Shown: piece after piece, positions 1 through 64,000 of the stretch
How positions within the stretch are numbered: position 1 is the first letter of the stretch
Layout: the number at the start of each line of letters is the position of its first letter
Source: Shigella phage SHBML-50-1
Direction: 5' to 3' (one strand)
Length of the DNA: 64,000 nucleotides
Sequence record: KX130864
Notes under the pieces: model-generated
Database searches by the model: none
Seen by the model: only the letters and a program-made list of their open reading frames with translations
What the model was told of the DNA's origin: nothing
Position numbers and translations under genes: made by a program

Positions 1-129
1 CTAAAGCAAAACGTAGACAAATTGCTCGCAAAGCTACCAAAACGAAGATTGCCAACCCAGCAGGTCAATCTCGTGCTCAGCGTAAGCGTAAAAAAGCTCT
101 TAAACGCCGTAAAGCATTAGGATTAAGCT
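1..129 (+). CDS. 3' end of upstream head gene (partial); basic C-terminus ...KRRKALGLS, stop overlaps gene 21 ATG (TAATG)
   Basis: Open frame from window edge to TAA at 127-129; position upstream of prohead protease matches gene 68 in T4 order. Confidence 0.45.
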
Positions 130-130
130 A

Positions 131-769
131 ATGAATGAACCCCAATTACTAATTGAAACTTGGGGTCAACCTGGCGAAATTATTGATGGCGTACCAATGC
201 TTGAATCTCATGATGGAAAAGACTTAGGTTTAAAACCAGGTTTATACATCGAAGGAATATTCATGCAAGCGGAAGTCGTCAATAGAAATAAACGTCTTTA
301 TCCAAAACGCATATTAGAAAAAGCGGTAAAAGACTATATTAATGAGCAAGTTTTAACTAAACAAGCTCTCGGAGAATTAAATCATCCTCCACGCGCTAAT
401 GTTGACCCGATGCAAGCCGCTATCATTATAGAAGATATGTGGTGGAAAGGAAATGACGTATACGGACGAGCTCGTGTTATTGAAGGTGACCATGGTCCTG
501 GAGATAAATTAGCAGCTAATATTCGTGCCGGATGGATTCCAGGAGTTTCTTCTCGTGGATTAGGTTCATTGACTGACACAAATAAAGGTTATCGTATCGT
601 AAACGAAGGATTCAAATTAACTGTAGGTGTTGATGCAGTATGGGGTCCAAGTGCTCCAGATGCATGGGTAACTCCTAAGGAAATTACCGAATCACAGACG
701 GCGGAAGCCGATACAAGTGCCGATGACGCCTATATGGCTCTCGCAGAGGCCATGAAAAAAGCGTTATAA
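131..769 (+). CDS. 21: prohead core protease gp21
   Basis: 212 aa ORF, ATG at 131; recognised sequence and position before scaffold and major capsid genes. Confidence 0.9.
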   Translation: MNEPQLLIETWGQPGEIIDGVPMLESHDGKDLGLKPGLYIEGIFMQAEVVNRNKRLYPKRILEKAVKDYINEQVLTKQALGELNHPPRANVDPMQAAIIIEDMWWKGNDVYGRARVIEGDHGPGDKLAANIRAGWIPGVSSRGLGSLTDTNKGYRIVNEGFKLTVGVDAVWGPSAPDAWVTPKEITESQTAEADTSADDAYMALAEAMKKAL

Positions 770-772
770 ATA
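765..772 (+). promoter_or_regulatory. late promoter (TATAAATA) for gene 22
   Basis: Exact TATAAATA about 28 nt upstream of ATG. Confidence 0.7.
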
Positions 773-799
773 TTATTATCTAAACAACAGGACTACAAA

Positions 800-1609
800 A
801 TGCTTAAAGAACAACTGATTGCTGAAGCGCAAAAAATTGATGCTTCCGTTGCTCTTGATAGTATTTTCGAATCAGTTAATATTTCTCCGGAAGCAAAAGA
901 AACTTTCGGCACTGTATTCGAAGCTACCGTCAAGCAGCACGCCGTTAAATTAGCTGAATCTCATATCGCTAAAATTGCTGAAAAAGCAGAAGAAGAAGTA
1001 GAAAAAAATAAAGAAGAAGCCGAAGAAAAAGCTGAGAAGAAAATCGCTGAGCAAGCTTCTAAATTCATCGACCATCTTGCGAAAGAATGGCTCGCTGAAA
1101 ATAAATTAGCAGTTGATAAAGGTATCAAAGCCGAACTGTTTGAATCCATGCTTGGTGGATTAAAAGAGCTCTTTGTTGAACACAACGTTGTTGTTCCAGA
1201 AGAATCAGTTGATGTTGTAGCTGAAATGGAAGAAGAGCTGCAAGAACATAAAGAAGAATCAGCTCGTCTGTTCGAAGAACTCAATAAGCGTGACGCATAT
1301 ATCAATTATGTGCAGCGTGAAGTGGCATTGAGCGAAAGTACTAAAGATCTGACTGAGTCTCAAAAAGAAAAAGTCTCTGCTCTGGTCGAAGGTATGGATT
1401 ATTCAGATGAATTCTCAAGTAAATTGAGTGCCATCGTAGAAATGGTGAAGAAGTCTAATAAAGATGAAAGCACTATTACTGAGGGTATAAATACTCCTGA
1501 TACTGAAGCAGCCGGACTGAATTTCGTCACTGAAGCTGTAGAAGATAAAGCTGCACCTGGTGCAGAAGATATTGTAAGTGTATATGCGAAAGTCGCATCT
1601 CGTTTCTAA
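800..1609 (+). CDS. 22: prohead core scaffold protein gp22
   Basis: 269 aa, highly acidic coiled-coil-like (E/K-rich) protein between protease and capsid genes; TATAAATA upstream. Confidence 0.9.
   Translation: MLKEQLIAEAQKIDASVALDSIFESVNISPEAKETFGTVFEATVKQHAVKLAESHIAKIAEKAEEEVEKNKEEAEEKAEKKIAEQASKFIDHLAKEWLAENKLAVDKGIKAELFESMLGGLKELFVEHNVVVPEESVDVVAEMEEELQEHKEESARLFEELNKRDAYINYVQREVALSESTKDLTESQKEKVSALVEGMDYSDEFSSKLSAIVEMVKKSNKDESTITEGINTPDTEAAGLNFVTEAVEDKAAPGAEDIVSVYAKVASRF
1486..1493 (+). promoter_or_regulatory. late promoter (TATAAATA) inside gene 22, serving gene 23
   Basis: Exact TATAAATA about 135 nt upstream of gene 23 ATG. Confidence 0.6.
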
Positions 1610-1627
1610 TTTTAAAGGTTAACACAA

Positions 1628-3193
1628 ATGACTATCAAAACTAAAGCTGAACTTTTGAACAAATGGAAGCCATTACTGGAAGGTGAAGGTTTACCGGAAA
1701 TTGCTAATAGCAAACAAGCGATTATCGCTAAAATCTTTGAAAACCAGGAAAAAGATTTCCAGACAGCTCCAGAGTACAAAGACGAAAAAATCGCTCAGGC
1801 GTTCGGTTCTTTCTTAACAGAAGCTGAAATCGGTGGTGACCACGGTTACAACGCTACTAACATCGCTGCTGGTCAGACTTCTGGCGCAGTAACTCAGATT
1901 GGCCCAGCTGTTATGGGTATGGTACGTCGTGCTATTCCTAACCTGATTGCTTTCGATATTTGCGGTGTTCAGCCGATGAACAGCCCGACTGGCCAGGTAT
2001 TCGCACTGCGCGCAGTATATGGTAAAGACCCAATCGCTTCCGGTGCTAAAGAAGCATTCCACCCAATGTATGGTCCAGATGCAATGTTCTCTGGTCAGGG
2101 TGCTGCTAAGAAATTCGCTGCTTTGAAAGCAAGTGATACTCTTGAAGTTGGAACTATTTACACCCACTTCTTCCAGGAAACTGGTACTGTATATCTGCAA
2201 GCTACAGAAGCTAAACAAATTGATTCTACTGCATCTGACGCAGCTAAATTAGATGCTGAAATTAAGAAACAAATGGAAGCTGGTGTACTGGTAGAAATCG
2301 CTGAAGGTATGGCTACTTCTATCGCTGAACTTCAGGAAGGTTTCAACGGTTCTACCGATAACCCATGGAATGAAATGGGCTTCCGTATCGATAAACAAGT
2401 TATCGAAGCTAAATCTCGTCAGCTGAAAGCTGCTTACTCTATCGAATTAGCACAAGACCTCCGCGCTGTTCACGGTATGGATGCTGATGCTGAACTGTCT
2501 GGTATTCTGGCTACCGAAATCATGCTGGAAATCAACCGTGAAGTTGTTGATTGGATTAACTACTCAGCTCAGGTTGGTAAATCTGGTATGACCCTGACTC
2601 CGGGTTCTAAAGCTGGTGTGTTTGACTTCCAGGATCCAATTGATATTCGTGGTGCTCGCTGGGCGGGTGAATCCTTTAAAGCTCTGTTGTTCCAGATTGA
2701 CAAAGAAGCAGTTGAAATTGCTCGTCAGACCGGTCGTGGTGAAGGTAACTTCATTATCGCTTCCCGTAACGTAGTTAACGTTCTGGCTTCAGTTGATACT
2801 GGCATTTCTTATGCTGCACAGGGTCTGGCTACCGGCTTTAACACTGATACTACCAAGTCAGTATTTGCTGGTGTTCTGGGTGGTAAATACCGTGTATATA
2901 TCGACCAGTATGCTAAACAGGATTATTTCACTGTAGGTTATAAAGGTCCGAACGAAATGGATGCTGGTATTTACTACGCTCCATATGTAGCTCTGACTCC
3001 GCTGCGTGGTTCCGATCCGAAGAACTTCCAACCAGTAATGGGATTCAAAACTCGTTACGGTATCGGTATCAACCCATTTGCAGAATCCGCTGCTCAGGCT
3101 CCGGCTTCTCGCATCCAGAGCGGTATGCCTTCTATTCTGAATAGCCTTGGTAAAAACGCTTACTTCCGCCGTGTATATGTTAAAGGTATCTAA
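1628..3193 (+). CDS. 23: major capsid protein gp23
   Basis: 521 aa, N-terminus MTIKTKAELLNKWKPLLEGEG matches remembered T4 gp23; strong terminator hairpin downstream. Confidence 0.97.
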   Translation: MTIKTKAELLNKWKPLLEGEGLPEIANSKQAIIAKIFENQEKDFQTAPEYKDEKIAQAFGSFLTEAEIGGDHGYNATNIAAGQTSGAVTQIGPAVMGMVRRAIPNLIAFDICGVQPMNSPTGQVFALRAVYGKDPIASGAKEAFHPMYGPDAMFSGQGAAKKFAALKASDTLEVGTIYTHFFQETGTVYLQATEAKQIDSTASDAAKLDAEIKKQMEAGVLVEIAEGMATSIAELQEGFNGSTDNPWNEMGFRIDKQVIEAKSRQLKAAYSIELAQDLRAVHGMDADAELSGILATEIMLEINREVVDWINYSAQVGKSGMTLTPGSKAGVFDFQDPIDIRGARWAGESFKALLFQIDKEAVEIARQTGRGEGNFIIASRNVVNVLASVDTGISYAAQGLATGFNTDTTKSVFAGVLGGKYRVYIDQYAKQDYFTVGYKGPNEMDAGIYYAPYVALTPLRGSDPKNFQPVMGFKTRYGIGINPFAESAAQAPASRIQSGMPSILNSLGKNAYFRRVYVKGI

Positions 3194-3206
3194 TCTTTGA
3201 CGATTT

Positions 3207-3238
3207 AAGGGACCTTCGGGTCCCTTTAGTTGTTTTTA
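3207..3238 (+). terminator. rho-independent terminator after gene 23
   Basis: aagggacc-ttcg-ggtccctt hairpin followed by a T-run. Confidence 0.8.
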
Positions 3239-3241
3239 TGG

Positions 3242-3249
3242 TATAAATA
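3242..3249 (+). promoter_or_regulatory. late promoter for gene 24
   Basis: Exact TATAAATA between terminator and gene 24. Confidence 0.7.
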
Positions 3250-3276
3250 AATCATATAAACCAAAAGGAAAGCGCA

Positions 3277-4560
3277 ATGGCTAAAATCAACGAACTTCTG
3301 CGCGAATCAACCACAACGAATAGCAACTCAATCGGTCGCCCAAATCTCGTTGCTTTGACTCGCGCTACCACTAAATTAATATATTCTGACATTGTAGCAA
3401 CGCAAAGAACTAATCAACCTGTTGCTGCTTTTTATGGTATCAAATACCTTAACCCAGATAACGAATTTACATTTAAAACTGGTGCTACTTACGCTGGCGA
3501 AGCTGGATACGTAGACCGAGAACAAATCACAGAATTAACAGAAGAGTCTAAATTAACTCTCAATAAAGGCGATTTATTCAAATATAATAATATCGTTTAT
3601 AAAGTATTAGAAAATACACCATTTGCTGATATTGAAGAAAGTGATTTAGAATTAGCTCTTCAGATTGCAATTGTTCTTTTAAAGGTTCGTCTATTTTCTG
3701 ATGCTGCAGTAACAAGCAAATTTGAAAGCTCTGATAGTGAAATTGCGGATGCTAGATTCCAGATTAATAAATGGCAAACCGCAGTTAAATCTCGTAAACT
3801 TAAAACTGGCATTACAGTTGAATTAGCACAAGATTTAGAAGCAAATGGATTCGATGCTCCTAATTTCTTGGAAGATTTGCTTGCAACCGAAATGGCAGAT
3901 GAAATCAATAAAGATATTCTGCAGTCTTTGATTACAGTGTCAAAACGCTATAAAGTTACAGGAATTACTGATACTGGATTCATTGATTTGAGTTATGCAT
4001 CTGCACCTGAAGCTGGTCGTTCATTATACCGAATGGTGTGTGAAATGGTTTCGCATATCCAAAAAGAATCAACTTATACTGCAACGTTCTGTGTTGCTTC
4101 AGCTCGTGCCGCTGCGATTCTTGCTGCATCAGGTTGGTTAAAACATAAACCAGAAGATGACAAATATCTTTCACAAAATGCCTACGGGTTCTTAGCTAAT
4201 GGTTTACCGCTTTATTGCGATACCAACAGCCCATTAGATTATGTAATCGTTGGCGTAGTAGAAAATATCGGTGAAAAAGAAATTGTTGGATCAATTTTCT
4301 ATGCTCCGTATACAGAAGGTCTTGACTTAGATGACCCTGAACATGTAGGTGCATTTAAAGTTGTTGTTGATCCAGAAAGCTTACAACCGTCTATCGGTTT
4401 ATTAGTTAGATATGCTTTATCAGCAAATCCTTATACCGTAGCAAAAGATGAAAAAGAAGCAAGAATAATTGACGGTGGAGACATGGATAAAATGGCGGGT
4501 CGTTCAGATTTGTCTGTTTTATTAGGTGTTAAATTACCAAAAATTATTATTGATGAATAA
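3277..4560 (+). CDS. 24: capsid vertex protein gp24 (gp23 paralog)
   Basis: 427 aa; late promoter TATAAATA at 3242-3249; conserved position after gene 23. Confidence 0.92.
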   Translation: MAKINELLRESTTTNSNSIGRPNLVALTRATTKLIYSDIVATQRTNQPVAAFYGIKYLNPDNEFTFKTGATYAGEAGYVDREQITELTEESKLTLNKGDLFKYNNIVYKVLENTPFADIEESDLELALQIAIVLLKVRLFSDAAVTSKFESSDSEIADARFQINKWQTAVKSRKLKTGITVELAQDLEANGFDAPNFLEDLLATEMADEINKDILQSLITVSKRYKVTGITDTGFIDLSYASAPEAGRSLYRMVCEMVSHIQKESTYTATFCVASARAAAILAASGWLKHKPEDDKYLSQNAYGFLANGLPLYCDTNSPLDYVIVGVVENIGEKEIVGSIFYAPYTEGLDLDDPEHVGAFKVVVDPESLQPSIGLLVRYALSANPYTVAKDEKEARIIDGGDMDKMAGRSDLSVLLGVKLPKIIIDE

Positions 4561-4564
4561 AACA

Positions 4565-4590
4565 AAGGGACCGAAAGGTCCCTTTTTATT
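4565..4590. terminator. bidirectional terminator between gene 24 and rnlB
   Basis: aagggacc-gaaa-ggtccctt hairpin flanked by A-run and T-run. Confidence 0.75.
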
Positions 4591-5597
4591 TAGCTCACCA
4601 ACTCAATCCAAGCTGGACGAAGTACATCTTGTACCATTTTAACTAATTCCTTTTTAATCAAAGAAGGATTATCTGCTTGAGTTAGAGTAATACCTTCACG
4701 AGAAGTTTCTTCCAAAATATCTTGAACAGTTAGCCCCATCACCTTTCCAAAATCCTTTGGACCAATTTCGCCAATTTTAGAAATAACGTTATTTACGCGG
4801 TTTAGTGTAACGTAACAAGCTAAAATTCCAACCAATTTGTTATCAGCTTCTGATAGCTCAACTTTAGCTTTAATAGGCTTATCAGACTTTTTCTTTTCAC
4901 TAAATTTAGAGTTCTTGCATTTAATCGCTACACGAGCACCGTTTGGCAGCCATTTAGGGAAACAAGGCTTCAGAACATAACCTTCTGCAGTATTATCACC
5001 AATAACATTAGCATCAAATACACAATTATTTGCTTCGACAAGGTCTTCCGATGCCGTAACGTTATAAGCGGCTAAGACGGAATCAAGGTCGTTTGGAATC
5101 ATGATAAGAGCATCAAATGTTCCACGTCCAAGCATTGGTGCCATTTTAAAACCAAACGTATTACAGAAATCTTGCATTTCGTAATCACTCATGTAATAAG
5201 TATCACCGCTTTCCGTGTTTATGATGATATCGAATACATAGAAATCTTTTTCACCGTAGTCAACACCTTTCTGAATTCCACCACCAGCGAATTCACCAAA
5301 GACTTGATATGTCACCGGCACTGAAGTTGAAATACTGTCCATGACTTCTTGAACGCCTTTAATAGCTTTATCATACTTTTTGAGTACTATTTCATAGCCA
5401 TAAAAATCTTCTGCTGGAAGAATAGGGCCAGTACGTTTAGCGCAAGTTACTTTATCACGCTCAATAATCAATGAGAAATTTGTACCATGAATCTTTTCAC
5501 GAGCTACCCACTCCCCACCAGTCAATCCCAAGCTATAAAGTTTTTCAATAAATTTAGAGTTATAATGATTTTCAAGACTGCTATACTTTTTAAACAT
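4590..5597 (-). CDS. rnlB: RNA ligase 2 (Rnl2)
   Basis: 335 aa; nucleotidyltransferase KxHG motif (REKIHGTNF) near N-terminus; GAGGA SD before ATG; position after gene 24. Confidence 0.88.
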
Positions 5598-5606
5598 AAT
5601 TAATCC

Positions 5607-5885
5607 TCAAAATGTAATTTCTAACCAATCACCATCACGCTGATCACTATTAACTTTAAAGCTGAATCCTTCTTTTCTCAGCCAATCACCAATTTCTTCA
5701 GTAATCAATTTATCGCGAGCAGTACAATAATAACTAAAATATGTTTTACCTTGTTCAGCTGCTTTATTAGCAAGTTCTGAAAAATCTTTAATAAAACACT
5801 CTAGCTTAAACTGTTTACTTTTTAATGCTTTTTCGCGTAATTGATTAGCAAAAGATTCATTTTCATAAAGATCATACTGTTCCAT
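5607..5885 (-). CDS. hypothetical protein (24.2 position)
   Basis: 92 aa ORF with AGGTGA SD. Confidence 0.6.
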   Translation of the reverse strand: MEQYDLYENESFANQLREKALKSKQFKLECFIKDFSELANKAAEQGKTYFSYYCTARDKLITEEIGDWLRKEGFSFKVNSDQRDGDWLEITF

Positions 5886-6087
5886 TTTTCACCTTTTTAT
5901 TGATATGTCTTTTTCTATAGACAACTTTTTCTCGAGTTTCAAATTTATTCTTAGCAGTCATAGCTCGAGCCCATAATACAGCAACTTCTTTTGCCTGTAA
6001 GTTTAATTCACGAGCAATTTCAATGAATGACTTTCCAGACTCATGAAGAGTAAACACCACAACCTCAGTTCTCATAATCAATCTCAT
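5872..6087 (-). CDS. small basic protein with possible helix-turn-helix (24.3 position)
   Basis: 71 aa ORF; GKSFIEIARELNLQAKEV segment resembles an HTH. Confidence 0.5.
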   Translation of the reverse strand: MRLIMRTEVVVFTLHESGKSFIEIARELNLQAKEVAVLWARAMTAKNKFETREKVVYRKRHINKKVKNGTV

Positions 6088-6154
6088 GTTATCGAGTTGT
6101 TGCCATTATATACATCATTTTCTGATTGTGTTTTGTGTGCTTTCAAAATGAAGA

Positions 6155-6170
6155 AAGGGGCCGAAGCCCC
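6155..6170 (-). terminator. terminator hairpin downstream of hoc
   Basis: aggggcc-gaa-gcccct; U-rich on minus strand. Confidence 0.55.
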
Positions 6171-6176
6171 TTATGA

Positions 6177-7307
6177 TTATGGATAGGTATAGATGATACC
6201 AGTTTCTAAAGCAGTTTTATGAATGATGTATCCATTACGTGATTCTTGGACATCAACTTCTGGATAGTCTTTCATCATCTTCTGAAGAGTGTAACGATGC
6301 AGGTAGTATTTACTATCTGGGTCTTCAGTTTTCCAATCTTTACCTTCTTCAGTCATTTTTTGAATTTCATCCATAACCCACCAACCGCACCAGATGTAAG
6401 CTGAGCTACGGTGTGGAAGAGGATGAACATAAGGTAATTCACCTTCTGGTTCTGGAGCAACTTTATCAGTTACCTGAACTTGACCTTCTGCCGTAATAGT
6501 TTTGCTATCATAATCAGCAGCAGTAACAGTTGCAGTAACTTCAATAGTTTGACTTCCAATAGATGAGGTATCAACGGTGTATACATTAGTTGACCCTTCT
6601 ACAGGAGAAGAATCTTTCTTCCATGAATACTCAATTTGCGCTTCTTCTGGAGCATCCGTAACATTAGCAGTAAATGTAGCCGAAGCATCTTGCTGAACGT
6701 TAATAGAAGGAGGAGTCAATGTAACCTGTGGATTCATTGTCTTCTTATTAACTGTTAATGATACTTCATTAGAAGTAACTGTTTTTGCGTCATAATCTGT
6801 TGCTGTTACTTGCGCTACGCATTTAATTCTTTTTACTCCACTTGTAGTTGGAGTATAGCTAAATGTAGCAGAAGTCGCTTCACCAATTTGAGAATCATCT
6901 ACATACCACTGATACGTAGCAGATGCCCCATCAGGTTGAGAAGCTAAGGCAGCAGTAAATTCAACGGCTGTTCCAATCACTCCAGCATCAGGGCTACCAG
7001 GAGTTACAGCTAAAGTAGTTGTTTGTGTCTTATTTTGAACTGTGATAGTTGTACTAATTTCAGCTGTTTCAGCTTCAGAATCAGGAACTGGATTTGTTGC
7101 AACTACCTTAATAGTCTTTTGTCCAGCAGGACCTTTTAGTACATAACTAAAAGTTGCAGACGTTTCTTCCTGCGGTGCATCATCAACAGTCCAAGCATAG
7201 GTAATAGGTCCATCTCCAGTTTGACCACTGGGCGTAGCAGTAAACTGCTTAGTCTCATCTATAACTCCAGTAGGTGTTTTAGGAGTTATATCAACTGTAA
7301 AAGCCAT
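6177..7307 (-). CDS. hoc: highly immunogenic outer capsid protein Hoc (tandem Ig-like domains)
   Basis: 376 aa; repeated Thr/Val-rich beta-domain segments and conserved C-terminal capsid-binding region; AAGGA SD. Confidence 0.88.
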   Translation of the reverse strand: MAFTVDITPKTPTGVIDETKQFTATPSGQTGDGPITYAWTVDDAPQEETSATFSYVLKGPAGQKTIKVVATNPVPDSEAETAEISTTITVQNKTQTTTLAVTPGSPDAGVIGTAVEFTAALASQPDGASATYQWYVDDSQIGEATSATFSYTPTTSGVKRIKCVAQVTATDYDAKTVTSNEVSLTVNKKTMNPQVTLTPPSINVQQDASATFTANVTDAPEEAQIEYSWKKDSSPVEGSTNVYTVDTSSIGSQTIEVTATVTAADYDSKTITAEGQVQVTDKVAPEPEGELPYVHPLPHRSSAYIWCGWWVMDEIQKMTEEGKDWKTEDPDSKYYLHRYTLQKMMKDYPEVDVQESRNGYIIHKTALETGIIYTYP

Positions 7308-7316
7308 AAGTTATCC

Positions 7317-7997
7317 TTATTTTAATGTTACGAAAGAAGAATTACGTGTTTCACGAATTAGAACTGATCCGTCGCGATTAATGTAATAAATTAAGCTAAA
7401 TAAAGTTTGGTGCGCCGACGCGTGTTCAAAACTAGTTGGGTGAGATTTCCAATCCGGAGTTTCAGCAATCCACTGGTAAATCCACCAAGGAACGGTGCAG
7501 AATCCTGGATTTTTTCCAATCAGCTGAAGATTCGGACTAAAGTTTTCCGGAAGAGTAAATACAGACGGCTTTTCAGATTCAATAATCTCAGCTACAGCCT
7601 GCTCGAATTTTTCTTCAACAAAAGGAGTATCTTCAATCAAAACATCGGTATTTTCAGGAATTTTATCCGTTTCTACTACTTCAATTTTAATGTCAGATTT
7701 AACCGGAGAATCAATCAGAAGTGCTGCCTCTGGATTGACTTCTTCATCGTCATATTTTAATCCGTCTGCAGCATCAGCAGCATCAATTAAGTCTTTAATA
7801 GATAACCCATCAGTCTCTGGCATAGGTTCACTAGCGAGCTTCTGGAGGGCTTCTTCAATATCATTAACGATATTATCAAAAGATTTATTCTTTTTGACTT
7901 TTATACCAAACTGTTCAGCATATTCAGCTAATTTAGCTTTAGCTTCTTTATTATCATCAAGAGCCTTCAGCTCTGCAATATAATCTTTATCTATCAT
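7317..7997 (-). CDS. inh: prohead protease inhibitor Inh (assigned by position)
   Basis: 226 aa acidic protein between hoc and uvsW; GAGGAAA SD. Confidence 0.65.
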   Translation of the reverse strand: MIDKDYIAELKALDDNKEAKAKLAEYAEQFGIKVKKNKSFDNIVNDIEEALQKLASEPMPETDGLSIKDLIDAADAADGLKYDDEEVNPEAALLIDSPVKSDIKIEVVETDKIPENTDVLIEDTPFVEEKFEQAVAEIIESEKPSVFTLPENFSPNLQLIGKNPGFCTVPWWIYQWIAETPDWKSHPTSFEHASAHQTLFSLIYYINRDGSVLIRETRNSSFVTLK

Positions 7998-8010
7998 AAT
8001 ATTTCCTCAG

Positions 8011-8018
8011 TATAAATA
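8011..8018 (+). promoter_or_regulatory. late promoter for uvsW
   Basis: Exact TATAAATA about 30 nt upstream of ATG. Confidence 0.65.
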
Positions 8019-8047
8019 TAGATATATTTATTACATGGTATTTAGAC

Positions 8048-9559
8048 ATGACTGACATTAAAGTACATTTTTATGATTTTAGTCACGTGAGAATTGATTG
8101 TGAAGAAAGTACATTTCATGAACTCCGTGATTTCTTTAGCTTTGAAGCTGATGGATATCGTTTTAATCCGAAATACAAATATGGTCACTGGGATGGACGA
8201 ATCCGTCTTTTAGATTATAATCGCCTTCTTCCATTCGGCTTGGTCGGGCAAATTAAAAAGTTCTGCGATAACTTTGGCTATAAATCCTGGATTGACCCAC
8301 AGATTAACGAAAAAGAAGAATTATCAAGAAAAGATTTTGATGAATGGCTTTCTAAATTAGAAATCTATTCAGGAAATAAAAGAATTGAACCACACTGGTA
8401 TCAAAAAGATGCAGTGTTCGAAGGATTAGTTAATCGTCGTAGAATTCTTAATCTTCCAACATCCGCAGGTAAATCTTTAATTCAAGCTTTGCTTGCTCGG
8501 TATTATTTGGAAAATTATGAAGGTAAAATTCTTATCATTGTTCCAACAACTGCTCTGACAACTCAGATGGCTGATGACTTTGTTGACTATCGTTTATTCA
8601 GTCATGCAATGATAAAGAAAATCGGCGGTGGAGCATCAAAAGATGATAAATATAAAAATGATGCACCAGTCGTTGTTGGTACATGGCAAACTGTAGTAAA
8701 ACAACCGAAAGAATGGTTCTCACAGTTTGGAATGATGATGAATGATGAATGCCATCTTGCTACAGGAAAAAGTATTTCATCTATCATATCAGGTTTAAAT
8801 AACTGTATGTTTAAATTTGGTCTATCAGGTTCATTACGTGATGGCAAAGCCAATATCATGCAGTATGTTGGAATGTTTGGTGAAATATTTAAGCCAGTAA
8901 CGACTTCTAAGTTAATGGAAGATGGACAAGTAACTGAGCTAAAAATTAATAGTATTTTTCTTCGCTATCCCGATGAGTTCACTACTAAATTAAAGGGAAA
9001 AACTTATCAAGAAGAAATAAAAATTATTACTGGGCTTAGTAAAAGAAATAAATGGATCGCTAAATTAGCTATTAAGCTTGCGCAAAAAGATGAAAACGCT
9101 TTTGTCATGTTTAAACATGTATCACATGGTAAAGCTATTTTCGATTTAATTAAAAATGAATACGATAAAGTTTATTACGTATCAGGGGAAGTTGATACCG
9201 AAACCCGCAATATAATGAAAACCTTAGCTGAAAATGGTAAAGGAATAATTATAGTAGCTAGTTATGGTGTATTTTCTACTGGTATTTCAGTTAAAAATCT
9301 GCATCACGTTGTTTTAGCGCACGGTGTTAAATCAAAAATCATTGTATTACAAACAATCGGTCGTGTATTACGTAAGCATGGTTCTAAGACAATAGCAACA
9401 GTCTGGGACCTCATAGATGATTGTGGCGTTAAGCCAAAATCTGCTAATACGAAAAAGAAATATGTTCATTTGAACTATCTTTTAAAACACGGCATTGATC
9501 GTATTCAGCGCTACGCAGATGAAAAATTTAATTACGTAATGAAAACAGTTAATTTATAA
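8048..9559 (+). CDS. uvsW: UvsW DNA/RNA helicase
   Basis: 503 aa; Walker A (PTSAGKS) and DECH box visible; late promoter TATAAATA at 8011-8018. Confidence 0.9.
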   Translation: MTDIKVHFYDFSHVRIDCEESTFHELRDFFSFEADGYRFNPKYKYGHWDGRIRLLDYNRLLPFGLVGQIKKFCDNFGYKSWIDPQINEKEELSRKDFDEWLSKLEIYSGNKRIEPHWYQKDAVFEGLVNRRRILNLPTSAGKSLIQALLARYYLENYEGKILIIVPTTALTTQMADDFVDYRLFSHAMIKKIGGGASKDDKYKNDAPVVVGTWQTVVKQPKEWFSQFGMMMNDECHLATGKSISSIISGLNNCMFKFGLSGSLRDGKANIMQYVGMFGEIFKPVTTSKLMEDGQVTELKINSIFLRYPDEFTTKLKGKTYQEEIKIITGLSKRNKWIAKLAIKLAQKDENAFVMFKHVSHGKAIFDLIKNEYDKVYYVSGEVDTETRNIMKTLAENGKGIIIVASYGVFSTGISVKNLHHVVLAHGVKSKIIVLQTIGRVLRKHGSKTIATVWDLIDDCGVKPKSANTKKKYVHLNYLLKHGIDRIQRYADEKFNYVMKTVNL

Positions 9560-9584
9560 GGGCTTCGGCCCTTTGGAGAAAAAG

Positions 9585-9815
9585 ATGTTACTAGAATTTA
9601 AACAATTTCTTTATGAAGCTTCTATTGATGAATTTATGGGTAAAATTGCCTCTTGTCAAACATTAGAAGGTTTAGAAGAACTTGAAGCTTATTATAAGAA
9701 AAGAGTCAAAGAAACTGAATTAAAAGATACTGATGACATCTCTGTGAGAGATGCTTTGGCAGGAAAAAGAGCTGAATTAGAAGATTCAGACGATGAAGTA
9801 GAAGAAAGCTTTTAA
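9585..9815 (+). CDS. uvsW.1: UvsW.1 small acidic protein
   Basis: ATG at 9585 with GGAG SD; the track start at 9573 is a TTG extension; 76 aa. Confidence 0.7.
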   Translation: MLLEFKQFLYEASIDEFMGKIASCQTLEGLEELEAYYKKRVKETELKDTDDISVRDALAGKRAELEDSDDEVEESF

Positions 9816-9822
9816 ATTAAAA

Positions 9823-9848
9823 AAGGCCCAACCAAAAAGGAAGGGCCA
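9823..9848 (-). terminator. terminator downstream of uvsY.-2
   Basis: ggccc/gggcc stem preceded on plus by an A-run. Confidence 0.4.
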
Positions 9849-9870
9849 AAACTATAGACTAAAGGTCACA

Positions 9871-10038
9871 CTATAGCAAAAGTTGTGTTTCATTTAATTG
9901 TTCTTCCGAACTTTCTGAAACTGGTAGTTCTTTAATGTAATTATAGCAAGGCCCAGGATGTACAGGACCTTTGTCTGTTTCAACAACCAATGCAGAATCG
10001 ATTGGAGTTTTACAGACAACGCAAATCTTATCTGACAT
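9871..10038 (-). CDS. small Cys-containing protein (uvsY.-2 position), 55 aa, not in the ORF track
   Basis: ATG at 10038 preceded by GAGGAG SD; CxxC...C pattern; stop at 9871-9873. Confidence 0.5.
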   Translation of the reverse strand: MSDKICVVCKTPIDSALVVETDKGPVHPGPCYNYIKELPVSESSEEQLNETQLLL

Positions 10039-10066
10039 GATTGTCTCCTCTAAATTATATATCTAT

Positions 10067-10291
10067 TTATATAACTCTCATATGCATATCAATGCCCATA
10101 TCTTTAGAATAAAAATATTCATCAAGATATCCGGCAAATTTTCCTTTAACATAAAGTACATCTTCACCGCATGGATGGTCGGCCAGGATACGAATATCTT
10201 GACGCTTGAGATTATACTTTTTCATTAAGAATTGAATTTCCGTTTCGAATTCTTCTTCATAATTAAAAGCATCATCAATGCTATATCTCAT
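10067..10291 (-). CDS. hypothetical protein (uvsY.-1 position)
   Basis: 74 aa ORF; start overlaps uvsY stop (TAATG). Confidence 0.6.
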   Translation of the reverse strand: MRYSIDDAFNYEEEFETEIQFLMKKYNLKRQDIRILADHPCGEDVLYVKGKFAGYLDEYFYSKDMGIDMHMRVI

Positions 10292-10704
10292 TATTTTCCA
10301 GCCTCAAATGCTCGCATGTCTTGAATATGCTTAATAGCAAATCCGCGTGATTTAATAGCATCAAGAGCTCCGCTACAGAAATCCAATAAAATCCCCCAAT
10401 ACTGTAACGAGGTATCAACCTTTAAAACATCCTTATCAGCTGATAGAACTGTTTTCATTTCTGATTTCTCGTAACGATCCATACTAAATTCATCACCATC
10501 TCCTCGTCCCGAGTAGTAGTCTAATTTAGCTTTAAGAGCAACTTTTTTCTGTGCATCAATTCTAAGCATTTCCTTTTTAATACTTGAATGCTTATTAAGC
10601 CATTTACTATATAACATCACATTATTAGCTGCTTCATACTGTAATTTAGTCGAATCTATAAACACATCTTTCTTCAATTCTTCTTGAAGATCTTCTAATC
10701 TCAT
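10291..10704 (-). CDS. uvsY: UvsY recombination mediator
   Basis: 137 aa; recognised sequence; MotA-box middle promoter upstream. Confidence 0.9.
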   Translation of the reverse strand: MRLEDLQEELKKDVFIDSTKLQYEAANNVMLYSKWLNKHSSIKKEMLRIDAQKKVALKAKLDYYSGRGDGDEFSMDRYEKSEMKTVLSADKDVLKVDTSLQYWGILLDFCSGALDAIKSRGFAIKHIQDMRAFEAGK

Positions 10705-10744
10705 ATTGTTCTCTATTCAATTGTTATTGGATGGACTTAGATTC

Positions 10745-10773
10745 ATTATACCACGTTTATACGTGAAGCATTA
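10745..10773 (-). promoter_or_regulatory. MotA-dependent middle promoter for uvsY
   Basis: Minus strand reads TGCTTCA, 13 nt, TATAAT. Confidence 0.6.
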
Positions 10774-11169
10774 TACTCTATTACTAGAAGCCAGTTGTAG
10801 TTTTATCTGCTCAATATCATCAGGGTTATCGATGACTGAAAAGCGTATTTCTACTATCAGAGTATAATCATCATAAACCGGTATCACATTAACTGATAAT
10901 TTATCAATACGTGGCTCATAATTTCTTACTGCGCTTTCGATGTTACGCTCAACTGTGTCAGCAGTAAGAGGAGTCATATTTTCAAAAAGCTGGTCTGATA
11001 AATCACATCCAAATTCAGGGTCAAACGGTCTTGAACCTTTTCTTGTTGTAATAATTCCCAAAAGACTGTTTTTAATTGACCTTAATCCAAGCGATCTGGA
11101 AACGTCTTTGTCCCAGTCCATTTTCATTTCTGGGTCGATGTCAGAATAAAGCTTATTAATATTTGCCAT
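10771..11169 (-). CDS. 25: baseplate wedge protein gp25
   Basis: 132 aa, recognised gp25 sequence; start overlaps gp26 stop. Confidence 0.9.
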   Translation of the reverse strand: MANINKLYSDIDPEMKMDWDKDVSRSLGLRSIKNSLLGIITTRKGSRPFDPEFGCDLSDQLFENMTPLTADTVERNIESAVRNYEPRIDKLSVNVIPVYDDYTLIVEIRFSVIDNPDDIEQIKLQLASSNRV

Positions 11170-11795
11170 TATAGTAACTCAAAGAACTCTTTGAGGCCTC
11201 TTATTACATGAGCATGGGTTTTTCCACACTCTGGACATTTAATTGGAACAGCCAAATAAACGGTAGGCTTTAAAAGCATATCTTTTATAGCTACAATATC
11301 TGACTCTGTGATGATAGAATATAAATCTTCTAGTTCCTTTTCATTTAAGTCTTCAACTGGAATGCTTTCCCCGTTAGCATGAATCGTTTCTATGCATGAT
11401 ACTATCATGTGGGCTATATTTTTATCATCAAAAATTTTAGGGTATCGGAATTTAATTTTAATGTCACCTAGTGTATACCAGAGGTCTTCTGGTGCATCTA
11501 TTTGTGTATGTAATAGATTTATATGGGTTGGTATTTCAGTTCCACAGGTGCACTTCCAGGAGTTTTCGTGATTAACTTCACCAAGAGAATGTGCCCATAA
11601 ATGAATCAACAGTAGTTCTGATTCTTGGCGGTTTAAATCTTTTGCATTTGTGCAGTCTTTGATTAGCTTTTTAACAATTACTTCTACAGAACCATTATTT
11701 TTGGCAGTAATAAGTTCTAGATATTCTTTAAGCGTGAATGCGCGACAGTTGATTATTTTAGAACCAACTCTCACATCAAATTTGTATTCATACAT
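11169..11795 (-). CDS. 26: baseplate hub protein gp26
   Basis: 208 aa; AAGGAG SD; C-terminal CPECG motif; position. Confidence 0.85.
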
Positions 11796-11816
11796 ATTTA
11801 GCTCCTTTATTTATCA

Positions 11817-11828
11817 TATTTATAAATA
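11817..11828. promoter_or_regulatory. divergent overlapping late promoters for genes 26 (-) and 51 (+)
   Basis: Palindromic TATTTATAAATA gives TATAAATA on both strands. Confidence 0.6.
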
Positions 11829-11845
11829 GAATAAAAGGAGCATCT

Positions 11846-12595
11846 ATGGCAAACATTATTCGTTGTAAATTACCAGATGGTGTTCATCGTTTTAAACCAT
11901 TTACGGTAGAAGATTATCGAGATTTTTTGTTAGTTCGAAACGATATAGAACATCGGTCACCACAAGAACAAAAAGAAGTAATTGCTGATTTAATTGCTGA
12001 TTATTTTGGAGACTATCCAAAGACTTGGCAACCATTTATATTTTTGCAGGTATTTGTAGGGTCAATAGGTAAAACTAAAGTACCAGTCACATTTGTATGT
12101 CCAAAATGTAAAAAAGAAAAGACAGTTCCATTTGAAATATACCAAAAAGAATTAAAGGAGCCTGTTTTTGATATAGCTAATGTTAAAATTAAATTAAAGT
12201 TTCCTTCTGAGTTTTATGAAAATAAAGCAAAGATGATTACTGAAAATATTCATTCTGTTCAAGTAGATGAAATATGGTATGATTGGAAGGAAATTAGCGA
12301 ATCAAGTCAAATAGAACTTGTTGATGCCATCGAGATAGAAACATTAGAAAAAATTCTCGATGCAATGAATCCTATTAATTTAACATTGCACATGTCGTGT
12401 TGTAATAAGTATGTAAAAAAATACACTGATATAGTAGATGTGTTTAAGCTATTAGTTAACCCAGATGAAATATTTACTTTTTATCAAATTAATCACACAC
12501 TCGTAAAAAGTAATTATAGCTTAAATTCAATAATGAAAATGATTCCTGCCGAGCGCGGATTCGTATTAAAACTGATTGAGAAGGATAAACAATAA
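11846..12595 (+). CDS. 51: baseplate hub assembly catalyst gp51
   Basis: 249 aa; late promoter at 11821-11828; Cys-containing (CPKCKKEK). Confidence 0.85.
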
Positions 12596-13770
12596 TGAGT
12601 ATGTTGCAACGCCCGGGATATCCAAATCTCAGCGTTAAATTATTTGATAGCTACGACGCTTGGAGTAATAATAGATTTGTTGAATTAGCTGCTACTATTA
12701 CCACATTAACTATGCGGGATTCTCTTTATGGACGAAATGAAGGAATGCTGCAGTTTTATGATTCTAAAAATATCCACACAAAAATGGATGGAAATGAAAT
12801 AATTCAAATTTCTGTAGCTAATGCAAACGATATTAATAATGTTAAAACACGAATTTATGGATGTAAGCATTTTTCCGTGTCAGTAGATTCAAAAGGCGAT
12901 AACATCATTGCTATTGAATTGGGAACTATTCATTCTATAGAAAATCTTAAATTTGGTAGACCGTTTTTCCCTGATGCAGGTGAATCTATAAAAGAAATGC
13001 TTGGCGTCATTTATCAAGACCGTACATTATTAACTCCAGCTATAAATGCTATAAATGCTTATGTTCCTGATATTCCGTGGACTAGCACATTTGAAAACTA
13101 TTTGTCATATGTAAGAGAAGTTGCTCTAGCTGTAGGAAGTGACAAATTTGTATTTGTGTGGCAAGACATCATGGGAGTTAACATGATGGACTATGATATG
13201 ATGATAAATCAAGAACCGTATCCAATGATTGTCGGTGAGCCATCTTTAATAGGTCAATTCATCCAAGAATTAAAATATCCATTAGCATATGATTTCGTTT
13301 GGTTGACTAAATCGAATCCTCATAAACGCGACCCAATGAAAAACGCTACTATCTATGCTCATTCATTTTTAGATTCTTCATTGCCAATGATTACTACAGG
13401 AAAGGGAGAAAACTCTATTGTAGTGTCAAGGTCAGGTGCTTATTCTGAAATGACTTATAGGAATGGATATGAAGAAGCTATTCGTCTTCAAACTATGGCA
13501 CAATACGATGGCTATGCTAAATGTTCTACTGTCGGTAATTTTAACTTGACTCCTGGCGTTAAAATTATTTTTAATGATAGTAAAAACCAATTTAAAACAG
13601 AATTTTACGTTGATGAAGTTATCCACGAATTATCTAATAATAATTCAGTAACTCATCTATATATGTTCACTAATGCAACGAAACTGGAAACAATAGACCC
13701 AGTTAAGGTTAAAAATGAATTTAAATCTGATACTACCACTGAAGAAAGTAGTTCTTCCAATAAGCAATAA
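12595..13770 (+). CDS. 27: baseplate hub protein gp27
   Basis: 391 aa; TAATG overlap with gene 51. Confidence 0.9.
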
Positions 13771-14248
13771 AGAAGTTTCTATTCCTAAAATGGGTCTTAA
13801 ACATTATAACATTTTAAAAGATGTTAAAGGTCCTGATGAAAATTTAAAACTTCTTATTGATTCTATTTGCCCGAATTTATCACCAGCAGAAGTTGATTTC
13901 GTTTCCATTCATTTATTGGAATTTAATGGAAAGATTAAATCTCGTAAAGAAATAGATGGTTATACTTATGACATTAATGATGTTTATGTATGTCAAAGAT
14001 TAGAATTTCAATACCAAGGAAATACATTTTATTTTAGACCTCCTGGAAAATTTGAACAATTTTTAACGGTGAGCGATATGTTATCCAAATGCTTGCTTAA
14101 GGTCAATGATGAAGTTAAAGAAATTAATTTTCTTGAGATGCCAGCATTCGTTTTAAAATGGGCAAATGATATTTTTACAACTTTAGCAATTCCTGGCCCT
14201 AATGGTCCAATAACCGGAATTGGCAATATTATTGGATTATTTGAATGA
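13715..14248 (+). CDS. 28: baseplate hub distal subunit gp28
   Basis: 177 aa; overlaps 3' end of gene 27. Confidence 0.8.
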
Positions 14249-16017
14249 AAAAGCCACAAGAAATGCAAACGATGCGTAGAAAAGTTATTTCAGATAATAA
14301 ACCAACACAGGAAGCGGCTAAATCCGCTTCCAACACTTTATCTGGACTTAACGATATATCTACGAAATTGGATGATGCTCAAGCTGCCTCTGAATTAATA
14401 GCTCAAACTGTCGAAGAAAAATCGAATGAAATAGTTGGAGCAATTGATAACGTTGAAAGCGCAGTGAGTGATACTACCGCAGGTTCTGAGTTAATTGCCG
14501 AGACTGTTGAAATTGGCAATAATATCAATAAAGAAATAGGCGAATCACTCGGAAGCAAATTAGATAAATTAACGAGTTTATTAGAACAAAAAATTCAGAC
14601 AGCTGGAATTCAACAGACGGGAACTAGTTTAGCCACGGTTGAAAGCGCTATTCCTGTTAAAGTTGTTGAGGATGATACAGCCGAATCTGTGGGTCCTTTA
14701 TTACCGGCCCCCGAAGCAGTTAATAATGATCCTGATGCTGATTTTTTCCCGACCCCTCAGCCAGTTGAGCCAAAGCAAGAATCACCAGAAGAAAAACAGA
14801 AAAAAGAAGCATTTAACTTAAAATTATCTCAAGCTTTAGATAAATTAACAAAGACAGTTGATTTTGGATTTAAGAAATCCATTTCAATTAGTGATAAAAT
14901 ATCAAGCATGTTATTTAAGTACACCATCAGTGCTGCTATTGAAGCTGCTAAAATGACTGCAATGATATTGGCTGTTGTTGTTGGAATAGACCTGTTGATG
15001 GTTCATTTTAAATACTGGTCAGATAAATTTTCAAAAGCCTGGGATTTATTTAATACTGACTTTACTAAATTCTCTAGCGAAACCGGAACATGGGGTCCTT
15101 TATTACAGAGCATCTTTGATTCTATTGATAAAATTAAACAACTTTGGGAAGCGGGAGATTGGGGCGGATTGACAGCAGCTATCGTAGAAGGACTCGGAAG
15201 TGTTCTTTTTAATTTAGGAGAGCTTATTCAATTAGGTATGGCTAAATTATCTGCTGCAATTCTTCGAGTCATTCCTGGCATGAAGGATACTGCTGATGAA
15301 GTAGAAGGAAGAGCACTAGAAAATTTCCAAAATTCTACTGGAGCATCTCTCAATAAAGAAGACCAGGAAAAAGTTGCAAATTATCAAGATAAACGAATGA
15401 ATGGAGACCTTGGTCCGATAGCAAAAGGATTAGATAAAATTGCTAATTGGAAAACTCGTGCATCTAATTGGATTCGTGGGGTTGATAATAAAGAAGCACT
15501 AACTACCGACGAAGAACGTGCAGCAGAAGAAGAAAAATTAAAGCAACTTTCACCTGAAGAAAGAAAAAATGCTTTAATGAAGGCTAATGAAGCACGTGCC
15601 GCGATGATTCGTTTTGAAAAATATGCCGATTCAGCTGATATGAGTAAAGACTCAACGGTTAAATCAGTTGAAGCTGCCTATGAAGACCTTAAAAAACGGA
15701 TGGATGACCCGGATTTAAATAATTCACCGGCAGTTAAAAAAGAACTTGCTGCTAGATTTTCTAAAATTGATGCTACTTATCAAGAGCTCAAGAAAAATCA
15801 GCCTAATGCCAAACCTGAAACTTCTGCTAAATCACCAGAAGCAAAACAAGTCCAGGTAATAGAAAAGAACAAAGCACAACAAGCTCCTGTTCAACAAGCA
15901 TCTCCTTCGATCAATAATACTAATAATGTTATTAAGAAAAATACTGTCGTTCATAATATGACACCTGTCACAAGCACAACTGCTCCTGGTGTATTTGATG
16001 CGACTGGAGTTAATTAA
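14245..16017 (+). CDS. 29: baseplate hub / tail length determinator gp29
   Basis: 590 aa; ATGA overlap with gene 28. Confidence 0.85.
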   Translation: MKKPQEMQTMRRKVISDNKPTQEAAKSASNTLSGLNDISTKLDDAQAASELIAQTVEEKSNEIVGAIDNVESAVSDTTAGSELIAETVEIGNNINKEIGESLGSKLDKLTSLLEQKIQTAGIQQTGTSLATVESAIPVKVVEDDTAESVGPLLPAPEAVNNDPDADFFPTPQPVEPKQESPEEKQKKEAFNLKLSQALDKLTKTVDFGFKKSISISDKISSMLFKYTISAAIEAAKMTAMILAVVVGIDLLMVHFKYWSDKFSKAWDLFNTDFTKFSSETGTWGPLLQSIFDSIDKIKQLWEAGDWGGLTAAIVEGLGSVLFNLGELIQLGMAKLSAAILRVIPGMKDTADEVEGRALENFQNSTGASLNKEDQEKVANYQDKRMNGDLGPIAKGLDKIANWKTRASNWIRGVDNKEALTTDEERAAEEEKLKQLSPEERKNALMKANEARAAMIRFEKYADSADMSKDSTVKSVEAAYEDLKKRMDDPDLNNSPAVKKELAARFSKIDATYQELKKNQPNAKPETSAKSPEAKQVQVIEKNKAQQAPVQQASPSINNTNNVIKKNTVVHNMTPVTSTTAPGVFDATGVN

Positions 16018-16025
16018 GGAATAAT

Positions 16026-17120
16026 ATGGCAATTGTTAAAGAAATAACTACTGATTTAATTAAAAAGTCCGGTGAGAAAATTTCAGCTGGACAGAGCACT
16101 AAATCAGAAGTAGTAACTAAAACATACACAGCCCAGTTTCCAACTGGGCGTGCTAGTGGTAATGACACTACAGGGGACTTCCAGGTAACAGATTTATATA
16201 AGAATGGATTATTATTTACTGCATACAATATGTCATCTAGGGATTCTGGAAGTCTTAGATCGATGAGATCTAACTACTCTTCTTCATCTTCGAGTATTTT
16301 AAGTACAGCTAGAAACACTATTAGTAGTACAGTATCAAAACTATCAAATGGATTAATATCAAATAATAATTCAGGAACAATAAGTAAAGCTCCTGTCGCA
16401 AACATTCTTTTACCGAGATCTAAATCTGATGTTGATACATCATCACATAGATTTAATGATGTTCAAGAAAGTCTTATCAGCAGAGGCGGAGGTACTGCTA
16501 CTGGTGTGCTAAGTAATATTGCTTCAACCGCAGTATTTGGGGCACTGGAAAGTATAACACAAGGTATAATGGCTGATAATAATGAGCAGATTTATACGAC
16601 AGCCAGAAGTATGTACGGTGGCGCTGAAAATAGAACTAAAGTGTTTACATGGGATTTGACTCCACGCTCAACAGAAGATTTAATGGCTATTATTAATATC
16701 TATCAATATTTTAACTATTTTTCTTATGGTGAAACGGGTAAATCTCAATATGCTGCTGAAATAAAGGGGTATTTAGATGATTGGTATCGTTCTACATTAA
16801 TTGAACCTTTATCTCCGGAAGACGCAGCTAAAAATAAAACACTATTTGAGAAAATGACAGCAAGTTTAACGAACGTTCTTGTAGTTTCAAACCCGACAAT
16901 TTGGATGGTGAAAAACTTTGGTGCAACATCTAAGTTTGATGGAAAAACGGAAATATTTGGTCCATGCCAAATACAAAGCATTAGATTTGATAAAACGCCT
17001 AATGGTAACTTTAACGGATTAGCTATTGCTCCAAACCTCCCTAGTACATTTACTCTCGAGATTACTATGAGAGAAATTATCACGTTAAACCGTGCTTCTT
17101 TATATGCGGGGACTTTTTAA
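16026..17120 (+). CDS. 48: baseplate tail tube cap gp48
   Basis: 364 aa, Ser/Thr-rich; position. Confidence 0.85.
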   Translation: MAIVKEITTDLIKKSGEKISAGQSTKSEVVTKTYTAQFPTGRASGNDTTGDFQVTDLYKNGLLFTAYNMSSRDSGSLRSMRSNYSSSSSSILSTARNTISSTVSKLSNGLISNNNSGTISKAPVANILLPRSKSDVDTSSHRFNDVQESLISRGGGTATGVLSNIASTAVFGALESITQGIMADNNEQIYTTARSMYGGAENRTKVFTWDLTPRSTEDLMAIINIYQYFNYFSYGETGKSQYAAEIKGYLDDWYRSTLIEPLSPEDAAKNKTLFEKMTASLTNVLVVSNPTIWMVKNFGATSKFDGKTEIFGPCQIQSIRFDKTPNGNFNGLAIAPNLPSTFTLEITMREIITLNRASLYAGTF

Positions 17121-18085
17121 TGTATTCTTTAGAGGAATTTAATAATCAAGCAATAAACGCAGATTTCCAGCGTAATAATATGTTTAGCTGCGTTTTTGCG
17201 ACAACTCCATCAACTAAAAGCTCTTCGTTGATAAGTTCAATTAGCAACTTTTCTTATAATAACTTGGGTCTAAATTCAGACTGGTTAGGATTGTCTCAAG
17301 GCGATATTAATCAGGGAATTACCACGCTAATTACTGCTGGCACACAAAAACTGATAAGAAAATCAGGGGTTAGTAAATATCTTATTGGTGCCATGAGTCA
17401 ACGTACAGTTCAAAGTTTATTGGGCTCATTTACAGTTGGTACATATTTAATTGACTTCTTTAATATGGCATATAACTCATCTGGATTGATGATATATTCT
17501 GTAAAAATGCCAGAGAATAGATTATCCTATGAAACTGACTGGAACTATAATTCTCCTAATATTCGTATAACCGGAAGAGAATTAGACCCTTTGGTTATTT
17601 CATTTAGAATGGATTCAGAAGCTTGTAACTATCGTGCAATGCAAGACTGGGTTAACTCTGTTCAAGACCCAGTAACTGGATTGCGTGCTTTGCCACAGGA
17701 TGTCGAGGCAGATATTCAGGTTAATCTTCATGCTCGTAATGGATTACCTCATACTGCGGTGATGTTCACCGGATGCATTCCAGTGTCAGTGAGCGCTCCT
17801 GAGTTATCATATGATGGAGATAACCAAATAACTACATTTGATGTTACTTTTGCGTATAGAGTCATGCAGGCTGGGTCGGTTGATAGACAAGCTGCGCTTG
17901 AGTGGCTTGAATCTGCTGCTATAAATGGCATTCAAAGTGTTCTCGGAAATAGTGGAGGTGTTACTGGATTATCTAATTCGCTTTCACGACTTAGTAGATT
18001 AGGAGGAACTGCTGGAAGCATTTCAAACATTAATACTATGACGGGAATTGTCAACTCGCAAAGTAAAATATTAGGAGCAATATAA
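17120..18085 (+). CDS. 54: baseplate tail tube initiator gp54
   Basis: 321 aa; TAATG overlap with gene 48; terminator at 18089-18117. Confidence 0.85.
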   Translation: MYSLEEFNNQAINADFQRNNMFSCVFATTPSTKSSSLISSISNFSYNNLGLNSDWLGLSQGDINQGITTLITAGTQKLIRKSGVSKYLIGAMSQRTVQSLLGSFTVGTYLIDFFNMAYNSSGLMIYSVKMPENRLSYETDWNYNSPNIRITGRELDPLVISFRMDSEACNYRAMQDWVNSVQDPVTGLRALPQDVEADIQVNLHARNGLPHTAVMFTGCIPVSVSAPELSYDGDNQITTFDVTFAYRVMQAGSVDRQAALEWLESAAINGIQSVLGNSGGVTGLSNSLSRLSRLGGTAGSISNINTMTGIVNSQSKILGAI

Positions 18086-18088
18086 CAA

Positions 18089-18117
18089 TGGGGACCGAAA
18101 GGTCCCCATATTTTTAT
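18089..18117 (+). terminator. terminator after gene 54
   Basis: ggggacc-gaaa-ggtcccc followed by a T-run. Confidence 0.8.
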
Positions 18118-18404
18118 TTACGGAATGAAATAAAAGCAGCAACTGAAGCAACTAAACTGTCTTCAATATAAACTTCAATTTTTACCGGAGCTTCTGACTC
18201 AAATTTACCTGTTACTACACCTTGGAAAATGCTTTCAGTCTGCTGTGGCTTTGAAAAATTTTCAGAAGGAAAAATTCCGAACTTTTTATCTGTTCCAAAA
18301 ATTTTGATAAATTCATCATAAACTGCTTCATTAAAAGCGTTATCAGCAGGAATAACGCCTTCAACTACAAGTTCTTGACCTAAAAAGCGTAAAGAAGATT
18401 TCAT
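18114..18404 (-). CDS. hypothetical protein (alt.-3 position)
   Basis: 96 aa ORF with early promoter immediately upstream. Confidence 0.6.
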   Translation of the reverse strand: MKSSLRFLGQELVVEGVIPADNAFNEAVYDEFIKIFGTDKKFGIFPSENFSKPQQTESIFQGVVTGKFESEAPVKIEVYIEDSLVASVAAFISFRK

Positions 18405-18429
18405 TTTGTGTTCCTCATGTTATGTCAGT

Positions 18430-18470
18430 AAGATTACTATAACACAACACGAGGGACTTGTAAACTACAT
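18430..18470 (-). promoter_or_regulatory. early promoter for the alt.-3 ORF
   Basis: Minus strand GTTTACA, 17 nt, TATAGT. Confidence 0.6.
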
Positions 18471-20522
18471 CTTGAACTTTTTAGACATTCCGTTGATGTT
18501 AACCAAAGAAGCCAAGATTTGAGAAACTTCGTTTTCCTCTTCTTTTGATTCTTCTACGAGGAATTGATTAAACCCAGCCATTGGACGAACTTCGCCAGTT
18601 TCCATTAGATGATCGCCATCATATACCGATTCTTCTAATTGTTCAGAAGGAGGAACGATTGTGCCTTCGATTAGATACTTGTTATAAGCAGTTTCTTTCA
18701 TAAAGTAAGTACTTACTTTATTAATCTTCAGTAAAATTCCACGTGGTAGAATAACTTCAGCTTCTGATGGAAATCCTGATAAATGACCTGGAACGATAAC
18801 TTTGATTCGCTCAGCTCCTTTAATTACCATACCCACGCTAGTTTCAGCATCTTCATTAGCATATGTAGAATGACTACCCATATGCATCAAATCTTCTGCA
18901 TCAATGGAACCTTCTCCTTCACCAGAAAATACTGCGCCGGAATCATCTAGAGCCATATAGTTTTTACCATGCTCACCGAAGATATTTGGTTTAAGCGATG
19001 TTGATACGAAGTTCTTGAAATAGAACATTTTATTTTCAATGTTATGACGCAAAGTTTTAAAGGTAACTTCTTGCCCACGATAAAGAGTAGTTCCTGGAGG
19101 AAGAACTGAACCTTTAGCAAATGCAGAATCCAACGTCTCGATGTGTTTAATAGCTCGTTCCATATATTCTTCACGGGTAGAATCAGGTTTACCTAAAAGG
19201 AACGAGTTCATTTCAACATATGAATCTGCACAATAATCTTCAATTACATCAGACTCAGCCTGAGTTAATCCTTTTGGAGTTACTTCAGTGCTTGCGTATT
19301 CATATGCCTGAGCGGCAGATTCATTAATCAATTTATAAATGCCATTCATGACAAATTGAATAATAGCTGTCTTTTCATCTGGTGTAGCTTTAGAACCTTT
19401 AACTAAATCATTGATAATTTTCTTAATAACATCAAAGCTATTAGAAATATTAATGTCAGCAAGATCGCTTAAAATTTTATCAGTTTTATAATCAAAGAAT
19501 TCTTTATTCTTTAAATATTCTTGAGAACCTTGATATGTTATATCGCTCTGCAACTTGATAGATGGATCACGTAAACGTGCATGGGCTAATGCAATATGAT
19601 TTCGGAAACTTTCTAGTTCATAATCGTTAGATTTAAAACGAGAAGCACTTCTCATACCACCGATAGCTCCTTTGCTGAAGTTGGAACCAATCTGAATAAC
19701 GCCAGAGTTCATCGGACCTTCTGCTTTATATACAGGAACTTTAGATTCAAACTCTTGATATTTCTTGGCAGCGAAGCTATCACCCTGAAGTGAAGCATCG
19801 ACAGTAGAATATTGAGCTTGTGCTGCTAATCGACGACTAATTTTAGTTTTCTGAATAACAGCTTGATCCGTGCGCTTATCATTTTCTAAGGCAATAGAAG
19901 CAGCAACAGCAACAGCTTTAGGAACAGCATTACCTGTTTTAACATCCACATAAACATCACCAACCTTTGATTCAACTTTTGTGAATAACTCAGTTGAAAT
20001 AGGAGGTACACCTGGAATGTCTTCTAAATTGGCATTTTTACGGTAAACCATAATATATGCATACTTTTTATCATAATCCCAGATTTCCTTTAAAAGAACA
20101 TATCGACCTGCTCCTTTAGTACGTACTAAACGGTCAGCAATAACTTGCATTTGACGAGCTGCGCCATTTGTTTTACTTTTTAGTACGCGGAATAAGCATG
20201 CATCAATTTTATACTGTTTCATTGTTTGAAGAGCAGTATCAAAAACGGCATTAATGACACCAATTGGATTTCCACCTAAGTTTTTAAGTTTAACTAATGA
20301 TAGTTTCTCATTGACACCTATCATTACGATATGCATCATTTTATCGCCTGGCTTAACGTTTTTATTTGTATCACCACCAGAGGTGTATGTACAAAATCTA
20401 AATCCAGGAAGCACACTTTCTTCGCCGGCTTGAATAGCAAAAATTTGAGGTATTTTATGCTTAGGATTTAAGTTAACAACCGGCGCCGAAGCGCCGTCAA
20501 ATAATTCTGTAATAAGTTCCAT
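18465..20522 (-). CDS. Alt-family ADP-ribosyltransferase paralog
   Basis: 685 aa; N-terminus MELITELFD shared with the neighbouring gene; C-terminal R (TLYRGQ), S-T-S (FVSTSL) and E-x-E (SEAEVILPRG) motifs; AAGGA SD. Confidence 0.85.
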   Translation of the reverse strand: MELITELFDGASAPVVNLNPKHKIPQIFAIQAGEESVLPGFRFCTYTSGGDTNKNVKPGDKMMHIVMIGVNEKLSLVKLKNLGGNPIGVINAVFDTALQTMKQYKIDACLFRVLKSKTNGAARQMQVIADRLVRTKGAGRYVLLKEIWDYDKKYAYIMVYRKNANLEDIPGVPPISTELFTKVESKVGDVYVDVKTGNAVPKAVAVAASIALENDKRTDQAVIQKTKISRRLAAQAQYSTVDASLQGDSFAAKKYQEFESKVPVYKAEGPMNSGVIQIGSNFSKGAIGGMRSASRFKSNDYELESFRNHIALAHARLRDPSIKLQSDITYQGSQEYLKNKEFFDYKTDKILSDLADINISNSFDVIKKIINDLVKGSKATPDEKTAIIQFVMNGIYKLINESAAQAYEYASTEVTPKGLTQAESDVIEDYCADSYVEMNSFLLGKPDSTREEYMERAIKHIETLDSAFAKGSVLPPGTTLYRGQEVTFKTLRHNIENKMFYFKNFVSTSLKPNIFGEHGKNYMALDDSGAVFSGEGEGSIDAEDLMHMGSHSTYANEDAETSVGMVIKGAERIKVIVPGHLSGFPSEAEVILPRGILLKINKVSTYFMKETAYNKYLIEGTIVPPSEQLEESVYDGDHLMETGEVRPMAGFNQFLVEESKEEENEVSQILASLVNINGMSKKFKM

Positions 20523-20525
20523 GAT

Positions 20526-22619
20526 TTATCCTTGAACGAACTTGTAAGGCATGTTTGTAATATCTATGCAAGACGCAATAATTCCAAGAGATGATTCTAC
20601 TTTTTGTTTAACATTTGATGAAACAAATGATGCAAAGTCAACTCTGTCTTCTATTTCAATATCACCTGTCATTGCAACTACTTCGCCGGTTTCCATTAGA
20701 CGGTCACCGTCATAAATTACTGATTCGGTGAGTTCTTCCGTAGTCATAACTTCAGCTTGAATGAGTTTTGTATTATTAGATGTTGTTCCGTCATTATTAG
20801 AAGCATCAGTTATTTTATTAACTTTGACCATCAATCCGCGTGGTAGAATAACTTCAGCTTCTGTTGCTATTCCGAGACTTCCTGGATATACAACATTAAC
20901 TTTATGAGCTCCATCAATTGCCCATCCTATTTGAACTTTAACGTATTCAGGATTTTCTTTATACGCTCTTATTTCGTTTGGATTAATAGTTATTCCTTCT
21001 TCATTTTTATCAACTGTCAATTCATTACGAGCTTCTGGTTCTAAAAGACCAATACCAGCATGCGTAATTCCAAAACGTCCAAAAATGATAGGAGTTAAAG
21101 AAGTAGATACAAAATTTCTGAAATAGAATACTTTATTTTTAACTAATGCTTCGTATATAGGAGCAGTCATGCTTTGAGCACGATAAACTGTAATGCCTTC
21201 TGGTATACGGTCACCGTTTTCAAAAGCTGAATCTAAGTTATTTATAGCAGATTCAATTTCTTTTTCACTCATTACATCATATCGTTCTGGATTGTAACGA
21301 CCCAAAAGAAGATTATTGATGTCAGTATATCCTGATCCACAATACTCTCTAATGCCGCGCTTTTGTGATGGAGTATATTTAGAACCATCACGGGCAATAG
21401 TAATATCAATCATTGGACCTGCACCAATTCCAGAAAAACTATAAATCATTCTTTTGAGGAATTTAGTTTTTGCTGCGTTCCAGGAATTTTTAGTCATTTC
21501 TTCCCAGACTTCATCTGGCTGCCCTTTACGAGTTTTATTATGTTTATCAAGCCAATTATCTTTATATTCTTCAAAGAGTTGATTAACAGCTGCTGCGTAT
21601 TTCTCTAAACATTTTATTGAAGTAGTTGGTTCATTTTTAATCGCATTAAGAATTACATCTTTAATTTTTTCTGAAACTTCATCAACCTCACTTTTTGAAA
21701 AGAATTTATAGTCATAGTGAAGTTCATCTGCAGTTCCTTCGGCAATAATTTTTGCTGCCTTAGTTTTAGAAGCTAATGAATTAATTCCAAGCTTCATTTC
21801 TTCTGCTTCGGGAATTAAAGGAGCGGTAGCAGGTTTATTAAAATTAGCTGCTGTAGATTCATACTTCTGGAATAATTCACTTTCAAATCTAGAAGATTCC
21901 AATGATTGACTTTGCGCAATTGCTCTACGGGAAATTTTAACTTTAACGATTACAGCTTGGTCAGAACGTTTATCATTTTCTTGTGCAATAGATGCTGCAA
22001 TTGCCTCATTTTTAGTTACTTGAGCTCCAGTATCTTTATTGATATAAACATCACCAACCTTCGATTCAACTTTAGTAAAGAGCTCGGTACTAATTTCAGG
22101 AACTCCTGGAATGTCTTCTAATGATACGTTTTTGCGATGTATAAGAATATATGCATACTTTTTATCGTAATCCCAGAGTTCCTTAAGAAGGACGTATCTG
22201 CCACCTGAACGACTACGGATAAGTCTATCAGCAATAACTTGAATTTGTCGAGCTTGGCCAGCAGTTTTAGACTTAAGAATACGAAGCATACAAGCATCAA
22301 TTTTATATTGACGCATTGTTTGCATTGCAACAGTAAAAACTGAATTGATATAATTAATTGGGCTTGGACCAAGACCTTTTAATTTAGCAATTGAACCTTT
22401 AGCAGTTAATGTAAAAGGAACAATATGCATCATTTTATCGCCCATCTTTAAATCACGATTAGTATCACCTCCAGATGTATAGGTACATAAACGAAAGCCT
22501 GGTTGTTCAATTGCATCATCAACATGAACTGAAAAAATTTGTGGTATTTTCTTCTTTGGATTTAAGTTTGTAATCGGAAGAGTAGTATCTTCGTCAAATA
22601 ATTCTGTAATGAGTTCCAT
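20526..22619 (-). CDS. alt: Alt ADP-ribosyltransferase, packaged head protein
   Basis: 697 aa from the second ATG (GAGAGGA SD); R (TVYRAQ), S-T-S (FVSTSL), E-x-E (TEAEVILPRG) motifs; late promoter upstream; adjacent to gene 30. Confidence 0.8.
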   Translation of the reverse strand: MELITELFDEDTTLPITNLNPKKKIPQIFSVHVDDAIEQPGFRLCTYTSGGDTNRDLKMGDKMMHIVPFTLTAKGSIAKLKGLGPSPINYINSVFTVAMQTMRQYKIDACMLRILKSKTAGQARQIQVIADRLIRSRSGGRYVLLKELWDYDKKYAYILIHRKNVSLEDIPGVPEISTELFTKVESKVGDVYINKDTGAQVTKNEAIAASIAQENDKRSDQAVIVKVKISRRAIAQSQSLESSRFESELFQKYESTAANFNKPATAPLIPEAEEMKLGINSLASKTKAAKIIAEGTADELHYDYKFFSKSEVDEVSEKIKDVILNAIKNEPTTSIKCLEKYAAAVNQLFEEYKDNWLDKHNKTRKGQPDEVWEEMTKNSWNAAKTKFLKRMIYSFSGIGAGPMIDITIARDGSKYTPSQKRGIREYCGSGYTDINNLLLGRYNPERYDVMSEKEIESAINNLDSAFENGDRIPEGITVYRAQSMTAPIYEALVKNKVFYFRNFVSTSLTPIIFGRFGITHAGIGLLEPEARNELTVDKNEEGITINPNEIRAYKENPEYVKVQIGWAIDGAHKVNVVYPGSLGIATEAEVILPRGLMVKVNKITDASNNDGTTSNNTKLIQAEVMTTEELTESVIYDGDRLMETGEVVAMTGDIEIEDRVDFASFVSSNVKQKVESSLGIIASCIDITNMPYKFVQG

Positions 22620-22642
22620 CATATCCTCTCTAGTGTTTATTC

Positions 22643-22650
22643 TATTTATA
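22643..22650 (-). promoter_or_regulatory. late promoter for alt
   Basis: TATTTATA on plus strand equals TATAAATA on minus, about 20 nt upstream of alt ATG. Confidence 0.6.
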
Positions 22651-22657
22651 AAATTAA

Positions 22658-22676
22658 AGGCCCGAAGGCCTTTAAT
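22658..22676. terminator. hairpin between the 62-aa ORF and alt
   Basis: aaaggccc-gaa-ggccttt palindrome. Confidence 0.5.
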
Positions 22677-22860
22677 AATCTATTGGTAAGAGAGTACGAT
22701 ATATTTCAAACTTTGGACCTTTTTCATAGGCATCAAATGTTTCTGTGAATTTATTATAAGCATATGCATCTACAAATTCGAGAATGACTTGTGATACAGA
22801 AGTAGAAACATCTCCACCTTCTTTTTGAGCAATGACAATTGTTTCTAAGTAAGCTTTCAT
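22672..22860 (-). CDS. hypothetical protein
   Basis: 62 aa ORF, ATGA overlap with gene 30 stop. Confidence 0.5.
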   Translation of the reverse strand: MKAYLETIVIAQKEGGDVSTSVSQVILEFVDAYAYNKFTETFDAYEKGPKFEIYRTLLPIDY

Positions 22861-24320
22861 AGACCAGTTACCTCATGAAAATCGCCAAATACATCCTCGA
22901 ATGTATTAGCTTTAGTTTTATCTTCACGTAAACGAATCGCAATCGGAAGAAATAATTTAACGTAATCGGTGCGGCCATCAGATTTTAACCAACCATTGCA
23001 TTCGCACTCTAGAATTTTTCCAATATAATAATTTTGGTTTTCCATAATGCGAGTACGGTCAAGTTCATGCGATTTTACACCGGCTTTATCTTTTAAGCCT
23101 GAACCAGCATTTACTTTAATTTTTCCACACTCTGATTCAAGAATAAATCCACCCGCTTTAGTAGGGTCTTTACGGTGAGGATAAATTCCTACAATTTTTA
23201 AATCAACATCAATTACTTCTTTAAATTTATAAAGATTTTTTGAACGAGCATTTTCCCATAATCCATCGATATTTTTGAGAATAATACCTTCAAGACCTTG
23301 GTCAATATACTTTTTATAAATTACCTTAGCTTCATCTAGGTTATTTACTACCTGGTTTTCAATTAAAATTACTTTATCATATCCTGATGTCATTTGTTCT
23401 AGTTTAGAAAAACGTACATCATATTTTAAACGAAACGCCGGAAGACCGTATATTTCTACCAACGGGACATAATCCCAAACCTGAAACTTCATGCATTGAG
23501 CTTCTTTTTCTGAAATAGTTCCCTTTAAAGATTTATTGGCGATGCCATTAGATGCAGTACGTGATTCAGCTACTTCGGCGAATTCTTTAGCTTTACTAAT
23601 TTCAGGATAAGCATCAAAAAGAAAATCTAGGCCTTCTGGCTCTTTTTTAACTTGCTCATGGTATACCAATTCGCCATCAATTAACACACCTTCTGGATGA
23701 ATCTGGCGGGCTTCAGCAGTCATTTTGATTAACTCTTCCTTAAGAAGATCTAATCCTAGATATTCATTACCCGCTCGTGATAAAAGACGAACATCATCTA
23801 ATTCATCGCCTCGGACTTCAGCAAAACACCGGGCTCCATCTGCTTTTAACTGCGCAAAGGCTGGAAACTTGATATTCTTACTAATGCCCTTTTCATCATA
23901 AGAACTTGCCAGCATTTGAGGTTGTTCAGGAATTAAACCTGGCCAAACTTTATTTGCAATAGATACTGAAGCACCGCATTCAAGGTCTCGCATCATCACT
24001 CGACGCAAAACTTCAACATCATCTTTTTTACCATCAGTGATATATCCAGTTAATTCCTCAATTGCAGCATTTCCAGTCAATTTCCGAGTAGCTAACGTGA
24101 ATTCAATGAAATCAAGCATATCGGTAATGGTCAGCATTCCAAAACTCTGGGTAGCAATACCAGGTTTAGGCCATTTCTTGATATAATACTGTAACCCACG
24201 AGAATAAGTCAGACGATATACTCGTTTAAGCAATTCATTATCTTTATTCTTTTCAAGAATTGCTTGCTTCTGCTTAGTTGAACCAATAGATGCTATTTCG
24301 TTTAGAATTTTAAGAATCAT
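22857..24320 (-). CDS. 30: ATP-dependent DNA ligase gp30
   Basis: 487 aa; adenylation lysine in FAQLKADGARCF (KxDG motif). Confidence 0.95.
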   Translation of the reverse strand: MILKILNEIASIGSTKQKQAILEKNKDNELLKRVYRLTYSRGLQYYIKKWPKPGIATQSFGMLTITDMLDFIEFTLATRKLTGNAAIEELTGYITDGKKDDVEVLRRVMMRDLECGASVSIANKVWPGLIPEQPQMLASSYDEKGISKNIKFPAFAQLKADGARCFAEVRGDELDDVRLLSRAGNEYLGLDLLKEELIKMTAEARQIHPEGVLIDGELVYHEQVKKEPEGLDFLFDAYPEISKAKEFAEVAESRTASNGIANKSLKGTISEKEAQCMKFQVWDYVPLVEIYGLPAFRLKYDVRFSKLEQMTSGYDKVILIENQVVNNLDEAKVIYKKYIDQGLEGIILKNIDGLWENARSKNLYKFKEVIDVDLKIVGIYPHRKDPTKAGGFILESECGKIKVNAGSGLKDKAGVKSHELDRTRIMENQNYYIGKILECECNGWLKSDGRTDYVKLFLPIAIRLREDKTKANTFEDVFGDFHEVTGL

Positions 24321-24586
24321 TGTTCATCCTTTAGAGTTTGGTTTACAGCTCTATTATAAATCAATTCATCATTAAGCTCAGTCAAAGACATGTGGTACGT
24401 GGTTCTAACTTTATTTCCTTGCATCCAGTGCTTGACGTAAATGAAACCTTGCTCTACACATTTTTTAAAAATTCGTTCGTCTTTTTGAGCTCGAAATTCT
24501 GGATTGCATCTAAAAAATTGATTTACGTGACCGTAATCACGTGTAGTATTACCTTCATTTTCATAAATAGTGTGAACGACAAACAT
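24317..24586 (-). CDS. hypothetical protein (30.1)
   Basis: 89 aa ORF overlapping neighbouring genes. Confidence 0.6.
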   Translation of the reverse strand: MFVVHTIYENEGNTTRDYGHVNQFFRCNPEFRAQKDERIFKKCVEQGFIYVKHWMQGNKVRTTYHMSLTELNDELIYNRAVNQTLKDEQ

Positions 24587-25422
24587 TAGAATGCTCCTTG
24601 GAAAATATTATCACCACCAGTAGGTCTATTATACAAATACTCTATGCCACCAGGTTTAATATAGTTCCATGTCTGAAACGGATGCGTCTGATATGGATGA
24701 TATGGATTATAAGGATTAAATCCAGGAGTTCTCCAGGTAGTATTCCAACGAAAAGAATCGTTTTTAATCATCTTCTCGATTGCATCTTTTATAGCTTTTT
24801 CACTATCAAAACTTTCTTTATTTTCCTTCGATGGAAAAAGCTTATTCTCTACATCATTCCATGTATAAACTCGCTGTGCAGTTTTTGGAATACTGTCACG
24901 CTCCCCTCGAGCCATCCAATAAACAGGAACATTTAATATTTCACTCGCGTGATCGCAGTGGTGAGCGAGATCGTCAATATAACAAATTACGTTATATTTC
25001 TCTTTTGCCTTTTTGAACAGCTCTTCTTTTGAAGAATCATGACTACACATCAGTACTTCTGAGAAGGCACCAGGAAAAAGAGCATTCAAATTAAATTGAC
25101 GATTCAGCAGAGCGTCAATAGAATCACCCAATGCTGTAACAGCTACAAAATTATAATCTTCTTTTAATTTGTTAATTACACACAGGGCATCTTTATATGG
25201 AGACAAGTAACGAATAAAATCTGAACGATTATATTTTTCAATTAACTTGACACCAAGTTCTTCATCACAATTAAAGAGTTTACCAGGAGAAATAAATTTC
25301 TCATCTTGGATCATTTTTAAAATATGTTCTAACGGAAGATTATATTTCTGAGCAAAATAAGGAAGGCCTGATTGCCAGCTTAAACATACTCCATCAATAT
25401 CAGTTAAAATAGTAGGCTTCAT
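24586..25422 (-). CDS. hypothetical protein (30.2), possible HAD-like hydrolase
   Basis: 278 aa; N-terminal ILTDIDGVCLSW resembles HAD motif I and YIDDLAH resembles motif IV. Confidence 0.6.
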   Translation of the reverse strand: MKPTILTDIDGVCLSWQSGLPYFAQKYNLPLEHILKMIQDEKFISPGKLFNCDEELGVKLIEKYNRSDFIRYLSPYKDALCVINKLKEDYNFVAVTALGDSIDALLNRQFNLNALFPGAFSEVLMCSHDSSKEELFKKAKEKYNVICYIDDLAHHCDHASEILNVPVYWMARGERDSIPKTAQRVYTWNDVENKLFPSKENKESFDSEKAIKDAIEKMIKNDSFRWNTTWRTPGFNPYNPYHPYQTHPFQTWNYIKPGGIEYLYNRPTGGDNIFQGAF

Positions 25423-25883
25423 AGAGAGTCTCTTAATAGGTTTAACACATCAATAAATTCAGCTTCGGTTAGTATTGTATCATCTTTTGTTAGACCACTA
25501 GCCATGCTGTGCTTCAAAACTTTTCCTTTCGAGGCTTGTAATGCATCACGAAAGCCCTTGTTTTGAATCGCTGCTTCAAAATATGCATTTGTGTATAATT
25601 CTTTCCACGCCGGGGAGTATCTTGAAAACGGAACTCCAAGCCAGAAGAGGGTCCCACGGTCCTGAGCTCTAGCATAAGACCTTCCAGCTTGTTGAGCGGC
25701 AAGCCCGGATAACCCAAATATACGACGTTGTTGTTCAACGTTTTTCACCTTGCATCCTTGGAGGAATCCTTCAAGACCTCCAAATTGAATACCATCCATA
25801 ACGAAAGGCCATTGGGCGAAATTACTTAATGCACATGATGGCCACCTAAAATTACTTCTAATCTCTAACTCAGACATTTTCAA
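25419..25883 (-). CDS. NADAR/YbiA-like (DUF1768) protein (30.3)
   Basis: 154 aa; LSNFAQWPFVMDGIQF...E..LQG.K resembles the conserved YbiA/NADAR N-terminal motif. Confidence 0.6.
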   Translation of the reverse strand: MKMSELEIRSNFRWPSCALSNFAQWPFVMDGIQFGGLEGFLQGCKVKNVEQQRRIFGLSGLAAQQAGRSYARAQDRGTLFWLGVPFSRYSPAWKELYTNAYFEAAIQNKGFRDALQASKGKVLKHSMASGLTKDDTILTEAEFIDVLNLLRDSL

Positions 25884-26076
25884 TGCTTATAATTTCAACA
25901 TCAGCCCAATGACCATAGCAAGGAAGACGAAATTCAACTGGCCAGTTAGGGTCCTTTTCTAATATAATAGACTCAACTCGTGGTTCTTCATGTTCATCAG
26001 TATATGGATTTTTATCTGTTACTTTATATGTGACCTTAATGTACTGAATTCCAAAAATCTTATTAATTATATTCAT
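25870..26076 (-). CDS. hypothetical protein (30.4)
   Basis: 68 aa ORF in operon. Confidence 0.5.
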   Translation of the reverse strand: MNIINKIFGIQYIKVTYKVTDKNPYTDEHEEPRVESIILEKDPNWPVEFRLPCYGHWADVEIISIENV

Positions 26077-26270
26077 ACTAATTCCTTTAATCCGTAAATA
26101 GGAGATAATTCATCACCCATGCGAAGGTCTTCATTTCCATCTACCCAGGAAACAATATAAGCCTCTTTTATTTGAATACCACTCCATTTAAATGGAGGTA
26201 GAACCTTAGAAATTAATCCAGGTATACCAACTCCCTTTAATTCAACAGTTTGGCCTAAAAAGAATTTCAT
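26073..26270 (-). CDS. hypothetical protein (30.5)
   Basis: 65 aa ORF, ATGA overlap. Confidence 0.5.
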   Translation of the reverse strand: MKFFLGQTVELKGVGIPGLISKVLPPFKWSGIQIKEAYIVSWVDGNEDLRMGDELSPIYGLKELV

Positions 26271-26557
26271 TAGAACCTCATCTGAAAACCGTGCGATTTA
26301 ACATTACCGCCACCAATATCAGAAATGTTAATTTCACGCGCAATTGAAGGGTCAATGTCAATTTCACGATTAAGTTTAGTGATAGCTAAAGTATCGCGCC
26401 CATTTACAGTACGGAACTCTAAAGGACATACTACATTAACGTAGTTTTTAATCGATTCACTGGTAGGTTGCAAATGAACAGGAAGGTCTTTAGGCGCCTT
26501 TGAGAAAACCACTTCACAGAAATTTTTGCGGGTATCAAAATAAGTAGTCATAAACAT
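26270..26557 (-). CDS. hypothetical protein (30.6)
   Basis: 95 aa ORF; GAGGAAA SD. Confidence 0.55.
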   Translation of the reverse strand: MFMTTYFDTRKNFCEVVFSKAPKDLPVHLQPTSESIKNYVNVVCPLEFRTVNGRDTLAITKLNREIDIDPSIAREINISDIGGGNVKSHGFQMRF

Positions 26558-26598
26558 AGTATTTTCCTCAGTAAGGGGCCGAAGCCCCTCATTTTATT

Positions 26599-26976
26599 TT
26601 AAATATCAAATTCGTTAAGAACTACATCAAAGATTGCTTCAAGATGCTCAGGTTTAGCTCTGTTACTCAGAATATGACGAATCCAAGTTTTAACCAGAAG
26701 CTTGCGATTAACGCCATTCCAGCAAGGATGAGTCCCTAAATCGCGTTGACGAAAATCATCATCCAAAGCGATTTTGAAGTTGGAACCTTCCATTGTGATT
26801 GAAACCGTGATACCGTTTTCAAATCGCATATAAACGTAATTAGGAGTCATATACTGTTCAATTTCGCATACTGAACCATTTTGATGTTTCCAGAGGCAAA
26901 TAGTATCAATAGAACCTGCAATACCATTAGAAACATATTTACGTTCAAAGTTAATGTAGTTCATTTTATTCTCCAA
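26599..26976 (-). CDS. hypothetical protein (30.7)
   Basis: 125 aa ORF with early promoter upstream. Confidence 0.55.
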   Translation of the reverse strand: MENKMNYINFERKYVSNGIAGSIDTICLWKHQNGSVCEIEQYMTPNYVYMRFENGITVSITMEGSNFKIALDDDFRQRDLGTHPCWNGVNRKLLVKTWIRHILSNRAKPEHLEAIFDVVLNEFDI

Positions 26977-26994
26977 GATGTTTAATTGCGGTAC

Positions 26995-27030
26995 AGGTAT
27001 ATAATATCATATCCTGTACCAAAGTAAACA
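26995..27030 (-). promoter_or_regulatory. early promoter for 30.7
   Basis: GTTTAC, spacer, TATTAT; inverted repeat ggtacagg/cctgtacc flanks the -10. Confidence 0.5.
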
Positions 27031-27031
27031 A

Positions 27032-27364
27032 TTATTTTACTACTTTCCAATGCTGCATGTCAAGTTTACCAACTTTTTTCATCTTCTCAATTAAGCGTTC
27101 GGCACGTTGGCGAGCTGTAACATAATACCATTCACCTAATTCATTTTGTTCAATTTTTCCAACGATTACTGTATTCAATTCATAAATCCAACCAGTAAAG
27201 AAATTATGAACTTGAATTGTAAAGGTGAAATCTGTTCCCATACCTTCTGTTGTTTCTACTTCAATAATATCACCTTCAACTGCCATTAAGAACCACATAG
27301 TTTCATCATATTTACCATTGAAGCATTTAGTTTTAACTGTAGCGTTCAGATTAATCGTTTTCAT
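27032..27364 (-). CDS. hypothetical protein (30.8)
   Basis: 110 aa ORF; AGGAG SD; early promoter upstream. Confidence 0.55.
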   Translation of the reverse strand: MKTINLNATVKTKCFNGKYDETMWFLMAVEGDIIEVETTEGMGTDFTFTIQVHNFFTGWIYELNTVIVGKIEQNELGEWYYVTARQRAERLIEKMKKVGKLDMQHWKVVK

Positions 27365-27384
27365 TTTATTCTCCTTTGTTTGTG

Positions 27385-27425
27385 TAAGATAATACTATCA
27401 CAAAGGAACCATACTGTAAACAACT
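27385..27425 (-). promoter_or_regulatory. early promoter for 30.8
   Basis: GTTTACA, 17 nt, TAGTAT. Confidence 0.5.
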
Positions 27426-27450
27426 TTATGCAATCTTTGGAAAATAAAAA

Positions 27451-27470
27451 AGGACTCCCGAAGGAGTCCT
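27451..27470 (-). terminator. terminator after 30.9
   Basis: aggactcc-cgaa-ggagtcct preceded on plus by an A-run. Confidence 0.65.
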
Positions 27471-27474
27471 CAAC

Positions 27475-27693
27475 TTATGCTTTCTGCTTACCAAAACGAG
27501 AAGCATCATCTCGAAGAACCGCACGTGCTCGGCGCATGATCTTCTCAACAGTTTGATTGATACGAGAGTTCGACCCACGCTTGTAGCCAGCGCGTTTAGA
27601 ATCACCAACTTTCTTTTCAACTGCTTTCTTTGCTTTAGCTTGTTTTGCCATTATAAATTCTCTTTTAAATGAAAATGCAGGACTTATTGGCAT
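27475..27693 (-). CDS. small basic protein (30.9); true start may be the internal ATG at 27651
   Basis: 72 aa ORF, Lys/Arg-rich; terminator hairpin downstream. Confidence 0.5.
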   Translation of the reverse strand: MPISPAFSFKREFIMAKQAKAKKAVEKKVGDSKRAGYKRGSNSRINQTVEKIMRRARAVLRDDASRFGKQKA

Positions 27694-27896
27694 TGCCTGC
27701 GCAAGCCCTCAAGGGGAACATAGGTTTTTGGATATTTAACGACCAGGATAACCATAAACCCGTCATCATTCACATTCAAGAGGTACACCGTAAAACTGCC
27801 GGGGTCTTAAAACTATAATGATTCGCAAATCATTAATCAGACAGTTCGACGGCTCCTCGATTTTAGCTCACACTAAGGCAGTGAATCTCCAATAAA

Positions 27897-28145
27897 TTAC
27901 TTCAGTGTTACCACAAAGTGACGAACTGCTTTTCGTGCAGCAGAAGCCAGAGGCTTAGCATATTTAAGTTCATCTTTTTCCTGAAGCTCAGCAGCTAATG
28001 CAGTTTGAGCAGGATTCAGATGTTTGAAATAACGCAGGATTTCAAGAGCTTCGGCTTCAACATCAATAGATGCGCCATAGTTTTCGTGACCATTATTCCA
28101 TGCGTTTCGTTGCAGTTCAAGAGCGTGTTGTAATTGTTTAATCAT
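27897..28145 (-). CDS. rIII: rIII lysis inhibition accessory protein
   Basis: 82 aa; position between gene 31 and the 30.x ORFs. Confidence 0.8.
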   Translation of the reverse strand: MIKQLQHALELQRNAWNNGHENYGASIDVEAEALEILRYFKHLNPAQTALAAELQEKDELKYAKPLASAARKAVRHFVVTLK

Positions 28146-28292
28146 TTAAAAATTCTCGTTAGAGATTAAAACTCGGTAGTCACGTTCTTCTGAATTTCAT
28201 CTTCTTTCGACAGATCTCTCAGTTGTAGACTACCACATAGAATTGTTCGGTTAACTTATTATTCCGACACCCAATTCATATTATTATTTATA

Positions 28293-28628
28293 TCACTTAT
28301 AAAGACACGGAATAGCTTTATAGTGACAAGTAACGAATTTTTGTTTAATTTCTTTTGGCTGCTTAAGACCCAGAGCTACAAAAGGATGCGGAACATTTCG
28401 AATTTGACCAACTGGAAGAGAAGTCAAATCACCAACTTCGCAGAAACCTTCAGGAACATCAGGACCGACAGAGTGAACTACACATAGTTCAGGAACTTCA
28501 CCTTGAACACGTTTACCGATAATAAGTCCTGATTCTGTAACTTCTTCATCACCGGCTTGTGCAGGTTCAGAAACTAAAATAACATATTCACCGACAGCAC
28601 GAATTGGTAGCTGTTGTACTTCAGACAT
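28293..28628 (-). CDS. 31: gp31 co-chaperonin (GroES analog)
   Basis: 111 aa, recognised sequence. Confidence 0.9.
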
Positions 28629-28684
28629 CGTTTTTCCTTTTTGTTAACAGATGAATTAATAATAACAAATAATTCTTAAAGCAT

Positions 28685-28993
28685 TTATTTACCAATAAAT
28701 TGGAGTAAATGCTCAACTTTCATACCATTAACAGAAATCAATTTGTCAATAGAAAAACCTCGCCACTCGCCAAGCTCAACATCAAATACTGGAATCATGT
28801 CAGTAGATTCTTTCCGAGCAGATTCAGTCAATTTACCAGTTTGCATGGTTGGCGTAAAGTCAGCATCGCGAGTACCTTTCATAGTACGAATAGTACCATC
28901 AGACTTTTCAAAAACTACGTTTGAAATACCCATGGACAATTTAGTTTTCAAAATTTCACGAATTGCCACTTTCTGTTCAGTTGTCAGTTTCAT
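28685..28993 (-). CDS. hypothetical protein (31.1)
   Basis: 102 aa ORF. Confidence 0.55.
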   Translation of the reverse strand: MKLTTEQKVAIREILKTKLSMGISNVVFEKSDGTIRTMKGTRDADFTPTMQTGKLTESARKESTDMIPVFDVELGEWRGFSIDKLISVNGMKVEHLLQFIGK

Positions 28994-29230
28994 TTATTTA
29001 CCTATTACAGTTTTAATATGAGTTGTTCCACGTTCTTTAAGGGTGGAAAGTAATTTTTGGCATTTTTCTAAATCAGATTTCCAACTATACGGTCTATCAA
29101 TACTAGTCCAATCAGTTTTATAATACTGTTTCCATTTAGAGAAAAAATATTTCTTATACTCTACAGCAAATGAAATATTCTCGTTAGAATAAGAACTAAT
29201 TGCTGTGAGTTGTACCAAACGAAATTTCAT
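28994..29230 (-). CDS. hypothetical protein (31.2)
   Basis: 78 aa ORF, overlaps cd start. Confidence 0.5.
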   Translation of the reverse strand: MKFRLVQLTAISSYSNENISFAVEYKKYFFSKWKQYYKTDWTSIDRPYSWKSDLEKCQKLLSTLKERGTTHIKTVIGK

Positions 29231-29811
29231 TATTCACCACAGAATTCGTTGATATTTTCCCAGTTTAACTTATTCAAGTTTTTCTTAGGAACATTAAACA
29301 CTTCAATACCCGCATTTCGCAGAATATCATCCCAGCCAGGTTTATTTTTATCGTATGTTTCACAATAAACCAGCTTTTTAATACCAGATTGAGCTATCGC
29401 TTTTGCACAATCTGGGCAAGGAGAAAGTGTTACATACATAGTAGCACCTTCAATAGAAGAACCATTTCGTGCAGCAAACAAAATTGCATTTAGTTCAGCA
29501 TGAATTTCATTTTTAGACGACCATTCCGAGTGAGCGCTACGGTGTTCTTTCGCCAAGACAAAGCGATCAGTTGAACCAAATGATACGCATTCAGGCTTAT
29601 GGCCTTGAATGATAGTATGTTTAGGCTTATTCAGCAACCAACCTTGCTCAGCAGCATAATCACAACAGTTCACACCTCCTGCCGGTGAACCATTATATCC
29701 GGTAGAAATAATACGTCCATTCTTTTCAATTACTGCTCCTACCTTCCAGGAGCAACATTTTGATTCTTGTGATACTAAATATGCAATTTGAAGTACTGTA
29801 CTCGCTTTCAT
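29230..29811 (-). CDS. cd: dCMP deaminase
   Basis: 193 aa; zinc-binding HAE...PCxxC deaminase motifs (HAELNAI, SPCPDCAKA). Confidence 0.93.
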   Translation of the reverse strand: MKASTVLQIAYLVSQESKCCSWKVGAVIEKNGRIISTGYNGSPAGGVNCCDYAAEQGWLLNKPKHTIIQGHKPECVSFGSTDRFVLAKEHRSAHSEWSSKNEIHAELNAILFAARNGSSIEGATMYVTLSPCPDCAKAIAQSGIKKLVYCETYDKNKPGWDDILRNAGIEVFNVPKKNLNKLNWENINEFCGE

Positions 29812-30146
29812 TTCATAATCACCAGATAAGCAGATTTAGCAGTTTCAACACGATAAATTTCGTGACGAAGTTTAGTTATACTTTTAATAACAGAACTAAT
29901 TATATTCTGCCCATCTTTAAAGCGGTTTTTCTTATCAATAAAAATTGCACCAGCCATCTTTTTGTGAAGCTCAACTGGATACTTCGTCACAATAATAGCA
30001 TCATACACAGAAGGATGAATACTATTCACTAGAGTGTCATTCATTAAAGTTATTCTAATGAACTGTGCTGTGTCAGAGTCAAGCGCTCTATGATCGCCAG
30101 TATCATTTTCAAGACAATTATCAATTATATCAGTTAAATTCATCAT
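29808..30146 (-). CDS. hypothetical protein (cd.1)
   Basis: 112 aa ORF, ATGA overlap. Confidence 0.5.
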   Translation of the reverse strand: MMNLTDIIDNCLENDTGDHRALDSDTAQFIRITLMNDTLVNSIHPSVYDAIIVTKYPVELHKKMAGAIFIDKKNRFKDGQNIISSVIKSITKLRHEIYRVETAKSAYLVIMK

Positions 30147-30379
30147 AGTACGCCATACACCCTTTGTGCTTCAACTAATCCATCAAAATCCAATTTGAGA
30201 TGTGTTATTTGGTCACCATCACCTGGATTCACAATTACTAATACTGAACGAGGAATTTCGGTAATAACACGAACCGATGTTTCTGGAAATCGTTCAGAAA
30301 CCTTATTTACCAATTCCTGAGCAAATAGTTTAACTTTTTCTTGGAATTCTTTAACAGTAATCGGTTTTTCACTTAGCAT
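30143..30379 (-). CDS. hypothetical protein (cd.2), start trimmed to internal ATG
   Basis: ATG at 30379 with GAGGAAA SD; the track N-terminal extension runs through an early promoter. Confidence 0.5.
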   Translation of the reverse strand: MLSEKPITVKEFQEKVKLFAQELVNKVSERFPETSVRVITEIPRSVLVIVNPGDGDQITHLKLDFDGLVEAQRVYGVL

Positions 30380-30399
30380 TTTGTTTTCCTCATTTGTTT

Positions 30400-30440
30400 G
30401 GTAGAGCCATAATATCACAACTCTACCATAAAGTAAACTA
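30400..30440 (-). promoter_or_regulatory. early promoter for cd.2
   Basis: GTTTAC, spacer, TATTAT; inverted repeat ggtagag/ctctacc flanks the -10. Confidence 0.5.
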
Positions 30441-30716
30441 TTAAATCGCTTTGAATTCCGCAGTTTGAGATTCAAAGCGAATGTCGCCTTTGATAACTAA
30501 CTCAGCATCAAGACCGAATACGACAATGATATGCGCGGAACCTGGATACAGCGTAATGGCAACAGAATCCACCTGGTCTGGAAGCAAAGTGTTCAATACA
30601 TGAGTCACTTGAGCATGAATTCGAAGCTCGGCTGCGTTATCAAGCTTTTCAAACATATTATTAGCGATAATTTGACTAAACACTACTTCTACGATTTTAG
30701 AATAAGTCGGAAACAT
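30441..30716 (-). CDS. hypothetical protein (cd.3)
   Basis: 91 aa ORF. Confidence 0.5.
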   Translation of the reverse strand: MFPTYSKIVEVVFSQIIANNMFEKLDNAAELRIHAQVTHVLNTLLPDQVDSVAITLYPGSAHIIVVFGLDAELVIKGDIRFESQTAEFKAI

Positions 30717-30718
30717 AT

Positions 30719-30911
30719 TTACCTCACATAATTTTCTTCAAGCCAATCAATAACATCCAACGCATTATCAAAAGTTGAACCATCTACTTTGTCTTCTGTT
30801 TCATAATCAAGAACATCTAAACCTACTCTTCCATCAACAATAGGCCATAAACAAAATAGATATTTCTTTTCTTTTTCAATTTTATCACAAAGACGATAAA
30901 TCTTTTCTAGG

Positions 30912-30919
<8 letters not shown>
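30719..30919 (-). CDS. hypothetical protein (cd.4)
   Basis: 66 aa ORF. Confidence 0.5.
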
Positions 30920-32309
<1,390 letters not shown>

Positions 32310-32313
<4 letters not shown>

Positions 32314-32540
32314 TTATTTTTCTCAACCAATGATTGAATATAATCATGCAGGTCTTTAGATGCTTTACCCCACTTATTTTGATATTCATTTTTGAGATTA
32401 GCGCGTGATTGAGCTAATAAAACATCATTAGTTGGAGGTAAAGATTCTAATCGTTGAATCTTGCGTCCATAAATCATTGCGGCCATCTCAGATTCATAAA
32501 TCAATCCTTTGAGATGTTCAAATTGATGCCATGAAATCAT
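32310..32540 (-). CDS. hypothetical protein (pseT.2)
   Basis: 76 aa ORF. Confidence 0.5.
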
Positions 32541-32836
32541 TTACATTTATCCTCTTTTAACTCTTGACGATAATAACATATCATAGTTTTCTGGTCATGT
32601 ACATATCGTTTTACATCATTAAGCCAAATACGAAATTCCTGAGAATCTTCAAATGGCATACCGACCCAAGCTTTACCATCAATAACTTTAACTTGCCAAG
32701 ATAGTTTGGCTTCGTCATATGACTTTATTTGCACAGGCCAATTAGGATGAACTGTTTCTTTCTTTACTTCTAGAGGCTTTGTAGAACAACCAACTAGAAG
32801 ACCAATAGATAATATTACTGCTGATAGTTTAATCAT
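32537..32836 (-). CDS. putative lipoprotein (pseT.3 position)
   Basis: 99 aa; N-terminal signal peptide with lipobox-like LVGC. Confidence 0.55.
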   Translation of the reverse strand: MIKLSAVILSIGLLVGCSTKPLEVKKETVHPNWPVQIKSYDEAKLSWQVKVIDGKAWVGMPFEDSQEFRIWLNDVKRYVHDQKTMICYYRQELKEDKCK

Positions 32837-33186
32837 TTAGAAAGGTCCTGGATGTCTTCTGCGAACTTGTTGAAGGAGTTGTTGATTTGTTTTTCAACCA
32901 ATCCTGGCTTACGAGCCACCACATCCGCCTTCTTTGCATCTTTGCGCAGTTTTTCATTTTCACGCTCAATAGCAGCAATCGCCTCACGATTTTTATTATT
33001 CATCGCATCAATATAATTATACTGAATTCGCAAATTATTTAATGCTAAGGCGTTTTCATTGGCCGTTTTTGTAATTTCTACAACAGACGTTTCTAATCTT
33101 TCAATTTTATTTTTTAAAATTAAAGAAGTTCCGCCTAATGCAATTACAATTAATAGCAAACCTGCTGTCGTATTACTTAATTGCAT
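32833..33186 (-). CDS. membrane-anchored coiled-coil protein
   Basis: 117 aa; N-terminal hydrophobic helix followed by heptad-like E/K-rich region. Confidence 0.5.
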   Translation of the reverse strand: MQLSNTTAGLLLIVIALGGTSLILKNKIERLETSVVEITKTANENALALNNLRIQYNYIDAMNNKNREAIAAIERENEKLRKDAKKADVVARKPGLVEKQINNSFNKFAEDIQDLSK

Positions 33187-33683
33187 AAAGTTTTAATAAC
33201 CTCTATAATATCGTCTTGAGAAAGACCGTTAATTAAAATATGATGTTCCGCCGGAGATTTAGAAATTTTAAAGCATGCCGCAACATCTTCTGCCATATCC
33301 GATGCACTACGATTTGGATTACTAATACCAAGGCGGTGTTTTCCCGTCAAAGGATTAACGATGATATAGCATTTGCAGCTATTGATATGAACATTGGGTT
33401 GAGTCTGATTAATGAACACTTCACAATCATACTTAGCGAGTTGATTTTCTAAAAAGACTTTCATCTCTTCAACCGCATCAGGAAGCATATCACGGGCTTG
33501 CTCAAGACGACGATTTCGATATTCTTTAATGGTCGTTTTCCGCTTGACTTGCTTAGCTAAATCTTTCTTAAGATCGGTGATATATCCAACTCGACGATTT
33601 CCTTTGAATACAGAAATCCCATCTGTAGTATCACCGTATGCTTCAACGACCATTTCAGTAGTAATAAGCTGTAAATCCATCAT
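33177..33683 (-). CDS. alc: Alc, blocks transcription of cytosine-containing DNA
   Basis: 168 aa; position between pseT ORFs and rnlA; early promoter upstream. Confidence 0.8.
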   Translation of the reverse strand: MMDLQLITTEMVVEAYGDTTDGISVFKGNRRVGYITDLKKDLAKQVKRKTTIKEYRNRRLEQARDMLPDAVEEMKVFLENQLAKYDCEVFINQTQPNVHINSCKCYIIVNPLTGKHRLGISNPNRSASDMAEDVAACFKISKSPAEHHILINGLSQDDIIEVIKTLCN

Positions 33684-33704
33684 AAAGTCCTCATGTTATG
33701 TCAG

Positions 33705-33744
33705 TAAGTCTACTATAACACAACACGAGGGACTTGTAAACAGC

Positions 33745-33745
<1 letters not shown>
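33705..33745 (-). promoter_or_regulatory. early promoter for alc
   Basis: GTTTACA, 17 nt, TATAGT; near-identical to the 18430-18470 block. Confidence 0.6.
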
Positions 33746-35332
<1,587 letters not shown>

Positions 35333-35359
35333 AATAAAATGGGCCTTGCGGCCCACTCC

Positions 35360-36538
35360 TTAAAAATATTTTTTAAAACTCATCATAACTTTATCATCAA
35401 CATCATTATCAATCTGTGCAACAAGGTAAGATGACAGTTCTACTTCTTGCGGCGCGGATTGAACATTATCAGAATTAAGGTATTCACGAATCCAAGGATA
35501 TGGATGTTTAACCGGAGCATCGGTAATTGGGCATGGAAGACCGCACTGTTTCATACGAGATACAGTTAAGTAATCAATAAAGCTCCACATGCTATTTGTA
35601 TTTAATCCAGGAACATCGCCATCTTTAAATAAATGAACTGCCCAATCTTTTTCTTGGCGGTTAACTTCCATGAAAATATCAACTGCTTCTTGTTCACACT
35701 CTTTGGCAATTTTAACCCATTCATCACCATCAGTGCCAAGTTGAAGTTGACGAATAATATATTGTGTACCTTTAAGATGAAGCTGCTCATCACGTGCAAT
35801 GAACTTCATAATCTTGGCATTACCTTCCATGATTTCCATATTCTTGTGGAAGTTAAAGGTACATGCAAAAGATACATAAAAACGAATAGCTTCCAATGCG
35901 TTGATTACGTGCAGGCAGAGGTAAAGAGAGCGCATTAGTTCACGTTTCCAATACATTTCATGCTCTATGGCATCTTTAATATCATCTTCGTCTGCGTTAA
36001 TTTCTTTTTGGTACTCAATATCAGCTTTAGCATTCTGCCAATATCTAGTTTTCTCAATAACATCATCATAATAACGACCAATAGATTCAGCACGTTTCAT
36101 GATAGCTTTATCTAATACAATCTCATCAAATACCTTTGACGGATCAGTATAAAGATTTCGCATAATATGAGTGTATGAACGACTGTGAATAGTTTCACTA
36201 AAAGTCCATGTAGCAACCCATGTATCAAGGCTTGGGTCTGAAATTAATGACATAAGTACAGCAGACGGCGCACGACCCTGAATGCTATCTAGAAGTGATT
36301 GATACTTCAGGTTGTTAGTAAAAATATCTTGCTGATATTGAGGAAGCTTGTTAAATTGCGCAGCATCCATCATTAAGTTTACTTCTTCAGGGCGCCAGAA
36401 AAATGACAACTGCTTTTCGGTTAAATCTTCAAAAACTTTATGACGTTGAATATCATAACGCGCAATACCAAGACCTGAACCAAAAAACATAGGTTCTTTT
36501 AAAACATCAACTGGATTTGTATTAAAAACTGTGCTCAT
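35360..36538 (-). CDS. nrdB: ribonucleotide reductase small subunit NrdB, uninterrupted
   Basis: 392 aa continuous ORF with di-iron ligand motifs; no intron. Confidence 0.93.
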   Translation of the reverse strand: MSTVFNTNPVDVLKEPMFFGSGLGIARYDIQRHKVFEDLTEKQLSFFWRPEEVNLMMDAAQFNKLPQYQQDIFTNNLKYQSLLDSIQGRAPSAVLMSLISDPSLDTWVATWTFSETIHSRSYTHIMRNLYTDPSKVFDEIVLDKAIMKRAESIGRYYDDVIEKTRYWQNAKADIEYQKEINADEDDIKDAIEHEMYWKRELMRSLYLCLHVINALEAIRFYVSFACTFNFHKNMEIMEGNAKIMKFIARDEQLHLKGTQYIIRQLQLGTDGDEWVKIAKECEQEAVDIFMEVNRQEKDWAVHLFKDGDVPGLNTNSMWSFIDYLTVSRMKQCGLPCPITDAPVKHPYPWIREYLNSDNVQSAPQEVELSSYLVAQIDNDVDDKVMMSFKKYF

Positions 36539-36589
36539 AAATTTTCCACTTAGTTAATAGATAGTGACTCGTCCATGAGTCAAATTATA

Positions 36590-38854
36590 TCATAATTTAC
36601 AGGATGAACAATCTTCAGCTTTTGGAGTTTCTATTTCATAATCATCAGTACCAGAACCATCACGGGTATTATGATAATAGAAATTTTTTCCGCCAAAATA
36701 CCAAAAATACAAAAGGTCATCAATCATTATTGACATTGGAACCTTTCCTTTTGGAAAAATCTGTGGGTCATAATATGTATTCGCCGAAGCTGATTGACAA
36801 ACCCATTTCAGCATAATAGCTACCTGCGTAAGATAAGGTTTATTACCTTTCTTAGCTAATTTCCATGTATAATCATAGAGGTCTATGTTATGCTCAATAT
36901 TGGGCACGACTTGATTAAAGGAGCCCTCTTTTGATTCTTTAACAGAGACTGGTCCACGTGGAGGCTCGATACCGTTTGTACTGTTAGAAACTTGGGAAGA
37001 TGACTCACATGGCATAAGTGCTGATAATGTGCTATTACGGATGCCAAAGAGCTTAAGGTCTTCCCGCAGCGACGACCAGTCACAAACGTATTTTGGAGCT
37101 GCGATTTGGTCAATCTTTTTATTGTACCAGTCGATAGGTAATTCGCCTCGAGACCAACGAGTGTCTGAATAATATTCGCAAGGTCCTTTTTCTTTGGCGA
37201 GCTTAATGGATGCTTTAATGAGTCCATACTGTAATCTCTCAAATAGTTCATGTGTTAAATCGTTAGCATCTTCATAAGAAGCAAAGTTACTTGCCAGCCA
37301 AGCTGCATAGTTAGTAACACCTACACCAAGGTTTCGACGCTTTTTAGCTTTTTCTGCTTCAGGAACTGGATATCCTTGGTAATCCAAAAGATTATCAAGA
37401 GCACGAACTTGAACTTCTGCCAATTCATTAATTTTATCTTGGTCTTGCCAGTCAAAATTATCTAGCACAAATGCAGATAACGTGCACAATCCAATTTCAG
37501 CATCGGGGCTATTCACATCATTTGTTGGAATAGCAATTTCACAGCACAAGTTACTCTGACGAATAGGTGCCTTTTCACGAATAAATGGAGTATAGTTATT
37601 CGTATTATCAATGAACTGCACATAAATCCTTGCTGTTCCTGAGCGTTCAGTCATGAGCAATTCAAATAGTTCACGGGCTTTAATGCGCTTTTTACGAATA
37701 TTAGGGTCTTTTTCTGCTGCTTCGTATAATTCACGGAAACGGTCTTGGTCTTTAAAATAAGAATAATAAAGCTCGCCACCCATTTCATGCGGACTGAACA
37801 AAGTAATGTAGTCGTTCTTTCCAAAACGTTCCATCATTAGATCATTCAGTTGAACACCATAATCCATATGACGAATGCGGTTTTCTTCTACACCTTTGTT
37901 ATTTTTCAAAACAAGAAGATTTTCAACTTCCAAATGCCAAATAGGATAATAAGCAGTAGCAGCGCCGCCACGAATTCCACCTTGTGAGCATGATTTAACA
38001 GCAGTCTGAAAATGTTTCCAAAAAGGAATAACACCAGTATGACGTACTTCACCCATGCCAATCTTAGAACCTTCGGCACGAATCATACCAACGTTAATAC
38101 CAATTCCAGCGCGTTTAGAGATATATTCAACAATTGAAGCGGAAGCCTTATTGATAGACTTTAATGAATCACCTGCCTCAATAACAACACATGAACTAAA
38201 CTGTCGAGTCGGAGTACGACAACCAGCCATAATAGGAGTTGGTAATGAAATCTGTCGAGTAGATACTGCTTCATAAAAACGGATAACGTGTTTTAATCTA
38301 TCAACAGGTTCATCTTGATGCAATGCCATTCCAATAGTCATAAATGCAAACTGTGGAGTTTCATAAATTTGACCAGTGGTTTTATCTTTAACTAGATATT
38401 TTTCTTTTAATTGCATCGCCCCGGAATAAGTAAATTCCATATCCCGCTCGTGCTTAATTTTTGATTCTAAAAATGTAATTTCTTCTGCTGAATATTTTGA
38501 CAATAATTCAGGGTCATATTTACCTGCATTTACACAATAAGAAATATGGTCAATAAATGAACGTGGTTCATATTGTCCGTAAACATGCTTACGAAGAGCG
38601 AACATTAAACAACGTGCAGCTACATATTGATAATCAGGCTCTTCAACCGAAATAGAATTCGCAGCAGCCTTAATGACAATAGTCTGAATATCGTCAGTTG
38701 TCATTCCATCACGGAGATAAGATTTAATATTTTCATATAATTCATAAGGATCTACTGATGTTCCTTCAGCTGCCCAAGATAAAACTTTAATAATTTTTTG
38801 TGGGTCAAAGCTCTGAGAAACACCACTACTTTTGATAACATTAATTAATTGCAT
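36590..38854 (-). CDS. nrdA: ribonucleotide reductase large subunit NrdA
   Basis: 754 aa; class I RNR catalytic core motifs; C-terminal CSSC. Confidence 0.95.
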   Translation of the reverse strand: MQLINVIKSSGVSQSFDPQKIIKVLSWAAEGTSVDPYELYENIKSYLRDGMTTDDIQTIVIKAAANSISVEEPDYQYVAARCLMFALRKHVYGQYEPRSFIDHISYCVNAGKYDPELLSKYSAEEITFLESKIKHERDMEFTYSGAMQLKEKYLVKDKTTGQIYETPQFAFMTIGMALHQDEPVDRLKHVIRFYEAVSTRQISLPTPIMAGCRTPTRQFSSCVVIEAGDSLKSINKASASIVEYISKRAGIGINVGMIRAEGSKIGMGEVRHTGVIPFWKHFQTAVKSCSQGGIRGGAATAYYPIWHLEVENLLVLKNNKGVEENRIRHMDYGVQLNDLMMERFGKNDYITLFSPHEMGGELYYSYFKDQDRFRELYEAAEKDPNIRKKRIKARELFELLMTERSGTARIYVQFIDNTNNYTPFIREKAPIRQSNLCCEIAIPTNDVNSPDAEIGLCTLSAFVLDNFDWQDQDKINELAEVQVRALDNLLDYQGYPVPEAEKAKKRRNLGVGVTNYAAWLASNFASYEDANDLTHELFERLQYGLIKASIKLAKEKGPCEYYSDTRWSRGELPIDWYNKKIDQIAAPKYVCDWSSLREDLKLFGIRNSTLSALMPCESSSQVSNSTNGIEPPRGPVSVKESKEGSFNQVVPNIEHNIDLYDYTWKLAKKGNKPYLTQVAIMLKWVCQSASANTYYDPQIFPKGKVPMSIMIDDLLYFWYFGGKNFYYHNTRDGSGTDDYEIETPKAEDCSSCKL

Positions 38855-39171
38855 AAGTCCTCAACTTGAAAATCGTCTTTAAACAATCGGTTAACTATAT
38901 GAGCTATTATATCACCATGACACGGCTTTGGTTTACATGTGCATCCTAGCCTCATTCCACGTAAAGGCTCTAAATGTTCTTTAGTTATTTCTCCGGATTT
39001 AATTCGACGTATAAAATCTTTTTTGAATAATTCAATGGCAGCCTCCCGGCTGCCAGCATCTTTACCGACGTAATTTCCCCAAAATGTACCACGGTGAATA
39101 TTAACATCAAAGTCGGATTTATATTTATTCACTACCCGGCATAGACGGCCCGCGCTGGAATAATTCGTCAT
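38845..39171 (-). CDS. hypothetical protein with CTC..C.HG motif (nrdA.1)
   Basis: 108 aa; [12 protein letters not shown] looks like a metal-binding motif. Confidence 0.55.
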
Positions 39172-39400
39172 ATTGTTTTTCCGTTAATACAGTAATATCA
39201 TAGTAACAATCGGAAGAAGTTTTAACTGTGGAAATTTTATTATCAAAATACTCACGAGTCATTTTATGAGTATAGTATTTTTTACCATAAATGGTAATAG
39301 GCTGTTCTGGTCCTGGAACTTCTAACTCGCTTGGGTTAGGAAGTGTAAAAAGAACGGCACCAGAAGTATCTTTAAATCGTAAAATCATATATCCTCGCAA
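39125..39400 (-). CDS. hypothetical protein (nrdA.2)
   Basis: 91 aa ORF. Confidence 0.5.
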
Positions 39401-39408
39401 TAATAAAA

Positions 39409-40269
39409 TTACACCGCCATCTTTCCTTTAATAGGAGGGTGTGATTCATAGTTGTTAAGAACAAAATTATGTGGCTTTGCGAATTGACTCAACCAAAATA
39501 CCTGCGATTCTGTGTCCCATTCATCAAATTCATCTGGAAATTTTAATTGCAATTCGCATAAATCCATAGGTTCACGACATAAAATTTCTTTACATTGTTC
39601 TACGTGATTCATATAGATATGAGTATTACCACCAGAAAATATCAAATCTCCCGGAATAAGATTACACATCTTAGCTACAATATGAACTAACGTAGCATAT
39701 GATGCAATATTAAATGGAAGACCGAGGAAAACATCTACCGAACGTTGATACCACTGAAGGTCAAGGTATCCATTACGCACATTAAACTGATAGAACATAT
39801 GACAAGGCGGTAATGCCATATATTTAAGTTCAGCTGGATTCCACGCAGAAACAATTTGACGCCTATCATTTGGCAGTTTTTTAATACGATCAATAACTTC
39901 TATAATTTGATCTACACCGCCAAAATCACGCCACTGTTTTCCATAAATTGGACCAAGTTCACCGCTATGGTATCCTAAATCTTTTGCTTGATTTTCGTAA
40001 TTTTCATCCCAGACTGTTTTGCCTTGAATTAATGAATCATGTTGAATTAATCGCAAATCATTGACATTTGTGCTTCCTGATAAAAACCATATTAGCTCAG
40101 CAATGCATGCATTCCAGGCGAGCTTTTTAGTTGTTACTGCAGGAAAACCTTTGGTTAAATCCCAACGCAATTTAGTACCGAACAAAGCAATTGTTCCTGT
40201 GCCCGTTCGGTCATCGGTTTCATAGCCATTTTCAAAAATGTCTTTAATTAAATCTTGGTATTGTTTCAT
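39409..40269 (-). CDS. td: thymidylate synthase, uninterrupted
   Basis: 286 aa continuous ORF; active-site region PPCH; no group I intron. Confidence 0.95.
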
Positions 40270-40306
40270 TTAGTACCTTATATAAATTATAATACATTTT
40301 ATGAAG

Positions 40307-40660
40307 CTAAATAATCAACGGTTTAGCATCAAATTTTCTCTCAATTTCAGGCGTGAAATATAATTCTTTACCGCGTTTGGAAAAGCGACCAATAATATGA
40401 TAATTATTCTCATCAAACGTGATATTACCAATATCCATAGCTTTCAACCAAATATCGATATTTCTATCCAGCTTTATGTCAAAATTCCAATACGGAGAAC
40501 TATTACCGAAAATACTACAAGCGGATTCAGTGAAACAACTGCTATAAATCTTGTCTTTAGGAACTACTAATTGATAGACACCTTTAATAAACTGAGGACC
40601 CTGCCACTTTGGCTGTTTCTCATCTTTTTCTAATAGAATAGGGTAATAATTAAAATTCAT
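40307..40660 (-). CDS. hypothetical protein inserted between frd and td
   Basis: 117 aa ORF exactly filling the frd-td gap; weak SD; no recognisable motif. Confidence 0.55.
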   Translation of the reverse strand: MNFNYYPILLEKDEKQPKWQGPQFIKGVYQLVVPKDKIYSSCFTESACSIFGNSSPYWNFDIKLDRNIDIWLKAMDIGNITFDENNYHIIGRFSKRGKELYFTPEIERKFDAKPLII

Positions 40661-40679
40661 ATTTCCGCCGCGCGTTATT

Positions 40680-41638
<959 letters not shown>

Positions 41639-41691
41639 TTTTTAAAGCATTGCATAATAGAATTCATCATTCATAAACTCAAATACAAAAA

Positions 41692-42051
41692 TTATATTAT
41701 CTCCCATCGAAAAGGGTCAGGAGCATATCCGATAGAGTTAATCATTTTAACTAAAGTTACCATTCCTTTGTTAACTGCTTGTGCGATTTCATCAAAAACT
41801 TCATCGCTATCATCATAAAGGTCATTAAAAAGTTCTAACACGTTCTTCTGAACTTTTAATTTATGACCAACAATCTCGCCTACAGTAAATTCGTTTCCGC
41901 CGATTCCAGTGTAAAACGTAATTACACCAGTTAACAGACTTTCGCGAGAATCTAGGTCATGTGATAAATTAATATAAGCCATCCCGGGTGCAGTTTTAAG
42001 TTGGCAACGAATTCTTACTTGGGTAATTCCGGTTACATGAATGTCGGACAT
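41692..42051 (-). CDS. hypothetical protein (frd.2)
   Basis: 119 aa ORF. Confidence 0.5.
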   Translation of the reverse strand: MSDIHVTGITQVRIRCQLKTAPGMAYINLSHDLDSRESLLTGVITFYTGIGGNEFTVGEIVGHKLKVQKNVLELFNDLYDDSDEVFDEIAQAVNKGMVTLVKMINSIGYAPDPFRWEII

Positions 42052-42061
42052 ATTATTTTCC

Positions 42062-42304
42062 TCAAATAGACTTTTTCACAATTTTCCAATCAGCTTTAAA
42101 CTGATCAACGTCAGAATGGTAAATCCAGAATCCTGCGCTTTCTCCGTCTTCATAAAGAGGACATCCATCGCATTCATCTTCCCATCCCATATCACGTAAA
42201 AGATGTTCAGCTTTTTCAATGAGTTCAGAATCTTTACCGATGATATTAAAATACCATTTACCTCTAACTTCTGAATCTTTGATGCTCTGGCGTTGTAATC
42301 TCAT
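42062..42304 (-). CDS. hypothetical protein (frd.3)
   Basis: 80 aa ORF; early promoter upstream. Confidence 0.5.
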   Translation of the reverse strand: MRLQRQSIKDSEVRGKWYFNIIGKDSELIEKAEHLLRDMGWEDECDGCPLYEDGESAGFWIYHSDVDQFKADWKIVKKSI

Positions 42305-42319
42305 TTTATTCTCCTCAGT

Positions 42320-42365
42320 AGTTGATAGGGTAATAGTATCACACTACTACCCTGTTGTAAACAAT
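42320..42365 (-). promoter_or_regulatory. early promoter for frd.3
   Basis: GTTTACA, 17 nt, TACTAT. Confidence 0.55.
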
Positions 42366-42625
42366 TATTTTTGAATTTTATCGAGCCACTTACCAAGCTT
42401 AATCATTTCTTTAGTAGCCTTTTCCATACTTCTGAACTTAACCAATAGAGGATAGGTATCGACACCAATAACTAAACTGGTTACAAGACTGTGTTCACCC
42501 ACAAGCCATAACGAATACGTTTGAATATCGAGCCCGTAATTTCTGTCTTTGTGGACCCGTACACCCATCACTTCAAATTTCTCACTAGCTTTTTCTACCG
42601 CATCCAGGAAATCGTCTTTAGTCAT
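42365..42625 (-). CDS. hypothetical protein
   Basis: 86 aa from ATG at 42625 (track start is a TTG extension). Confidence 0.45.
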   Translation of the reverse strand: MTKDDFLDAVEKASEKFEVMGVRVHKDRNYGLDIQTYSLWLVGEHSLVTSLVIGVDTYPLLVKFRSMEKATKEMIKLGKWLDKIQK

Positions 42626-42626
42626 A

Positions 42627-42992
42627 TTAGGCCTTAAAAGTTTTTCGCAAAAGTTCAATGATTTCGTCTACATTGTTTTCATCTACAATGCAGTGAATTT
42701 TTGTTACGCCAGAAACCTTGTCTTTGACTTCATCTTCTTCAGAAGTCGGTTCTTTATACTCGCGAAAACAATGAAATTCGTCTTCACAAACGTTAAAGTA
42801 AAAATGCTTTCCATTTGCGCATTCAATGTGTTTTATTACTCTAAATCCATCAACAAAGAAAGCTTCTTTAACTTCAAACCATCCGCCGTTTTCTTGAATA
42901 ATTTTAACTATTGATGAATTAGAACGTGGGCGATAATTAATAAATGTATCAATAAGTCTTGGAACAAGCTCATACTTTTTGCCGATATACAT
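42627..42992 (-). CDS. hypothetical Cys/His-containing protein
   Basis: 121 aa from ATG at 42992 with GAGGAAA SD; HIECANGKH...VCEDEFHC. Confidence 0.45.
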   Translation of the reverse strand: MYIGKKYELVPRLIDTFINYRPRSNSSIVKIIQENGGWFEVKEAFFVDGFRVIKHIECANGKHFYFNVCEDEFHCFREYKEPTSEEDEVKDKVSGVTKIHCIVDENNVDEIIELLRKTFKA

Positions 42993-43038
42993 TACGGTTT
43001 CCTCATTTTGATAGGGGCTTGATAGAGCCCCTTGATAA

Positions 43039-43266
43039 TTATTGTTCAATCAGTCCCATGTAAAATTCTGCGTCTTCAGAATCCATGCCATCACAATATT
43101 CATTAGCCATAAAGCGGGTGAGGTCTTCAAGAGGACCTTCAATAACAATTTGAATACTCCAAAACTTAGAATCTTGTACGCTTGTGATACTAAGTTCAGG
43201 ATAACGATTACGAATAATCTCTTCAATATATTCAAAATCAACGATGTCAATATCAACTTTAGCCAT
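43039..43266 (-). CDS. hypothetical acidic protein
   Basis: 75 aa from ATG at 43266 with AAGAGGAAA SD; early promoter upstream. Confidence 0.45.
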
Positions 43267-43299
43267 ATTATTTTCCTCTTTAATCATCAGCAGTATTGC

Positions 43300-43342
43300 C
43301 GATAGTTGTATAGTACCATGGAAGGACAAGGATGTAAACAGC
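43300..43342 (-). promoter_or_regulatory. early promoter for the 75-aa ORF downstream of gene 32
   Basis: GTTTACA, 17 nt, TACTATA; shares the gatagttgtatagtacca block. Confidence 0.55.
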
Positions 43343-43371
43343 TTTGTGAAAAAATTTTTGAAATAAAAAAG

Positions 43372-43390
43372 GGGACCTCTAGGGTCCCCA
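43372..43390 (-). terminator. gene 32 terminator
   Basis: ggggaccc-tcta-gggtcccc with U-run on minus strand. Confidence 0.75.
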
Positions 43391-43411
43391 ATTAATTAGT
43401 AATATAATCTG

Positions 43412-44320
43412 TTAAAGGTCATTCAAAAGGTCATCCAGGTCCGTGTCATCAGCACTAGATGAACTGCCAGAGCTTGAGCTCATAAAATCATCTTCAGTTT
43501 TTGTTTTGAAGTCATCAACATTGAATGCATCCAAATCATCAGCAACTTTATCAGCTTTCTTAGCGGCAGTTGCTGCGGCACCACCCATAGCAGCAGTTCC
43601 CATAACTTGACTGAACTTAGTGCTCAGTTCTTCAAACGATTTGAATTTATCTTTAGAAGTCATTTCAGAAAGGTCAACCATTTGTTCGAACAGTTCTTTC
43701 TGGAAAGATTCATCGTCAATGTTTGGAATCGCAGATTGATTCAGGAATTTAGATTCATCGTAGTTACTAAATCCAGAAACCTGTTTAACTTTCAGTACAA
43801 AGTTAGCACCTTCCCACGGACAAGTTACATCAACTGGAGTTTCACCCATTTCAACATCAACCGCAATCATCGCGTTGATTTTATCCCAGATTTTCTTACC
43901 GAAACGATATTTAAATACTTTACCTTCGTTTTCTGGAGCAGCTGGGTCTTTTACAACAAGAATGTTAGCCCAGTAAGAAGTTTTACGTTTAACAAGACTG
44001 TACTCTTTATTGTCAGTGTTGTACAGATCATTTTTACTGATGTATTGACATACTGGGCAAGAATCGTAATCACCATGGGTAGATGAACATGTTTCAATAT
44101 ACCATTTACCATTTTTCTTGAAACCGTGATTTACAAGAATTGCGAATGGTGCTTGTTCATCATTTTTAGACGGAAGAAAACGAATTACTGCTTGACCGTT
44201 ACCCGCATTATCGAGTTTCAGTTTCCACTCGCCTTTATCTTCAGAAGAAAAACCACCTTTATTTCCAGCCAGTTTAGCCATTTGTGCAGCGAGTTCAGCA
44301 GTAGATTTACGTTTAAACAT
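43412..44320 (-). CDS. 32: single-stranded DNA-binding protein gp32
   Basis: 302 aa; zinc-binding H...C..C..C region; acidic Ser-rich C-terminus; operator leader upstream. Confidence 0.95.
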
Positions 44321-44400
44321 TTTTATTTCCTTTTTAATTTAATTAACAGTTGGTGCTATGACGATGTATGACCTCATAGCTGGTCAGTGAGATAATTATA
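44321..44400 (-). promoter_or_regulatory. gene 32 translational operator (A/U-rich UUAAA-repeat leader)
   Basis: mRNA leader reads UUAAAUUAAAAAGGAAAUAAAAAUG immediately before the gene 32 ATG. Confidence 0.6.
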
Positions 44401-44403
44401 ATA

Positions 44404-44411
44404 TATTTATA
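44404..44411 (-). promoter_or_regulatory. late promoter upstream of gene 32
   Basis: TATAAATA on minus strand in the 32-59 intergenic region. Confidence 0.5.
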
Positions 44412-44419
44412 ATAAGCAA

Positions 44420-45073
44420 TTAATACTTGCAAGATTTCACAGTTTCAATAAAAACACTTTTAGCTTTCTGTGAATCAATATTTAAAATTTTTCTATAAGC
44501 CTTTAACTTTATAGAATAATTATTCCAGACCAAATTATCAGTCTGTTCATCATGTTTATCGATTATATTTAAAAACGAATCAAGCAAGATAAACGTTTCA
44601 AACGAAATTATATTCGATTGAAGTAGTTTAAAAATATAACTTGATTGAACTTTTGGATTATACTCGAAGATTTCTTTAAAAGCAGAAACTTCAACTTTTT
44701 TACTAAAATAATAAATGTTGCGAATATCTTCTTCAAACTTAAATTTAATTTGCTTTAAGCGTCCGATATATTCACGATAAAACACAAGTGCATCAGCGTC
44801 AGAGATGTCACCAATCCAAGCATCTTGGTTAGCAACAAGATTGCTTATAAAGATTAAAGCAAGTTCCTTTAATTTATATTTTTCTGATAACTTCTGGAAA
44901 AAATACTTATCCCTTCGCTTTTGATAAGCGGCATCAGACACCCGCATGCACCAATTATACTTAATAACATCATACTTTCCATTCATATGTTGTTTTATCA
45001 TTAAGTATAATTTATAAACTGATTTACCATCAATGTATCTTTCACCACCAGCAGGCATGCGGAGTTTAATCAT
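44420..45073 (-). CDS. 59: gp59 helicase loader
   Basis: 217 aa, N-terminus MIKLRMPAGGERYIDGKSVYKLY matches remembered T4 gp59. Confidence 0.93.
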   Translation of the reverse strand: MIKLRMPAGGERYIDGKSVYKLYLMIKQHMNGKYDVIKYNWCMRVSDAAYQKRRDKYFFQKLSEKYKLKELALIFISNLVANQDAWIGDISDADALVFYREYIGRLKQIKFKFEEDIRNIYYFSKKVEVSAFKEIFEYNPKVQSSYIFKLLQSNIISFETFILLDSFLNIIDKHDEQTDNLVWNNYSIKLKAYRKILNIDSQKAKSVFIETVKSCKY

Positions 45074-45408
45074 AGTAGAAAATCTAATGTATTAGTTTTT
45101 TCACAACGAACAACAGAAGGACGTAAAAGATTTTCGTCGATAGCTTCTGACTGAATTTTTTCAATTATACCCGAAGGAATAAATTTAGCAAATTGAGTTT
45201 CAGGAATAGAGTTTTCTTCTAAGAATGCTGTCGTAGCTTCAAGATAACTCATTCCAAACTCTTCTACCATTTTTTCAATAATAAATCCATTTTCTTGACG
45301 ATCAAGAAGCTTTGCTATTTCATCCTTTTCTTTCTTGATTGAAAGTTCTTTTTCTGAAAGACCGGTCTCATCGACCGGACGAATATCATTTAGAGAAAAC
45401 TGTGTCAT
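45070..45408 (-). CDS. 33: gp33 late transcription co-activator
   Basis: 112 aa from ATG at 45408 (track start is a TTG extension). Confidence 0.8.
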   Translation of the reverse strand: MTQFSLNDIRPVDETGLSEKELSIKKEKDEIAKLLDRQENGFIIEKMVEEFGMSYLEATTAFLEENSIPETQFAKFIPSGIIEKIQSEAIDENLLRPSVVRCEKTNTLDFLL

Positions 45409-45655
45409 AAAGTTCAACTACCTCTTCGGTTTCAGCTTCAAACACATCACGGTTATCTTTATGATATAGAGCCAAAAGACGATTAAACATCTTGCCATCA
45501 ACACCAAGTTCATCTTTAGCACGAATTCGAATATCTTTAATCAATTCATTATAACCGGAAATTTTCAGTTTATGATCAGATGCTTCTTTAATAAATTTAG
45601 CCAAGTCTTCGCCGTGGATAGCTTCATCAAATTCAACCATTTCTTTTTTAGCCAT
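45386..45655 (-). CDS. dsbA: DsbA double-stranded DNA-binding protein
   Basis: 89 aa; position between rnh and 33. Confidence 0.8.
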   Translation of the reverse strand: MAKKEMVEFDEAIHGEDLAKFIKEASDHKLKISGYNELIKDIRIRAKDELGVDGKMFNRLLALYHKDNRDVFEAETEEVVELYDTVFSK

Positions 45656-45663
45656 TATTCACC

Positions 45664-46581
45664 TCAAAATTCATTAATGCTATTAGTTAATTTAGAAAGA
45701 CCCGCTTTTACAAAATATGAATAAATTTTGCCACGCGGTGGTAATTTATATGAATTATAGTAATTCACAATGTTTGAAGCAATATTATCAGGAATATAAT
45801 CAAAATCAATTAGAACTAAATTTTCTTTATAACGATTATATTCAGATTCTGTGAGAAGCACCTTAGCTTGCTCACGGTCATTAGCAATAGCTTCAACGAT
45901 TGAAGTTTTCATTGAAGGGGTTCGTTCACCTTCAACTTTGGTAAACCAAAAGTCAGATCGTACTTTAACTGAAGCAACGTTATCCTTTTTATCGCCTTTA
46001 AGGATTTTAGTCATACAGTCAATTTCAGCAGAACCGCTTTTAATTTTAACCCATTTCTTGTGCATCGGTGACCATTGCTTAACATTTGGGTATTTGTGAA
46101 GTTGAGTAAAGTCACCATCCGATGAAATGATTAAAATCTTGTGTCCTTCTAAAGAGAGCTTTTTAACAAGAACGGCAATATGGTCATCTGCTTCATACTT
46201 ATCAATATCCATAACGATGTATGGCATATAAGCTTTCAATTCATCTATAACTTTGTGGCTGGATTCAAAATAACCTTCCCAGTCCCAAGTCGATTCTTCT
46301 CGTGCTTTTCCACGGTTTTTCTTATAATAATACGCGAAATCACGACGCCAGTATCCAGATTTCGCGTTATCAATACACAGTACAATTTTAGTGTATCCAA
46401 GCGTTTTTGCTTTTTTGACATTAAACTTAATTGAGTTCAATATCAAATGACGAACCATTGATAAATTAATTTTTTCTTTATCTGGGAAGTTTACTAAAGC
46501 AGTTGAAAGCGCAATTTGACTAAAGTCAATTAAGCAGATTCCTTCTTTGTAATCTTCATCCAGCATCATTTCTAAATCCAT
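45664..46581 (-). CDS. rnh: RNase H (FEN-1 type 5'-3' exonuclease)
   Basis: 305 aa from ATG at 46581 with GAGG SD (track start is a TTG extension); acidic active-site clusters. Confidence 0.92.
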   Translation of the reverse strand: MDLEMMLDEDYKEGICLIDFSQIALSTALVNFPDKEKINLSMVRHLILNSIKFNVKKAKTLGYTKIVLCIDNAKSGYWRRDFAYYYKKNRGKAREESTWDWEGYFESSHKVIDELKAYMPYIVMDIDKYEADDHIAVLVKKLSLEGHKILIISSDGDFTQLHKYPNVKQWSPMHKKWVKIKSGSAEIDCMTKILKGDKKDNVASVKVRSDFWFTKVEGERTPSMKTSIVEAIANDREQAKVLLTESEYNRYKENLVLIDFDYIPDNIASNIVNYYNSYKLPPRGKIYSYFVKAGLSKLTNSINEF

Positions 46582-46643
46582 ATGAACCTCGTTCAATTAG
46601 TGAGATTTCTATTATATACCATCCGAATCTTAAAGTAAACAAG

Positions 46644-46651
46644 TATAAATA
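46644..46651 (+). promoter_or_regulatory. late promoter for gene 34
   Basis: Exact TATAAATA. Confidence 0.7.
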
Positions 46652-46685
46652 CTTATTATTGAAAACACAATAGGAGCCCGGGAGA

Positions 46686-49600
46686 ATGGCCGAGATTAAA
46701 AGAAAGTTCAGAGCAGAAGATGGTCTGGACGCAGGTGGTGATAAAATAATCAACGTAGCTTTAGCTGATCGTACCGTAGGAACTGACGGTGTTAACGTTG
46801 ATTACTTAATTCAAGAAAACACAGTTCAACAATATGATCCAACTCGTGGATATTTAAAAGATTTTGTAATCATTTATGATAACCGCTTTTGGGCTGCTAT
46901 AAATGATATTCCAAAACCAGCAGGAGCTTTTAATAGCGGGCGCTGGAGAGCATTACGTACTGATGCTAACTGGATTACAGTTTCATCTGGTTCATATCAA
47001 TTAAAATCCGGTGAAGCTATTTCGGTTAACACTGCAGCTGGTAATGATATTACATTTACTTTACCATCTACTCCAATTGACGGTGATACTATCGTTCTCC
47101 AAGATATTGGAGGAAAACCTGGAGTTAACCAAGTTTTAATTGTAGCTCCGGTGCAAAGTATTGTAAACTTTAGAGGTGAACAGGTACGCTCAGTACTAAT
47201 GACTCATCCAAAGTCACAGCTAGTTTTAATTTTTAGTAATCGTCTGTGGCAAATGTATGTTGCTGATTATAGTAGAGAAGCTGTAATTGTAACACCAGCG
47301 AATACTTATCAAGCGCAATCAAATGATTTTATCGTACGTAGATTTACTTCTGCTGCACCAATAAATATTAAACTTCCAAGATTTGCTAATCATGGCGATA
47401 TTATTAATTTCGTCGATTTAGATAAACTAAATCCGCTTTATCATACAATTGTTACTACATACGATGAAACGACTTCAGTACAAGAAGTTGGAACTCATTC
47501 CATTGAAGGCCGTACATCGATTGACGGTTTCTTGATGTTTGATGATAATGAGAAATTGTGGAGATTGTTTGACGGGGATAGTAAAGCGCGTTTACGCATT
47601 ATAACGACTAATTCTAATATTCGTCCAAACGAAGAAGTTATGGTATTTGGTGCGAATAACGGAACAACCCAAACAATTGAGCTTCAGCTTCCAACTAATA
47701 TTTCTGTTGGTGATACTGTTAAAATTTCCATGAATTACATGAGAAAAGGACAAACAGTTAAAATCAAAGCTGCCGGTGAAGATAAAATTGCTTCTTCAGT
47801 TCAATTACTGCAATTCCCAAAACGCTCAGAATATCCGCCTGAAGCTGAATGGGTTACAGTCCAAGAATTAGTTTTTAACGGTGAAACTAATTATGTTCCA
47901 GTTTTGCAACTTGCTTACATAGAAGATTCTGATGGAAAATATTGGGTTGTACAGCAAAACGTTCCAACCGTAGAAAGAGTAGACTCTTTAAATGATTCTA
48001 CTAGAGCAAGATTAGGCGTAATTGCTTTAGCTACACAAGCTCAAGCTAATGTCGATTTAGAAAATTCTCCACAAAAAGAATTAGCAATTACTCCAGAAAC
48101 ATTAGCTAACCGTACTGCTACAGAAACTCGTAGAGGTATCGCAAGAATAGCAACTACTGCTCAAGTGAATCAGAACACCACATTCTCTTTTGCTGATGAT
48201 ATTATCATCACTCCTAAAAAGCTGAATGAAAGAACTGCTACAGAAACTCGCAGAGGTGTCGCAGAAATTGCTACGCAGCAAGAAACTAATACAGGTACTG
48301 ATGATACTACAATCATTACTCCTAAAAAGCTTCAAGCTCGTCAAGGTTCTGAATCATTATCTGGTATTGTAACTTTTGTATCTACTGCAGGAGCTACTCC
48401 AGCTTCTAGTCGTGAATTAAATGGTACAAATGTTTATAATAAAAACACTAATAACTTAGTTGTTTCACCTAAAGCCTTGGATCAGTATAAAGCTACGCCT
48501 ACTCAACAGGGTGCAGTAATTTTAGCAGTTGAAAGTGAAGTAATTGCTGGACAAAGCCAAGAAGGATGGGCAAATGCGGTTGTAACGCCAGAAACGTTAC
48601 ATAAAAAGACATCAACTGATGCAAGAATTGGTTTAATTGAAATTGCTACGCAAAGTGAAGTTAATACAGGAACTGATTATACTCGTGCAGTCACTCCTAA
48701 AACTTTAAATGACCGTAGAGCAACTGAAAGTTTAAGTGGTATAGCTGAAATTGCTACACAAGTTGAATTCGACGCAGGCGTCGACGATACTCGTATCTCT
48801 ACACCATTAAAAATTAAAACTAGATTTAATAGTACTGATCGTACTTCTGTTGTTGCTCTATCTGGATTAGTTGAATCAGGAACTCTCTGGGACCATTATA
48901 CCCTTAATATTCTTGAAGCAAATGAGACACAACGTGGTACACTTCGTGTAGCTACACAAGTTGAAGCTGCTGCAGGAACACTAGATAATGTTTTAATAAC
49001 TCCTAAAAAGCTTTTAGGTACTAAATCTACCGAATCGCAAGAAGGTGTTATTAAAGTTGCAACTCAGTCTGAAACTGTGACTGGAACGTCAGCAAATACT
49101 GCTGTATCTCCAAAAAATTTAAAATGGATTGTGCAGAGCGAACCTACTTGGGCAGCTACTACTGCGATAAGAGGCTTTGTTAAAACTTCATCTGGTTCAA
49201 TTACATTCGTTGGTAACGATACAGTTGGTTCAACGCAGGACTTAGAGTTATATGAGAAAAATAGCTATGCAGTATCACCATATGAATTAAACCGTGTATT
49301 AGCAAATTATCTGCCGTTAAAAGCAAAAGCTGTAGATAGTAATTTATTGGATGGTCTAGATTCATCTCAGTTCATTCGTAGGGATATTGCACAGACGGTT
49401 AATGGTTCACTAACCTTAACCCAACAAACGAATCTGAGTGCCCCTCTTGTATCATCTAGTACTGCTACGTTTGGTGGATCAGTCACAGCAAATAGTACAT
49501 TAACTATTTCTAATACTGGTACGTCTTCTTCTCGATTTACATTTGAGAAGGGTCCTGCTTCTGGTAGTAATGCTGATTCTGCACTGCATGTTCGTGTATG

Positions 49601-50558
49601 GGGTAATAAGTACAGCGGCGGTTCTGATGTAACTCGCGCAACGATTATAGAATTCTATGATGCATCCGGCACTCATTTCTATTCTCAAAGAGATACGTCA
49701 AATAATGTGTTGTTCAACATTTTAGGTACGATGCAATCAGTCCATGCTAACGTTCGTGGTGTTCTGAACGTTACAGGTGTCTCAACGTTTAATAGTTCAG
49801 TTACTGCTAATGGCGAATTTATCAGTAAATCGTCGAATGCTTTTAGAGCAATAAATGGTGATTATGGATTCTTTATTCGCAATGATGGATCAGTAACGAA
49901 TTTTATGCTTACTGCATCCGGCGATCAGACTGGTGGATTTAATGGATTACGTCCTTTAGCTATTAATAATGCATCTGGCCAAGTAACGATTGGTGAAAGC
50001 TTAATCATTGCCAAAGGTGCTACTATAACTTCAGGTGGTTTAACTGTTAACTCGAGAATTCGTTCTCAGGGTACTAAAACATCTGACTTATATACCCGTG
50101 CGCCAACATCTGATACTGTAGGATTCTGGTCAATAGATATTAACGATTCAGCCACTTATAACCAGTTCCCAGGTTATTTTAAAATGGTTGAAAAAACTAA
50201 CGAAGTGACTGGACTTCCGTACTTAGAACGTGGCGAAGAAGTTAAATCTCCTGGTACATTGACTCAGTTTGGTAACACACTTGATTCGCTTTACCAAGAT
50301 TGGATTACTTATCCAACGACTCCAGAAGCACGTACCACTCGCTGGACCCGTACATGGCAGAAAACCAAAAACTCTTGGTCGAGTTTTGTTCAGGTATTTG
50401 ATGGAGGTAACCCTCCTCAGCCGTCTGATATCGGTGCTTTACCATCTGATAATGCTACAATGGGGAATCTTACTATTCGCGATTTCTTACGAATTGGTAA
50501 TGTTCGCATTATTCCTGACCCAGTGAATAAATCTGTTAAATTTGAATGGATTGAATAA
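46686..50558 (+). CDS. 34: long tail fibre proximal subunit gp34
   Basis: 1290 aa; late promoter at 46644-46651; repetitive beta-structure segments. Confidence 0.93.
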   Translation: MAEIKRKFRAEDGLDAGGDKIINVALADRTVGTDGVNVDYLIQENTVQQYDPTRGYLKDFVIIYDNRFWAAINDIPKPAGAFNSGRWRALRTDANWITVSSGSYQLKSGEAISVNTAAGNDITFTLPSTPIDGDTIVLQDIGGKPGVNQVLIVAPVQSIVNFRGEQVRSVLMTHPKSQLVLIFSNRLWQMYVADYSREAVIVTPANTYQAQSNDFIVRRFTSAAPINIKLPRFANHGDIINFVDLDKLNPLYHTIVTTYDETTSVQEVGTHSIEGRTSIDGFLMFDDNEKLWRLFDGDSKARLRIITTNSNIRPNEEVMVFGANNGTTQTIELQLPTNISVGDTVKISMNYMRKGQTVKIKAAGEDKIASSVQLLQFPKRSEYPPEAEWVTVQELVFNGETNYVPVLQLAYIEDSDGKYWVVQQNVPTVERVDSLNDSTRARLGVIALATQAQANVDLENSPQKELAITPETLANRTATETRRGIARIATTAQVNQNTTFSFADDIIITPKKLNERTATETRRGVAEIATQQETNTGTDDTTIITPKKLQARQGSESLSGIVTFVSTAGATPASSRELNGTNVYNKNTNNLVVSPKALDQYKATPTQQGAVILAVESEVIAGQSQEGWANAVVTPETLHKKTSTDARIGLIEIATQSEVNTGTDYTRAVTPKTLNDRRATESLSGIAEIATQVEFDAGVDDTRISTPLKIKTRFNSTDRTSVVALSGLVESGTLWDHYTLNILEANETQRGTLRVATQVEAAAGTLDNVLITPKKLLGTKSTESQEGVIKVATQSETVTGTSANTAVSPKNLKWIVQSEPTWAATTAIRGFVKTSSGSITFVGNDTVGSTQDLELYEKNSYAVSPYELNRVLANYLPLKAKAVDSNLLDGLDSSQFIRRDIAQTVNGSLTLTQQTNLSAPLVSSSTATFGGSVTANSTLTISNTGTSSSRFTFEKGPASGSNADSALHVRVWGNKYSGGSDVTRATIIEFYDASGTHFYSQRDTSNNVLFNILGTMQSVHANVRGVLNVTGVSTFNSSVTANGEFISKSSNAFRAINGDYGFFIRNDGSVTNFMLTASGDQTGGFNGLRPLAINNASGQVTIGESLIIAKGATITSGGLTVNSRIRSQGTKTSDLYTRAPTSDTVGFWSIDINDSATYNQFPGYFKMVEKTNEVTGLPYLERGEEVKSPGTLTQFGNTLDSLYQDWITYPTTPEARTTRWTRTWQKTKNSWSSFVQVFDGGNPPQPSDIGALPSDNATMGNLTIRDFLRIGNVRIIPDPVNKSVKFEWIE

Positions 50559-50566
50559 GAGGTATT

Positions 50567-51682
50567 ATGGAAAAATTTATGGCAGAGTTTGGACAAGGAT
50601 ATGTCCAAACGCCATTTTTATCGGAAAGTAATTCAGTAAGATATAAAATAAGTATAGCGGGTTCTTGCCCGCTTTCTACTGCAGGACCATACGTTAAATT
50701 TCAAGATAATCCTGTTGGAAGTCAAACATTTAGCGCAGGTCTTCATCTAAGAGTTTTTGACCCTTCCACCGGAGCATTAGTTGATAGTAAGTCATATGCT
50801 TTTTCTACTTCAAATGATACTACATCGGCTGCTTTTGTTAGTTTCATGAATTCTTTGACGAATAACAGACTTGTTGCTATATTAACTAGCGGAAAGGTTA
50901 ATTTTCCTCCTGAAGTAGTATCTTGGTTAAGAACCGCCGGAACGTCTGCTTTTCCATCTGATTCTGTATTGTCAAGATTCGACGTATCATATGCTGCCTT
51001 TTATACTTCTTCTAAAAGAGCTATTGCATTAGAGCATGTTAAACTGAGTAATAGAAAAAGCACAGATGATTATCAAACTATTTTAGATGTTGTATTTGAC
51101 AGTTTAGAAGATGTAGGAGCTACTGGGTTTCCAAGAAGAACGTATGAAAGCGTTGAACAATTCATGTCAGCTGTTGGTGGAACTAATAACGAAATTGCGA
51201 GATTGCCAACTTCAGCTGCTATAAGTAAATTATCTGATTATAATTTAATTCCTGGAGATGTTCTTTATCTTAAAACACAGCTATACGCCGATGCCGATTT
51301 ACTTGCGCTTGGAACTACGAATATATCCATTCGATTTTATAATGCATCTAACGGATATATTTCCTCGACACAAGCTGAATTTACCGGGCAAGCTGGATCT
51401 TGGGAATTAAAGGAAGATTATGTAGTTGTTCCAGAAAACGCTGTAGGATTTACGATATACGCACAGAGAACTGCACAAGCTGGCCAAGGTGGCATGAGAA
51501 ATTTAAGCTTTTCTGAAGTATCAAGAAACGGCGGTATTTCAAAACCTGCTGAATTTGGCGTCAACGGTATTCGTGTTAATTATATCTGTGAATCCGCTTC
51601 ACCTCCGGATATAATGGTACTTCCTACGCAAGCATCGTCTAAAACTGGTAAAGTGTTTGGGCAAGAATTTAGAGAAGTTTAA
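50567..51682 (+). CDS. 35: long tail fibre hinge protein gp35
   Basis: 371 aa; position; terminator downstream. Confidence 0.85.
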   Translation: MEKFMAEFGQGYVQTPFLSESNSVRYKISIAGSCPLSTAGPYVKFQDNPVGSQTFSAGLHLRVFDPSTGALVDSKSYAFSTSNDTTSAAFVSFMNSLTNNRLVAILTSGKVNFPPEVVSWLRTAGTSAFPSDSVLSRFDVSYAAFYTSSKRAIALEHVKLSNRKSTDDYQTILDVVFDSLEDVGATGFPRRTYESVEQFMSAVGGTNNEIARLPTSAAISKLSDYNLIPGDVLYLKTQLYADADLLALGTTNISIRFYNASNGYISSTQAEFTGQAGSWELKEDYVVVPENAVGFTIYAQRTAQAGQGGMRNLSFSEVSRNGGISKPAEFGVNGIRVNYICESASPPDIMVLPTQASSKTGKVFGQEFREV

Positions 51683-51687
51683 ACTGA

Positions 51688-51715
51688 GGGAGCCTTCGGG
51701 TTCCCTTTTTCTTTA
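51688..51715 (+). terminator. terminator after gene 35
   Basis: gggagcc-ttcg-ggttccc followed by a T-run. Confidence 0.75.
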
Positions 51716-51721
51716 TAAATA
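51714..51721 (+). promoter_or_regulatory. late promoter for gene 36
   Basis: Exact TATAAATA after the gene 35 terminator. Confidence 0.7.
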
Positions 51722-51744
51722 CTATTAAAATAAAGGGGCATACA

Positions 51745-52410
51745 ATGGCTGATTTAAAAGTAGGTTCAACAACTGGAGGCTCTGTCATTTGGCATCAAGG
51801 AAATTTTCCATTGAATCCAGCCGGTGACGATGTACTCTATAAATCATTTAAAATATATTCAGAATACAATAAACCGCAAGCGGCTGATAACGATTTCGTT
51901 TCTAAAGCTAACGGTGGTACTTATGCATCAAAGGTAACATTTAATGCTGGTGTTCAAGTACCATATGCTATAAACAATACAAACCAAAGTGGTATTTATC
52001 CTGGTAATGGAGATGCAGCTACTTTTGTTACAGCAAATATTGATATTGTTTCATGGTATGGCGTAGGATTTAAATCATCACAAGGATCTGCCGGTAGAAC
52101 TGTAGTAATTAATACACGCAATGGTGATATTAGCACAAAAGGTGTTGTGTCGGCAGCTGGTCAAGTAAGAAGTGATGCGGCTGCTCCTATAGCAGCGAAT
52201 GACCTTACTAGAAAGGACTATGTTGATGGAGCAATAAATACTGTTACAGCAAATGCAAACTCTAGAGTGTTGCGTTCTGGTGACACTATGACGGGAAACT
52301 TAACCGCACCAAACTTTTTCTCACAGAATCCTGCGTCTCAACCTTCTCACGTTCCGCGATTTGATCAAATCGTAATTAAGGATTCTGTTCAAGATTTCGG
52401 CTATTATTAA
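51745..52410 (+). CDS. 36: long tail fibre distal connector gp36
   Basis: 221 aa; late promoter at 51714-51721. Confidence 0.85.
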
Positions 52411-52418
52411 GAGGACTT

Positions 52419-55400
52419 ATGGCTACTTTAAAACAAATACAATTTAAAAGAAGCAAAACTGCAGGTCAACGTCCTGCTGCTTCAGTATTAGCCGAAGGTG
52501 AATTGGCTATAAACTTAAAAGACCGTACTCTTTTTACTAAAGATGACTCGGGAAATATTATTGATTTAAGCATTACCGCTGGCGGTAATATTAGTGGAAA
52601 TATCACTCAAACTGGCGATTATACACAGACTGGAAAATTTAATTTAATTGGTCCGCAAATTGTAGCAAGCGGTGGATATATTGAGTTTAATTATCGTACT
52701 ACTGGAAGTGGGGCTTGGTCTGGTCAACACACTGCAAAAGCTCCAATTTTTGTAGATTTAAGCTCAGCTACTTCCACATCTGAATATAATCCTATAATTA
52801 AACAGCGCTTTAAAGATGGAACTTTTTCATTAGGTACTTTAGTTTCTGAAGGTTCGTTGAAGATTCATTATATCAATGAATCTGGCGATTCGAAATATTG
52901 GACGTTTCGACGTGACGGCGGATTTGTTGTTGACGGTGGAGGTTTAGCAGTATCAGGAGGTAGTATAACTACATCTGGAAATATTGCAGCTCTCGGAAAT
53001 ATTACTTCGCCTCAGATTAATACTAAAAATATTATTTTAGATACAAAAGCATTTGGACAATACGATTCGCAATCATTAGTTCAATATGTTTATCCTGGAA
53101 CAGGTGAAGAAAATGGTATAAACTATCTTCGTAAAGTTCGAGCTAAATCAGGCGGAACCATTTACCATGAAATCGCTTCAGCTCAAACCGGTAAAAATGA
53201 TGAAATTTCTTGGTGGACCGGAAATACACTTACTACTAAATTAATGGGTCTTCGTAATGATGGCGCAATGGTATTACGTCGTTCACTTGCTATTGGCACA
53301 ATTACCACTGACGAAAATACTAACAACTATGGTTCTCCTACTCCAATGGGAGAAAGATATATTGCTTTGGGCGATGCTGCCACTGGTTTAAAATACATTA
53401 AGCAGGGTGTTTATGATTTAGTAGGTAATTGGAATTCTGTTGCTTCTATTACTCCTGATAGTTTCCGTAGTACTCGTAAAGCGTTATTTGGACGTTCAGA
53501 AGACCAAGGCGGAACCTGGACAATGCCTGGAACGAACGCTGCCTTTTTATCAGTTCAAACACAGGCTGATGAAAACACTGCTGGAGACGGCCAGACGCAT
53601 ATTGGCTATAACTCAGGCGGAAAAATGAACCACTATTTCCGTGGTAAAGGCAAAACTAATATTAATACTCAGGAAGGTATGGAAGTTAATCCGGGTATTT
53701 TGAAATTGGTAACTGGCTCTAATAATGTAATGTTTTATGCTGATGGCGGTATTACATCTGTTAAGCAGCTTTCAATATATAATGGCATATATTTAGCAGC
53801 TAATAATTCTACTGCTGGGCTAACATTCGCTCCAACTACTACAATTGATGGCACTAAGCAAATTTTGTGGGAAGGCGGTACTCGTGCTGGTCAGAATAAA
53901 AGCTATGTAACTGTTAAAGCATGGGGTAATTCATTTAATGCATCTGGCGATCGTGCTCGTGAAACAGTTTTTGAAGTATCAGATGGACAAGGATATTATT
54001 TTTATTCACAGCGTGTGGCTCCAAGTGGCTCTGAAACTACTGGGCCTGTTGTAACCCAGTTCAATGGACAAGTTAATGCTAGAGGAAGTATTATTACTGA
54101 CGGAAGTTTTAAAGTTAATGGATTAAGCACTTTAGTCGGTAATGTTACCATGTCTAATGGTTTGTTTGTCCAAGGTGGTTCTTCTATTACTGGACAAGTT
54201 AAAATTGGCGGAACAGCTGATGCATTAAGAATTTGGAATGCTGAATACGGGGCTATTTTCCGTCGTTCTGAAGATAAGCTTTATATTATTCCAACTCCAC
54301 AGAATGCTGGTGAATCAGGTGGTATTTCTAATTTACGTCCGTTCTATATTACATTAAGTAATGGTAAAGTTTCCATGGATCATGATGTAGATATCGGTGG
54401 AGGTAGATTTAAAGTAGAAGTGGCTGGAACTACTGCTAATCAACGCATAACAGTAAATATGGCATCAGATGCTATTAGAATAAATGCTCCAACACAAGAG
54501 TCTTCTAACTTCATTCAAGGACGTAAAGCAGATGTTCCGAAATGGTATTTAGGTATTGGCGATGGCGGAAACGTCGTTCGTATGCATAGTTACACCCATT
54601 CACATGGTATTGCATTAAACTCTGATACTGTCGATATTACTAAGCCTCTTAAAGTCGGAAATGCCCAACTAGGAACTGACGGTAATATTACCGGTGGTTC
54701 AGGAAACTTTGCTAATTTAAACAGTACAATTGAATCATTAAAAACCGATATTGTTTCAAGTTATCCTATTGGAGCTCCTATTCCATGGCCAACGGATACT
54801 CCTCCTGACGGTTACGCTATTATGGAAGGCCAGACTTTTGATAAGTCTGCATACCCAAAATTGGCTATGGCTTACCCATCTGGCGTAATTCCAGATATGC
54901 GCGGGCAAACTATTAAAGGTAAACCAAGTGGTCGAGCTGTATTAAGCGCAGAAGCCGATGGTGTTAAGGCTCATAGCCATAGTGCATCGGCTTCAAGTAC
55001 TGACTTGGGTACTAAAACTACATCAAGCTTTGATTATGGTACTAAAACATCTTCAAGCTTTGATTATGGCACGAAGGGAACTAACAGTACTGGTGGTCAT
55101 TCTCACTCTGTAAATGGTACAACAAGTGCCGCTGGCAACCACGCTCACCACTTAGGTCTGTTATTAGTTAACGGTGGTGATGCTTTGTACGGGTATACAA
55201 CCGTTGGTAACAGCCTCCCTAGAACACTTGACTGGCTTGACAGAAGAGACAATAAATTCCCCAACACTAACACAACTGGTAACCATACACATACATGGTC
55301 TGGCACTACAAGCGGTGCTGGTGCTCATACACATACTGTAGGTATTGGTGCTCATACACATACTGTAGGTATTGGTGCTCATACTCACTCGGTAGCAATT

Positions 55401-55496
55401 GGTTCGCATGGTCATACTATCACTGTAAATAGTACAGGTAATACAGAAAACACGGTTAAAAACATTGCTTTTAACTATATCGTTCGTTTAGCATAA
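52419..55496 (+). CDS. 37: long tail fibre distal subunit gp37 (receptor binding)
   Basis: 1025 aa; C-terminal His-x-His repeat boxes (GAHTHTVGI x3). Confidence 0.93.
55008..55067 (+). repeat. tandem 30-bp repeat encoding GTKT(T/S)SSFDY in gp37
   Basis: Two near-identical copies of ggtactaaaac...agctttgattat. Confidence 0.8.
55320..55400 (+). repeat. tandem 27-bp repeats encoding the His-box GAHTHTVGI in gp37
   Basis: ggtgctcatacacatactgtaggtatt twice plus a diverged third copy. Confidence 0.85.
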
Positions 55497-55500
55497 GGAG

Positions 55501-55516
55501 AGGGGCTTTGGCCCCT
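55501..55516 (+). terminator. hairpin between genes 37 and 38 (weak T tract)
   Basis: aggggc-tttg-gcccct. Confidence 0.35.
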
Positions 55517-55523
55517 TCTAAAT

Positions 55524-56075
55524 ATGAAAATATATCATTATTATTTTGACACTAAAGAATTTTACAAAGAAGAAAATTACAAACCGGTTAAAGGCCTCGG
55601 TCTTCCTGCTCATTCAACAATTAAAAAACCTTTAGAACCTAAAGAAGGATACGCGGTTGTATTTGATGAACGTACTCAAGATTGGATTTATGAAGAAGAC
55701 CATCGCGGCAAACGAGCATGGACTTTTAATAAAGAAGAAATTTTTATAAGTGACATTGGAAGCCCGGTTGGTATAACTTTTGATGAGCCCGGCGAATTTG
55801 ATATATGGACTGATGGCGGTTGGAAAGAAGACGAAACATATAAGCGAGTTTTAATTCGTAATAGAAAAATTGAAGAATTATATAAAGAGTTCCAAGTTTT
55901 AAATAATATGATTGAAGCTTCTGTCGCCAATAAAAAGGAAAAATTTTATTATAAAAACCTTAAGCGGTTCTTTGCTCTTTTAGAAAAGCATGAGCATTTA
56001 GGTGGTGAATTCCCTTCATGGCCTGAAAAAGAACAGAAGCCTTGGTATAAGCGTTTATTCAAGCATTACGTATAA
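55524..56075 (+). CDS. 38: gp38 tail fibre assembly chaperone (T4-type)
   Basis: 183 aa; immediately downstream of gene 37. Confidence 0.8.
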   Translation: MKIYHYYFDTKEFYKEENYKPVKGLGLPAHSTIKKPLEPKEGYAVVFDERTQDWIYEEDHRGKRAWTFNKEEIFISDIGSPVGITFDEPGEFDIWTDGGWKEDETYKRVLIRNRKIEELYKEFQVLNNMIEASVANKKEKFYYKNLKRFFALLEKHEHLGGEFPSWPEKEQKPWYKRLFKHYV

Positions 56076-56078
56076 ATA
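56071..56078 (+). promoter_or_regulatory. late promoter for holin t
   Basis: Exact TATAAATA overlapping the end of gene 38. Confidence 0.65.
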
Positions 56079-56095
56079 TCTTAAAAGGAGGGTCT

Positions 56096-56752
56096 ATGGC
56101 AGCACCTAGAATATCATTTTCGCCCTCTGATATTCTGTTTGGTGTTCTAGATCGCTTGTTCAAAGATAACGCTACCGGGAAAGTTCTTGCTTCCCGGGTA
56201 GCTGTCGTAATTCTTTTATTTATGATGGCGATTGTTTGGTATAGGGGAGATAGTTTCTTTGAGTACTATAAGCAATCAAAGTATGAAACATACAGTGAAA
56301 TTATTGAAAAGGAAAGAAATGCACGCTTTGAATCTGTCGCCCTGGAACAACTCCAGATAGTTCATATATCATCTGAGGCAGACTTTAGTGCGGTGTATTC
56401 TTTCCGCCCTAAAAACTTAAACTATTTTGTTGATATTATAGCATACGAAGGAAGATTACCTTCAACAATAACTGAAAAATCACTTGGAGGATATCCTGTT
56501 GATAAAACTATGGATGAATATACAGTTCATTTAAATGGACGTCATTATTATTCTGACTCAAAATTTGCTTTTTTACCAACTAAAAAGCCTACTCCCGAAA
56601 TAAACTACATGTACAGTTGTCCATATTTTAATTTGGATAATATCTATGCTGGAACGATAACCATGTACTGGTATAGAAATGATCATATAAGTAATGACCG
56701 CCTTGAATCAATATGTGCTCAGGCGGCCAGAATATTAGGAAGGGCTAAATAA
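56096..56752 (+). CDS. t: holin T
   Basis: 218 aa; single N-terminal TM helix and large periplasmic domain; late promoter at 56071-56078. Confidence 0.9.
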   Translation: MAAPRISFSPSDILFGVLDRLFKDNATGKVLASRVAVVILLFMMAIVWYRGDSFFEYYKQSKYETYSEIIEKERNARFESVALEQLQIVHISSEADFSAVYSFRPKNLNYFVDIIAYEGRLPSTITEKSLGGYPVDKTMDEYTVHLNGRHYYSDSKFAFLPTKKPTPEINYMYSCPYFNLDNIYAGTITMYWYRNDHISNDRLESICAQAARILGRAK

Positions 56753-57025
56753 TTATTTGTTCGTATACATCTCTAGATATCGATATACACCCTCAAAACC
56801 CTCGTTGAATTCGTCGATGAGGGTTTTCTTATCTTCTTGGGTTAATTCAGAAACAATTTTACGGAATGAATTTTGATTTAACTTTCTACCTTCATGCGTT
56901 ACTCCAATCTCATTCAGAAATGCAATAAAATTAGCACGATTTTCAACAATATCTTCTCTGGAAAATTTAATCAAAATAGACGCAACAGTAATAATTTCAC
57001 GAACTGTATCAATGTTTTTATTCAT
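56753..57025 (-). CDS. asiA: AsiA anti-sigma-70 factor
   Basis: 90 aa, N-terminus MNKNIDTVREIITVASILIKFSRED recognised. Confidence 0.9.
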   Translation of the reverse strand: MNKNIDTVREIITVASILIKFSREDIVENRANFIAFLNEIGVTHEGRKLNQNSFRKIVSELTQEDKKTLIDEFNEGFEGVYRYLEMYTNK

Positions 57026-57037
57026 TAACTATACCAC

Positions 57038-57190
57038 TCAATTAGTTGACTTTGTTATAATATCATCAGACGTTTGATTTGTAAACTGGTCTGTATTATT
57101 TTCTTCAAAAATTTTTTCTACGAATTCTTTGAACGACTCACGTTCCTGAGCTACATTATGCTCGATTACTTTTTCAAGATTATGACTCAT
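57038..57190 (-). CDS. hypothetical small protein, 50 aa, not in the ORF track
   Basis: ATG at 57190 overlapping arn stop (ATGA); acidic. Confidence 0.35.
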   Translation of the reverse strand: MSHNLEKVIEHNVAQERESFKEFVEKIFEENNTDQFTNQTSDDIITKSTN

Positions 57191-57465
57191 TCGAAATAAT
57201 CTTCAATTTCATAATCATGGACATAAATCATTATAGTTTTTAATACATCATCGATACTTTTTCCTGGAGCTGGAATTACGTAAAAATATCCTGCTTTTGA
57301 GAGGTCTTTATAAGTTCCAATCAAGAAATCATTATTCTCAAGATGTAGTTCTTCAACTAATTCATTGACAATTGAGTGGTATAAATTTGGTAGAAACTTA
57401 TATAGCTTTTCTAGAATATCAATTTTGATTGTATATTGAACCACGGATTGAGAATCAATAATCAT
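57187..57465 (-). CDS. arn: Arn anti-restriction nuclease (McrBC inhibitor)
   Basis: 92 aa acidic protein; position after asiA. Confidence 0.75.
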   Translation of the reverse strand: MIIDSQSVVQYTIKIDILEKLYKFLPNLYHSIVNELVEELHLENNDFLIGTYKDLSKAGYFYVIPAPGKSIDDVLKTIMIYVHDYEIEDYFE

Positions 57466-57548
57466 AGACCTTCCCCTTATGTTTCTGTTTGCGATTAGAT
57501 TCTTTAAACGCTTTCTTCTTATCCTTATGAACAGAAGCTTTATTAAAA

Positions 57549-57767
57549 TTATGTTTTGCGACTAAATTGTTCATAGTGCTGAATTACCTCTCTCAAACAT
57601 TTGCATGTGAATGAAAACTTTTTAGCTACACCACATTCAAATATATGTTCTCTTAAATCACGTGTATCGGTATATCCCATCTCAACAATAAAATGCCGTA
57701 TTAGATTTTTATCTTTATCATTGAGAGAATTAAAATAATCAGATTTTGAATTAATTTCCCTGGCCAA
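57549..57767 (-). CDS. hypothetical protein
   Basis: 72 aa ORF. Confidence 0.45.
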   Translation of the reverse strand: MAREINSKSDYFNSLNDKDKNLIRHFIVEMGYTDTRDLREHIFECGVAKKFSFTCKCLREVIQHYEQFSRKT

Positions 57768-58047
57768 ATTGAATCACCTTCAGTTGACGTTTTAACTCTT
57801 TTATCATTTCTTCGTTCATCGCAATATAAAGATCGCGTAAAGCAGGTTTTAGCGTTCCATTTACTGGAGAACTAAATGGACATACATAATCTTTTCCTAC
57901 AAGCTTTTTAGTGAATTCCATATCACAGAACTTAAATCCCGGTTCATTGGTATAAATTCCCCAATTAGTTGACATCATTTTATTGGCATATTCTAGTGCC
58001 TGGATTTGATTCATAATTCCATCAATTTGAAACTTTTTAATATTCAT
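57751..58047 (-). CDS. hypothetical protein
   Basis: 98 aa ORF. Confidence 0.5.
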   Translation of the reverse strand: MNIKKFQIDGIMNQIQALEYANKMMSTNWGIYTNEPGFKFCDMEFTKKLVGKDYVCPFSSPVNGTLKPALRDLYIAMNEEMIKELKRQLKVIQFGQGN

Positions 58048-58508
58048 TAGTAAAGGTCCTCAGAGTAAAGTTCTTTTTCACTACCACCACGTTCAATACG
58101 TACTTGTCCGGCGTAAGTTGCAATAATCATTGCTTCTTCACGTGTCCAATAATTACTATATTGGTCAATAAACCCTTGGTCATCATCACAAACTTGCTGA
58201 GTAACTAATTGAGGTTTAACTACATCTAAAACTTCTGCCATATCTTTAGAATAATGACGAGCACCTGGAATAATAAGAGTTCGTCCATCTTTTAATTTAA
58301 AACGGTTGGCTGCGCAAACAATTCGTCGTTGATATTTTTGATTTTCGTCCCAATATGCAGACTGCCAACAGATTTCAGGAACTTCTTTCAGAATATCTTC
58401 TTCTGTGCATTTATAACCATGCGCTTTAAATTTTTCAACAAGACTTTCTGGAGTCTCACGAGATAAAGGAACATTCAACATTTTTAAACGATTAATAAAT
58501 GGGTTCAT
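58047..58508 (-). CDS. hypothetical protein
   Basis: 153 aa ORF, TAATG overlap. Confidence 0.5.
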
Positions 58509-58834
58509 TTAAACCATCCTTTAATACGCTGCCACAAAGTTTTCTGTTGAGCTTTGTTAACACCAATTGAGCGAATAACTGGTTGAGATTCCTGGAATTC
58601 TTTATAATCAGCAAGGTAAATTTCATAAGCCGCTTGAACAAAAGTACTGATCGCTGCCATAAAGTTCTTGCGAATTCCCATAGAGGCTTCAGAACCGCCA
58701 CGGATGATTAAATATTTACCAGTCTTAATCTTTACGATACTTCCAAGATAAGCTCCATGGTACCAGATATCCCAACCCTCTTGAGTAGGTTCTGCACAAC
58801 GACGAAGTTCATTGATAATTTCTAACTTGTTCAT
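58505..58834 (-). CDS. hypothetical protein
   Basis: 109 aa ORF. Confidence 0.5.
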
Positions 58835-58844
58835 TATTTATTCC

Positions 58845-59480
58845 TCACAGTTCAGATGCTACAGTGATTACAGCTTCAATGTTTTCTGCTGAACGTTTAA
58901 TGTCAAGATACACATTACCGTTTTTAGCGATTTTACATGACATTCCGATATCAGTAAATTTCTGAATATGATGTTCCATCATTTTGTATCCAAAAATTCG
59001 CATATTTCCATTATTGTTAATTTCAAAATTACGAATTCCGTGAGTGCGTTTTTCTAAAATAGCGAGATAGTTACTGCGATAAGTTTCAACCTTTTTAAGA
59101 ACAAATCCATTTTCATCTAAAAGTTTTAACATGAAGTCTTTATCTTCTTCCATATCAGAAGTAATCTCACGAGATTTACGAGTTGCTCGTTTTTTCAGCA
59201 GTTCCGGAGCATTTTCCTGTGCGTATAAAGTTGCTGCGTTTGAAATAATATCCTGAGCTTCACCAGTAATGATTAATCCATCACCAGATTTCTCTACCAG
59301 GCCCTTTTTAATCAATACACCAATATTACTATTAACTACTGCGTTACCTAAATCTGGATGCACCTCACGAACTTCTGCAGCTGTAATGAAATCTTTCTTA
59401 GCAATAGTAATTAAAATCGCAGCAGTTTTTTCATTCAGAACATCGTTAGAAGCTTTGATGATGTAAGTTACTTTAGACAT
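58845..59480 (-). CDS. motA: MotA middle-transcription activator
   Basis: 211 aa, recognised; early promoter and terminator upstream. Confidence 0.9.
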   Translation of the reverse strand: MSKVTYIIKASNDVLNEKTAAILITIAKKDFITAAEVREVHPDLGNAVVNSNIGVLIKKGLVEKSGDGLIITGEAQDIISNAATLYAQENAPELLKKRATRKSREITSDMEEDKDFMLKLLDENGFVLKKVETYRSNYLAILEKRTHGIRNFEINNNGNMRIFGYKMMEHHIQKFTDIGMSCKIAKNGNVYLDIKRSAENIEAVITVASEL

Positions 59481-59514
59481 TTTCTAATCTCCGTAATTCT
59501 GTATCAGTAGTTGA

Positions 59515-59555
59515 TAGTTGTATAGTACCACAGTATGCTTTGGTTGTAAACCGTT
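59515..59555 (-). promoter_or_regulatory. early promoter for motA
   Basis: GTTTACA, 17 nt, TACTATA. Confidence 0.6.
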
Positions 59556-59580
59556 TTGTGAAAAAAATTTAAAATAAAAA

Positions 59581-59600
59581 GGGAGAGCCTCGGCTCTCCC
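59581..59600 (-). terminator. terminator after gene 52 / motA.1, before the motA promoter
   Basis: gggagagcc-tc-ggctctccc preceded on plus by an A-run. Confidence 0.7.
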
Positions 59601-59606
59601 TAAAAA

Positions 59607-59756
59607 TTACTGCATGACTGTGATAACTGTCATGATAACACGTTGAATTCCGAACGCAAGAAGACCTCCTGCTACGGCTGGAACAACGCCTAAACCCGCC
59701 AGTAAAATGCTACCAGATACTAATGCCGCGCTTGTAATACCTATGAATGGACTCAT
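59607..59756 (-). CDS. small hydrophobic membrane peptide, 49 aa, not in the ORF track (motA.1 position)
   Basis: ATG at 59756 overlapping gene 52 stop (ATGA); Gly/Ala-rich TM sequence. Confidence 0.45.
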   Translation of the reverse strand: MSPFIGITSAALVSGSILLAGLGVVPAVAGGLLAFGIQRVIMTVITVMQ

Positions 59757-61081
59757 TTGATTTCCTCTAAATCTTTGGTGTATTCTGTAACTACATCAGT
59801 AGTTTTCCAATATTCGTTTTCTTCTTTTTTAGCTTTAGCTTCTTCTGCAAGTTTCTTTGCTTCGTCGGAAGTCATATGAAAAATATTCATTCCGACTAGT
59901 TTATCAACATAAGAAGAATACATCTCAATTTTAGAAAGTTCTTCGGTCAGTTCTTTACGAGTTTTACCTTGAACAACAATTTCACCTGAAATTACTTTCT
60001 TAATGAAATGTGCCTTGGCAAAGGCTAAACGAAAAGCTGACTCAGTTTCTTTGATTTTGTTATCAATTCGTTTTTGGACATAAGTTTTACGAACTTCAAC
60101 AAAGTCTTTAATTAAATCAACTACGTTATCGTAAACTTGTAGCTTTCCTTTCTCATTAATGACTGTAATATTTTGGGAACGACGCTCAATCAACCCGAAG
60201 TCTTTCATAATTTTTGCATGGCGTTCTTCTTCGTTATCGCTCAAAGAATATTCTTTGCGGAATTTAACTTTGAATCCAAAACCGTGCTCACCACAAGCAT
60301 CATCCCATGTAATGAAGCCTTTATCTTCAAGTGGGTCTAAGATTTTACTCACATAAGTTTCACGATCATACTTATACGGAATCTCAGTGATATGCATTTG
60401 AGTTCGTGAAGTAAACTTGTACGTTCCACGAATTTCATATTGACCGTCAATCTCAACGACTTCACCACGAAATTCTGGGAATTCTACCTTCGGTTTAGTT
60501 ACTTTCTTTCCTTGAAGAGCTTGCAGTACAGCTTTCTTGACAGAAGAAACACTATGAGGAAGAATGTAAGTTGCATAACCAGTTGCAATACCGGAAACAC
60601 CATTAAGAAGAACAGTAGGAATAATAGGCAAATAGAAAGCAGGCGGAATGTGTTCTTTATCTTGATGTACCGGAGCATATTCAGTATCTTTATATACGTT
60701 ATAGAAATTTTTACTTACACGAGCAAAAATATAACGACTTGCCGCTGCCTTTTGGACAGTACGAGAACCGAAGTTTCCTTGGCCATCTAACAAAGGAAAG
60801 TTATTATTCCAAGTGTTAGCCATCAAAGCACCTGCGTCTTGCGCAGAGTTTTCACCATGATGATATCCAAGGTCTGCTACACCACCTGCAATAGAAGCGA
60901 GTTTGTGAAACTTATCTTTATTTCCTCGTGCCAAATCAAGAGCTCGAGCAATAACAAATCGTTGAACTGGCTTAAATCCATCAATCATATTTGGAATGGC
61001 ACGATTTTCAACCGTGTACATAGCATAAGCCAATGCTTCATTATCAATGATACTTTTTAAATCGCGATTATTCAGTTGCAT
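59753..61081 (-). CDS. 52: topoisomerase II medium subunit gp52
   Basis: 442 aa; GyrA/ParC-like N-terminal region. Confidence 0.93.
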   Translation of the reverse strand: MQLNNRDLKSIIDNEALAYAMYTVENRAIPNMIDGFKPVQRFVIARALDLARGNKDKFHKLASIAGGVADLGYHHGENSAQDAGALMANTWNNNFPLLDGQGNFGSRTVQKAAASRYIFARVSKNFYNVYKDTEYAPVHQDKEHIPPAFYLPIIPTVLLNGVSGIATGYATYILPHSVSSVKKAVLQALQGKKVTKPKVEFPEFRGEVVEIDGQYEIRGTYKFTSRTQMHITEIPYKYDRETYVSKILDPLEDKGFITWDDACGEHGFGFKVKFRKEYSLSDNEEERHAKIMKDFGLIERRSQNITVINEKGKLQVYDNVVDLIKDFVEVRKTYVQKRIDNKIKETESAFRLAFAKAHFIKKVISGEIVVQGKTRKELTEELSKIEMYSSYVDKLVGMNIFHMTSDEAKKLAEEAKAKKEENEYWKTTDVVTEYTKDLEEIK

Positions 61082-61085
61082 AAAT

Positions 61086-61226
61086 TTACCATACTAGTGA
61101 ATGTAGTGCCATAATAACATCAGAAATGAAAAGCACGACTTGAATTAATCCGAACATTACTCCATAATATAGTGCTACCAATAAAGTAGCAAGGGCTAAT
61201 GAATAGCCCAAGATTTTCTTAATCAT
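61086..61226 (-). CDS. small hydrophobic peptide, 46 aa, not in the ORF track
   Basis: Minus-strand ATG at 61226; membrane-like sequence. Confidence 0.35.
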   Translation of the reverse strand: MIKKILGYSLALATLLVALYYGVMFGLIQVVLFISDVIMALHSLVW

Positions 61227-61377
61227 TAGTAGATAACAACACAAATGTTAAATATGCACACATACCCTGAGCTAAAGCTTGCGAAAACACACTGCTGGCA
61301 TCAATACAGATAGTTAAAACACATGCTACTATCCAACAAATAAATGAAATAACTCCTAATAATTTTGCGATATTCAT
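61219..61377 (-). CDS. small membrane protein, paralog of ac (52.1 position)
   Basis: 52 aa from ATG at 61377 with GAGGAG SD; sequence parallels the ac product. Confidence 0.5.
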   Translation of the reverse strand: MNIAKLLGVISFICWIVACVLTICIDASSVFSQALAQGMCAYLTFVLLSTND

Positions 61378-61387
61378 AATATTCTCC

Positions 61388-61543
61388 TCAACTATTTTTA
61401 GAACCAATGTACGCGAATAATGATAAAATCGCTAATACACCCTGAGCTGATGCTTGCAAAAATACTGAAGTTTCTCCAGTTATTACTGTTCCGATGCATA
61501 AAAAGAACCAACAGAAAAAGGCTATACCGTGAACAAATTTCAT
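61388..61543 (-). CDS. ac: Ac acridine-sensitivity membrane protein, 51 aa, not in the ORF track
   Basis: ATG at 61543; hydrophobic; position between 52 and stp. Confidence 0.55.
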   Translation of the reverse strand: MKFVHGIAFFCWFFLCIGTVITGETSVFLQASAQGVLAILSLFAYIGSKNS

Positions 61544-61550
61544 ATTTTCC

Positions 61551-61631
61551 TCACTGGCGTCCGAAGACGCCTTTGGTTTTAAGATTGTTACGATAGAACT
61601 GCATCACATGTTCGTTATGGAAATTACTCAT
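61551..61631 (-). CDS. stp: Stp 26-aa peptide
   Basis: Translates to [26 protein letters not shown], matching the remembered Stp peptide; start overlaps ndd stop. Confidence 0.8.
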
Positions 61632-62074
61632 TAATATGCCTGCAAAACAAATTTAAAGTTATCAGCCAACATACGGTTCATTTCTTCAAGTGTTTGATAC
61701 TCAGAATGATGATTACGAGTAAACGCTAAAGCTAACTGACCTTTTCCAAATCCCGTCGTCAGAGGTTTCATCTTAGAAGCAGGCAGATAAAACACCGTGT
61801 ATACCATATTGTTATTTGCAATAGTACGCGCAAGTTGAGACCGTCGTTGACGAATATGACTTAAAACCGCGCTGAATCCTTGCTTAGAACGCTGATTACC
61901 TACATAAAATCGTGCAGATACACATGAACCATCGAGTTCACTTACTAAAAAGTAAAATCCAGGTTTAGATAAAATATCTTTATGCGGAGTTCCCAAAAAC
62001 CACTCACCACCCTTGATTGTACCAATAACAGTTGCGCCTGCATTGTTCAGATCAGTAACAGTCATATATTTCAT
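61631..62074 (-). CDS. ndd: Ndd nucleoid disruption protein
   Basis: 147 aa from ATG at 62074 with GAGGAA SD (track start is an upstream extension). Confidence 0.8.
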
Positions 62075-62134
62075 ATTAATTTCCTCTAAATTATTTTCTA
62101 CTCCAAGGCCGCATGAATACACACGGCCATTAAA

Positions 62135-62350
62135 TTAATCGTCGCAGTCGACGCTCAATTCCCAAAACTCTTCTACAGTATAAGTTTCAGTATCATTTTC
62201 AATACAGAAACGTTCATTACTGTTATTTGCTAAAGTAGCATTAACTGTCGGTTTCTCGCTAGTGCTCTTAAGAGGTGAAATACGAATTAACTGATCACCG
62301 TTATCTAAACAGAAAATTTCACCAACTTTTACATCTTTAAAACTTTTCAT
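62135..62350 (-). CDS. hypothetical acidic protein (ndd.1 position)
   Basis: 71 aa ORF. Confidence 0.5.
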   Translation of the reverse strand: MKSFKDVKVGEIFCLDNGDQLIRISPLKSTSEKPTVNATLANNSNERFCIENDTETYTVEEFWELSVDCDD

Positions 62351-62465
62351 AATTCACCTCAAGGAGTATAAAATCCAAACGCAGTTGTTGACCATCCCAT
62401 CCAATACGGGAAATTTGCGCCAATGTAAAACATAAGAATATAAAACCAACCGCTCAGTAAATTCA

Positions 62466-62663
62466 TCATTTTACACCATTCCAAATTGTTTCAACCACAG
62501 ATTTTAAGCCATTTTGATGAATGTCCATTCCGACTACTGTCATCAAATAGATTCCAACTACAACTGAACCTAAGGCAAAAATCAGCATAAAAATGAATAA
62601 AGCCGGAAAAATATTATCGAAAAACCATTCAATAAATGTAAAAGCACTGCGTTTACGCTTCAT
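62466..62663 (-). CDS. small membrane protein
   Basis: 65 aa from ATG at 62663 with GAGGAA SD; one TM helix. Confidence 0.45.
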   Translation of the reverse strand: MKRKRSAFTFIEWFFDNIFPALFIFMLIFALGSVVVGIYLMTVVGMDIHQNGLKSVVETIWNGVK

Positions 62664-62670
62664 ATTTTCC

Positions 62671-62784
62671 TCACATAAATCCAAAGTAAACGTTTAATAC
62701 ATCAATCATTAAAACGATTGGGAATATACTCAAAACTATTAGTATTATAACTACATTCCATATAGCTTTAACAATCTTTTTCAT
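62671..62784 (-). CDS. small membrane peptide
   Basis: 37 aa from ATG at 62784 with GGAGGAA SD; the track extension runs through an early promoter. Confidence 0.4.
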   Translation of the reverse strand: MKKIVKAIWNVVIILIVLSIFPIVLMIDVLNVYFGFM

Positions 62785-62804
62785 TTTCTGTTCCTCCGTA
62801 GTTG

Positions 62805-62845
62805 ATAGGGTAATAGTACCACGGAAGAACAGTCCTGTAAACAAC
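62805..62845 (-). promoter_or_regulatory. early promoter for the small membrane peptide gene
   Basis: GTTTACA, 17 nt, TACTAT. Confidence 0.5.
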
Positions 62846-63027
62846 TTTTTTAAAAATATTCGTAATAAATGTGAATACCAACTACTACCGCTGAAACCTG
62901 TGCAACCCACCATGCACAAGCAATAAGTACAGAATTTAAAATTTTCATAATAACCTCATTACAAAAGTAAATGTTAAACAAATTACTGGAATACTAATTA
63001 ACCAAACAAAACACCACCACAGTGAAC

Positions 63028-63291
63028 TCATAGCTCAATCTCAATGATTTCAAGATTATTTTCTTTAATAGCTTTCTTTAAATCATCGTAAATAAGAACT
63101 TCCCAAGAATTGTTTAAATCACCATTCAACAAACGCTCTTGTTGCAATTTATCAGTAAGATACGGTTGATCTGATTCATATTTAGACAATCCCAATGAAA
63201 TAAATGATGTTGCATCGTCAATTTCAGAATATTGTACATGAACAAATTCACCTGTGATTTTATGTTTAACATAAAAGAATTTAAATTTCAT
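63028..63291 (-). CDS. hypothetical protein
   Basis: 87 aa ORF; GGAGGAG SD; early promoter upstream. Confidence 0.55.
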   Translation of the reverse strand: MKFKFFYVKHKITGEFVHVQYSEIDDATSFISLGLSKYESDQPYLTDKLQQERLLNGDLNNSWEVLIYDDLKKAIKENNLEIIEIEL

Positions 63292-63309
63292 TTTCCGCTC
63301 CTCCGTAGT

Positions 63310-63352
63310 TGATAGTTGTATAGTACCACGGTCCTTGTGGTATGTAAACCGT
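63310..63352 (-). promoter_or_regulatory. early promoter for the 87-aa ORF
   Basis: GTTTACA, 17 nt, TACTATA. Confidence 0.55.
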
Positions 63353-63365
63353 TTTGTGAAAATTT

Positions 63366-63923
63366 TTAAATGGAAAGATACCAGCCGTTGTAGTTGCTTT
63401 TTCTTACAACCTTACGAAGGTCTTCTCTATCACCGATGAACTTCGGAGTGTACTGGATGACACCTGGATGAATTTCTTTAGTGTTGAATATAATTATACA
63501 GTCCGCGACCTGGTGATTTAGAATGGGCCCTAGATTTATTCCAGAACCATATGGATACTCTCCGCTGCATCCCGTTGTTACCGAAATCCAACGCGAGTCA
63601 GTTTGATGTGTCTTAACTTCTACACGGAGCCCACAGTATTTTGGATGTGCTAAAACATCCCATGCATACGTGTACGGATCATCGACATCTTCTTGGCCTT
63701 TATTGACATATCCGCTTAGCCAATCTGCCACAAAAAACTCTGCGTACACAGCGATACGGCATCTTTCGATAACTTCTGCCTTATCCTGATTTGGATTTTG
63801 TTTTAAAGAGTATCTTGCAGTATCAGCAATTTTGGCCTTCATTTCACTAGTCAAGTCATTGTTAGATAGGGTAAATGACGGAATCTGAAATAGTCTCTGC
63901 AAACCCGGATTCGTTTTCTGCAT
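63366..63923 (-). CDS. denB: endonuclease IV (DenB)
   Basis: 185 aa; position after the ndd cluster. Confidence 0.8.
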   Translation of the reverse strand: MQKTNPGLQRLFQIPSFTLSNNDLTSEMKAKIADTARYSLKQNPNQDKAEVIERCRIAVYAEFFVADWLSGYVNKGQEDVDDPYTYAWDVLAHPKYCGLRVEVKTHQTDSRWISVTTGCSGEYPYGSGINLGPILNHQVADCIIIFNTKEIHPGVIQYTPKFIGDREDLRKVVRKSNYNGWYLSI

Positions 63924-63965
63924 TTAAACTTTCCTTTATGTCGAAATCATAATTTCTCTTAAAAC

Positions 63966-63990
63966 AAAAGGGCCGAAGCCCTTATTTATT
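63966..63990. terminator. bidirectional hairpin upstream of denB
   Basis: agggc-cgaa-gccct flanked by A- and T-runs. Confidence 0.5.
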
Positions 63991-64000
63991 TGAATTGTGC

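Follow-up and report, generated by a model that had tools for sequence, protein, structure and literature searches.

Based on the computational analysis of a 64,000-nt stretch of phage DNA (hereafter the window), it was concluded that the alt locus probably encodes two functional paralogous Alt-type mono-ADP-ribosyltransferases, which would be packaged, injected and directed at differing targets. The tandem alt/alt.-2 arrangement itself is real and of an ordinary kind. Sequence records already annotate it and publications mention it, and its detection amounts to recognising a known feature correctly, with nothing newly discovered.

The window was assigned to a Tequatrovirus and was 99.3% identical to Citrobacter phage PhiZZ6. 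The gene order around the alt locus agreed with that of T4, T2, RB14 and PhiZZ6, with gene 54 and alt.-3 on one side and alt.1 and gene 30 on the other. The alt gene (copy B) was located on the minus strand at positions 20526..22619 and encoded a 697-aa Alt-family ADP-ribosyltransferase with a T2-type effector cassette. An alternative ATG at 22622 gave a 698-aa ORF (20526-22622) starting with MMELIT, and the second ATG at 22619 gave the 697-aa MELIT form; the equivalent start is used in T4. Separated from it by 3 nt was copy A, a full-length alt.-2 (18465..20522, minus strand), which encoded a second Alt-family ADP-ribosyltransferase of 685 aa beginning with MELITELFDGAS. The final gene of the cluster was alt.-3 (18114..18404, minus strand; 96 aa, DUF5498), for which a sigma70-like promoter match of its own was predicted at 18464-18436. 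C-terminal extension mutants of T4 Alt.-3 evade the CmdTAC defence (PMC11618068). A bidirectional hairpin terminator lay at 18088..18109, between gene 54 and alt.-3; the alt transcription unit probably has its 3' end here, and a terminator is annotated at the equivalent position in Yersinia phage fPS-65. The NCBIfam, tRNA and Rfam scans returned zero matches.

Both proteins were matched by PF03496, copy A with an E of 5e-20 (72 bits) and copy B with an E of 8e-38 (130 bits), the cut-off being 23.4 bits. PHROG 802 'Alt-like RNA polymerase ADP-ribosyltransferase' spanned the full length of each (E 1e-256 for copy A and 5e-273 for copy B). The PF03496 ART catalytic domain occupied residues 416-620 of copy A (18663..19277) and residues 378-627 of copy B (20739..21488). 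Copy A contained YRGQ, with R482, at residues 481-484 (19071-19082), STS at 507-509 (18996-19004) and EAE at 587-589 (18756-18764), and the counterparts in copy B were YRAQ, with R480, at 479-482 (21174-21185), STS at 505-507 (21099-21107) and EAE at 587-589 (20853-20861), all on the minus strand. The Arg, both Ser of S-T-S and both Glu of E-x-E were invariant in 19 diverse family members. In the family profile the Arg was aligned to the catalytic Arg of C3cer and BECa and the E-x-E to their Q-x-E or E-x-E, and the S-T-S, lying outside the segments aligned to solved structures, was assigned from the motif and its family invariance alone. The AlphaFold model of copy A resembled the ART folds of Vis, CDTa, VIP2, C3 and iota; a search for a solved Alt structure found none, with matches to distant ART toxins only.

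The two copies were 41% identical over their full length (BLASTP, E 3e-162), a resemblance far above chance, and are paralogues. The MELITELFD, CTYTSGGDTN and GDKMMHIV blocks occurred in both. By region, the identity was 68% in the N-terminal domain (residues 1-238), 16% in the helical linker (239-415), 35% in the ART domain (416-625) and 46% in the C-terminal tail. Between S-T-S and E-x-E it was 27%, with large indels; in C3- and iota-type ARTs this is the region that governs substrate choice. The effector parts as a whole were ~26-30% identical and their synonymous sites were saturated. Recent gene conversion was considered as the cause of the N-terminal similarity and rejected, given a DNA identity of 68%, a longest exact shared stretch of 21 nt and a dS of ~1.2. 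The preliminary description, which had proposed two tandem full-length Alt-family enzymes with shared N-terminal blocks, a diverged centre and intact catalytic motifs, was thus borne out by the intact paralogous ORFs with PF03496 and PHROG 802 in both, by the contrast between N-terminal domain and linker and by the retained R, S-T-S and E-x-E. Across eight genomes dN/dS was 0.037 for copy A and 0.046 for copy B, with 0.003-0.006 for the N-terminal domains; hence both copies are under strong purifying selection (dN/dS ~0.04).

Copy B is the ortholog of T4 Alt (gpAlt, UniProt P12726). T4 Alt is a head-packaged, injected mono-ADP-ribosyltransferase, of which ~40 copies are packaged per head and injected with the DNA. 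Copy B lay, as T4 alt does, in the interval from gene 30/alt.1 to gene 54. The two genes had the late promoter motif in common, and the proteins agreed in their cleavage motifs (ITE-6 and LTE) and in R-S-E, whereas their effector cassettes differed. The overall identity of 70% was a mosaic, with ~99.6% over residues 1-245, 26-63% in 50-residue blocks of the linker and early ART domain, and 86-96% over the last ~100 residues; identity was ~52% over the effector columns and ~50% for the helical linker and ART domain. The dS was 1.3 (saturated) in the effector and 0.10 in the N-terminal domain. Because the effector diverged from T4 Alt with saturated dS, copy B was taken to carry a different cassette, of the T2 type, and its central DNA matched the record of T2 alt (X69893) at 96% identity. 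The T2 arrangement (alt in X69893, 'alt.-1' in MH751506) was that of the window, with an alt of 697 aa and, after it, a second gene of 685 aa, and the N-terminal domain of copy A was 98.8% identical in protein to its T2 counterpart. There was no substantive difference between T2 and the window; the T2 record labels the second gene 'hypothetical protein'.

Further, the N-terminal domains clustered by phage lineage (bootstrap 88-100%), and the effector parts clustered by type across genera (bootstrap 90-100%). The effector parts have been exchanged as cassettes, and this fits a head-targeting adaptor with exchangeable cargo. A need for the N-terminal domain to match the head of its own phage would lead to such a pattern. 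A broader proposal can be made only tentatively: the alt locus may be an exchangeable injected-effector system with A-type targets of its own, possibly a defence system, and the adaptor may carry non-ART cargo elsewhere. If so, a lineage-specific N-terminal adaptor and a conserved C-terminal propeptide would flank a variable linker and ART effector, and the flanks would give homology for effector swaps within and between T-even genera and for changes of the array between 1 and 3 copies.

Since the effector parts of copies A and B share so little identity, their substrate sets are most likely different and perhaps overlapping. For T4 Alt alone the E. coli substrates number at least 27 proteins (PMC8120803), and an overlap of targets is therefore likely. 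NAD-dependent arginine ADP-ribosylation (RNAP alpha R265, MazF R84, EF-Tu and others) is known for T4 Alt only (PMC8120803). A redundant dosage, in which both packaged enzymes hit what is essentially one set of targets (RNA polymerase alpha Arg265 and others) and the additional copy does no more than raise or buffer the injected activity, was considered unlikely. It agrees with the architecture and the catalytic and processing motifs common to both copies, and with the tolerated loss of copy A in T4 and 91 records, but not with effectors diverged to saturation at synonymous sites while each type is held at a dN/dS of ~0.04. Moreover, type A and type B have each been maintained as a distinct lineage across genera, and dosage alone would not preserve two enzymes so different.

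The N-terminal domain comprised residues 1-238 in copy B (21906..22619, minus strand) and in copy A (19809..20522, minus strand), where it had an alpha/beta fold. Pfam PF26846 (Tevenvirinae_ADPRT) was assigned to it via near-identical proteins: precomputed annotation lists the family for P0001, a cluster representative of 99% identity, and for other relatives, whereas the local Pfam scan of the two copies did not report it. A fold search with the copy A domain against solved structures gave zero confident or informative relatives. In a search of 1.84 billion proteins for fusions of the domain to other cargo, it was found in 69 representative clusters, and among 10 of the more divergent clusters that were scanned, 8 had an ART domain. 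Two metagenomic proteins, P0183 and P0184, began much like the Alt N-terminal domain; their C-terminal parts were unassignable, and their contigs were too short for interpretation. In BFVD the domain matched Alt homologues and large uncharacterised myovirus proteins, some with zeta-toxin or deaminase domains; the myovirus matches had a TMq of 0.4-0.5, with the matched segment in those proteins not located, and are a lead only.

The processing of T4 Alt has been mapped by mass spectrometry: gp21 cuts off residues 1-6 and the final 63 only, at the ITE-6 and LTE-619 sites (PMC5694885). ITE6 was present in both copies, LEE631 in copy A and LTE632 in copy B, the last being the mapped LTE-619 motif. 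E6 and E631 were invariant throughout the family, whose alignment had 58 invariant positions. Six-residue MELITE propeptides were predicted at 22602-22619 (copy B) and 20505-20522 (copy A), and C-terminal propeptides were predicted for residues 633-697 of copy B (20529..20723), after a cut between L-T-E632 and S, and for residues 632-685 of copy A (18468..18629), after a cut between L-E-E631 and S, all on the minus strand. The copy A tail (632-685) was acidic and predicted to be disordered (pLDDT <50 for 630-685), and the tail motifs YDGD, E..GE and K-F were family-invariant. The gene of the gp21 prohead protease (Peptidase_S77) lay in the same window (131..769, plus strand), followed by the gp22 scaffold gene (800-1609), and gp21 is the expected trans-acting protease for both Alt proteins. 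The view that the common N-terminus has a capsid-targeting or processing function was thereby refined and gained indirect support: trimming in T4 Alt takes only residues 1-6 from this end, together with the C-terminal 63, both cleavage motifs are conserved in the two copies, and the retained N-terminal domain, which groups by lineage, may have a role in packaging.

A T4-type late promoter consensus, TATAAATA, was found at 22643..22650 (minus strand), 24 nt upstream of the copy B start codon. This consensus match is presumed to drive alt and alt.-2, with possible readthrough into alt.-3. No late-promoter motif was present in the 3-nt gap ahead of copy A, and the only other nearby minus-strand match (21239-21246) lay inside the copy B coding sequence. 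In the whole window the motif had 15 matches against 9.3 expected, an enrichment that was not clear. An AAGGA Shine-Dalgarno-like sequence for copy A lay within the last codons of copy B. It was also considered that copy A is functional and unpackaged, acting late within the cell or having a non-enzymatic structural or regulatory role in head assembly. The N-terminal domain being the most constrained region (dN/dS 0.003) speaks for such a role, which is nevertheless improbable: copy A kept both gp21 motifs and the C-terminal propeptide motifs, sensible only in a prohead-resident protein, its catalytic residues are invariant, and it appears to be transcribed late in one unit with the packaged Alt.

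By both position and sequence, copy A corresponds to T4 alt.-1/alt.-2, which answers a question left by the preliminary description, namely whether the downstream copy is the equivalent of T4 alt.-2. The T4 genes are a ~350-nt remnant of the copy A 5' end, ~96% identical, in which a 1-bp deletion splits the frame and is followed by a deletion junction, the remaining ~1.7 kb being gone. PHROG families matching copy A residues 1-56 and 62-117 had the lengths of T4 alt.-1 and alt.-2, and scored higher on copy A than on copy B. Elsewhere the gene is annotated as 'alt.-2' (RB9, RB14, ime09) or 'alt.-1' (T2). The T4-type truncation junction occurred in 91 of 500 matching GenBank records and was absent from the window. 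The central region of copy A was fully covered in ~400 GenBank phage records, including the classical T2, with a DNA identity of at least 94% in each record sampled, and all eight genomes examined closely had a 685-aa ORF of identical length. A decaying duplicate, on its way to a pseudogene as the frameshifted and truncated gene of T4 and 91 records might suggest, is highly improbable, given the intact window ORF with all motifs, the 685-aa ORF in 8/8 genomes at a dN/dS of 0.037 and a dS of 0.19, the ~400 records and the positional counterparts in Dhakavirus and Moonvirus; neither copy is a pseudogene. Genera beyond Tequatrovirus had 1-3 tandem alt copies. A single hybrid alt gene, with a copy B N-terminal domain and a copy A effector, was seen in a Logan contig; it is a rare recombinant or an assembly artefact, as the best 15 GenBank phages listed all had two genes.

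Therefore, two packaged and injected enzymes with differing targets remained the preferred reading, and the following sequence of events was proposed. A bicistronic late message from the single late promoter would probably give both enzymes. Each would consist of the conserved N-terminal domain, a fast-diverging helical linker and an R-S-E ART domain. The N-terminal domain and short propeptides would bring the Alt proteins into the prohead core, where gp21 would trim both at (L/I)-x-E sites. At ~69-70 kDa, the mature proteins would enter the host cell by injection along with the DNA and modify host proteins by ADP-ribosylation of arginines. For copy A, we infer expression, packaging, cleavage, injection and target divergence alike; a literature search for its virion proteomics, packaging or biochemistry found none. 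Because only a remnant of copy A is left in T4 and 91 records, and Alt is non-essential in T4 (PMC9026906), any function of copy A is conditional.

Several known systems resemble the proposed one. T4 ModA and ModB fall in the R-S-E ART clade as well, and likewise ADP-ribosylate host proteins of transcription and translation (PMC5512222, PMC8120803); unlike Alt, they are small, early, unpackaged, devoid of the N-terminal Alt domain and propeptides, and encoded away from the alt locus. [quoted passage not shown] The IPs have a 10-residue capsid-targeting sequence (CTS) only, whereas the Alt proteins have a 6-residue N-propeptide, a C-propeptide of 54-65 residues and a domain of 230 residues that is retained. 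The Pfam scan of copies A and B gave no MuF match, and the likeness to MuF-fused and polyvalent effectors is one of mode of working, not of family membership. The C3, VIP2, iota, CDTa and Vis toxins share the ART fold and the R, S-T-S, E/Q-x-E arrangement at 14-20% identity; Alt differs by a long insertion between S-T-S and E-x-E, and by phage injection in place of secretion.

The knowledge of Alt comes almost wholly from T4, whose locus is reduced to one allele and a remnant. In most natural Tequatroviruses, T2 among them, the injected set probably comprises two different Alt-type enzymes, and in Dhakaviruses it may comprise three. Since the T2-type Alt differs from T4 Alt over the whole effector, the takeover and anti-defence roles ascribed to 'Alt' may not transfer, and copy A (alt.-2) is an obvious candidate for new host targets.

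Two adjacent minus-strand genes were recovered in the six-frame ORF list, copy A at 18465-20522 (685 aa) and copy B at 20526-22622 (698 aa from the first ATG), separated by a gap of 3 nt. A second ATG of copy B at 22619 gave the 697-aa form beginning with MELIT, as used by T4. The preliminary description had claimed two tandem full-length Alt-family ADP-ribosyltransferases, and its coordinates, lengths and quoted motifs were all found to be right. The pairwise alignment called for there showed 41% identity over the full length (BLASTP, E 3e-162). The identity varied sharply by region (copy A numbering), from 68% in the N-terminal domain (1-238) to 16% in the helical linker (239-415), 35% in the ADP-ribosyltransferase (ART) domain (416-625), 27% in the stretch between the S-T-S and E-x-E motifs (511-585) and 46% in the C-terminal tail (626-685).

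The gene order 29, 48, 54, alt.-3, copy A, copy B, alt.1, 30 was that of the T4 alt locus. The 4.9-kb alt region shared 99.3% identity with Citrobacter phage PhiZZ6, and 97% with many further Tequatroviruses; both genes were labelled "Alt-like RNA polymerase ADP-ribosyltransferase" in most of these records, and one or both "hypothetical protein" in some. Copy B was identified as alt, a mosaic relative to T4 Alt: residues 1-245 were about 99.6% and the last ~100 residues 86-96% identical to the T4 protein, the linker and ART domain only about 50%. Over its central DNA, copy B shared 96% identity with the T2 alt record X69893. The small conserved protein alt.1 (22672-22860, minus, 62 aa), encoded between gene 30 and alt, matched Pfam PF24647 "Phage_blade" (E 2e-29).

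Copy A was found to be the intact version of a gene lost from T4. A possible correspondence of the downstream copy to T4 alt.-2, left as a question in the preliminary description, was settled by the alignment of the 5'-terminal ~350 nt of copy A to T4 alt.-1 and alt.-2 at about 96% identity, in which T4 showed a 1-bp deletion and then a deletion junction. A note in the T4 GenBank record explains alt.-1/alt.-2 by an old duplication that copied the start of alt. Two short PHROG families with the lengths of the T4 alt.-1 and alt.-2 ORFs matched copy A residues 1-56 and 62-117, with higher scores than they had on copy B. The full-length copy A gene is named alt.-2 in RB9, RB14 and ime09, and alt.-1 in T2.

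Residues R482, S507, S509, E587 and E589 (copy A numbering) were invariant when 19 diverse members of the family were aligned. When the profile built from this alignment was searched against PDB sequences, its arginine aligned with the catalytic arginine of C3cer (VYRGD) and BECa, and its E-x-E with the Q-x-E or E-x-E of the same enzymes. The AlphaFold model of copy A (mean pLDDT 77.7) matched the ART domains of Vis, CDTa, VIP2, C3 and iota toxins with E values down to 2e-6 (Foldseek). As judged from the intact R, S-T-S and E-x-E motifs and the ART fold of the copy A model, both copies should be catalytically competent, as had been suggested. Across eight Tequatrovirus genomes, the dN/dS values (Nei-Gojobori method) were 0.037 for the whole of copy A (dS 0.19) and 0.046 for the whole of copy B, with 0.003-0.006 in the N-terminal domains and 0.07-0.12 in the linkers. 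The possibility that one copy was a pseudogene, named in the preliminary description as grounds against its own claim, was excluded for the window because the catalytic residues were invariant, the ART fold was predicted and dN/dS was low. Both copies thus appear to be functional genes, and at the sequence level both proteins qualify as Alt-family members in every respect.

Late co-transcription of copies A and B, as would be expected of a head protein, is likely, because a T4 late-promoter consensus TATAAATA was located 24 nt ahead of the ATG of copy B, no separate promoter for copy A was present in the 3-nt gap before the gene, and a strong hairpin terminator followed alt.-3. An AAGGA Shine-Dalgarno-like sequence lay within the last codons of copy B, ahead of copy A. 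The alt.-3 gene itself (18114-18404, minus, 96 aa, DUF5498) had its own sigma70-like promoter match at 18436-18464 on the minus strand (TTTACA-17-TATAGT with TG), for which the fPS-65 record has an early promoter; mutations of T4 Alt.-3 that extend its C-terminus escape CmdTAC defence (PMC11618068).

The gp21 protease cuts T4 Alt after ITE-6 and after LTE-619, so that the protein loses its first 6 and its last 63 residues, as determined by mass spectrometry (PMC5694885, PMC9026906). The N-terminal site (MELITE/L) was kept in both copies, and the C-terminal site was LTE632/S in copy B and LEE631/S in copy A. Across the family, E6 and E631 were invariant, as were the YDGD, E..GE and terminal K-F motifs of the tail, which in copy A was predicted to be disordered (pLDDT below 50). 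The genes for gp21 and the gp22 scaffold were also present in the window. Processing of both copies by gp21 is predicted from the conserved sites, with mature masses of 69.2 kDa for copy A and 70.1 kDa for copy B.

Trees were built for 12 Alt proteins of five lineages, separately for the N-terminal domain and for the effector (linker and ART domain), and were in strong disagreement. In the N-terminal domain tree the three copies of Dhakavirus WG01 grouped together (bootstrap 96%), as did copy A, copy B and T4 Alt (88%) and the pairs of Acinetobacter phage Ac42 and Aeromonas phage 31.2 (100% each). In the effector tree copy A grouped with WG01_199 (100%), then with KM16_245 of Moonvirus KM16 (90%), and copy B with WG01_200 (100%). 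The N-terminal domains thus clustered by genome and the effectors by type. The dS between copy B and T4 Alt was 0.10 in the N-terminal domain and 1.3 in the effector. This pattern was reversed against WG01 ORF200, where the N-terminal domain was 47% identical and saturated in dS and the effector had a dS of 0.77 (83% amino acid identity).

The alt effector cassette (20739-21900 in copy B) was polymorphic and mobile, and the data show that such cassettes have been swapped both among alleles and across genera, while the flanking parts stayed with the phage. It was proposed that the N-terminal domain is matched to the phage's own head machinery and the effector is an exchangeable cargo, which would fit both trees. 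The tree is not proof of a packaging role, because gene conversion of an older date, if limited to the N-terminal domain, would produce the same topology. Recent gene conversion between the copies was ruled out by the dS between A and B of about 1.2 in the N-terminal domain and about 1.1 in the effector, and their duplication appears to be old.

The Alt N-terminal domain was present in 1,200 phage records. From one to three tandem Alt-like genes were found at the same locus in Straboviridae genera: three in WG01 and two each in KM16, 31.2 and Ac42; in many other phages of E. coli, Shigella and Klebsiella, each genome gave one N-domain match. The central region of copy A was covered from end to end in about 400 GenBank phage records, at 94% identity or more in every record sampled, and the truncated second gene of the T4 type was found in 91 of 500 matching records. 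The alleles of alt and of the second gene combined freely, Yersinia phage fPS-65 having a T4-type Alt with a full-length copy A and phage slur14 a T2-type Alt with a truncated second gene. A single hybrid alt gene was observed between alt.1 and alt.-3 in Logan contig SRR24155011_2765 (L009:5001-7055), with a copy B-type N-terminal domain to about residue 190 and copy A-type sequence thereafter, the switch point being an 18-nt stretch common to both genes. Since all 15 of the best-matching GenBank phages listed for this contig had the two-gene arrangement, the hybrid is taken to be a rare recombinant from unequal crossover or else an artefact of assembly.

The N-terminal domain alone had a confident predicted fold (pLDDT 84) and was limited by sequence to 69 representative clusters; an ART domain was found in 8 of the 10 more divergent clusters scanned. 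Two metagenomic proteins of 485 and 541 aa, P0183 and P0184 (L015/L016), were Alt-N-like over the first ~140-160 residues (hhalign probability 98-99%), and their C-terminal parts gave no match to the Alt ART profile or to any Pfam family. The two proteins may carry a non-ART cargo on an Alt adaptor domain; their contigs are too short for context. A search of BFVD with the model of copy A residues 1-240 (m6a90c9a4336d; Foldseek) gave candidate matches beyond Alt homologues (E 1e-7 to 1e-4, TMq 0.4-0.5), unplaced within large uncharacterised proteins of unrelated myoviruses, including proteins annotated with a zeta-toxin or cytidine-deaminase domain in Agrobacterium phage Atu_ph07, Vibrio phage VP-1 and Erwinia phage phiEa2809.

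Elsewhere in the window, the minus-strand ORFs 35360-36538 (392 aa) and 39409-40269 (286 aa), presumably nrdB and td from their size and position, were both uninterrupted. The T4 td and nrdB genes contain introns. Rfam and tRNA scans of the whole window detected no group I intron, other Rfam family or tRNA.

The targets of T4 Alt include RNA polymerase alpha (R265), MazF (R84) and EF-Tu, among a total of at least 27 modified proteins (PMC8120803). These targets are not simply transferable to copies A and B, because neither carries the T4 effector cassette. The claim of a tandem pair was correct but not new, since hundreds of records annotate both genes and the duplication is mentioned in the T4 GenBank entry as well as by Nolan et al. 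2006 (PMC1524935), who described alt paralogues, T4 alt.-1/alt.-2 among them, and a full-length alt duplicate in phage 44RR. No study of the second Alt-type enzyme was found in the literature search. What is added here is the explicit connection of copy A with T4 alt.-1/alt.-2, together with the evolutionary pattern of adaptor versus cargo.

Follow-up and report, generated by a model that had tools for sequence, protein, structure and literature searches.

Gene 30.3 of a T4-like Tequatrovirus is an orthologue of adfN and encodes a phage-clade NADAR protein of the type that reverses DarT1 guanine marks in T4

T2 and T4 are resistant to the DarTG1 system, and this resistance has been mapped to gene 30.3, which was renamed adfN (Johannesman et al., Nat Commun 2025, PMC11825919). 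Deletion of adfN abolishes plaquing of both T4 and T2 on DarTG1, and ectopic adfN rescues RB69, a phage that is naturally sensitive to this system (Johannesman et al. 2025, PMC11825919). The same work showed that purified AdfN removes ADP-ribose from DNA, that the E36A substitution abolishes this activity in vitro, that rescue in vivo by the E36A and K43A variants is only partial, and that AdfN does not counter the thymine-modifying DarTG2 (Johannesman et al. 2025, PMC11825919). In a 2024 study from a second laboratory, the T4 phage NADAR was tested in vitro on ADP-ribosylated DNA and hydrolyzed the linkage to guanine but not that to thymine. According to a 2026 paper, the T4 enzyme that removes guanine-ADPr consists of the NADAR core alone; the summary table of that paper gives cytidine-ADPr reversal for the NADAR and YbiA-type families only. 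The literature has the T4 protein specific to guanine marks, to the exclusion of those on thymine and cytidine. In a T4 transposon screen, insertions in 30.3 were strongly depleted on DarTG1 (log2FC -7.25, adjusted p 0), and the gene was non-essential on plain K-12. T4 AdfN did not protect uninfected E. coli from the toxicity of DarT1, and its benefit to T5 and Bas25 was only weak, so the picture of a free-standing eraser is incomplete, and the authors postulated a T-even factor for full AdfN function. One detail of the literature concerns the protein itself: the methods of PMC11125620 describe the construct "E. coli T4 phage NADAR (gp30.3)" as residues 1-208, versus the 152 aa of T4 gp30.3. 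The extra length may come from tags, or the construct may derive from another homologue.

The window, by which we mean the whole stretch of 64,000 nucleotides that was analyzed, contains an uninterrupted minus-strand ORF at 25419..25883 that counts 154 aa from a TTG codon. In the T4 reference annotation, gene 30.3 has 459 nt and starts at an ATG that corresponds to window position 25877, which gives a product of 152 aa. The codons TTG AAA in front of this ATG fall within the 3' end of gene 30.4 and probably do not encode residues of gp30.3. The published numbering of E36 and K43 fits the ATG start only, which supports the 152-aa product. The preliminary description had given this ORF as a gene for a 154-aa protein; the ORF is real, but its start has to be moved to the ATG. 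The start codon of 30.3 lies within the end of 30.4, and this overlap, ATGTCTGA, suggests that the two genes are translationally coupled.

The ORFs of the window run from the ligase gene 30 through 30.1, 30.2, 30.3 and 30.4 to 30.8 in the same order as in the T4 annotation. Over the 2.7 kb around gene 30.3, many Tequatrovirus (T4-like) genomes match at 97-98% identity, best of all Kha5h and ACG-C40 (97.7%). Compared with T4, the DNA differs at 8 of 501 aligned positions, about 98% identity over gene 30.3, so the source phage is a close relative of T4 and not T4 itself. Homologues of gp30.3 are present in 1509 phage records, and an exhaustive HMM search returned 1454 representatives of 50%-identity clusters of the family at E<=1e-3. 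Because of these numbers and the matches to PF08010 and PHROG 652 described below, the ORF is not a chance ORF; it is the gene 30.3 (adfN) orthologue of a T4-like Tequatrovirus. In most database records gene 30.3 is labelled "hypothetical protein". The coordinates of the features discussed here are collected in Table 1.

Table 1. Positions of gene 30.3, its parts and its surroundings in the window
Feature	Position	Strand	Basis or remark
Gene 30.3 (adfN) CDS, phage-clade NADAR ADP-ribosylglycohydrolase	25419..25877	-	152 aa + stop; ORF, T4 annotation, T4 identity, PF08010, NADAR fold
Extra codons TTG AAA, as counted in the preliminary description	25878..25883	-	Mechanical ORF start is TTG; T4 annotation uses ATG
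Overlap ATGTCTGA, 30.3 start codon within end of 30.4	25870..25877	-	Sequence and comparison with T4
Overlap ATGA, 30.3 stop with 30.2 start	25419..25422	-	Sequence and comparison with T4
N-terminal NADAR motif block, residues 18-43	25749..25826	-	Sequence, conservation, YbiA alignment
E36 codon	25770-25772	-	Sequence
K43 codon	25749-25751	-	Sequence
H123 codon, last-beta-strand His marking the phage NADAR clade	25509..25511	-	Conservation
M125 codon (Ile in T4)	25503..25505	-	Protein alignment with T4
C-terminal helix, residues 138-151, intact	25425..25466	-	AlphaFold2 model
Gene 30.2, predicted HAD-superfamily NT5C-like phosphatase with disordered tail	24586..25422	-	PHROG 420, E 1.3e-92
Gene 30.4, 68 aa, upstream neighbour	25870..26076	-	ORF; locus comparison
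30.3' ORF, internal to 30.3 in another frame	25514..25738	-	Annotated in T4
Sigma-70-like promoter match, 11/12 (TTGACA-18-TAAAAT)	27034..27063	-	Upstream of 30.7
Strong terminator-like hairpin	27450..27471	-	Upstream of 30.8, inside the 30.9 ORF

Inside gene 30.3, T4 annotates an internally translated product, 30.3', whose counterpart matches Pfam DUF2883 (E 2.5e-52). The ATG that starts 30.3' in T4 reads ACG in the window, and a TTG then follows. We considered 30.3' as the functional product of the locus and set it aside as a doubtful gene; most T-even loci keep its 76-codon frame open, but RB69 and one further locus (L012) have a stop in it. A scan for promoters and terminators gave 22 sites where 20.1 were expected, which is the level of chance. 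The promoter match upstream of 30.7 and the hairpin upstream of 30.8 may bound an early transcription unit that contains adfN.

The preliminary description recognized a NADAR/YbiA-like domain in the product by its motif and staked this assignment on a direct match to a NADAR profile. The assignment is correct, and the yardstick would have rejected it wrongly. The protein is covered by the complete profile of Pfam PF08010 (Phage_30_3; positions 1-138 of 138, E 2.3e-70) and matches PHROG 652 (E 1.3e-51), a family of unassigned function whose profile has 296 positions, of which T4 gp30.3 covers 126-272 only. The Pfam NADAR family PF08719 gave no match at E<=10, and PF08010 and one noise match were all that Pfam returned. 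This is because Pfam keeps PF08010 as a separate family for the phage clade. A search of NCBIfam gave no match either, and phmmer of the protein against PDB sequences returned a noise match only, none significant. These negative results of the direct searches come from the splitting of families and not from an absence of homology.

Deeper comparisons all point to the same superfamily. A profile of nine gp30.3 sequences, searched against PDB sequences, placed E. coli YbiA (2b3w) first, with a weak E value of 0.058 and exactly over the motif region. The AlphaFold2 model made from the nine-member alignment (pLDDT 82, pTM 0.77) has the NADAR alpha+beta fold, with a helical core flanked by small beta-hairpins. 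Among the best 148 of the 1454 family representatives, which served as our sample for conservation, 20 cross-match PF08719 at E<=1e-3 (best 1.2e-6), and reciprocally several YbiA-like proteins carry precomputed PF08010 matches. In hhalign, the gp30.3 alignment was matched to 26 YbiA-type NADARs with 94.3% probability (E 9.6e-8, 101 columns). Taken together with the conservation of the motif residues, these results establish that the protein is a member of the NADAR superfamily and belongs to its phage gp30.3 clade (PF08010, PHROG 652). This agrees with de Souza and Aravind, who, as cited in later papers, placed the gp30.3 proteins in a "phage NADAR" family with a His in the last strand. Some family representatives of about 290 aa (P0023, P0025, P0026, P0038 and P0110) have two gp30.3-type NADAR domains in a row, partial or complete, and other domain partners in the sample of 148 are ASCH, DUF6939, an alpha/beta hydrolase and LRR.

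The motif reads, in the 152-aa numbering, S18-N19-F20-A21-Q22-W23-P24 ... D28-G29 ... E36-G37-F38-L39-Q40-G41-C42-K43. The motif quoted in the preliminary description is therefore present, but its "DG....E" spacing was miscounted, as six residues and not four separate G29 from E36. The E-x3-Q-x2-K element with its Glu and Lys, and the SNF that precedes it, are all found in the window protein. E36 is invariant in the 148 representatives, and S18, N19, Q40, K43 and H123 are conserved in at least 90% of them; F20 is present, but outside this set. The hhalign alignment pairs S18, N19 and F20 with S30, N31 and F32 of YbiA, E36 with E48, Q40 with Q52 and K43 with K55. The literature describes the residue in the last strand as His in phage NADARs, Glu in YbiA and Asp in DarG1. 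H123 is invariant in the nine-member alignment and lies in the strand 120-123 of the model. In the hhalign register, H126 of YbiA is the partner of H123, and the catalytic Glu of YbiA, E125, is that of K122. Published accounts take the phage His as the equivalent of this Glu; the register in this segment (residues 120-126, window 25500..25520) may be ambiguous by one residue.

The window protein is identical to T4 gp30.3 (NP_049816) at 151 of 152 positions. The sole difference is I125M, two residues from H123; most family members, and RB69 as well, have Met at this position. The comparison with RB69 is instructive. The gp30.3 in the RB69 record has 137 aa and is 96% identical over its length; a T inserted after nucleotide 410 of the gene causes a frameshift, and the last helix is lost. 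Truncation of gp30.3 lowers its activity (Johannesman et al. 2025, PMC11825919), and the one-base insertion that truncates the protein at 137 aa explains the DarTG1 sensitivity of RB69. In the window, the protein is full length, the helix of residues 138-151 is intact, and M125 is what most of the family has. From this, and from the single residue that separates the protein from that of T4, we infer that the window gene is very probably a functional adfN. An intact adfN predicts resistance to the guanine-modifying DarTG1, and this is useful for host-range prediction and for the annotation of phages for therapy. The function of gene 30.3 (AdfN) is already known, and in this respect the finding is not new. 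Mechanistically it adds nothing, but it adjoins the question why a T4-type enzyme works only in T-even infection.

The explanation that best fits the locus, and one in which we have high confidence, is that the window protein is a minimal, core-only NADAR ADP-ribosylglycohydrolase that reverses DarT1 guanine marks, an activity known for the T4 protein. In this mechanism, DarT1 of the host would ADP-ribosylate guanine in the phage DNA, and replication would be blocked. AdfN would bind the ADP-ribose moiety, with E36 and K43 contacting the ribose, by analogy with the PnNADAR-ADPr structure. The residue of the last strand, here H123 in a presumed role, would complete the catalytic center. The enzyme would then hydrolyze the N-glycosidic bond that joins ADP-ribose to the base, guanine would be restored, and the phage would be able to replicate in cells that carry DarTG1. 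The preliminary description had proposed an eraser of ADP-ribose marks that counters DarT toxins. For guanine and DarTG1 this has been published for T4 gp30.3 (AdfN), but the claim is too broad, as thymine-modifying DarTG2 is not countered.

Other substrates have to be weighed against this explanation. Iyer et al., writing before the experiments, can be counted in support of the idea that the main physiological targets are soluble products of ADP-ribose (immune signals or toxic by-products) or RNA that bears ADP-ribose, with the reversal of DarT1 marks as only one facet of the function. NADARs of all families remove guanine-ADPr from RNA as well, and the contig of a natural NADAR/HAD fusion protein, described below, carries an ADP-ribosylglycohydrolase, a second NADAR, RtcB and phosphatases. 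We nevertheless consider such a main role improbable, as the phenotype and the activity of T4 gp30.3 have been shown on DarT1-modified DNA only, and in the part of the DarTG1 Tn-seq table covered here the depletion on DarTG1 is limited to 30.3 and its upstream neighbours.

It could also be argued that the protein reverses or tunes ADP-ribosylation by the phage's own transferases Alt, ModA and ModB. The alt gene of the T4 reference shares the strand of 30.3 and is about 3 kb away from it, and Iyer et al. pointed out that T4-like NADARs are expressed early alongside ADP-ribosyltransferases. The NADARs that have been tested, however, cleave N-glycosidic base-ADPr bonds (guanine, and cytidine for some), and the phenotype of the adfN deletion depends on DarTG1, so that we regard this role as very unlikely. 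We give hardly any weight to the possibility that the protein is a housekeeping N-glycosidase that, like YbiA, destroys reactive intermediates of the riboflavin pathway. YbiA is indeed the top structural and profile match, but its Glu E125 faces K122 in hhalign and the clade has His in place of this Glu. Moreover, the hhalign match stops at residue 128, before the invariant C-terminal block of YbiA (Y132, W133, D135, G136, G137 and G139), the literature names DarG1-type NADARs as the closest relatives of the phage clade, and gene 30.3 is dispensable on K-12.

The T-even factor postulated for T4 AdfN might be encoded in the same translationally coupled string of genes. Within this string, gp30.4 is the best candidate, though a weak one, and we think that this proposal is more probably wrong than right by a wide measure. 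The gene overlaps the start of adfN. Its homologues occur, in the loci examined, in T-even-proper phages only, RB69 included, and always directly upstream of 30.3. In the T4 Tn-seq data, insertions in 30.4 were 3.5-fold depleted on DarTG1 (log2FC -1.79, adjusted p 0.014). It is for these reasons that gp30.4 stands out. The depletion is more simply read as polarity on adfN. No Pfam family was found for gp30.4.

The downstream neighbour, gp30.2, is predicted to be a catalytically complete HAD-superfamily phosphatase. Its family has D8 and D10 (motif I), K132, D150 and D151 without exception and T96 in at least 90% of cases, and the nearest solved structures, by both profile and fold, are 5'(3')-deoxyribonucleotidases (NT5C). 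The protein has no Pfam family and is called hypothetical in most databases. Its tail of about 80 aa is disordered and rich in Pro, Trp and Tyr. In 17 of 30 related viral loci, 30.2 is found immediately downstream of 30.3, down to 41% identity; in the more distant of these loci it is absent within 6 kb of gp30.3. There are also natural fusions, P0032 and P0040 (and also P0147 and P0149), that combine an N-terminal gp30.3-type NADAR with a C-terminal gp30.2/NT5C-type HAD domain, and the order of the domains is the order of the genes in T4. P0032 matches PHROG 652 (E 4.6e-40), PHROG 420 (E 1.4e-22) and Pfam NT5C (E 1.6e-16), and P0040 gives the same matches, more weakly. The link of gp30.2 to the fused proteins is made by the PHROG profile only, as phmmer of gp30.2 against them gave no match. 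Beside P0032 (locus L034, 5001-5993), its contig encodes ADP_ribosyl_GH, another NADAR, RtcB and LMWPc, along with a weak match to PTP-NADK, which suggests an ADP-ribose-processing or RNA-repair module.

We considered gp30.2 as the required T-even partner of AdfN and rejected it. For such a role spoke the ATGA shared with the adfN stop, the conserved gene order, the natural fusions and the complete NT5C-like HAD fold. In the T4 Tn-seq data, insertions in 30.2 were neutral on DarTG1 (log2FC -0.12, p 0.61, 71 sites), so gp30.2 is not a required helper, and the distant gp30.3 loci do without it. Since gp30.2 is dispensable on DarTG1, it is more likely that it serves a different ADP-ribose-related task.

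Several known systems can be compared with this locus. T-even phages have two further anti-DarTG factors, AdfM (the T4 tk.4 macrodomain) and AdfA (T4 61.2). They differ from the window protein in that AdfM is a macrodomain that acts against the thymine-modifying DarTG2, while AdfA binds the toxin and does not erase marks; by alignment with T4 coordinates, both genes would lie outside the window. AdfN(Bas32) and AdfN(Bas60) likewise represent phage-borne NADARs that counter DarTG1 by removal of guanine-ADPr. They belong to other NADAR clades and work without a phage context, whereas the T4 type needs T-even infection.

E. coli YbiA (PF08719; 2b3w) is the best structural and profile match and has the SNF...E..xQ..K pattern in common with the window protein. 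The two are only about 20% identical, and YbiA is a housekeeping N-glycosidase of riboflavin intermediates, with a Glu in the last strand and a conserved Gly/Asp-rich C-terminal block, both of which are missing from the window protein. The DarG1 NADAR antitoxin (BC4488 family; G. lovleyi 8bat, E. coli C7) has an Asp in the last strand where the window protein has a His, and with its N-terminal extension it reaches 219 aa, compared to the core-only 152 aa here. The gene for DarG1 adjoins darT, whereas 30.3 is flanked in the window by counterparts of T4 genes 30.2 and 30.4, and the T4 annotation of the corresponding region lists no darT. Unlike AdfN(T4), DarG1 also protects uninfected cells from the toxicity of DarT1. 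The match to AdfN(T4), gp30.3, is the closest: the length, the start and stop overlaps and the neighbouring genes are the same, and E36, K43 and H123 are all found in the window protein, as is the C-terminal helix. The substitution I125M is the one difference in the protein, and the phage that carries the gene is a relative of T4.

Follow-up and report, generated by a model that had tools for sequence, protein, structure and literature searches.

Is the td–nrd cluster of Shigella phage SHBML-50-1 a departure from the usual organization of T-even phages, or an ordinary cluster in which the mobile elements of T4 are missing? The cluster of phage T4 (NC_000866) shares its core genes, their order and their strand with the one described here. 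In the interval covered, T4 additionally carries two introns, one in td with I-TevI and one in nrdB with the I-TevIII relic, as well as mobE with nrdB.1, segG, segE and segD. A preliminary description, made from the sequence letters of record KX130864, had regarded the phage as a streamlined relative of T4 or a recipient never invaded by such elements, and had proposed it as a natural substrate for homing studies. We followed up this description in the whole stretch of DNA presented, a 64-kb window (64,000 nt; hereafter the window). The best explanation, to which we assign a probability of about 0.93, is that frd, ORF117, td, nrdA.2, nrdA.1, nrdA, nrdB and denA form a standard nucleotide-precursor operon of the T2/RB51 type, in which the sites for introns and homing endonuclease genes (HEGs) are all unoccupied (Table 1). 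In such an operon td and nrdB would be expressed simply as continuous ORFs, with nothing extra operating.

Table 1. Positions of genes, spacers and unoccupied sites in the window.
Feature	Coordinates	Strand	Basis
Gene 23–24 spacer, 83 bp, empty segD site	3194..3276	.	Spacer measurement; T4 map
inh–uvsW spacer, 50 bp, empty segE site	7998..8047	.	Flanking genes identified; T4 map
denA, endonuclease II (EndoII)	34922..35356	-	GIY-YIG, E 5e-6; T4/RB51 position and annotation
nrdB, continuous, 392 aa (1,179 nt), T2-type length	35360..36538	-	ORF listing; Pfam Ribonuc_red_sm
Equivalent of the nrdB intron insertion site, unoccupied	35862..35863	-	Alignment to T4
nrdB nt 114–131, MobE nick region of T2 nrdB	36408..36425	-	Identical to T2
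nrdA–nrdB spacer, 51 bp, small hairpin inside	36539..36589	-	Alignment; T2 gap equally 51 bp
nrdA, 754 aa	36590..38854	-	Pfam ATP-cone, Ribonuc_red_lgN, Ribonuc_red_lgC
nrdA.1 (DUF4326)	38845..39171	-	Pfam; RB51 annotation
nrdA.2 (DUF5496)	39125..39400	-	Pfam; RB51 annotation
td, thymidylate synthase, continuous, 286 aa	39409..40269	-	ORF listing; Pfam Thymidylat_synt
Empty I-TevI homing site in td, CAACG cleavage motif kept at −27..−23	39710..39747	-	Alignments
ORF117, RB32ORF229c family, phrog_1928, small beta-rich protein	40307..40660	-	Sequence and profile comparisons
frd, dihydrofolate reductase	40680..41261	-	Pfam
59–32 spacer, 99 bp, empty segG site, near-identical to T2	44321..44419	-	Spacer measurement; T2 comparison

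Unoccupied intron and HEG sites

The td product matched Pfam Thymidylat_synt over its full length (1–266 of 266, E 4e-94). Alignment to the spliced T4 gene revealed differences at 108 of 861 nt (87.5% identity) and residues 231–268 wholly replaced, and it ran through the exact exon–exon junction with no interruption at the known intron site; the T4-equivalent insertion point, 39720/39721, was unoccupied. The nrdB gene likewise aligned exactly across the T4 exon–exon junction and was uninterrupted at its known intron site. It is 88.5% identical to spliced T4 nrdB and 97.8% identical to the gene of RB51/RB68-type phages, encodes 392 aa compared to 388 aa in T4 (four codons longer), and has diverged from T4 at residues 161–206 or thereabouts. 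The ORF listing, Pfam and the T4 alignment thus agreed with the first account of td (286 aa) and nrdB as continuous genes. The T4 introns lacking in the window are 1,017 nt (td) and 598 nt (nrdB) in length (NC_000866.4), and the same alignment showed nrdB.1 and mobE to be cleanly absent as well.

The gap between nrdA and nrdB, previously given as about 50 bp with no mobE-like gene, measured 51 bp (36539–36589) and represents an empty allele of a site that is occupied by mobE and nrdB.1 in T4 and by a 243-aa HNH/NUMOD1 gene in phage JLBYU31. The earlier observation that no seg-like ORF lies between 32 and 59 or between inh and uvsW also held, the corresponding spacers being 99 and 50 bp; these two and the 83 bp separating gene 23 from gene 24 are too short for a gene, and segG, segE and segD are therefore absent.

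The T4 gene order and the precise junctions at both intron sites are also what a laboratory T4 derivative with deleted introns and HEGs would display, an origin named in the preliminary description as one that would undo its reading. We rejected this candidate on the sequence divergence of td and nrdB, which extends to the replaced segments and the four-codon length difference noted above. Identity to T4 in the flanks is not above 99.9%, the best matches for 41–64 kb are only 95–97% identical, and RB51 and RB68, both natural isolates, match the block containing the cluster at 98% identity. In addition, several ORFs are absent from T4, namely ORF117, the ORFs at 41258–41638, 41692–42051, 42365–42658 and 32011–32313, and a full-length alt.-2. 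Engineering from T4 is, on this evidence, so improbable as to be negligible.

Searches for intron cores and homing endonucleases

The preliminary description had called for covariance-model and nuclease-profile searches, and these returned neither an intron core nor an HEG domain in the window. The group I intron model (Intron_gpI, RF00028) gave no Rfam match at E ≤ 10 in the whole 64-kb window or in the 7.3-kb sub-region 34500–41800, and none at the gathering score. In positive controls, the permissive mode (E ≤ 10) detected the T4 td and nrdB introns at 40.3 and 35.7 bits, and the gathering-score mode missed them; we therefore place weight only on the permissive-mode negatives. That the Rfam gathering threshold overlooks T4's own ORF-bearing introns is a methodological by-product of this analysis.

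Sequence comparisons gave a similar picture. With the T4 td and nrdB introns as queries, blastn at word size 7 produced only matches of ≤34 nt with E ≥ 0.05 in the window, and tblastn of I-TevI, SegD, SegE, SegG, MobE, NrdB.1, I-TevIII and the MobE-like protein of JLBYU31 against the window yielded noise (E > 0.3). One of the short td-intron matches, 21 nt long, falls in the inh–uvsW spacer (8013–8033, E 0.054) and was considered as an intron remnant. It was rejected: the match corresponds to the A+T-rich stretch directly upstream of I-TevI in the td intron, and we attribute it to chance or to promoter-like sequence common to both.

A Pfam scan of the window ORFs for GIY-YIG, HNH, NUMOD and LAGLIDADG domains detected none besides the GIY-YIG domain in denA; it covered all called ORFs except gp23, gp29, gp48, alt, gp34 and gp37, which were identified by size, gene order and the annotation of relatives, and gp30, the DNA ligase. 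We rejected denA as a homing endonuclease, because despite its GIY-YIG fold it is a core T4 gene and the orthologue of EndoII, which to our knowledge is found in all T-even phages. These results cover the 64-kb window, and HEGs may be present elsewhere in the genome; nrdD, the third intron-bearing gene of T4, lies outside the window.

An additional gene between frd and td

The cluster contains an extra gene of 117 codons between frd and td, ORF117, which was overlooked in the preliminary description. T4 lacks it, and its frd and td genes overlap. The region is 100% identical in JLBYU31 and about 95% identical in T2, and 361 records contain the gene, among them T2 and also RB3, which does have introns. 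No known function is assigned to its family, PHROG 1928.

If ORF117 were a small or degenerate homing endonuclease, the cluster would not be HEG-free. This idea draws on the 'putative homing endonuclease' annotation of its homologue in phage FriedrichZschokke, on a presence/absence polymorphism similar to that of free-standing HEGs, and on its location, at the point of the T4 frd/td overlap and between 9-bp direct repeats (40264–40272 and 40678–40686) that also appear in the RB51 annotation. The repeat is real, but the window has 11 copies of the 9-mer concerned, TAAATGAAA, which makes it weak evidence of insertion, and we rejected it as an insertion footprint for lack of significance. Furthermore, neither ORF117 nor 20 of its homologues had a Pfam match at E ≤ 1, a profile search of PDB sequences found no relative, and the residues invariant in the family (Q16, W19, G27, G91, K95 and G97) make no nuclease motif, so that no nuclease catalytic motif or fold was recognisable by these three approaches. 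With its occurrence in 361 records, the gene behaves like a common accessory gene. A nuclease identity for ORF117 is accordingly very improbable, and the label on the frd–td ORF in the public record is without support.

Relationship to other T-even phages

The window belongs to a natural mosaic Tequatrovirus in the T2/RB51-type configuration. Close relatives are Tequatroviruses of the RB51/RB68, RB32, wV7 and AR1 type, and the window is none of these genomes. Over 35000–41000, RB51/RB68 match it at 98% identity in a single collinear block; td is 99.5% identical to that of RB51 at the nucleotide level, and the RB51 annotation corresponds gene by gene, including the same set of non-T4 ORFs. In contrast, gp37/gp38 are T4-type in the window and T6/T2-type in RB51. 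T2 (AP018813) shares the continuous 861-nt td, the 1,179-nt nrdB, the 51-bp nrdA–nrdB spacer, a homologue of ORF117 between frd and td, and the 99-bp 59–32 spacer, and in gene lengths, spacers and MobE target the window carries the T2-type set of unoccupied alleles. Differences from T2 comprise a few silent substitutions at the I-TevI homing site and within the 50 nt upstream of it, and the tail-fibre genes, which are T4-type rather than T2-type in the window. JLBYU31 (Tequatrovirus gizh) shows 98.4% identity and, in contrast to the window, has the HNH + NUMOD1 MobE-like gene in the nrdA–nrdB gap, together with a T4-like nrdA 3′ end; it thus carries the occupied allele of the site empty in the window.

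Predicted susceptibility to homing

In crosses between T4 and T2 that follow homing and marker exclusion, the intron-less T2 is the classical recipient and efficiently acquires introns and HEGs. The target sequences for the same reactions are intact in the window. We set the extent of the td homing site from the 38-bp I-TevI target (PMC2988022). Between −30 and +20 this region carries seven differences from T4, all silent and leaving the encoded peptide identical, and about six positions differ from T2; RB51 and JLBYU31 have exactly the sequence of the window. The CNNNG motif, here CAACG, and its spacing are the same as in T4. The MobE nick in T2 nrdB was mapped to nt 114–131 (PMC2790892), and nt 1–146 of the window gene, this region included, are identical to T2.

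With these cognate targets preserved, I-TevI cleavage in td and MobE nicking in nrdB would be predicted when a T4-type phage infects the same cell, and double-strand-break repair could then copy the introns and HEGs into the window-type genome. Judged from its sequence, then, the phage would probably serve as a homing recipient in the same way as T2, and the role earlier suggested for it is plausible.

The distribution of the silent changes in td could suggest the opposite: the intron-less alleles might not be naive recipients at all, but 'immune' variants that resist cleavage and were selected because they evade I-TevI or MobE. The changes are indeed concentrated at the insertion site: nt 481–600 of td contain 14 mismatches to T4, seven of the differences lying within −30..+20, compared to 0–2 mismatches per 60-nt bin in the flanking bins. 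However, neither the critical CNNNG motif nor its spacing has changed, the MobE nick region of nrdB is that of the sensitive T2 allele, and T2 has a comparable number of homing-site changes and is nonetheless an efficient recipient. I-TevI is also reported to be generally tolerant of homing-site changes, many substitutions included (PMC2988022). Selected immunity is therefore an unlikely account of these alleles. Slightly less likely still is a composite of two separate proposals. In it, the silent cluster in td, and perhaps the diverged nrdB patch upstream of the insertion site, would have been selected for reduced cleavage by I-TevI or I-TevIII, leaving the lineage partly immune, and ORF117 would represent a new kind of small cassette, OB-like in fold and present in some genomes but not in others.

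Prevalence and size of the intron-less arrangement

A recipient 'never invaded' would look the same as one that once had introns and lost them, since recombination with an allele free of introns erases every sign of them. In a collection of 50,697 phage records, the T4 td intron was found in about 197, compared to about 500 (497) collinear relatives; the nrdB intron was found in about 117 records, and mobE with nrdB.1 in about 20, again with about 500 collinear records. The patchy distribution of td/nrdB introns, seg and mob genes in T-even phages has been known since the late 1980s and has been tabulated (PMC2988022, PMC2993671). Intron-encoded HEGs are listed for T4, T6, RB3 and LZ2 only, and T2 and RB51 have one and four HEGs, respectively, none of them intronic (PMC2993671, Table 5). 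It is T4 that stands apart, with its 15 HEGs, and intron-less, HEG-poor T-even genomes are the norm (PMC2988022, section 16; PMC2993671, Table 5). The rarity implied by the preliminary description was thus unfounded: the intron-less td–nrd cluster is correctly described but already known and ordinary for T-even phages, the arrangement in T2 being the same. The window adds one more genome with common unoccupied alleles, which matters little, and a natural intron-less substrate for homing studies already exists in phage T2.

The term 'streamlined' did not survive the comparison of sizes either. Measured from gene 21 to denB, the segment is 63,793 bp long in the window and 64,213 bp long in T4, a difference of 420 bp, and the intron and HEG DNA of T4 in this interval amounts to 4,198 bp. 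Since the net deficit is only 420 bp despite the 4,198 bp missing, about 3.8 kb of non-T4 genes in the window compensate for the absent elements.

Absence of introns and homing endonuclease genes from the td-nrd cluster

Pairwise alignments with T4 showed that the td intron, the nrdB intron and the nrdB.1-mobE block of T4 were precisely absent from the window, in which the td and nrdB insertion points corresponded to 39720/39721 and 35862/35863. In line with the preliminary description, td and nrdB were continuous, nrdA and nrdB were separated by 51 bp, and the 59-32 (99 bp) and inh-uvsW (50 bp) spacers held no seg-like ORF, according to T4 alignments, ORF calls and spacer lengths from the gene call. 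The 23-24 spacer measured only 83 bp, indicating that segD was absent too, and none of the called inter-gene gaps across the window exceeded about 200 bp, which left no space for decayed homing endonuclease genes (HEGs). A weak L20_leader-like Rfam match (23 bits against a 58.7-bit threshold) at the nrdB-denA junction (35325-35451, minus strand), also given by the equivalent T4 position, probably stems from the GC-rich terminator hairpin at that place and not from a real leader.

Genes of the td-nrd cluster in the window
Feature	Coordinates	Strand	Basis
denA	34922-35356	-	ORF listing + Pfam
nrdB, 392 aa	35360-36538	-	ORF listing + Pfam
nrdA, 754 aa	36590-38854	-	ORF listing + Pfam
nrdA.1	38845-39171	-	ORF listing + Pfam
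nrdA.2	39125-39400	-	ORF listing + Pfam
td, 286 aa	39409-40269	-	Thymidylate synthase model matched end to end (Pfam)
ORF117, extra ORF of 117 aa	40307-40660	-	ORF listing
frd	40680-41261	-	ORF listing + Pfam

Rfam at the gathering score found nothing in the window, a negative that was worthless because T4's own td-nrdB region, the positive control, also yielded nothing at that setting. A permissive mode recovered the T4 nrdB and td introns at 35.7 bits (L003, the T4 locus, 3508-3748) and 40.3 bits (L003 8595-8825), below the 50-bit Intron_gpI gathering cut-off, so that these classic phage introns with ORFs escape Rfam scans run at default settings. In the permissive mode, Intron_gpI at E≤10 was found neither in the whole window nor in a size-matched 7.3-kb stretch. 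Pfam scans covered all called ORFs except gp30 (DNA ligase) and gp23, gp29, gp48, alt, gp34 and gp37, the latter six assigned by size, gene order and relatives' annotation only. Among the scanned ORFs, no GIY-YIG, HNH, NUMOD or LAGLIDADG domain was detected apart from the GIY-YIG match of denA, a core gene that encodes T4 endonuclease II rather than a homing endonuclease. Only chance-level matches to the window were returned by tblastn with I-TevI, the I-TevIII relic, MobE, NrdB.1, SegD, SegE, SegG and the MobE-like protein of phage JLBYU31, and by blastn with both T4 introns. The T4 alignment, the group I intron covariance search and the GIY-YIG/HNH profile search thus disclosed no intron and no HEG, and the intron-less, HEG-free state of the cluster is confirmed and now formally verified.

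ORF117 is an accessory gene

ORF117, missed in the preliminary description, sits between frd and td, which overlap in T4. Its homologue in the phage FriedrichZschokke record is labelled "putative homing endonuclease", and the RB51 annotation reports a 9-bp repeat flanking its counterpart; this 9-mer, TAAATGAAA, is real (40264-40272 and 40678-40686) but occurs in 11 copies in the window. Pfam gave no match for ORF117 or 20 homologues, its family, PHROG 1928, has no known function, and searching the whole set of PDB sequences with a profile returned nothing meaningful. Exhaustive HMMER searching retrieved no more than 19 relatives, all small (about 110 aa), and Foldseek of the confident, weakly OB-like beta-fold model against viral models retrieved only uncharacterised proteins of T4-like phages. 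Sequence and structure searches showing no nuclease features, the homing endonuclease assignment was rejected. We conclude that ORF117, which 361 phage records contain, T2, RB32 and intron-bearing RB3 among them, is a common accessory gene.

A mosaic natural phage

Megablast of window 35000-41000 against 50,697 phage records matched 972, headed by Enterobacteria phages RB51 and RB68 (98.0% identity over all 6 kb in one collinear piece), which places the window, as judged by this similarity, in a T-even phage (Straboviridae, Tequatrovirus). Comparison of a greedy gene call with RB51 and T4 annotations indicated that the 64 kb span gene 21 to denB, approximately T4 coordinates 103.4-167.7 kb. 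Over 41-64 kb the best relatives were only 95-97% identical; the window is thus none of the sequenced genomes and represents a mosaic natural phage, with no sequenced phage above 97% there. Although RB51 is closest to the window in the nucleotide-metabolism block, its gp37/gp38 are T6/T2-type, unlike the T4-type gp37 (1,025 aa) and gp38 (183 aa) of the window (52419-56075, plus strand).

The preliminary description had weighed an engineered intron-deletion T4 derivative, which was excluded by td and nrdB divergence and by several ORFs absent from T4. Of the 861 nt of td, 108 differed from the spliced T4 gene, and residues 231-268 (39466-39579) were completely replaced; nrdB was 88.5% identical, four codons longer and completely diverged at codons about 161-206 (about 35921-36058). 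Outside these two segments, which are typical mosaic replacement patches, both genes were 95-100% identical to T4.

The proposal of a "streamlined" relative did not hold. From gene 21 to denB the window (63,793 bp) was only 420 bp shorter than T4 (64,213 bp), whose introns and HEGs in this interval total 4,198 bp; the window therefore holds about 3.8 kb absent from T4. This DNA, which makes up for the missing elements, consists of a full-length paralogue (alt.-2), ORF117 and four further ORFs, three lying between frd and frd.2 and one adjoining pseT. The alt.-2 gene (18465-20522, minus strand) encodes a 685-aa alt paralogue with an ADP-ribosyltransferase domain; RB51 also carries it full-length, whereas alt.-1 and alt.-2 of T4 are no more than short relics. 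The four small ORFs (41258-41638, 41692-42051, 42365-42658 and 32011-32313, all minus strand) fall in phrogs 8592, 3566, 4423 and 2364, none with a known function.

Unoccupied alleles among T-even phages

The same layout occurs in T2 (1,179-nt nrdB, 51-bp nrdA-nrdB gap, 861-nt td, extra ORF upstream of td, 99-bp 59-32 gap). In the phage collection, 497 records were collinear with the 6 kb and about 560 matched at ≥80% identity; the T4 td intron, the nrdB intron and mobE + nrdB.1 were covered at ≥80% in 197, 117 and 20 records, respectively. Intron-encoded HEGs have been listed only in T4, T6, RB3 and LZ2, and total HEGs number one in T2, none in RB26 and RB69, and four, none intronic, in RB51 (PMC2993671, Table 5); HEG occupancy of the nrdA-nrdB gap is known to vary, T4 having mobE and U5 having hef at this site (PMC2988022). 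What the window shows is thus an ordinary, published condition of T-even genomes: its alleles are of the T2/RB51 type, they are unoccupied, and the natural phage that carries them is a mosaic.

Its use as a natural homing substrate is plausible from the site sequences. In the I-TevI site of td, the cleavage motif CNNNG was retained as CAACG and correctly spaced, and the seven differences from T4 at -30 to +20 around the insertion point were all silent; I-TevI has been described as generally tolerant of changes in its homing site (PMC2988022). The first 146 nt of nrdB were identical to T2, including nt 114-131, to which MobE-dependent nicks were mapped (PMC2790892), and the 59-32 spacer was a T2-type empty segG site. 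As a homing substrate, the phage would duplicate T2.

Where the window has the empty nrdA-nrdB spacer (36539-36589), JLBYU31, at 98.4% identity, has a full-length MobE-like gene of 243 aa with HNH and NUMOD1 domains (L005, the JLBYU31 locus, 2039-2770). Its nrdA 3′ end is T4-like, yet its nrdB retains the T2-type ("sensitive") sequence at nt 114-131 despite the MobE-like gene, which agrees poorly with the proposal in the literature that polymorphisms in this stretch shield mobE-carrying genomes from self-nicking.

What the first reader, a model, noticed from the sequence alone, without database searches (positions are those of the whole stretch)
40307..40660. Uncharacterised 117-aa ORF inserted between frd and td
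In T4 as I recall it, the frd stop overlaps the td start (ATGA), so the two genes abut. Here a 354-nt ORF fills the gap exactly, with its own SD and an AT-rich -10-like element (TATTATAAT) just upstream of td. The protein has no motif I recognise. The frd-td junction is a known insertion site in T-even phages, so this is a candidate accessory or anti-defence cargo gene.
Basis: partly seen in the sequence, partly recalled or inferred. Interest (0 to 1): 0.5.

Follow-up and report, generated by a model that had tools for sequence, protein, structure and literature searches.

The report
Conserved small gene between frd and td
This is a real, strongly conserved small phage gene of unknown function that sits between the dihydrofolate reductase and thymidylate synthase genes in most T4-like phages, including T2 and T6; T4 itself has lost it, which is probably why nobody has studied it.

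Summary
The ORF is real: minus strand, 40307-40660, 117 aa, between frd (40680-41261) and an intronless td (39409-40269). T4 has the ATGA frd/td overlap and no such ORF.

It is not new. It is the hypothetical gene annotated "RB32ORF229c" (PHROG 1928), found at 90% identity or more in 361 phage records, including T2 and T6.

It is under strong purifying selection (dN/dS 0.01-0.06) and diverges about as slowly as frd.

Homologues at 30-60% identity lie directly after frd and before td in every other T4-like genus I examined. They often occur as tandem paralogues (X, Y), sometimes followed by a 68-aa gene (Z). So the family looks ancestral at this locus rather than foreign cargo.

My best guess, at low confidence, is a dispensable, non-enzymatic nucleic-acid- or partner-binding factor co-expressed with the thymidylate genes. 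An anti-defence role is untested and slow evolution argues against it. The -10-like element is at chance level and not conserved.

The parts
40307..40660 (-). Gene X: 117-aa member of PHROG 1928 (annotated 'RB32ORF229c'), with a predicted OB-like beta-barrel fold
   Evidence: ORF. PHROG 1928 at E = 3e-36. 100% identical to JLBYU31_256 and 97-100% identical to hundreds of Tequatrovirus records. dN/dS 0.012-0.06. AlphaFold pLDDT 92.4.
40680..41261 (-). frd (dihydrofolate reductase), the upstream neighbour on the coding strand
   Evidence: ORF. Annotation of the identical JLBYU31 and RB51 loci.
39409..40269 (-). td (thymidylate synthase), intronless, the downstream neighbour on the coding strand
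   Evidence: One uninterrupted 286-aa ORF. Annotation. T4 and T6 have the intron with I-TevI.
40661..40679 (-). 19-nt spacer between frd and X. It holds the G+C-rich CGCGCGGCGG (40674-40665, which runs over the SD-like GGCGG at 40669-40665) and the tail of a 3-codon mini-ORF, ATGAAATAA (40683-40675), that overlaps the frd stop codon
   Evidence: Sequence read directly. Conserved in T2 and in the Mosigvirus copies. No RNA structure.
40270..40306 (-). 37-nt spacer between X and td, holding the -10-like TATTATAAT (40294-40286) and an AAGG Shine-Dalgarno sequence for td (40279-40276)
   Evidence: A 30-nt piece that includes the -10-like element is missing from the Mosigvirus copies.
40675..40686 (-). 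Left copy of the flanking direct repeat, TAAATGAAATAA
   Evidence: the repeat finder family D2. Alignment with T4. RB51 record note 'flanked by 9 bp repeat'.
40261..40272 (-). Right copy of the flanking direct repeat, TAAATGAAACAA, which includes the td start codon

Best explanation
X is a genuine protein-coding gene of the frd-td transcription unit. It belongs to a family found only in T4-like phages (PHROG 1928).

Shown:
- In every genus I examined, the family sits directly after frd and before td. It occurs singly or as tandem paralogues X and Y, usually with overlapping start and stop codons.
- It diverges about as slowly as frd.
- T2, T6 and about two thirds of Tequatrovirus records have it. 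T4 and a few relatives have nothing there. Another 135 records have only an unrelated 68-aa ORF (Z).

Inferred, fairly confident: the family is ancestral at this locus, and the Tequatrovirus alleles are different retentions or losses of an frd-X-Y-Z-td array. T4's ATGA junction then arises by deletion between the 9-12-bp repeats.

Inferred, low confidence: the protein is a non-enzymatic, small OB-like beta-barrel. Its invariant Trp, Lys and Gly residues lie in the beta1-beta2 loop (KQxKW) and the beta4-beta5 hairpin (IGRFxKxG). This would form a binding face for single-stranded nucleic acid or an acidic partner. It would be made early with the dTMP-synthesis enzymes, and the phage can do without it on at least some hosts.
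For: Real gene: ORF; dN/dS 0.012 against T2 and 0.055 against PHB12; pLDDT 92.4 from a 24-sequence alignment.

Not in T4, but in T2 and T6.

Distribution: tblastn finds 361 records at 90% identity or more and 228 below 60%.

Synteny after frd and before td: IME523, Mexia, STML-198, Moon, F48, Potts1, Muldoon, L012. L013 shows frd-X-Y, but the contig ends before td.

Paralogue Y shares the motifs and the PHROG.

An frd-X-Y-Z-td array occurs in L012 and in Marfavirus.

X identity tracks Frd identity across genomes: 98/96, 92/85, 62/48 and 43/49 %.

G+C is 32% against 36% for the window.

Against: No binding or expression data exist, and I could not inspect the model's surface.

The Tequatrovirus and Mosigvirus copy differs from the copies in other genera. 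It has non-coding spacers on both sides and a flanking direct repeat whose left copy reads like a decayed td start (ATGAAATAA against ATGAAACAA). That is what an insertion with target duplication into a T4-like empty junction would leave. So re-acquisition in this lineage is not excluded.

Natural loss in more than 140 records shows it is not needed for the Frd/Td enzymes to work.
Confidence: 0.55

Rival explanations
1. Anti-defence or counter-defence accessory gene. X would neutralise a host immune system, for example one that attacks nucleotide pools, and would be kept or lost according to the hosts the phage meets.
For: It is small, lies in an early-gene region, and has no known function. 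Presence varies within one genus, with three alleles at the junction. The family is restricted to phages.
Against: Very strong purifying selection and a divergence rate like that of Frd. The same genomic slot across many genera, which is unlike a typical shuffled anti-defence cargo gene. No structural match to any named viral protein in BFVD. pI is neutral to basic, so it is not a DNA mimic.
Confidence: 0.2
2. Adaptor of the thymidylate cycle. X (and Y) would bind Frd and/or Td, or tether the dNTP-synthesis complex to gp32-coated or naked ssDNA at the fork. This would explain why the gene is always wedged between, and translationally coupled to, frd and td.
For: Strict synteny and overlapping start and stop codons with frd and td in most genera. 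OB-like fold. Co-divergence with Frd.
Against: T4 and the Z-only phages run the same enzymes without it. Synteny in T4-like phages is often just inheritance.
Confidence: 0.15
3. Mobile element or free-standing homing endonuclease, as annotated in BASEL phage Bas39. The cassette would have inserted itself at the frd-td junction with a target-site duplication.
For: It is annotated 'putative homing endonuclease' in two BASEL records: FriedrichMiescher (CDS table) and KarlGJung (hit H280). The cassette has 9-12-bp flanking direct repeats and non-coding spacers. T-even phages do carry seg and mob genes between core genes.
Against: No HNH, GIY-YIG, LAGLIDADG or any other Pfam hit for any of 24-29 family members. 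The invariant residues are W, G, G, K, G, with no Asp, Glu, His or Cys. At 115 aa it is shorter than T4's MobE (141 aa) and, from my memory, shorter than the other known Seg and Mob enzymes. It occupies the same slot in distant genera without repeats or spacers.
Confidence: 0.03

Closest known systems
PHROG 1928 / 'RB32ORF229c' hypothetical proteins of T-even phages (RB32, RB51, T6 and others)
   Same: It is the same gene. It is 100% identical to JLBYU31_256 and 97-100% identical to hundreds of deposited Tequatrovirus ORFs at the same locus.
   Different: Only the last residues differ. A 2-nt deletion makes this copy end KPLII instead of KPY. No function has been assigned to any member.
OB-fold nucleic-acid-binding domains (RPA, SSB, Teb1, RecO N-terminal domain, HIN, S1)
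Free-standing homing endonuclease genes of T-even phages (seg, mob)
   Same: A small ORF present in some T-even genomes and absent from others, lying between conserved genes. One database record names it that way.
   Different: It has no nuclease motif, no conserved catalytic residues and no Pfam match, and the gene is syntenic across genera.
PeSL cassettes (promoter-early stem-loop shuffling units of T4-type phages; PMC2839356, PMC4122927)
   Same: A variable ORF in a T4-like genome with short non-coding flanks, one of which carries a -10-like box.
   Different: There is no stem-loop in either spacer. The -35 box is TTGATT, not TTTACW. The promoter-like match is at chance level and is absent from the Mosigvirus copies.

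Membership tests
PHROG 1928 (phage protein family of unknown function) | Significant full-length match to the family profile | tested here: met
   E = 3.3e-36, residues 4-111 on profile positions 2-125 of 126. Paralogue Y and the Muldoon 135-aa protein hit the same PHROG.
PHROG 1928 (phage protein family of unknown function) | Position directly after frd and before td (a feature I observed, not a formal definition) | tested here: met
   Window and nine other loci from different genera or contigs.
OB-fold nucleic-acid-binding proteins | Five-stranded closed beta-barrel with a helix between strands 3 and 4 | tested here: inconclusive
OB-fold nucleic-acid-binding proteins | Binds ssDNA, RNA or oligosaccharide on the b2-b3 / L12 / L45 face | not testable with these tools
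   Indirect only: invariant W19, K95, G91 and G97 and near-invariant Q16, Y29 and F93 lie in those elements; pI is 7.7-9.4.
Homing endonucleases (HNH, GIY-YIG, LAGLIDADG, PD-(D/E)xK) | Catalytic motif or family profile match | tested here: not met
   Pfam gives no hit for X at E of 1 or less. The 24 members give only scattered chance hits. No Asp, Glu, His or Cys is invariant.
Dihydrofolate reductase (annotation in JLBYU31 and IsaacDaniel) | Match to the DHFR_1 profile (PF00186) | tested here: not met
   No Pfam or NCBIfam hit, whereas the neighbouring real frd genes in L012 and L013 carry PF00186.
Insertion with target-site duplication | Direct repeats exactly at both ends of the extra DNA relative to an empty site | tested here: met
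   TAAATGAAATAA at 40686-40675 and TAAATGAAACAA at 40272-40261. T4 has one copy. This is equally compatible with a deletion between the repeats.
Insertion with target-site duplication | A mobility function (transposase, integrase or endonuclease) in or near the cassette | tested here: not met
   X is the only ORF in the 414 bp and has no such domain.
PeSL mobile regulatory cassette | A stem-loop followed by an early promoter flanking the variable ORF | tested here: not met
   The spacers fold no better than shuffles (z = +1.6 and -0.2). No terminator-like site was found.
Known anti-phage-defence or anti-defence proteins | Sequence or fold match to a characterised member | tested here: not met
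   PADLOC gives nothing. BFVD matches are all uncharacterised proteins of T4-like phages. A new anti-defence family cannot be excluded this way.

The most novel reading that the evidence does not exclude
The X/Y family is a dedicated, previously unrecognised third component of the phage thymidylate module. It would be an OB-like adaptor that physically couples dihydrofolate reductase and thymidylate synthase, or tethers them to ssDNA or gp32 at the replication fork. That would be a detachable version of the DHFR-TS coupling achieved by gene fusion in protozoa. It would have been overlooked for 60 years because T4, the model phage, happens to have deleted it.
Probability: 0.1. Interest if true: 0.65.

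Novelty: already known. Interest (0 to 1): 0.3.

Why it matters
As a sequence feature this is ordinary. The ORF has been deposited as a hypothetical protein hundreds of times, going back to the RB32 record that gave it its name.

What the check adds:
- T4 is the exception, not the rule. Most T4-like phages of enterobacteria, including T2 and T6, encode one to three small genes between frd and td.
- The main one is as conserved as Frd and has a fold with no close solved relative.

That makes it a reasonable, cheap target for a knockout or pull-down in T2 or T6. It is also a reminder that T4-centred gene lists miss quasi-core genes. It does not open a long-standing question.

Tried and rejected
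- Pfam, NCBIfam and PADLOC on X gave nothing. Pfam on 24 members gave only scattered chance hits.
- PDB sequence searches with the single protein and with the profile gave only chance hits.
- An exhaustive HMMER search of 1.8 billion representatives gave 23 hits. Of these, 21 are proteins of 95-116 aa, and the two longer ones are repeat artefacts.
- A profile search of the 5.8-billion set gave only hypothetical proteins, nearly all on contigs that are too short to classify or that match T4-like phages in size or name. None was a fusion with another domain.
- The first AlphaFold run, with 4 sequences, was poor (pLDDT 64) and I discarded it.
- An HMM of the family against all six-frame ORFs of the window found no paralogue.
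- Rfam and RNA folding of the spacers gave nothing.
- Literature: there were no hits for 'RB32ORF229c', 'frd and td', or frd + Tequatrovirus. Two accessory-gene screening papers do not mention this locus. Repoila et al. 1994 is not held.
- Homing endonuclease and DHFR annotations: rejected (see the membership tests).
- PeSL cassette: rejected.

Full report
**1. Observation**

The window has an ATG-started ORF on the minus strand at 40307..40660 (117 aa). It lies between frd (40680..41261) and td (39409..40269), both also on the minus strand. Here td is a single 286-aa ORF with no intron.

In the T4 reference, td ends at 145112 and frd starts at 145109. The three-way alignment shows T4 lacking 414 bp that the window and RB51 have.

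- A 19-nt spacer (AATAACGCGCGGCGGAAAT) follows the frd stop codon. It carries a weak Shine-Dalgarno (SD) ribosome-binding sequence, GGCGG.
- A 37-nt spacer precedes td. It carries TATTATAAT and a good AAGG SD sequence for td.

The promoter-like match (TTGATT, 18 nt, TATTAT; 9 of 12) is one of 17 in the region, against 16.9 expected from shuffles. The 30 nt that hold it are absent from the Mosigvirus copies of the same cassette. I give it no weight. Neither spacer folds better than shuffled sequence, and Rfam finds nothing.

**2. Is it a gene?**

Yes.
- Against T2 the coding sequence has 15 synonymous and 1 non-synonymous difference (dN/dS 0.012). Against Mosigvirus PHB12 it has 28 and 10 (dN/dS 0.055). 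Against the metagenomic relative L013, dN/dS is about 0.13, with synonymous sites near saturation; for L012 they are saturated and no ratio could be computed.
- It matches PHROG 1928 at E = 3e-36.
- A 24-sequence alignment gives an AlphaFold model with mean pLDDT 92.4 and pTM 0.85.
- G+C is 32%, against 36% for the window.

**3. Is it new?**

No.
- The 561 bp around it are 100% identical to Escherichia phage JLBYU31 (Tequatrovirus gizh). They are 95-99.6% identical to several hundred Tequatrovirus records, of which 354 cover at least 80% of the query.
- RB51 annotates the ORF "RB32ORF229c hypothetical protein, flanked by 9 bp repeat". T6 uses the same name.
- T2 has the ORF intact, although its record leaves it unannotated.
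- Two other labels exist and both fail testing: "putative dihydrofolate reductase" (JLBYU31) and "putative homing endonuclease" (BASEL Bas39). There is no DHFR profile match, no nuclease profile match, and no invariant Asp, Glu, His or Cys in the family.

**4. Distribution and synteny**

tblastn finds the protein at 90% identity or more in 361 phage records, and at under 60% in 228 more. The distant hits come from Klebsiella, Salmonella, Citrobacter, Enterobacter, Serratia, Erwinia and other hosts.

In every distant locus I opened, the homologue lies directly after frd and before td, usually with overlapping stop and start codons:
- Kanagawavirus IME523
- Klebsiella phage Mexia
- Gelderlandvirus STML-198
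- Moonvirus Moon
- Marfavirus F48 and Potts1
- Muldoonvirus Muldoon
- metagenomic contigs L012 and L013 (L013 ends after Y, before td)

In many of these a second ORF of about 115 aa follows. Its translation carries the same motifs: LxxADxxQKKW, HG(L/F)Y and GRFxK(R/Q)GSEI. It hits the same PHROG, so it is a tandem paralogue, Y. Y has an insertion of about 19 residues in the first loop.

L012 and the Marfavirus phages have a third gene, Z (68-69 aa, PHROG 9550), before td.

The exhaustive HMMER search and the profile search found no member with a name, no fusion to another domain, and none identifiably outside phage contigs.

**5. The junction in Tequatrovirus has three alleles**

- A: X only. 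This is the window, T2, T6, RB32, RB51 and RB68; 361 records at 90% identity or more, including some Mosigvirus.
- B: empty. This is T4 and its laboratory derivatives, plus T4T, vB_EcoM_112, RB55, RB59, G2133, FL12, HY03, SG1, JEP6, G28 and FN.

So T4's abutting genes are the minority state. The allele does not depend on the td intron: T6 has X and the intron, the window has X and no intron, and G3F6 has Z and the intron.

**6. Inserted or ancestral?**

At family level the gene is ancestral to the slot. X's amino-acid identity to the window copy tracks that of Frd across genomes:

| Genome | X identity | Frd identity |
|---|---|---|
| T2 | 98% | 96% |
| PHB12 | 92% | 85% |
| L012 | 62% | 48% |
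| IME523 | 43% | 49% |
| Moon, F48, STML-198 | 31-34% | 47-49% |

That pattern is what co-inheritance gives. It is not what a recently imported cargo gene gives.

Within Tequatrovirus and Mosigvirus the picture is less clean. This copy, unlike those in other genera, has spacers on both sides. A direct repeat also bounds it: TAAATGAAATAA on the left and TAAATGAAACAA on the right.

Deletion between these repeats gives exactly T4's sequence. Insertion with duplication into a T4-like junction gives exactly this one.

The left copy can be read in two ways:
- as a decayed td start (ATG AAA CAA changed to ATG AAA TAA), or
- as the remnant of an ancestral overlapping frd/X start (ATGAAT...), pushed aside by about 20 nt that created X's own SD sequence.

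The bases just before td (GGTACTAAATG) also resemble the end of Z in L012 (GGGACTATG) and in Sf21 (GAACTAATG). This hints that allele A is an X-Y-Z array with Y and Z deleted. The match is too short to prove that.

I favour loss in T4, on outgroup parsimony and allele frequency, but I cannot exclude re-acquisition.

**7. What the protein looks like**

The confident model has strands at 6-12, 27-34, 62-64, 80-82, 86-96 and 99-104, and one helix at 68-76. That is the OB-fold order: b1-b2-b3-helix-b4-b5.

- Foldseek against the whole PDB gives nothing better than E = 0.28.
- Foldseek against BFVD finds only uncharacterised proteins of T4-like phages: Pectobacterium PM2, Serratia Muldoon, Erwinia Cronus and Aeromonas Ah1/phiAS5.

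Across X and Y the invariant residues are W19, G27, G91, K95 and G97. Near-invariant are L9, Q16, Y29, F93 and F102. These lie in the b1-b2 loop, at the start of b2, and in the b4-b5 hairpin. In OB folds those elements make the ligand face (established knowledge).

The proteins are neutral to basic (pI 7.7-9.4) and most are rich in aromatic residues. So they are not DNA mimics, and they have no plausible catalytic residues.

**8. Mechanism**

- Shown: a conserved, constrained, non-enzymatic-looking small protein encoded inside the frd-td unit, which many natural phages do without.
- Inferred, low confidence: it binds single-stranded nucleic acid or a protein partner through the conserved loop face, and acts with or near the nucleotide-synthesis and replication machinery made at the same time.
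- Rivals: an anti-defence factor, which is possible but which slow evolution and fixed synteny argue against; an Frd-Td or gp32 adaptor, which is attractive but untested; and a homing endonuclease or mobile element, which is essentially excluded.

**9. Verdict**

But the gene is not foreign cargo, and it has been deposited many times. Interest is modest.

Noticed in passing
window 40307-40315 (-): This copy lacks 2 nt (TA) that RB51, T2 and the Mosigvirus copies have. The C-terminus therefore reads KPLII* instead of the family's usual KPY*. Among the tblastn rows listed, only JLBYU31 aligns through these last residues.
   Followed up: partly
window 40675-40683 (-): A three-codon mini-ORF, ATG AAA TAA, overlaps the frd stop codon. 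It looks like a decayed td start, or possibly a decayed X start. It is conserved in T2 and in Mosigvirus PHB12, and with one base changed (TAG stop) in JQD51.
   Followed up: partly
window 40665-40674 (-): A G+C-rich decamer, CGCGCGGCGG, sits in the frd-X spacer of a 36% G+C genome. It is partly conserved (CGCGTGGCGG in T2, CACGTGGCGG in PHB12). It forms no hairpin, and its origin and role are unknown.
   Followed up: partly
window 39409-40269 (-), td: td has no intron, whereas T4 and T6 carry the I-TevI intron. Its C-terminal region of about 40 aa (...[39 protein letters not shown]...) differs sharply from the T2 sequence. This brings overall identity down to 89% and suggests a mosaic segment.
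   Followed up: no
window 41258-41638 and 41692-42051 (-): Two more ORFs lie between frd and frd.1 and are absent from T4. One is 126 aa (PHROG 8592, overlapping the frd start by 4 nt). The other is 119 aa (Pfam DUF7247, PHROG 3566). This is a second variable patch right next to the finding.
   Followed up: partly
L009 2305-2511 (Shigella phage Sf21) and 135 other Tequatrovirus records: The alternative allele at the same junction is a 68-aa ORF (PHROG 9550) with overlapping starts and stops. It has 79% homologues in Marfavirus. It also has 43% homologues in Phapecoctavirus phages, which by my recollection are not T4-like (not checked here). If so, it has moved between phage groups, unlike X.
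   Followed up: partly
L016 1271-1683 (phage T2, LC348380.1); L003 (JLBYU31); L019 (Bas39); L014 (JQD51): Annotation problems in public records. T2 leaves the intact ORF unannotated. JLBYU31 and IsaacDaniel call it dihydrofolate reductase. BASEL phages call it a putative homing endonuclease. In JQD51 the product names are shifted by one gene.
   Followed up: yes
NC_054942.1 (Shigella phage SH7), hit H188: Only residues 16-68 of the 68-aa ORF match, at 79%. There are two places in the record and no annotated feature under the match. It may be a decaying remnant at the junction.
   Followed up: no

Follow-up and report, generated by a model that had tools for sequence, protein, structure and literature searches.

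Genes downstream of gene 32 in Shigella phage SHBML-50-1: frd.3, frd.2 and one indel-polymorphic ORF in a predicted T-even early transcription unit

Analysis of a 64,000-nucleotide stretch of Shigella phage SHBML-50-1 (KX130864; the whole stretch is referred to as the window) indicates that the locus downstream of gene 32 is very probably an ordinary T-even early transcription unit, with the addition of one known, indel-polymorphic ORF. Gene 32 (43412-44320, minus strand) is followed by three minus-strand ORFs of 75, 121 and 86 aa, with all genes around the locus on the minus strand and gene 59 upstream of gene 32. The initial annotation was right in reporting these three ORFs downstream of gene 32, and they are real genes, but it had placed them between frd.3 and gene 32, whereas the 75-aa ORF is frd.3 itself, the 121-aa ORF is frd.2, and the supposed frd.3 (42062-42304) is frd.1. 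The gene order in T4 is 32, frd.3 (75 aa), frd.2 (128 aa), frd.1 (80 aa) and frd; the statement that T4 has only frd.1 to frd.3 here was thus correct, but the names had been put one block too far downstream, with ORFs of 119 and 113 aa probably taken for frd.2 and frd.1. The apparent extra cargo beside gene 32 results from this shift in gene names: two of the ORFs are classic genes of T4, and the third, catalogued as a hypothetical ORF, is carried by well over 100 genomes on deposit.

A 3.2-kb segment spanning the locus matches 817 phage records, which come almost entirely from Tequatrovirus and its T4-like relatives; identity is 96-97% in the top full-length matches (KMB40, RB51 and wV7). Gene identities were assigned by comparing the window with the annotated T4 record (NC_000866) and with RB51, using pairwise identity, Pfam and PHROG. 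The frd.3 gene (43039-43266, minus strand, 75 aa) encodes a protein identical to T4 Frd.3 in 75/75 residues, is 99% identical to T4 at the DNA level (226/228 nt), and matches Pfam Phage_FRD3 (PF05798) over positions 1-75 of 75 (8e-40, 135.6 bits versus a cut-off of 28.1). Its real start is the ATG at 43266, and the end coordinate of 43329 given previously marks a TTG further upstream, to which the ORF call had been extended too far. The 121-aa ORF (42627-42992, minus strand) is a T2-type allele of frd.2, with 87/119 residues identical to T4 and matches to Pfam FRD2 (PF03197; 1e-31, 109.8 bits versus a cut-off of 29) and phrog_622 (8.9e-36). The third gene, here called ORF86 (42365-42625, minus strand, 86 aa), has no Pfam match, is identical to RB51ncORF239c in 85/86 residues, corresponds to JS98 orf232, and matches phrog_4423 over positions 1-86 of 86 (4.7e-49). 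The next gene is frd.1 (42062-42304, minus strand, 80 aa), with 77/80 residues identical to T4 frd.1 and a match to DUF5417 (1.4e-33). Searches of PDB sequences with ORF86, FRD2, Frd.3, frd.1 and the 119- and 113-aa ORFs (ORF119 and ORF113) gave no relatives, and no literature on DUF5417, DUF7247, PF05798, PF03197 or phrog_4423 was found beyond PMC12152347, PMC11879866, PMC2839356, PMC4122927 and bioRxiv 10.1101/2024.04.04.588121.

It is clear that frd.3, frd.2 and ORF86 are all genuine genes, since their Pfam and PHROG family matches (E-values from 1e-31 to 1e-49) are combined with purifying selection, dN/dS being 0.183 for frd.3, 0.198 for frd.2 and 0.037 for ORF86 (versus JS98). Reading of the sequence also gave a Shine-Dalgarno sequence at suitable distance before each ORF (AGAGGA, GAGGA and AAGG for the 75-, 121- and 86-aa ORFs, respectively). 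Small size alone would speak for one or more of the ORFs being a chance open frame, a prospect made negligible by the family matches, the strong purifying selection, the Shine-Dalgarno sequences and the conservation of the ORFs across genera and phage families. An antisense, TTG-initiated ORF (42549-42914, plus strand), likewise of 121 aa and distinct from Frd.2, overlaps frd.2 and ORF86, and is taken to be open by chance, given the conserved genes under purifying selection on the other strand. It is also highly improbable that all three ORFs are accessory cargo which T4 lacks, with anti-defence or host-takeover functions and a metal-binding 121-aa product. ORF86 is indeed absent from T4 and also from T2, the interval is plastic, and all three are small early genes, but the proposal is refuted for frd.3 (100% identical) and frd.2 (FRD2, 110 bits), as both are present in T4; absence from T4 thus fails for two of the three ORFs, and holds only for ORF86.

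With regard to transcription signals, the gene 32 intrinsic terminator (43371-43389, minus strand; GGGGACC-CTAGA-GGTCCCC followed by a T-run) is conserved in T4 and T2. The early promoter that had been noted for the 75-aa ORF was confirmed at 43338-43310 on the minus strand, and is of the sigma-70 type with an extended -10 (TTTACA, 17-nt spacer, TG-n-TACTAT), with both hexamers conserved in T4 and T2 and a variable spacer. In T4, frd.3 (NP_049853) likewise comes right behind the gene 32 terminator, with identical early promoter hexamers, and the sole difference of note is the promoter spacer sequence, which in the window matches T2. The spacer between frd.3 and frd.2, which is 97% identical to T4 across 85% of its length, holds a GC-rich, perfect 7-bp hairpin lacking a T-run (43013-43032, minus strand; AGGGGCT-CTATCA-AGCCCCT, read from the sequence), and this hairpin may serve in RNA processing or stability. 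A further early promoter with extended -10 (42333-42361, minus strand), common to the T2, T4 and window slot variants, belongs to the unit from frd.1 onward, and is overlapped by a 12-bp stem-loop (42327-42353, minus strand; -15.2 kcal/mol, z -2.1). As judged from these sequence features, the predicted early unit consists of the promoter, frd.3, frd.2 and ORF86, with the gene 32 terminator as its border on one side and the promoter/stem-loop on the other. This tricistronic unit would end at the promoter/stem-loop, which in turn would start the next unit, comprising frd.1, two RB51-type ORFs and frd.

The first product of the unit, Frd.3, is an acidic protein of 8.8 kDa (pI 4.05), and its homologs are stand-alone proteins of 74-99 aa confined to T4-like phages. 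The T4 frd.3 mRNA is an early transcript and ranks with the most abundant of the phage RNAs that bear an NAD cap (bioRxiv 10.1101/2024.04.04.588121). Frd.3 may be pictured as a small, acidic, non-enzymatic binding protein made early, and the other two products of the unit are likewise proposed to be small binders without enzymatic activity that are made early in infection.

The frd.2 gene combines a conserved and a divergent part. In the window Frd.2, residues 1-80 are predicted to form an N-terminal barrel of the SH3/LSm-like type, which is followed by an acidic, disordered linker (residues 81-95) and a family-invariant C-terminal module (GVTKIHCIVDENNVDEIIELLRKTFK). Invariant columns in 25 FRD2 proteins are mostly located in this C-terminal module (G-VT-IHC-V--NVD-IIELL-KTFK), each of them being present in the window protein, with a few hydrophobic and glycine positions falling in the N-terminal domain. 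In the DNA, the codons for the N-terminal domain are 96% identical to T2 over the full length and cannot be aligned to T4 or RB51 (7-15% coverage), whereas those for the linker and C-terminal domain have 95-97% identity to all three phages. T2 and T4 frd.2 share the FRD2 family, the two-domain plan and an identical C-terminal module with the window, but T4 Frd.2 (NP_049852) has 128 aa versus 121 aa in the window, which is without a 7-residue loop, and the window has four extra Cys/His residues specific to the T2-type allele.

An AlphaFold2 model of Frd.2, made from 26 input sequences with the T4 and RB51 rows left out, gave a mainly beta N-terminal domain with a pLDDT of about 95, with disorder in the acidic linker and a helix at the C-terminal end. 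In this model the protein has the layout of the LSm-like fold, with an N-terminal bent antiparallel beta-barrel, a flexible linker and a C-terminal domain, and the closest folds to the predicted barrel are the SH3-like domains of FeoA and IdeR. T4 Frd.2 has been described as an SH3/LSm-like barrel structurally related to GoF and MotB.1, with FeoA-like nearest neighbours (Kim et al. 2025, PMC12152347), and this picture is reproduced by our model of the T2-type protein. Alignment of the FRD2 profile with single sequences of T4 GoF and MotB.1 using hhalign was not significant (E-values of 0.04 and 0.03, respectively, probability <2%), and a CA-G...F-E motif was aligned with GoF. RNA binding by Frd.2 was put forward as a hypothesis in the same study, where only the GoF(D25Y) mutant altered RNA stability, and T4 frd.2 amber mutants plated normally (PMC12152347). 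In a CRISPRi-ART screen of T4, frd.2 was the sole gene scored as "Fit" among those of unknown function, with a marginal score of 0.83 (p 0.027) in the supplementary table versus 3.29 for gene 32, and frd.3 and frd.1 were "Not Fit" (PMC11879866). Following the proposal for the GoF/MotB.1/Frd.2 family, the barrel may bind RNA or a host protein, and would be joined via its flexible acidic linker to the invariant C-terminal strand-helix module. That the barrel is instead a Tudor-like domain binding RNA polymerase, as in the RNAP-interacting domains of CarD, Mfd and UvrD, rather than an RNA-binding LSm-like domain, we consider unlikely.

The 121-aa product had also been singled out for a Cys/His cluster that might bind metal. 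The string HIECANGKH...VCEDEFHC is present in the window Frd.2 (H55, C58, H63, C69, H74 and C75), but a metal site finds no support at the family level, as the ligands are not conserved. T2 Frd.2, also of 121 aa, carries the same string (HIECANGKHFYFN(I/V)CEDEFHC), and hence the "Cys/His protein" is the form of Frd.2 that a classic T-even phage carries. None of the six residues is invariant among 25 FRD2 proteins: C58 and C75 are common, although the RB51 type has M and Y in their place, and H55, H63, C69 and H74 are restricted to the T2/KRT47-type clusters, so that a set of four Cys/His ligands conserved across FRD2 homologs, as in a zinc module, was not found. The T2-type protein could nevertheless have gained an allele-specific zinc or iron site (H55/C58/H63/C69/H74/C75) which the family as a whole does not have. 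The six residues lie within 21 residues and are kept in T2 and in the T2-type and KRT47-type clusters (P0022-P0028), S16/STML-198-type proteins have five cysteines in the corresponding stretch, the RB51 type bears a different CxC...CxxxC set, and the nearest folds, the SH3-like domains of FeoA and IdeR, come from metal-related proteins. Such a site still seems a poor prospect, as C58 and C75, themselves not invariant, are the only ones of the six to recur widely. In addition, C58 and H63 are predicted to flank a hairpin tip, with C69, H74 and C75 some 6 residues or 20 Å further along, where the same strand ends, and this placement at opposite strand ends of the predicted secondary structure makes a single tetrahedral site unlikely. 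The SH3 domains of FeoA and the DtxR family are not known to be metal sites themselves.

ORF86, the remaining gene of the unit, is 98% identical to RB51 and 90% identical to JS98 at the DNA level. RB51ncORF239c and JS98 orf232 have the same place as ORF86 in the window, 1 nt past frd.2, and no difference was found. Comparison with JS98 gave a dS of 0.66 and a dN of 0.025, and the resulting omega of 0.037 makes it clear that ORF86 is coding and under strong purifying selection. The family is centred on a KDRNYGLD-QTYSLW-VGEHS core, the motif columns of which are invariant in 17 sequences, and comprises 21 clusters in a collection of 5.8 billion proteins. An exhaustive HMMER search of 1.84 billion proteins with the ORF86 profile gave 12 representative clusters, all of 64-98 aa, and there is thus no fusion or bacterial relative from which a function could be borrowed. 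Neither Pfam nor NCBIfam gave a match for ORF86, including when 17 family members were scanned at E <= 5. AlphaFold2 predicted an alpha-beta3-alpha fold (pLDDT 77) for which there was no informative structural match, and comparison with characterised anti-defence proteins (Acr, Acb1 and similar) gave no significant similarity of sequence or fold.

ORF86 DNA was found in 154 records by nucleotide count, and tblastn detected the protein in 350 phage records, about 220 of which are T4-like phages at >=60% identity. The distant copies (28-60%) are found in Tunavirus ADB-2, in Webervirus and other Klebsiella siphoviruses, in Phapecoctavirus (ESCO5 and others), and also in Pectobacterium and Serratia myoviruses. 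In ADB-2, Webervirus KOX1 and Phapecoctavirus ESCO5, the homologs lie amid rows of small hypothetical early ORFs. In ADB-2, the gene two places upstream of the homolog encodes a 64-aa protein (2256-2450) that matches PF25180, "Phage antiviral trigger protein Gp54" (2.6e-36), and ORF86 homologs in T1-like phages thus belong to the same early accessory block as a protein known to be sensed by defence systems. Taken from this distribution and the predicted fold, ORF86 would be a stand-alone alpha-beta3-alpha protein, an accessory early gene moving between virulent phage families. We tentatively raise the possibility, to which we attach rather low confidence, that it is an early gene spread by horizontal transfer, has an uncharacterised fold, is common to three unrelated groups of virulent enterobacterial phages (Straboviridae, Drexlerviridae and Stephanstirmvirinae), and serves in host takeover or counter-defence, perhaps in concert with Frd.2, to which it would be tied in transcription and translation throughout the T4-like phages. 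An anti-defence role taken by itself is similarly putative, being possible though far from probable.

The position of ORF86 relative to frd.2 is constant. Its ATG starts 1 nt past the frd.2 stop codon (TAA-T-ATG), and this spacing is kept in all five T4-like gene orders examined, though frd.3 and frd.1 move or are duplicated: besides the window and RB51, these are JS98 (32-frd.2a-frd.2b-ORF86-frd.3-frd.1), the VR20 type (32-FRD2-FRD3-FRD2-ORF86-DUF5417) and a metagenomic type (32-DUF5417-FRD2-ORF86-DUF5417). Other T4-like genera thus have two FRD2 paralogs (frd.2a and frd.2b in JS98) or two DUF5417 copies, with frd.3 elsewhere. The constant spacing suggests translational coupling and perhaps a functional link, and ORF86 may be translated by coupling to frd.2, to judge by the 1-nt distance only. 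The same adjacency, with ORF86 1 nt downstream of FRD2 in each T4-like context while frd.3 and frd.1 shift in place or copy number, could also mean that ORF86 is a dedicated partner of Frd.2, for instance a regulator or co-factor in a two-protein module. This is rather unlikely, as T4 and T2 have FRD2 without ORF86, the neighbours of the ORF86 homologs in ADB-2, KOX1 and ESCO5 are not FRD2-like by Pfam and hhalign, and the adjacency could stem from one ancestral insertion beside the promoter/stem-loop.

The slot between frd.2 and frd.1 was compared in an alignment of the window, T4 and RB51 together with T2. T2 has a 54-bp spacer with the early promoter only, the slot of T4 is 138 bp long and has the promoter followed by a 22-aa mini-ORF, and in the window, RB51 and JS98 the slot has ORF86 upstream of the promoter. 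The T4 mini-ORF (NC_000866, 146015-146083, minus strand; MFAPYIMAAVMLVCLYLLIKAC) is hydrophobic, unannotated and preceded by a GGAG ribosome-binding site, lies between the frd.1 early promoter and frd.1, and is absent from the window; among the 30 records listed, no feature is annotated under the junction. The T4 junction is present at full length in 197 records, and a search with it matched 547 places in 437 records, meaning that some genomes hold two junction copies; its first 40-53 nt are common to phages differing in slot content. The initial description of a plastic slot held up, as the frd-32 interval has at least five local gene orders. With a T4-like frd.3, a T2-type frd.2, and RB51-type ORF86 and ORFs past frd.1, the interval is a recombinational mosaic of known T-even modules.

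Modular shuffling in hyperplastic regions of T4-type phages has been proposed to be mediated by promoter-early/stem-loop (PeSL) elements (Arbiol et al. 2010, PMC2839356; Comeau et al. 2014, PMC4122927). The frd.1 promoter and stem-loop resemble these in that an early promoter is fused to a stem-loop at the boundary where the T2-, T4- and RB51-type slots diverge, which is an indel/replacement boundary between related genomes, but PeSL elements were defined in RB49/phi1 and other pairs, with other stem consensus sequences (PMC2839356, PMC4122927). The slot content may be swapped by recombination at the conserved promoter/stem-loop. Since a search of the 64-kb window that allowed up to 3 mismatches gave a single copy of this element, recombination there is something we infer.

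Finally, we also looked at the other genes in the 32-td interval, in which ORF86 and the ORFs of 119, 113 and 117 aa have no T4 counterpart. ORF119 (41692-42051, minus strand; DUF7247) and ORF113 (41258-41599, minus strand; phrog_8592) lie in the frd.1-frd interval, are 100% RB51-type DNA, and are absent from T4 and T2. The 117-aa ORF (40307-40660, minus strand; phrog_1928), located between frd and td, belongs to the RB32ORF229c family and is identical in 113/114 residues to RB32ORF229c of RB51, which is annotated in the RB51 record as flanked by a 9 bp repeat. The td gene (39409-40269, minus strand) is a continuous 286-aa ORF, and the window thus lacks the T4 td intron and I-TevI. On the other side of the locus, gene 59 directly adjoins gene 32 (44321-44419), and the segG homing endonuclease gene, which lies between them in T4 and KMB40, is absent.

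The main value of these results is the correction of the gene naming. At least three alleles (empty, 22-aa mini-ORF and ORF86) exist for the frd.2-frd.1 slot, all pivoting on one promoter/stem-loop, frd.2 has deeply divergent alleles of the N-terminal domain on an invariant C-terminal domain, and ORF86 is a small, strongly constrained gene which crosses phage-family boundaries. For these reasons, ORF86 and the Frd.2 alleles are reasonable, albeit non-urgent, candidates for accessory-gene screens.
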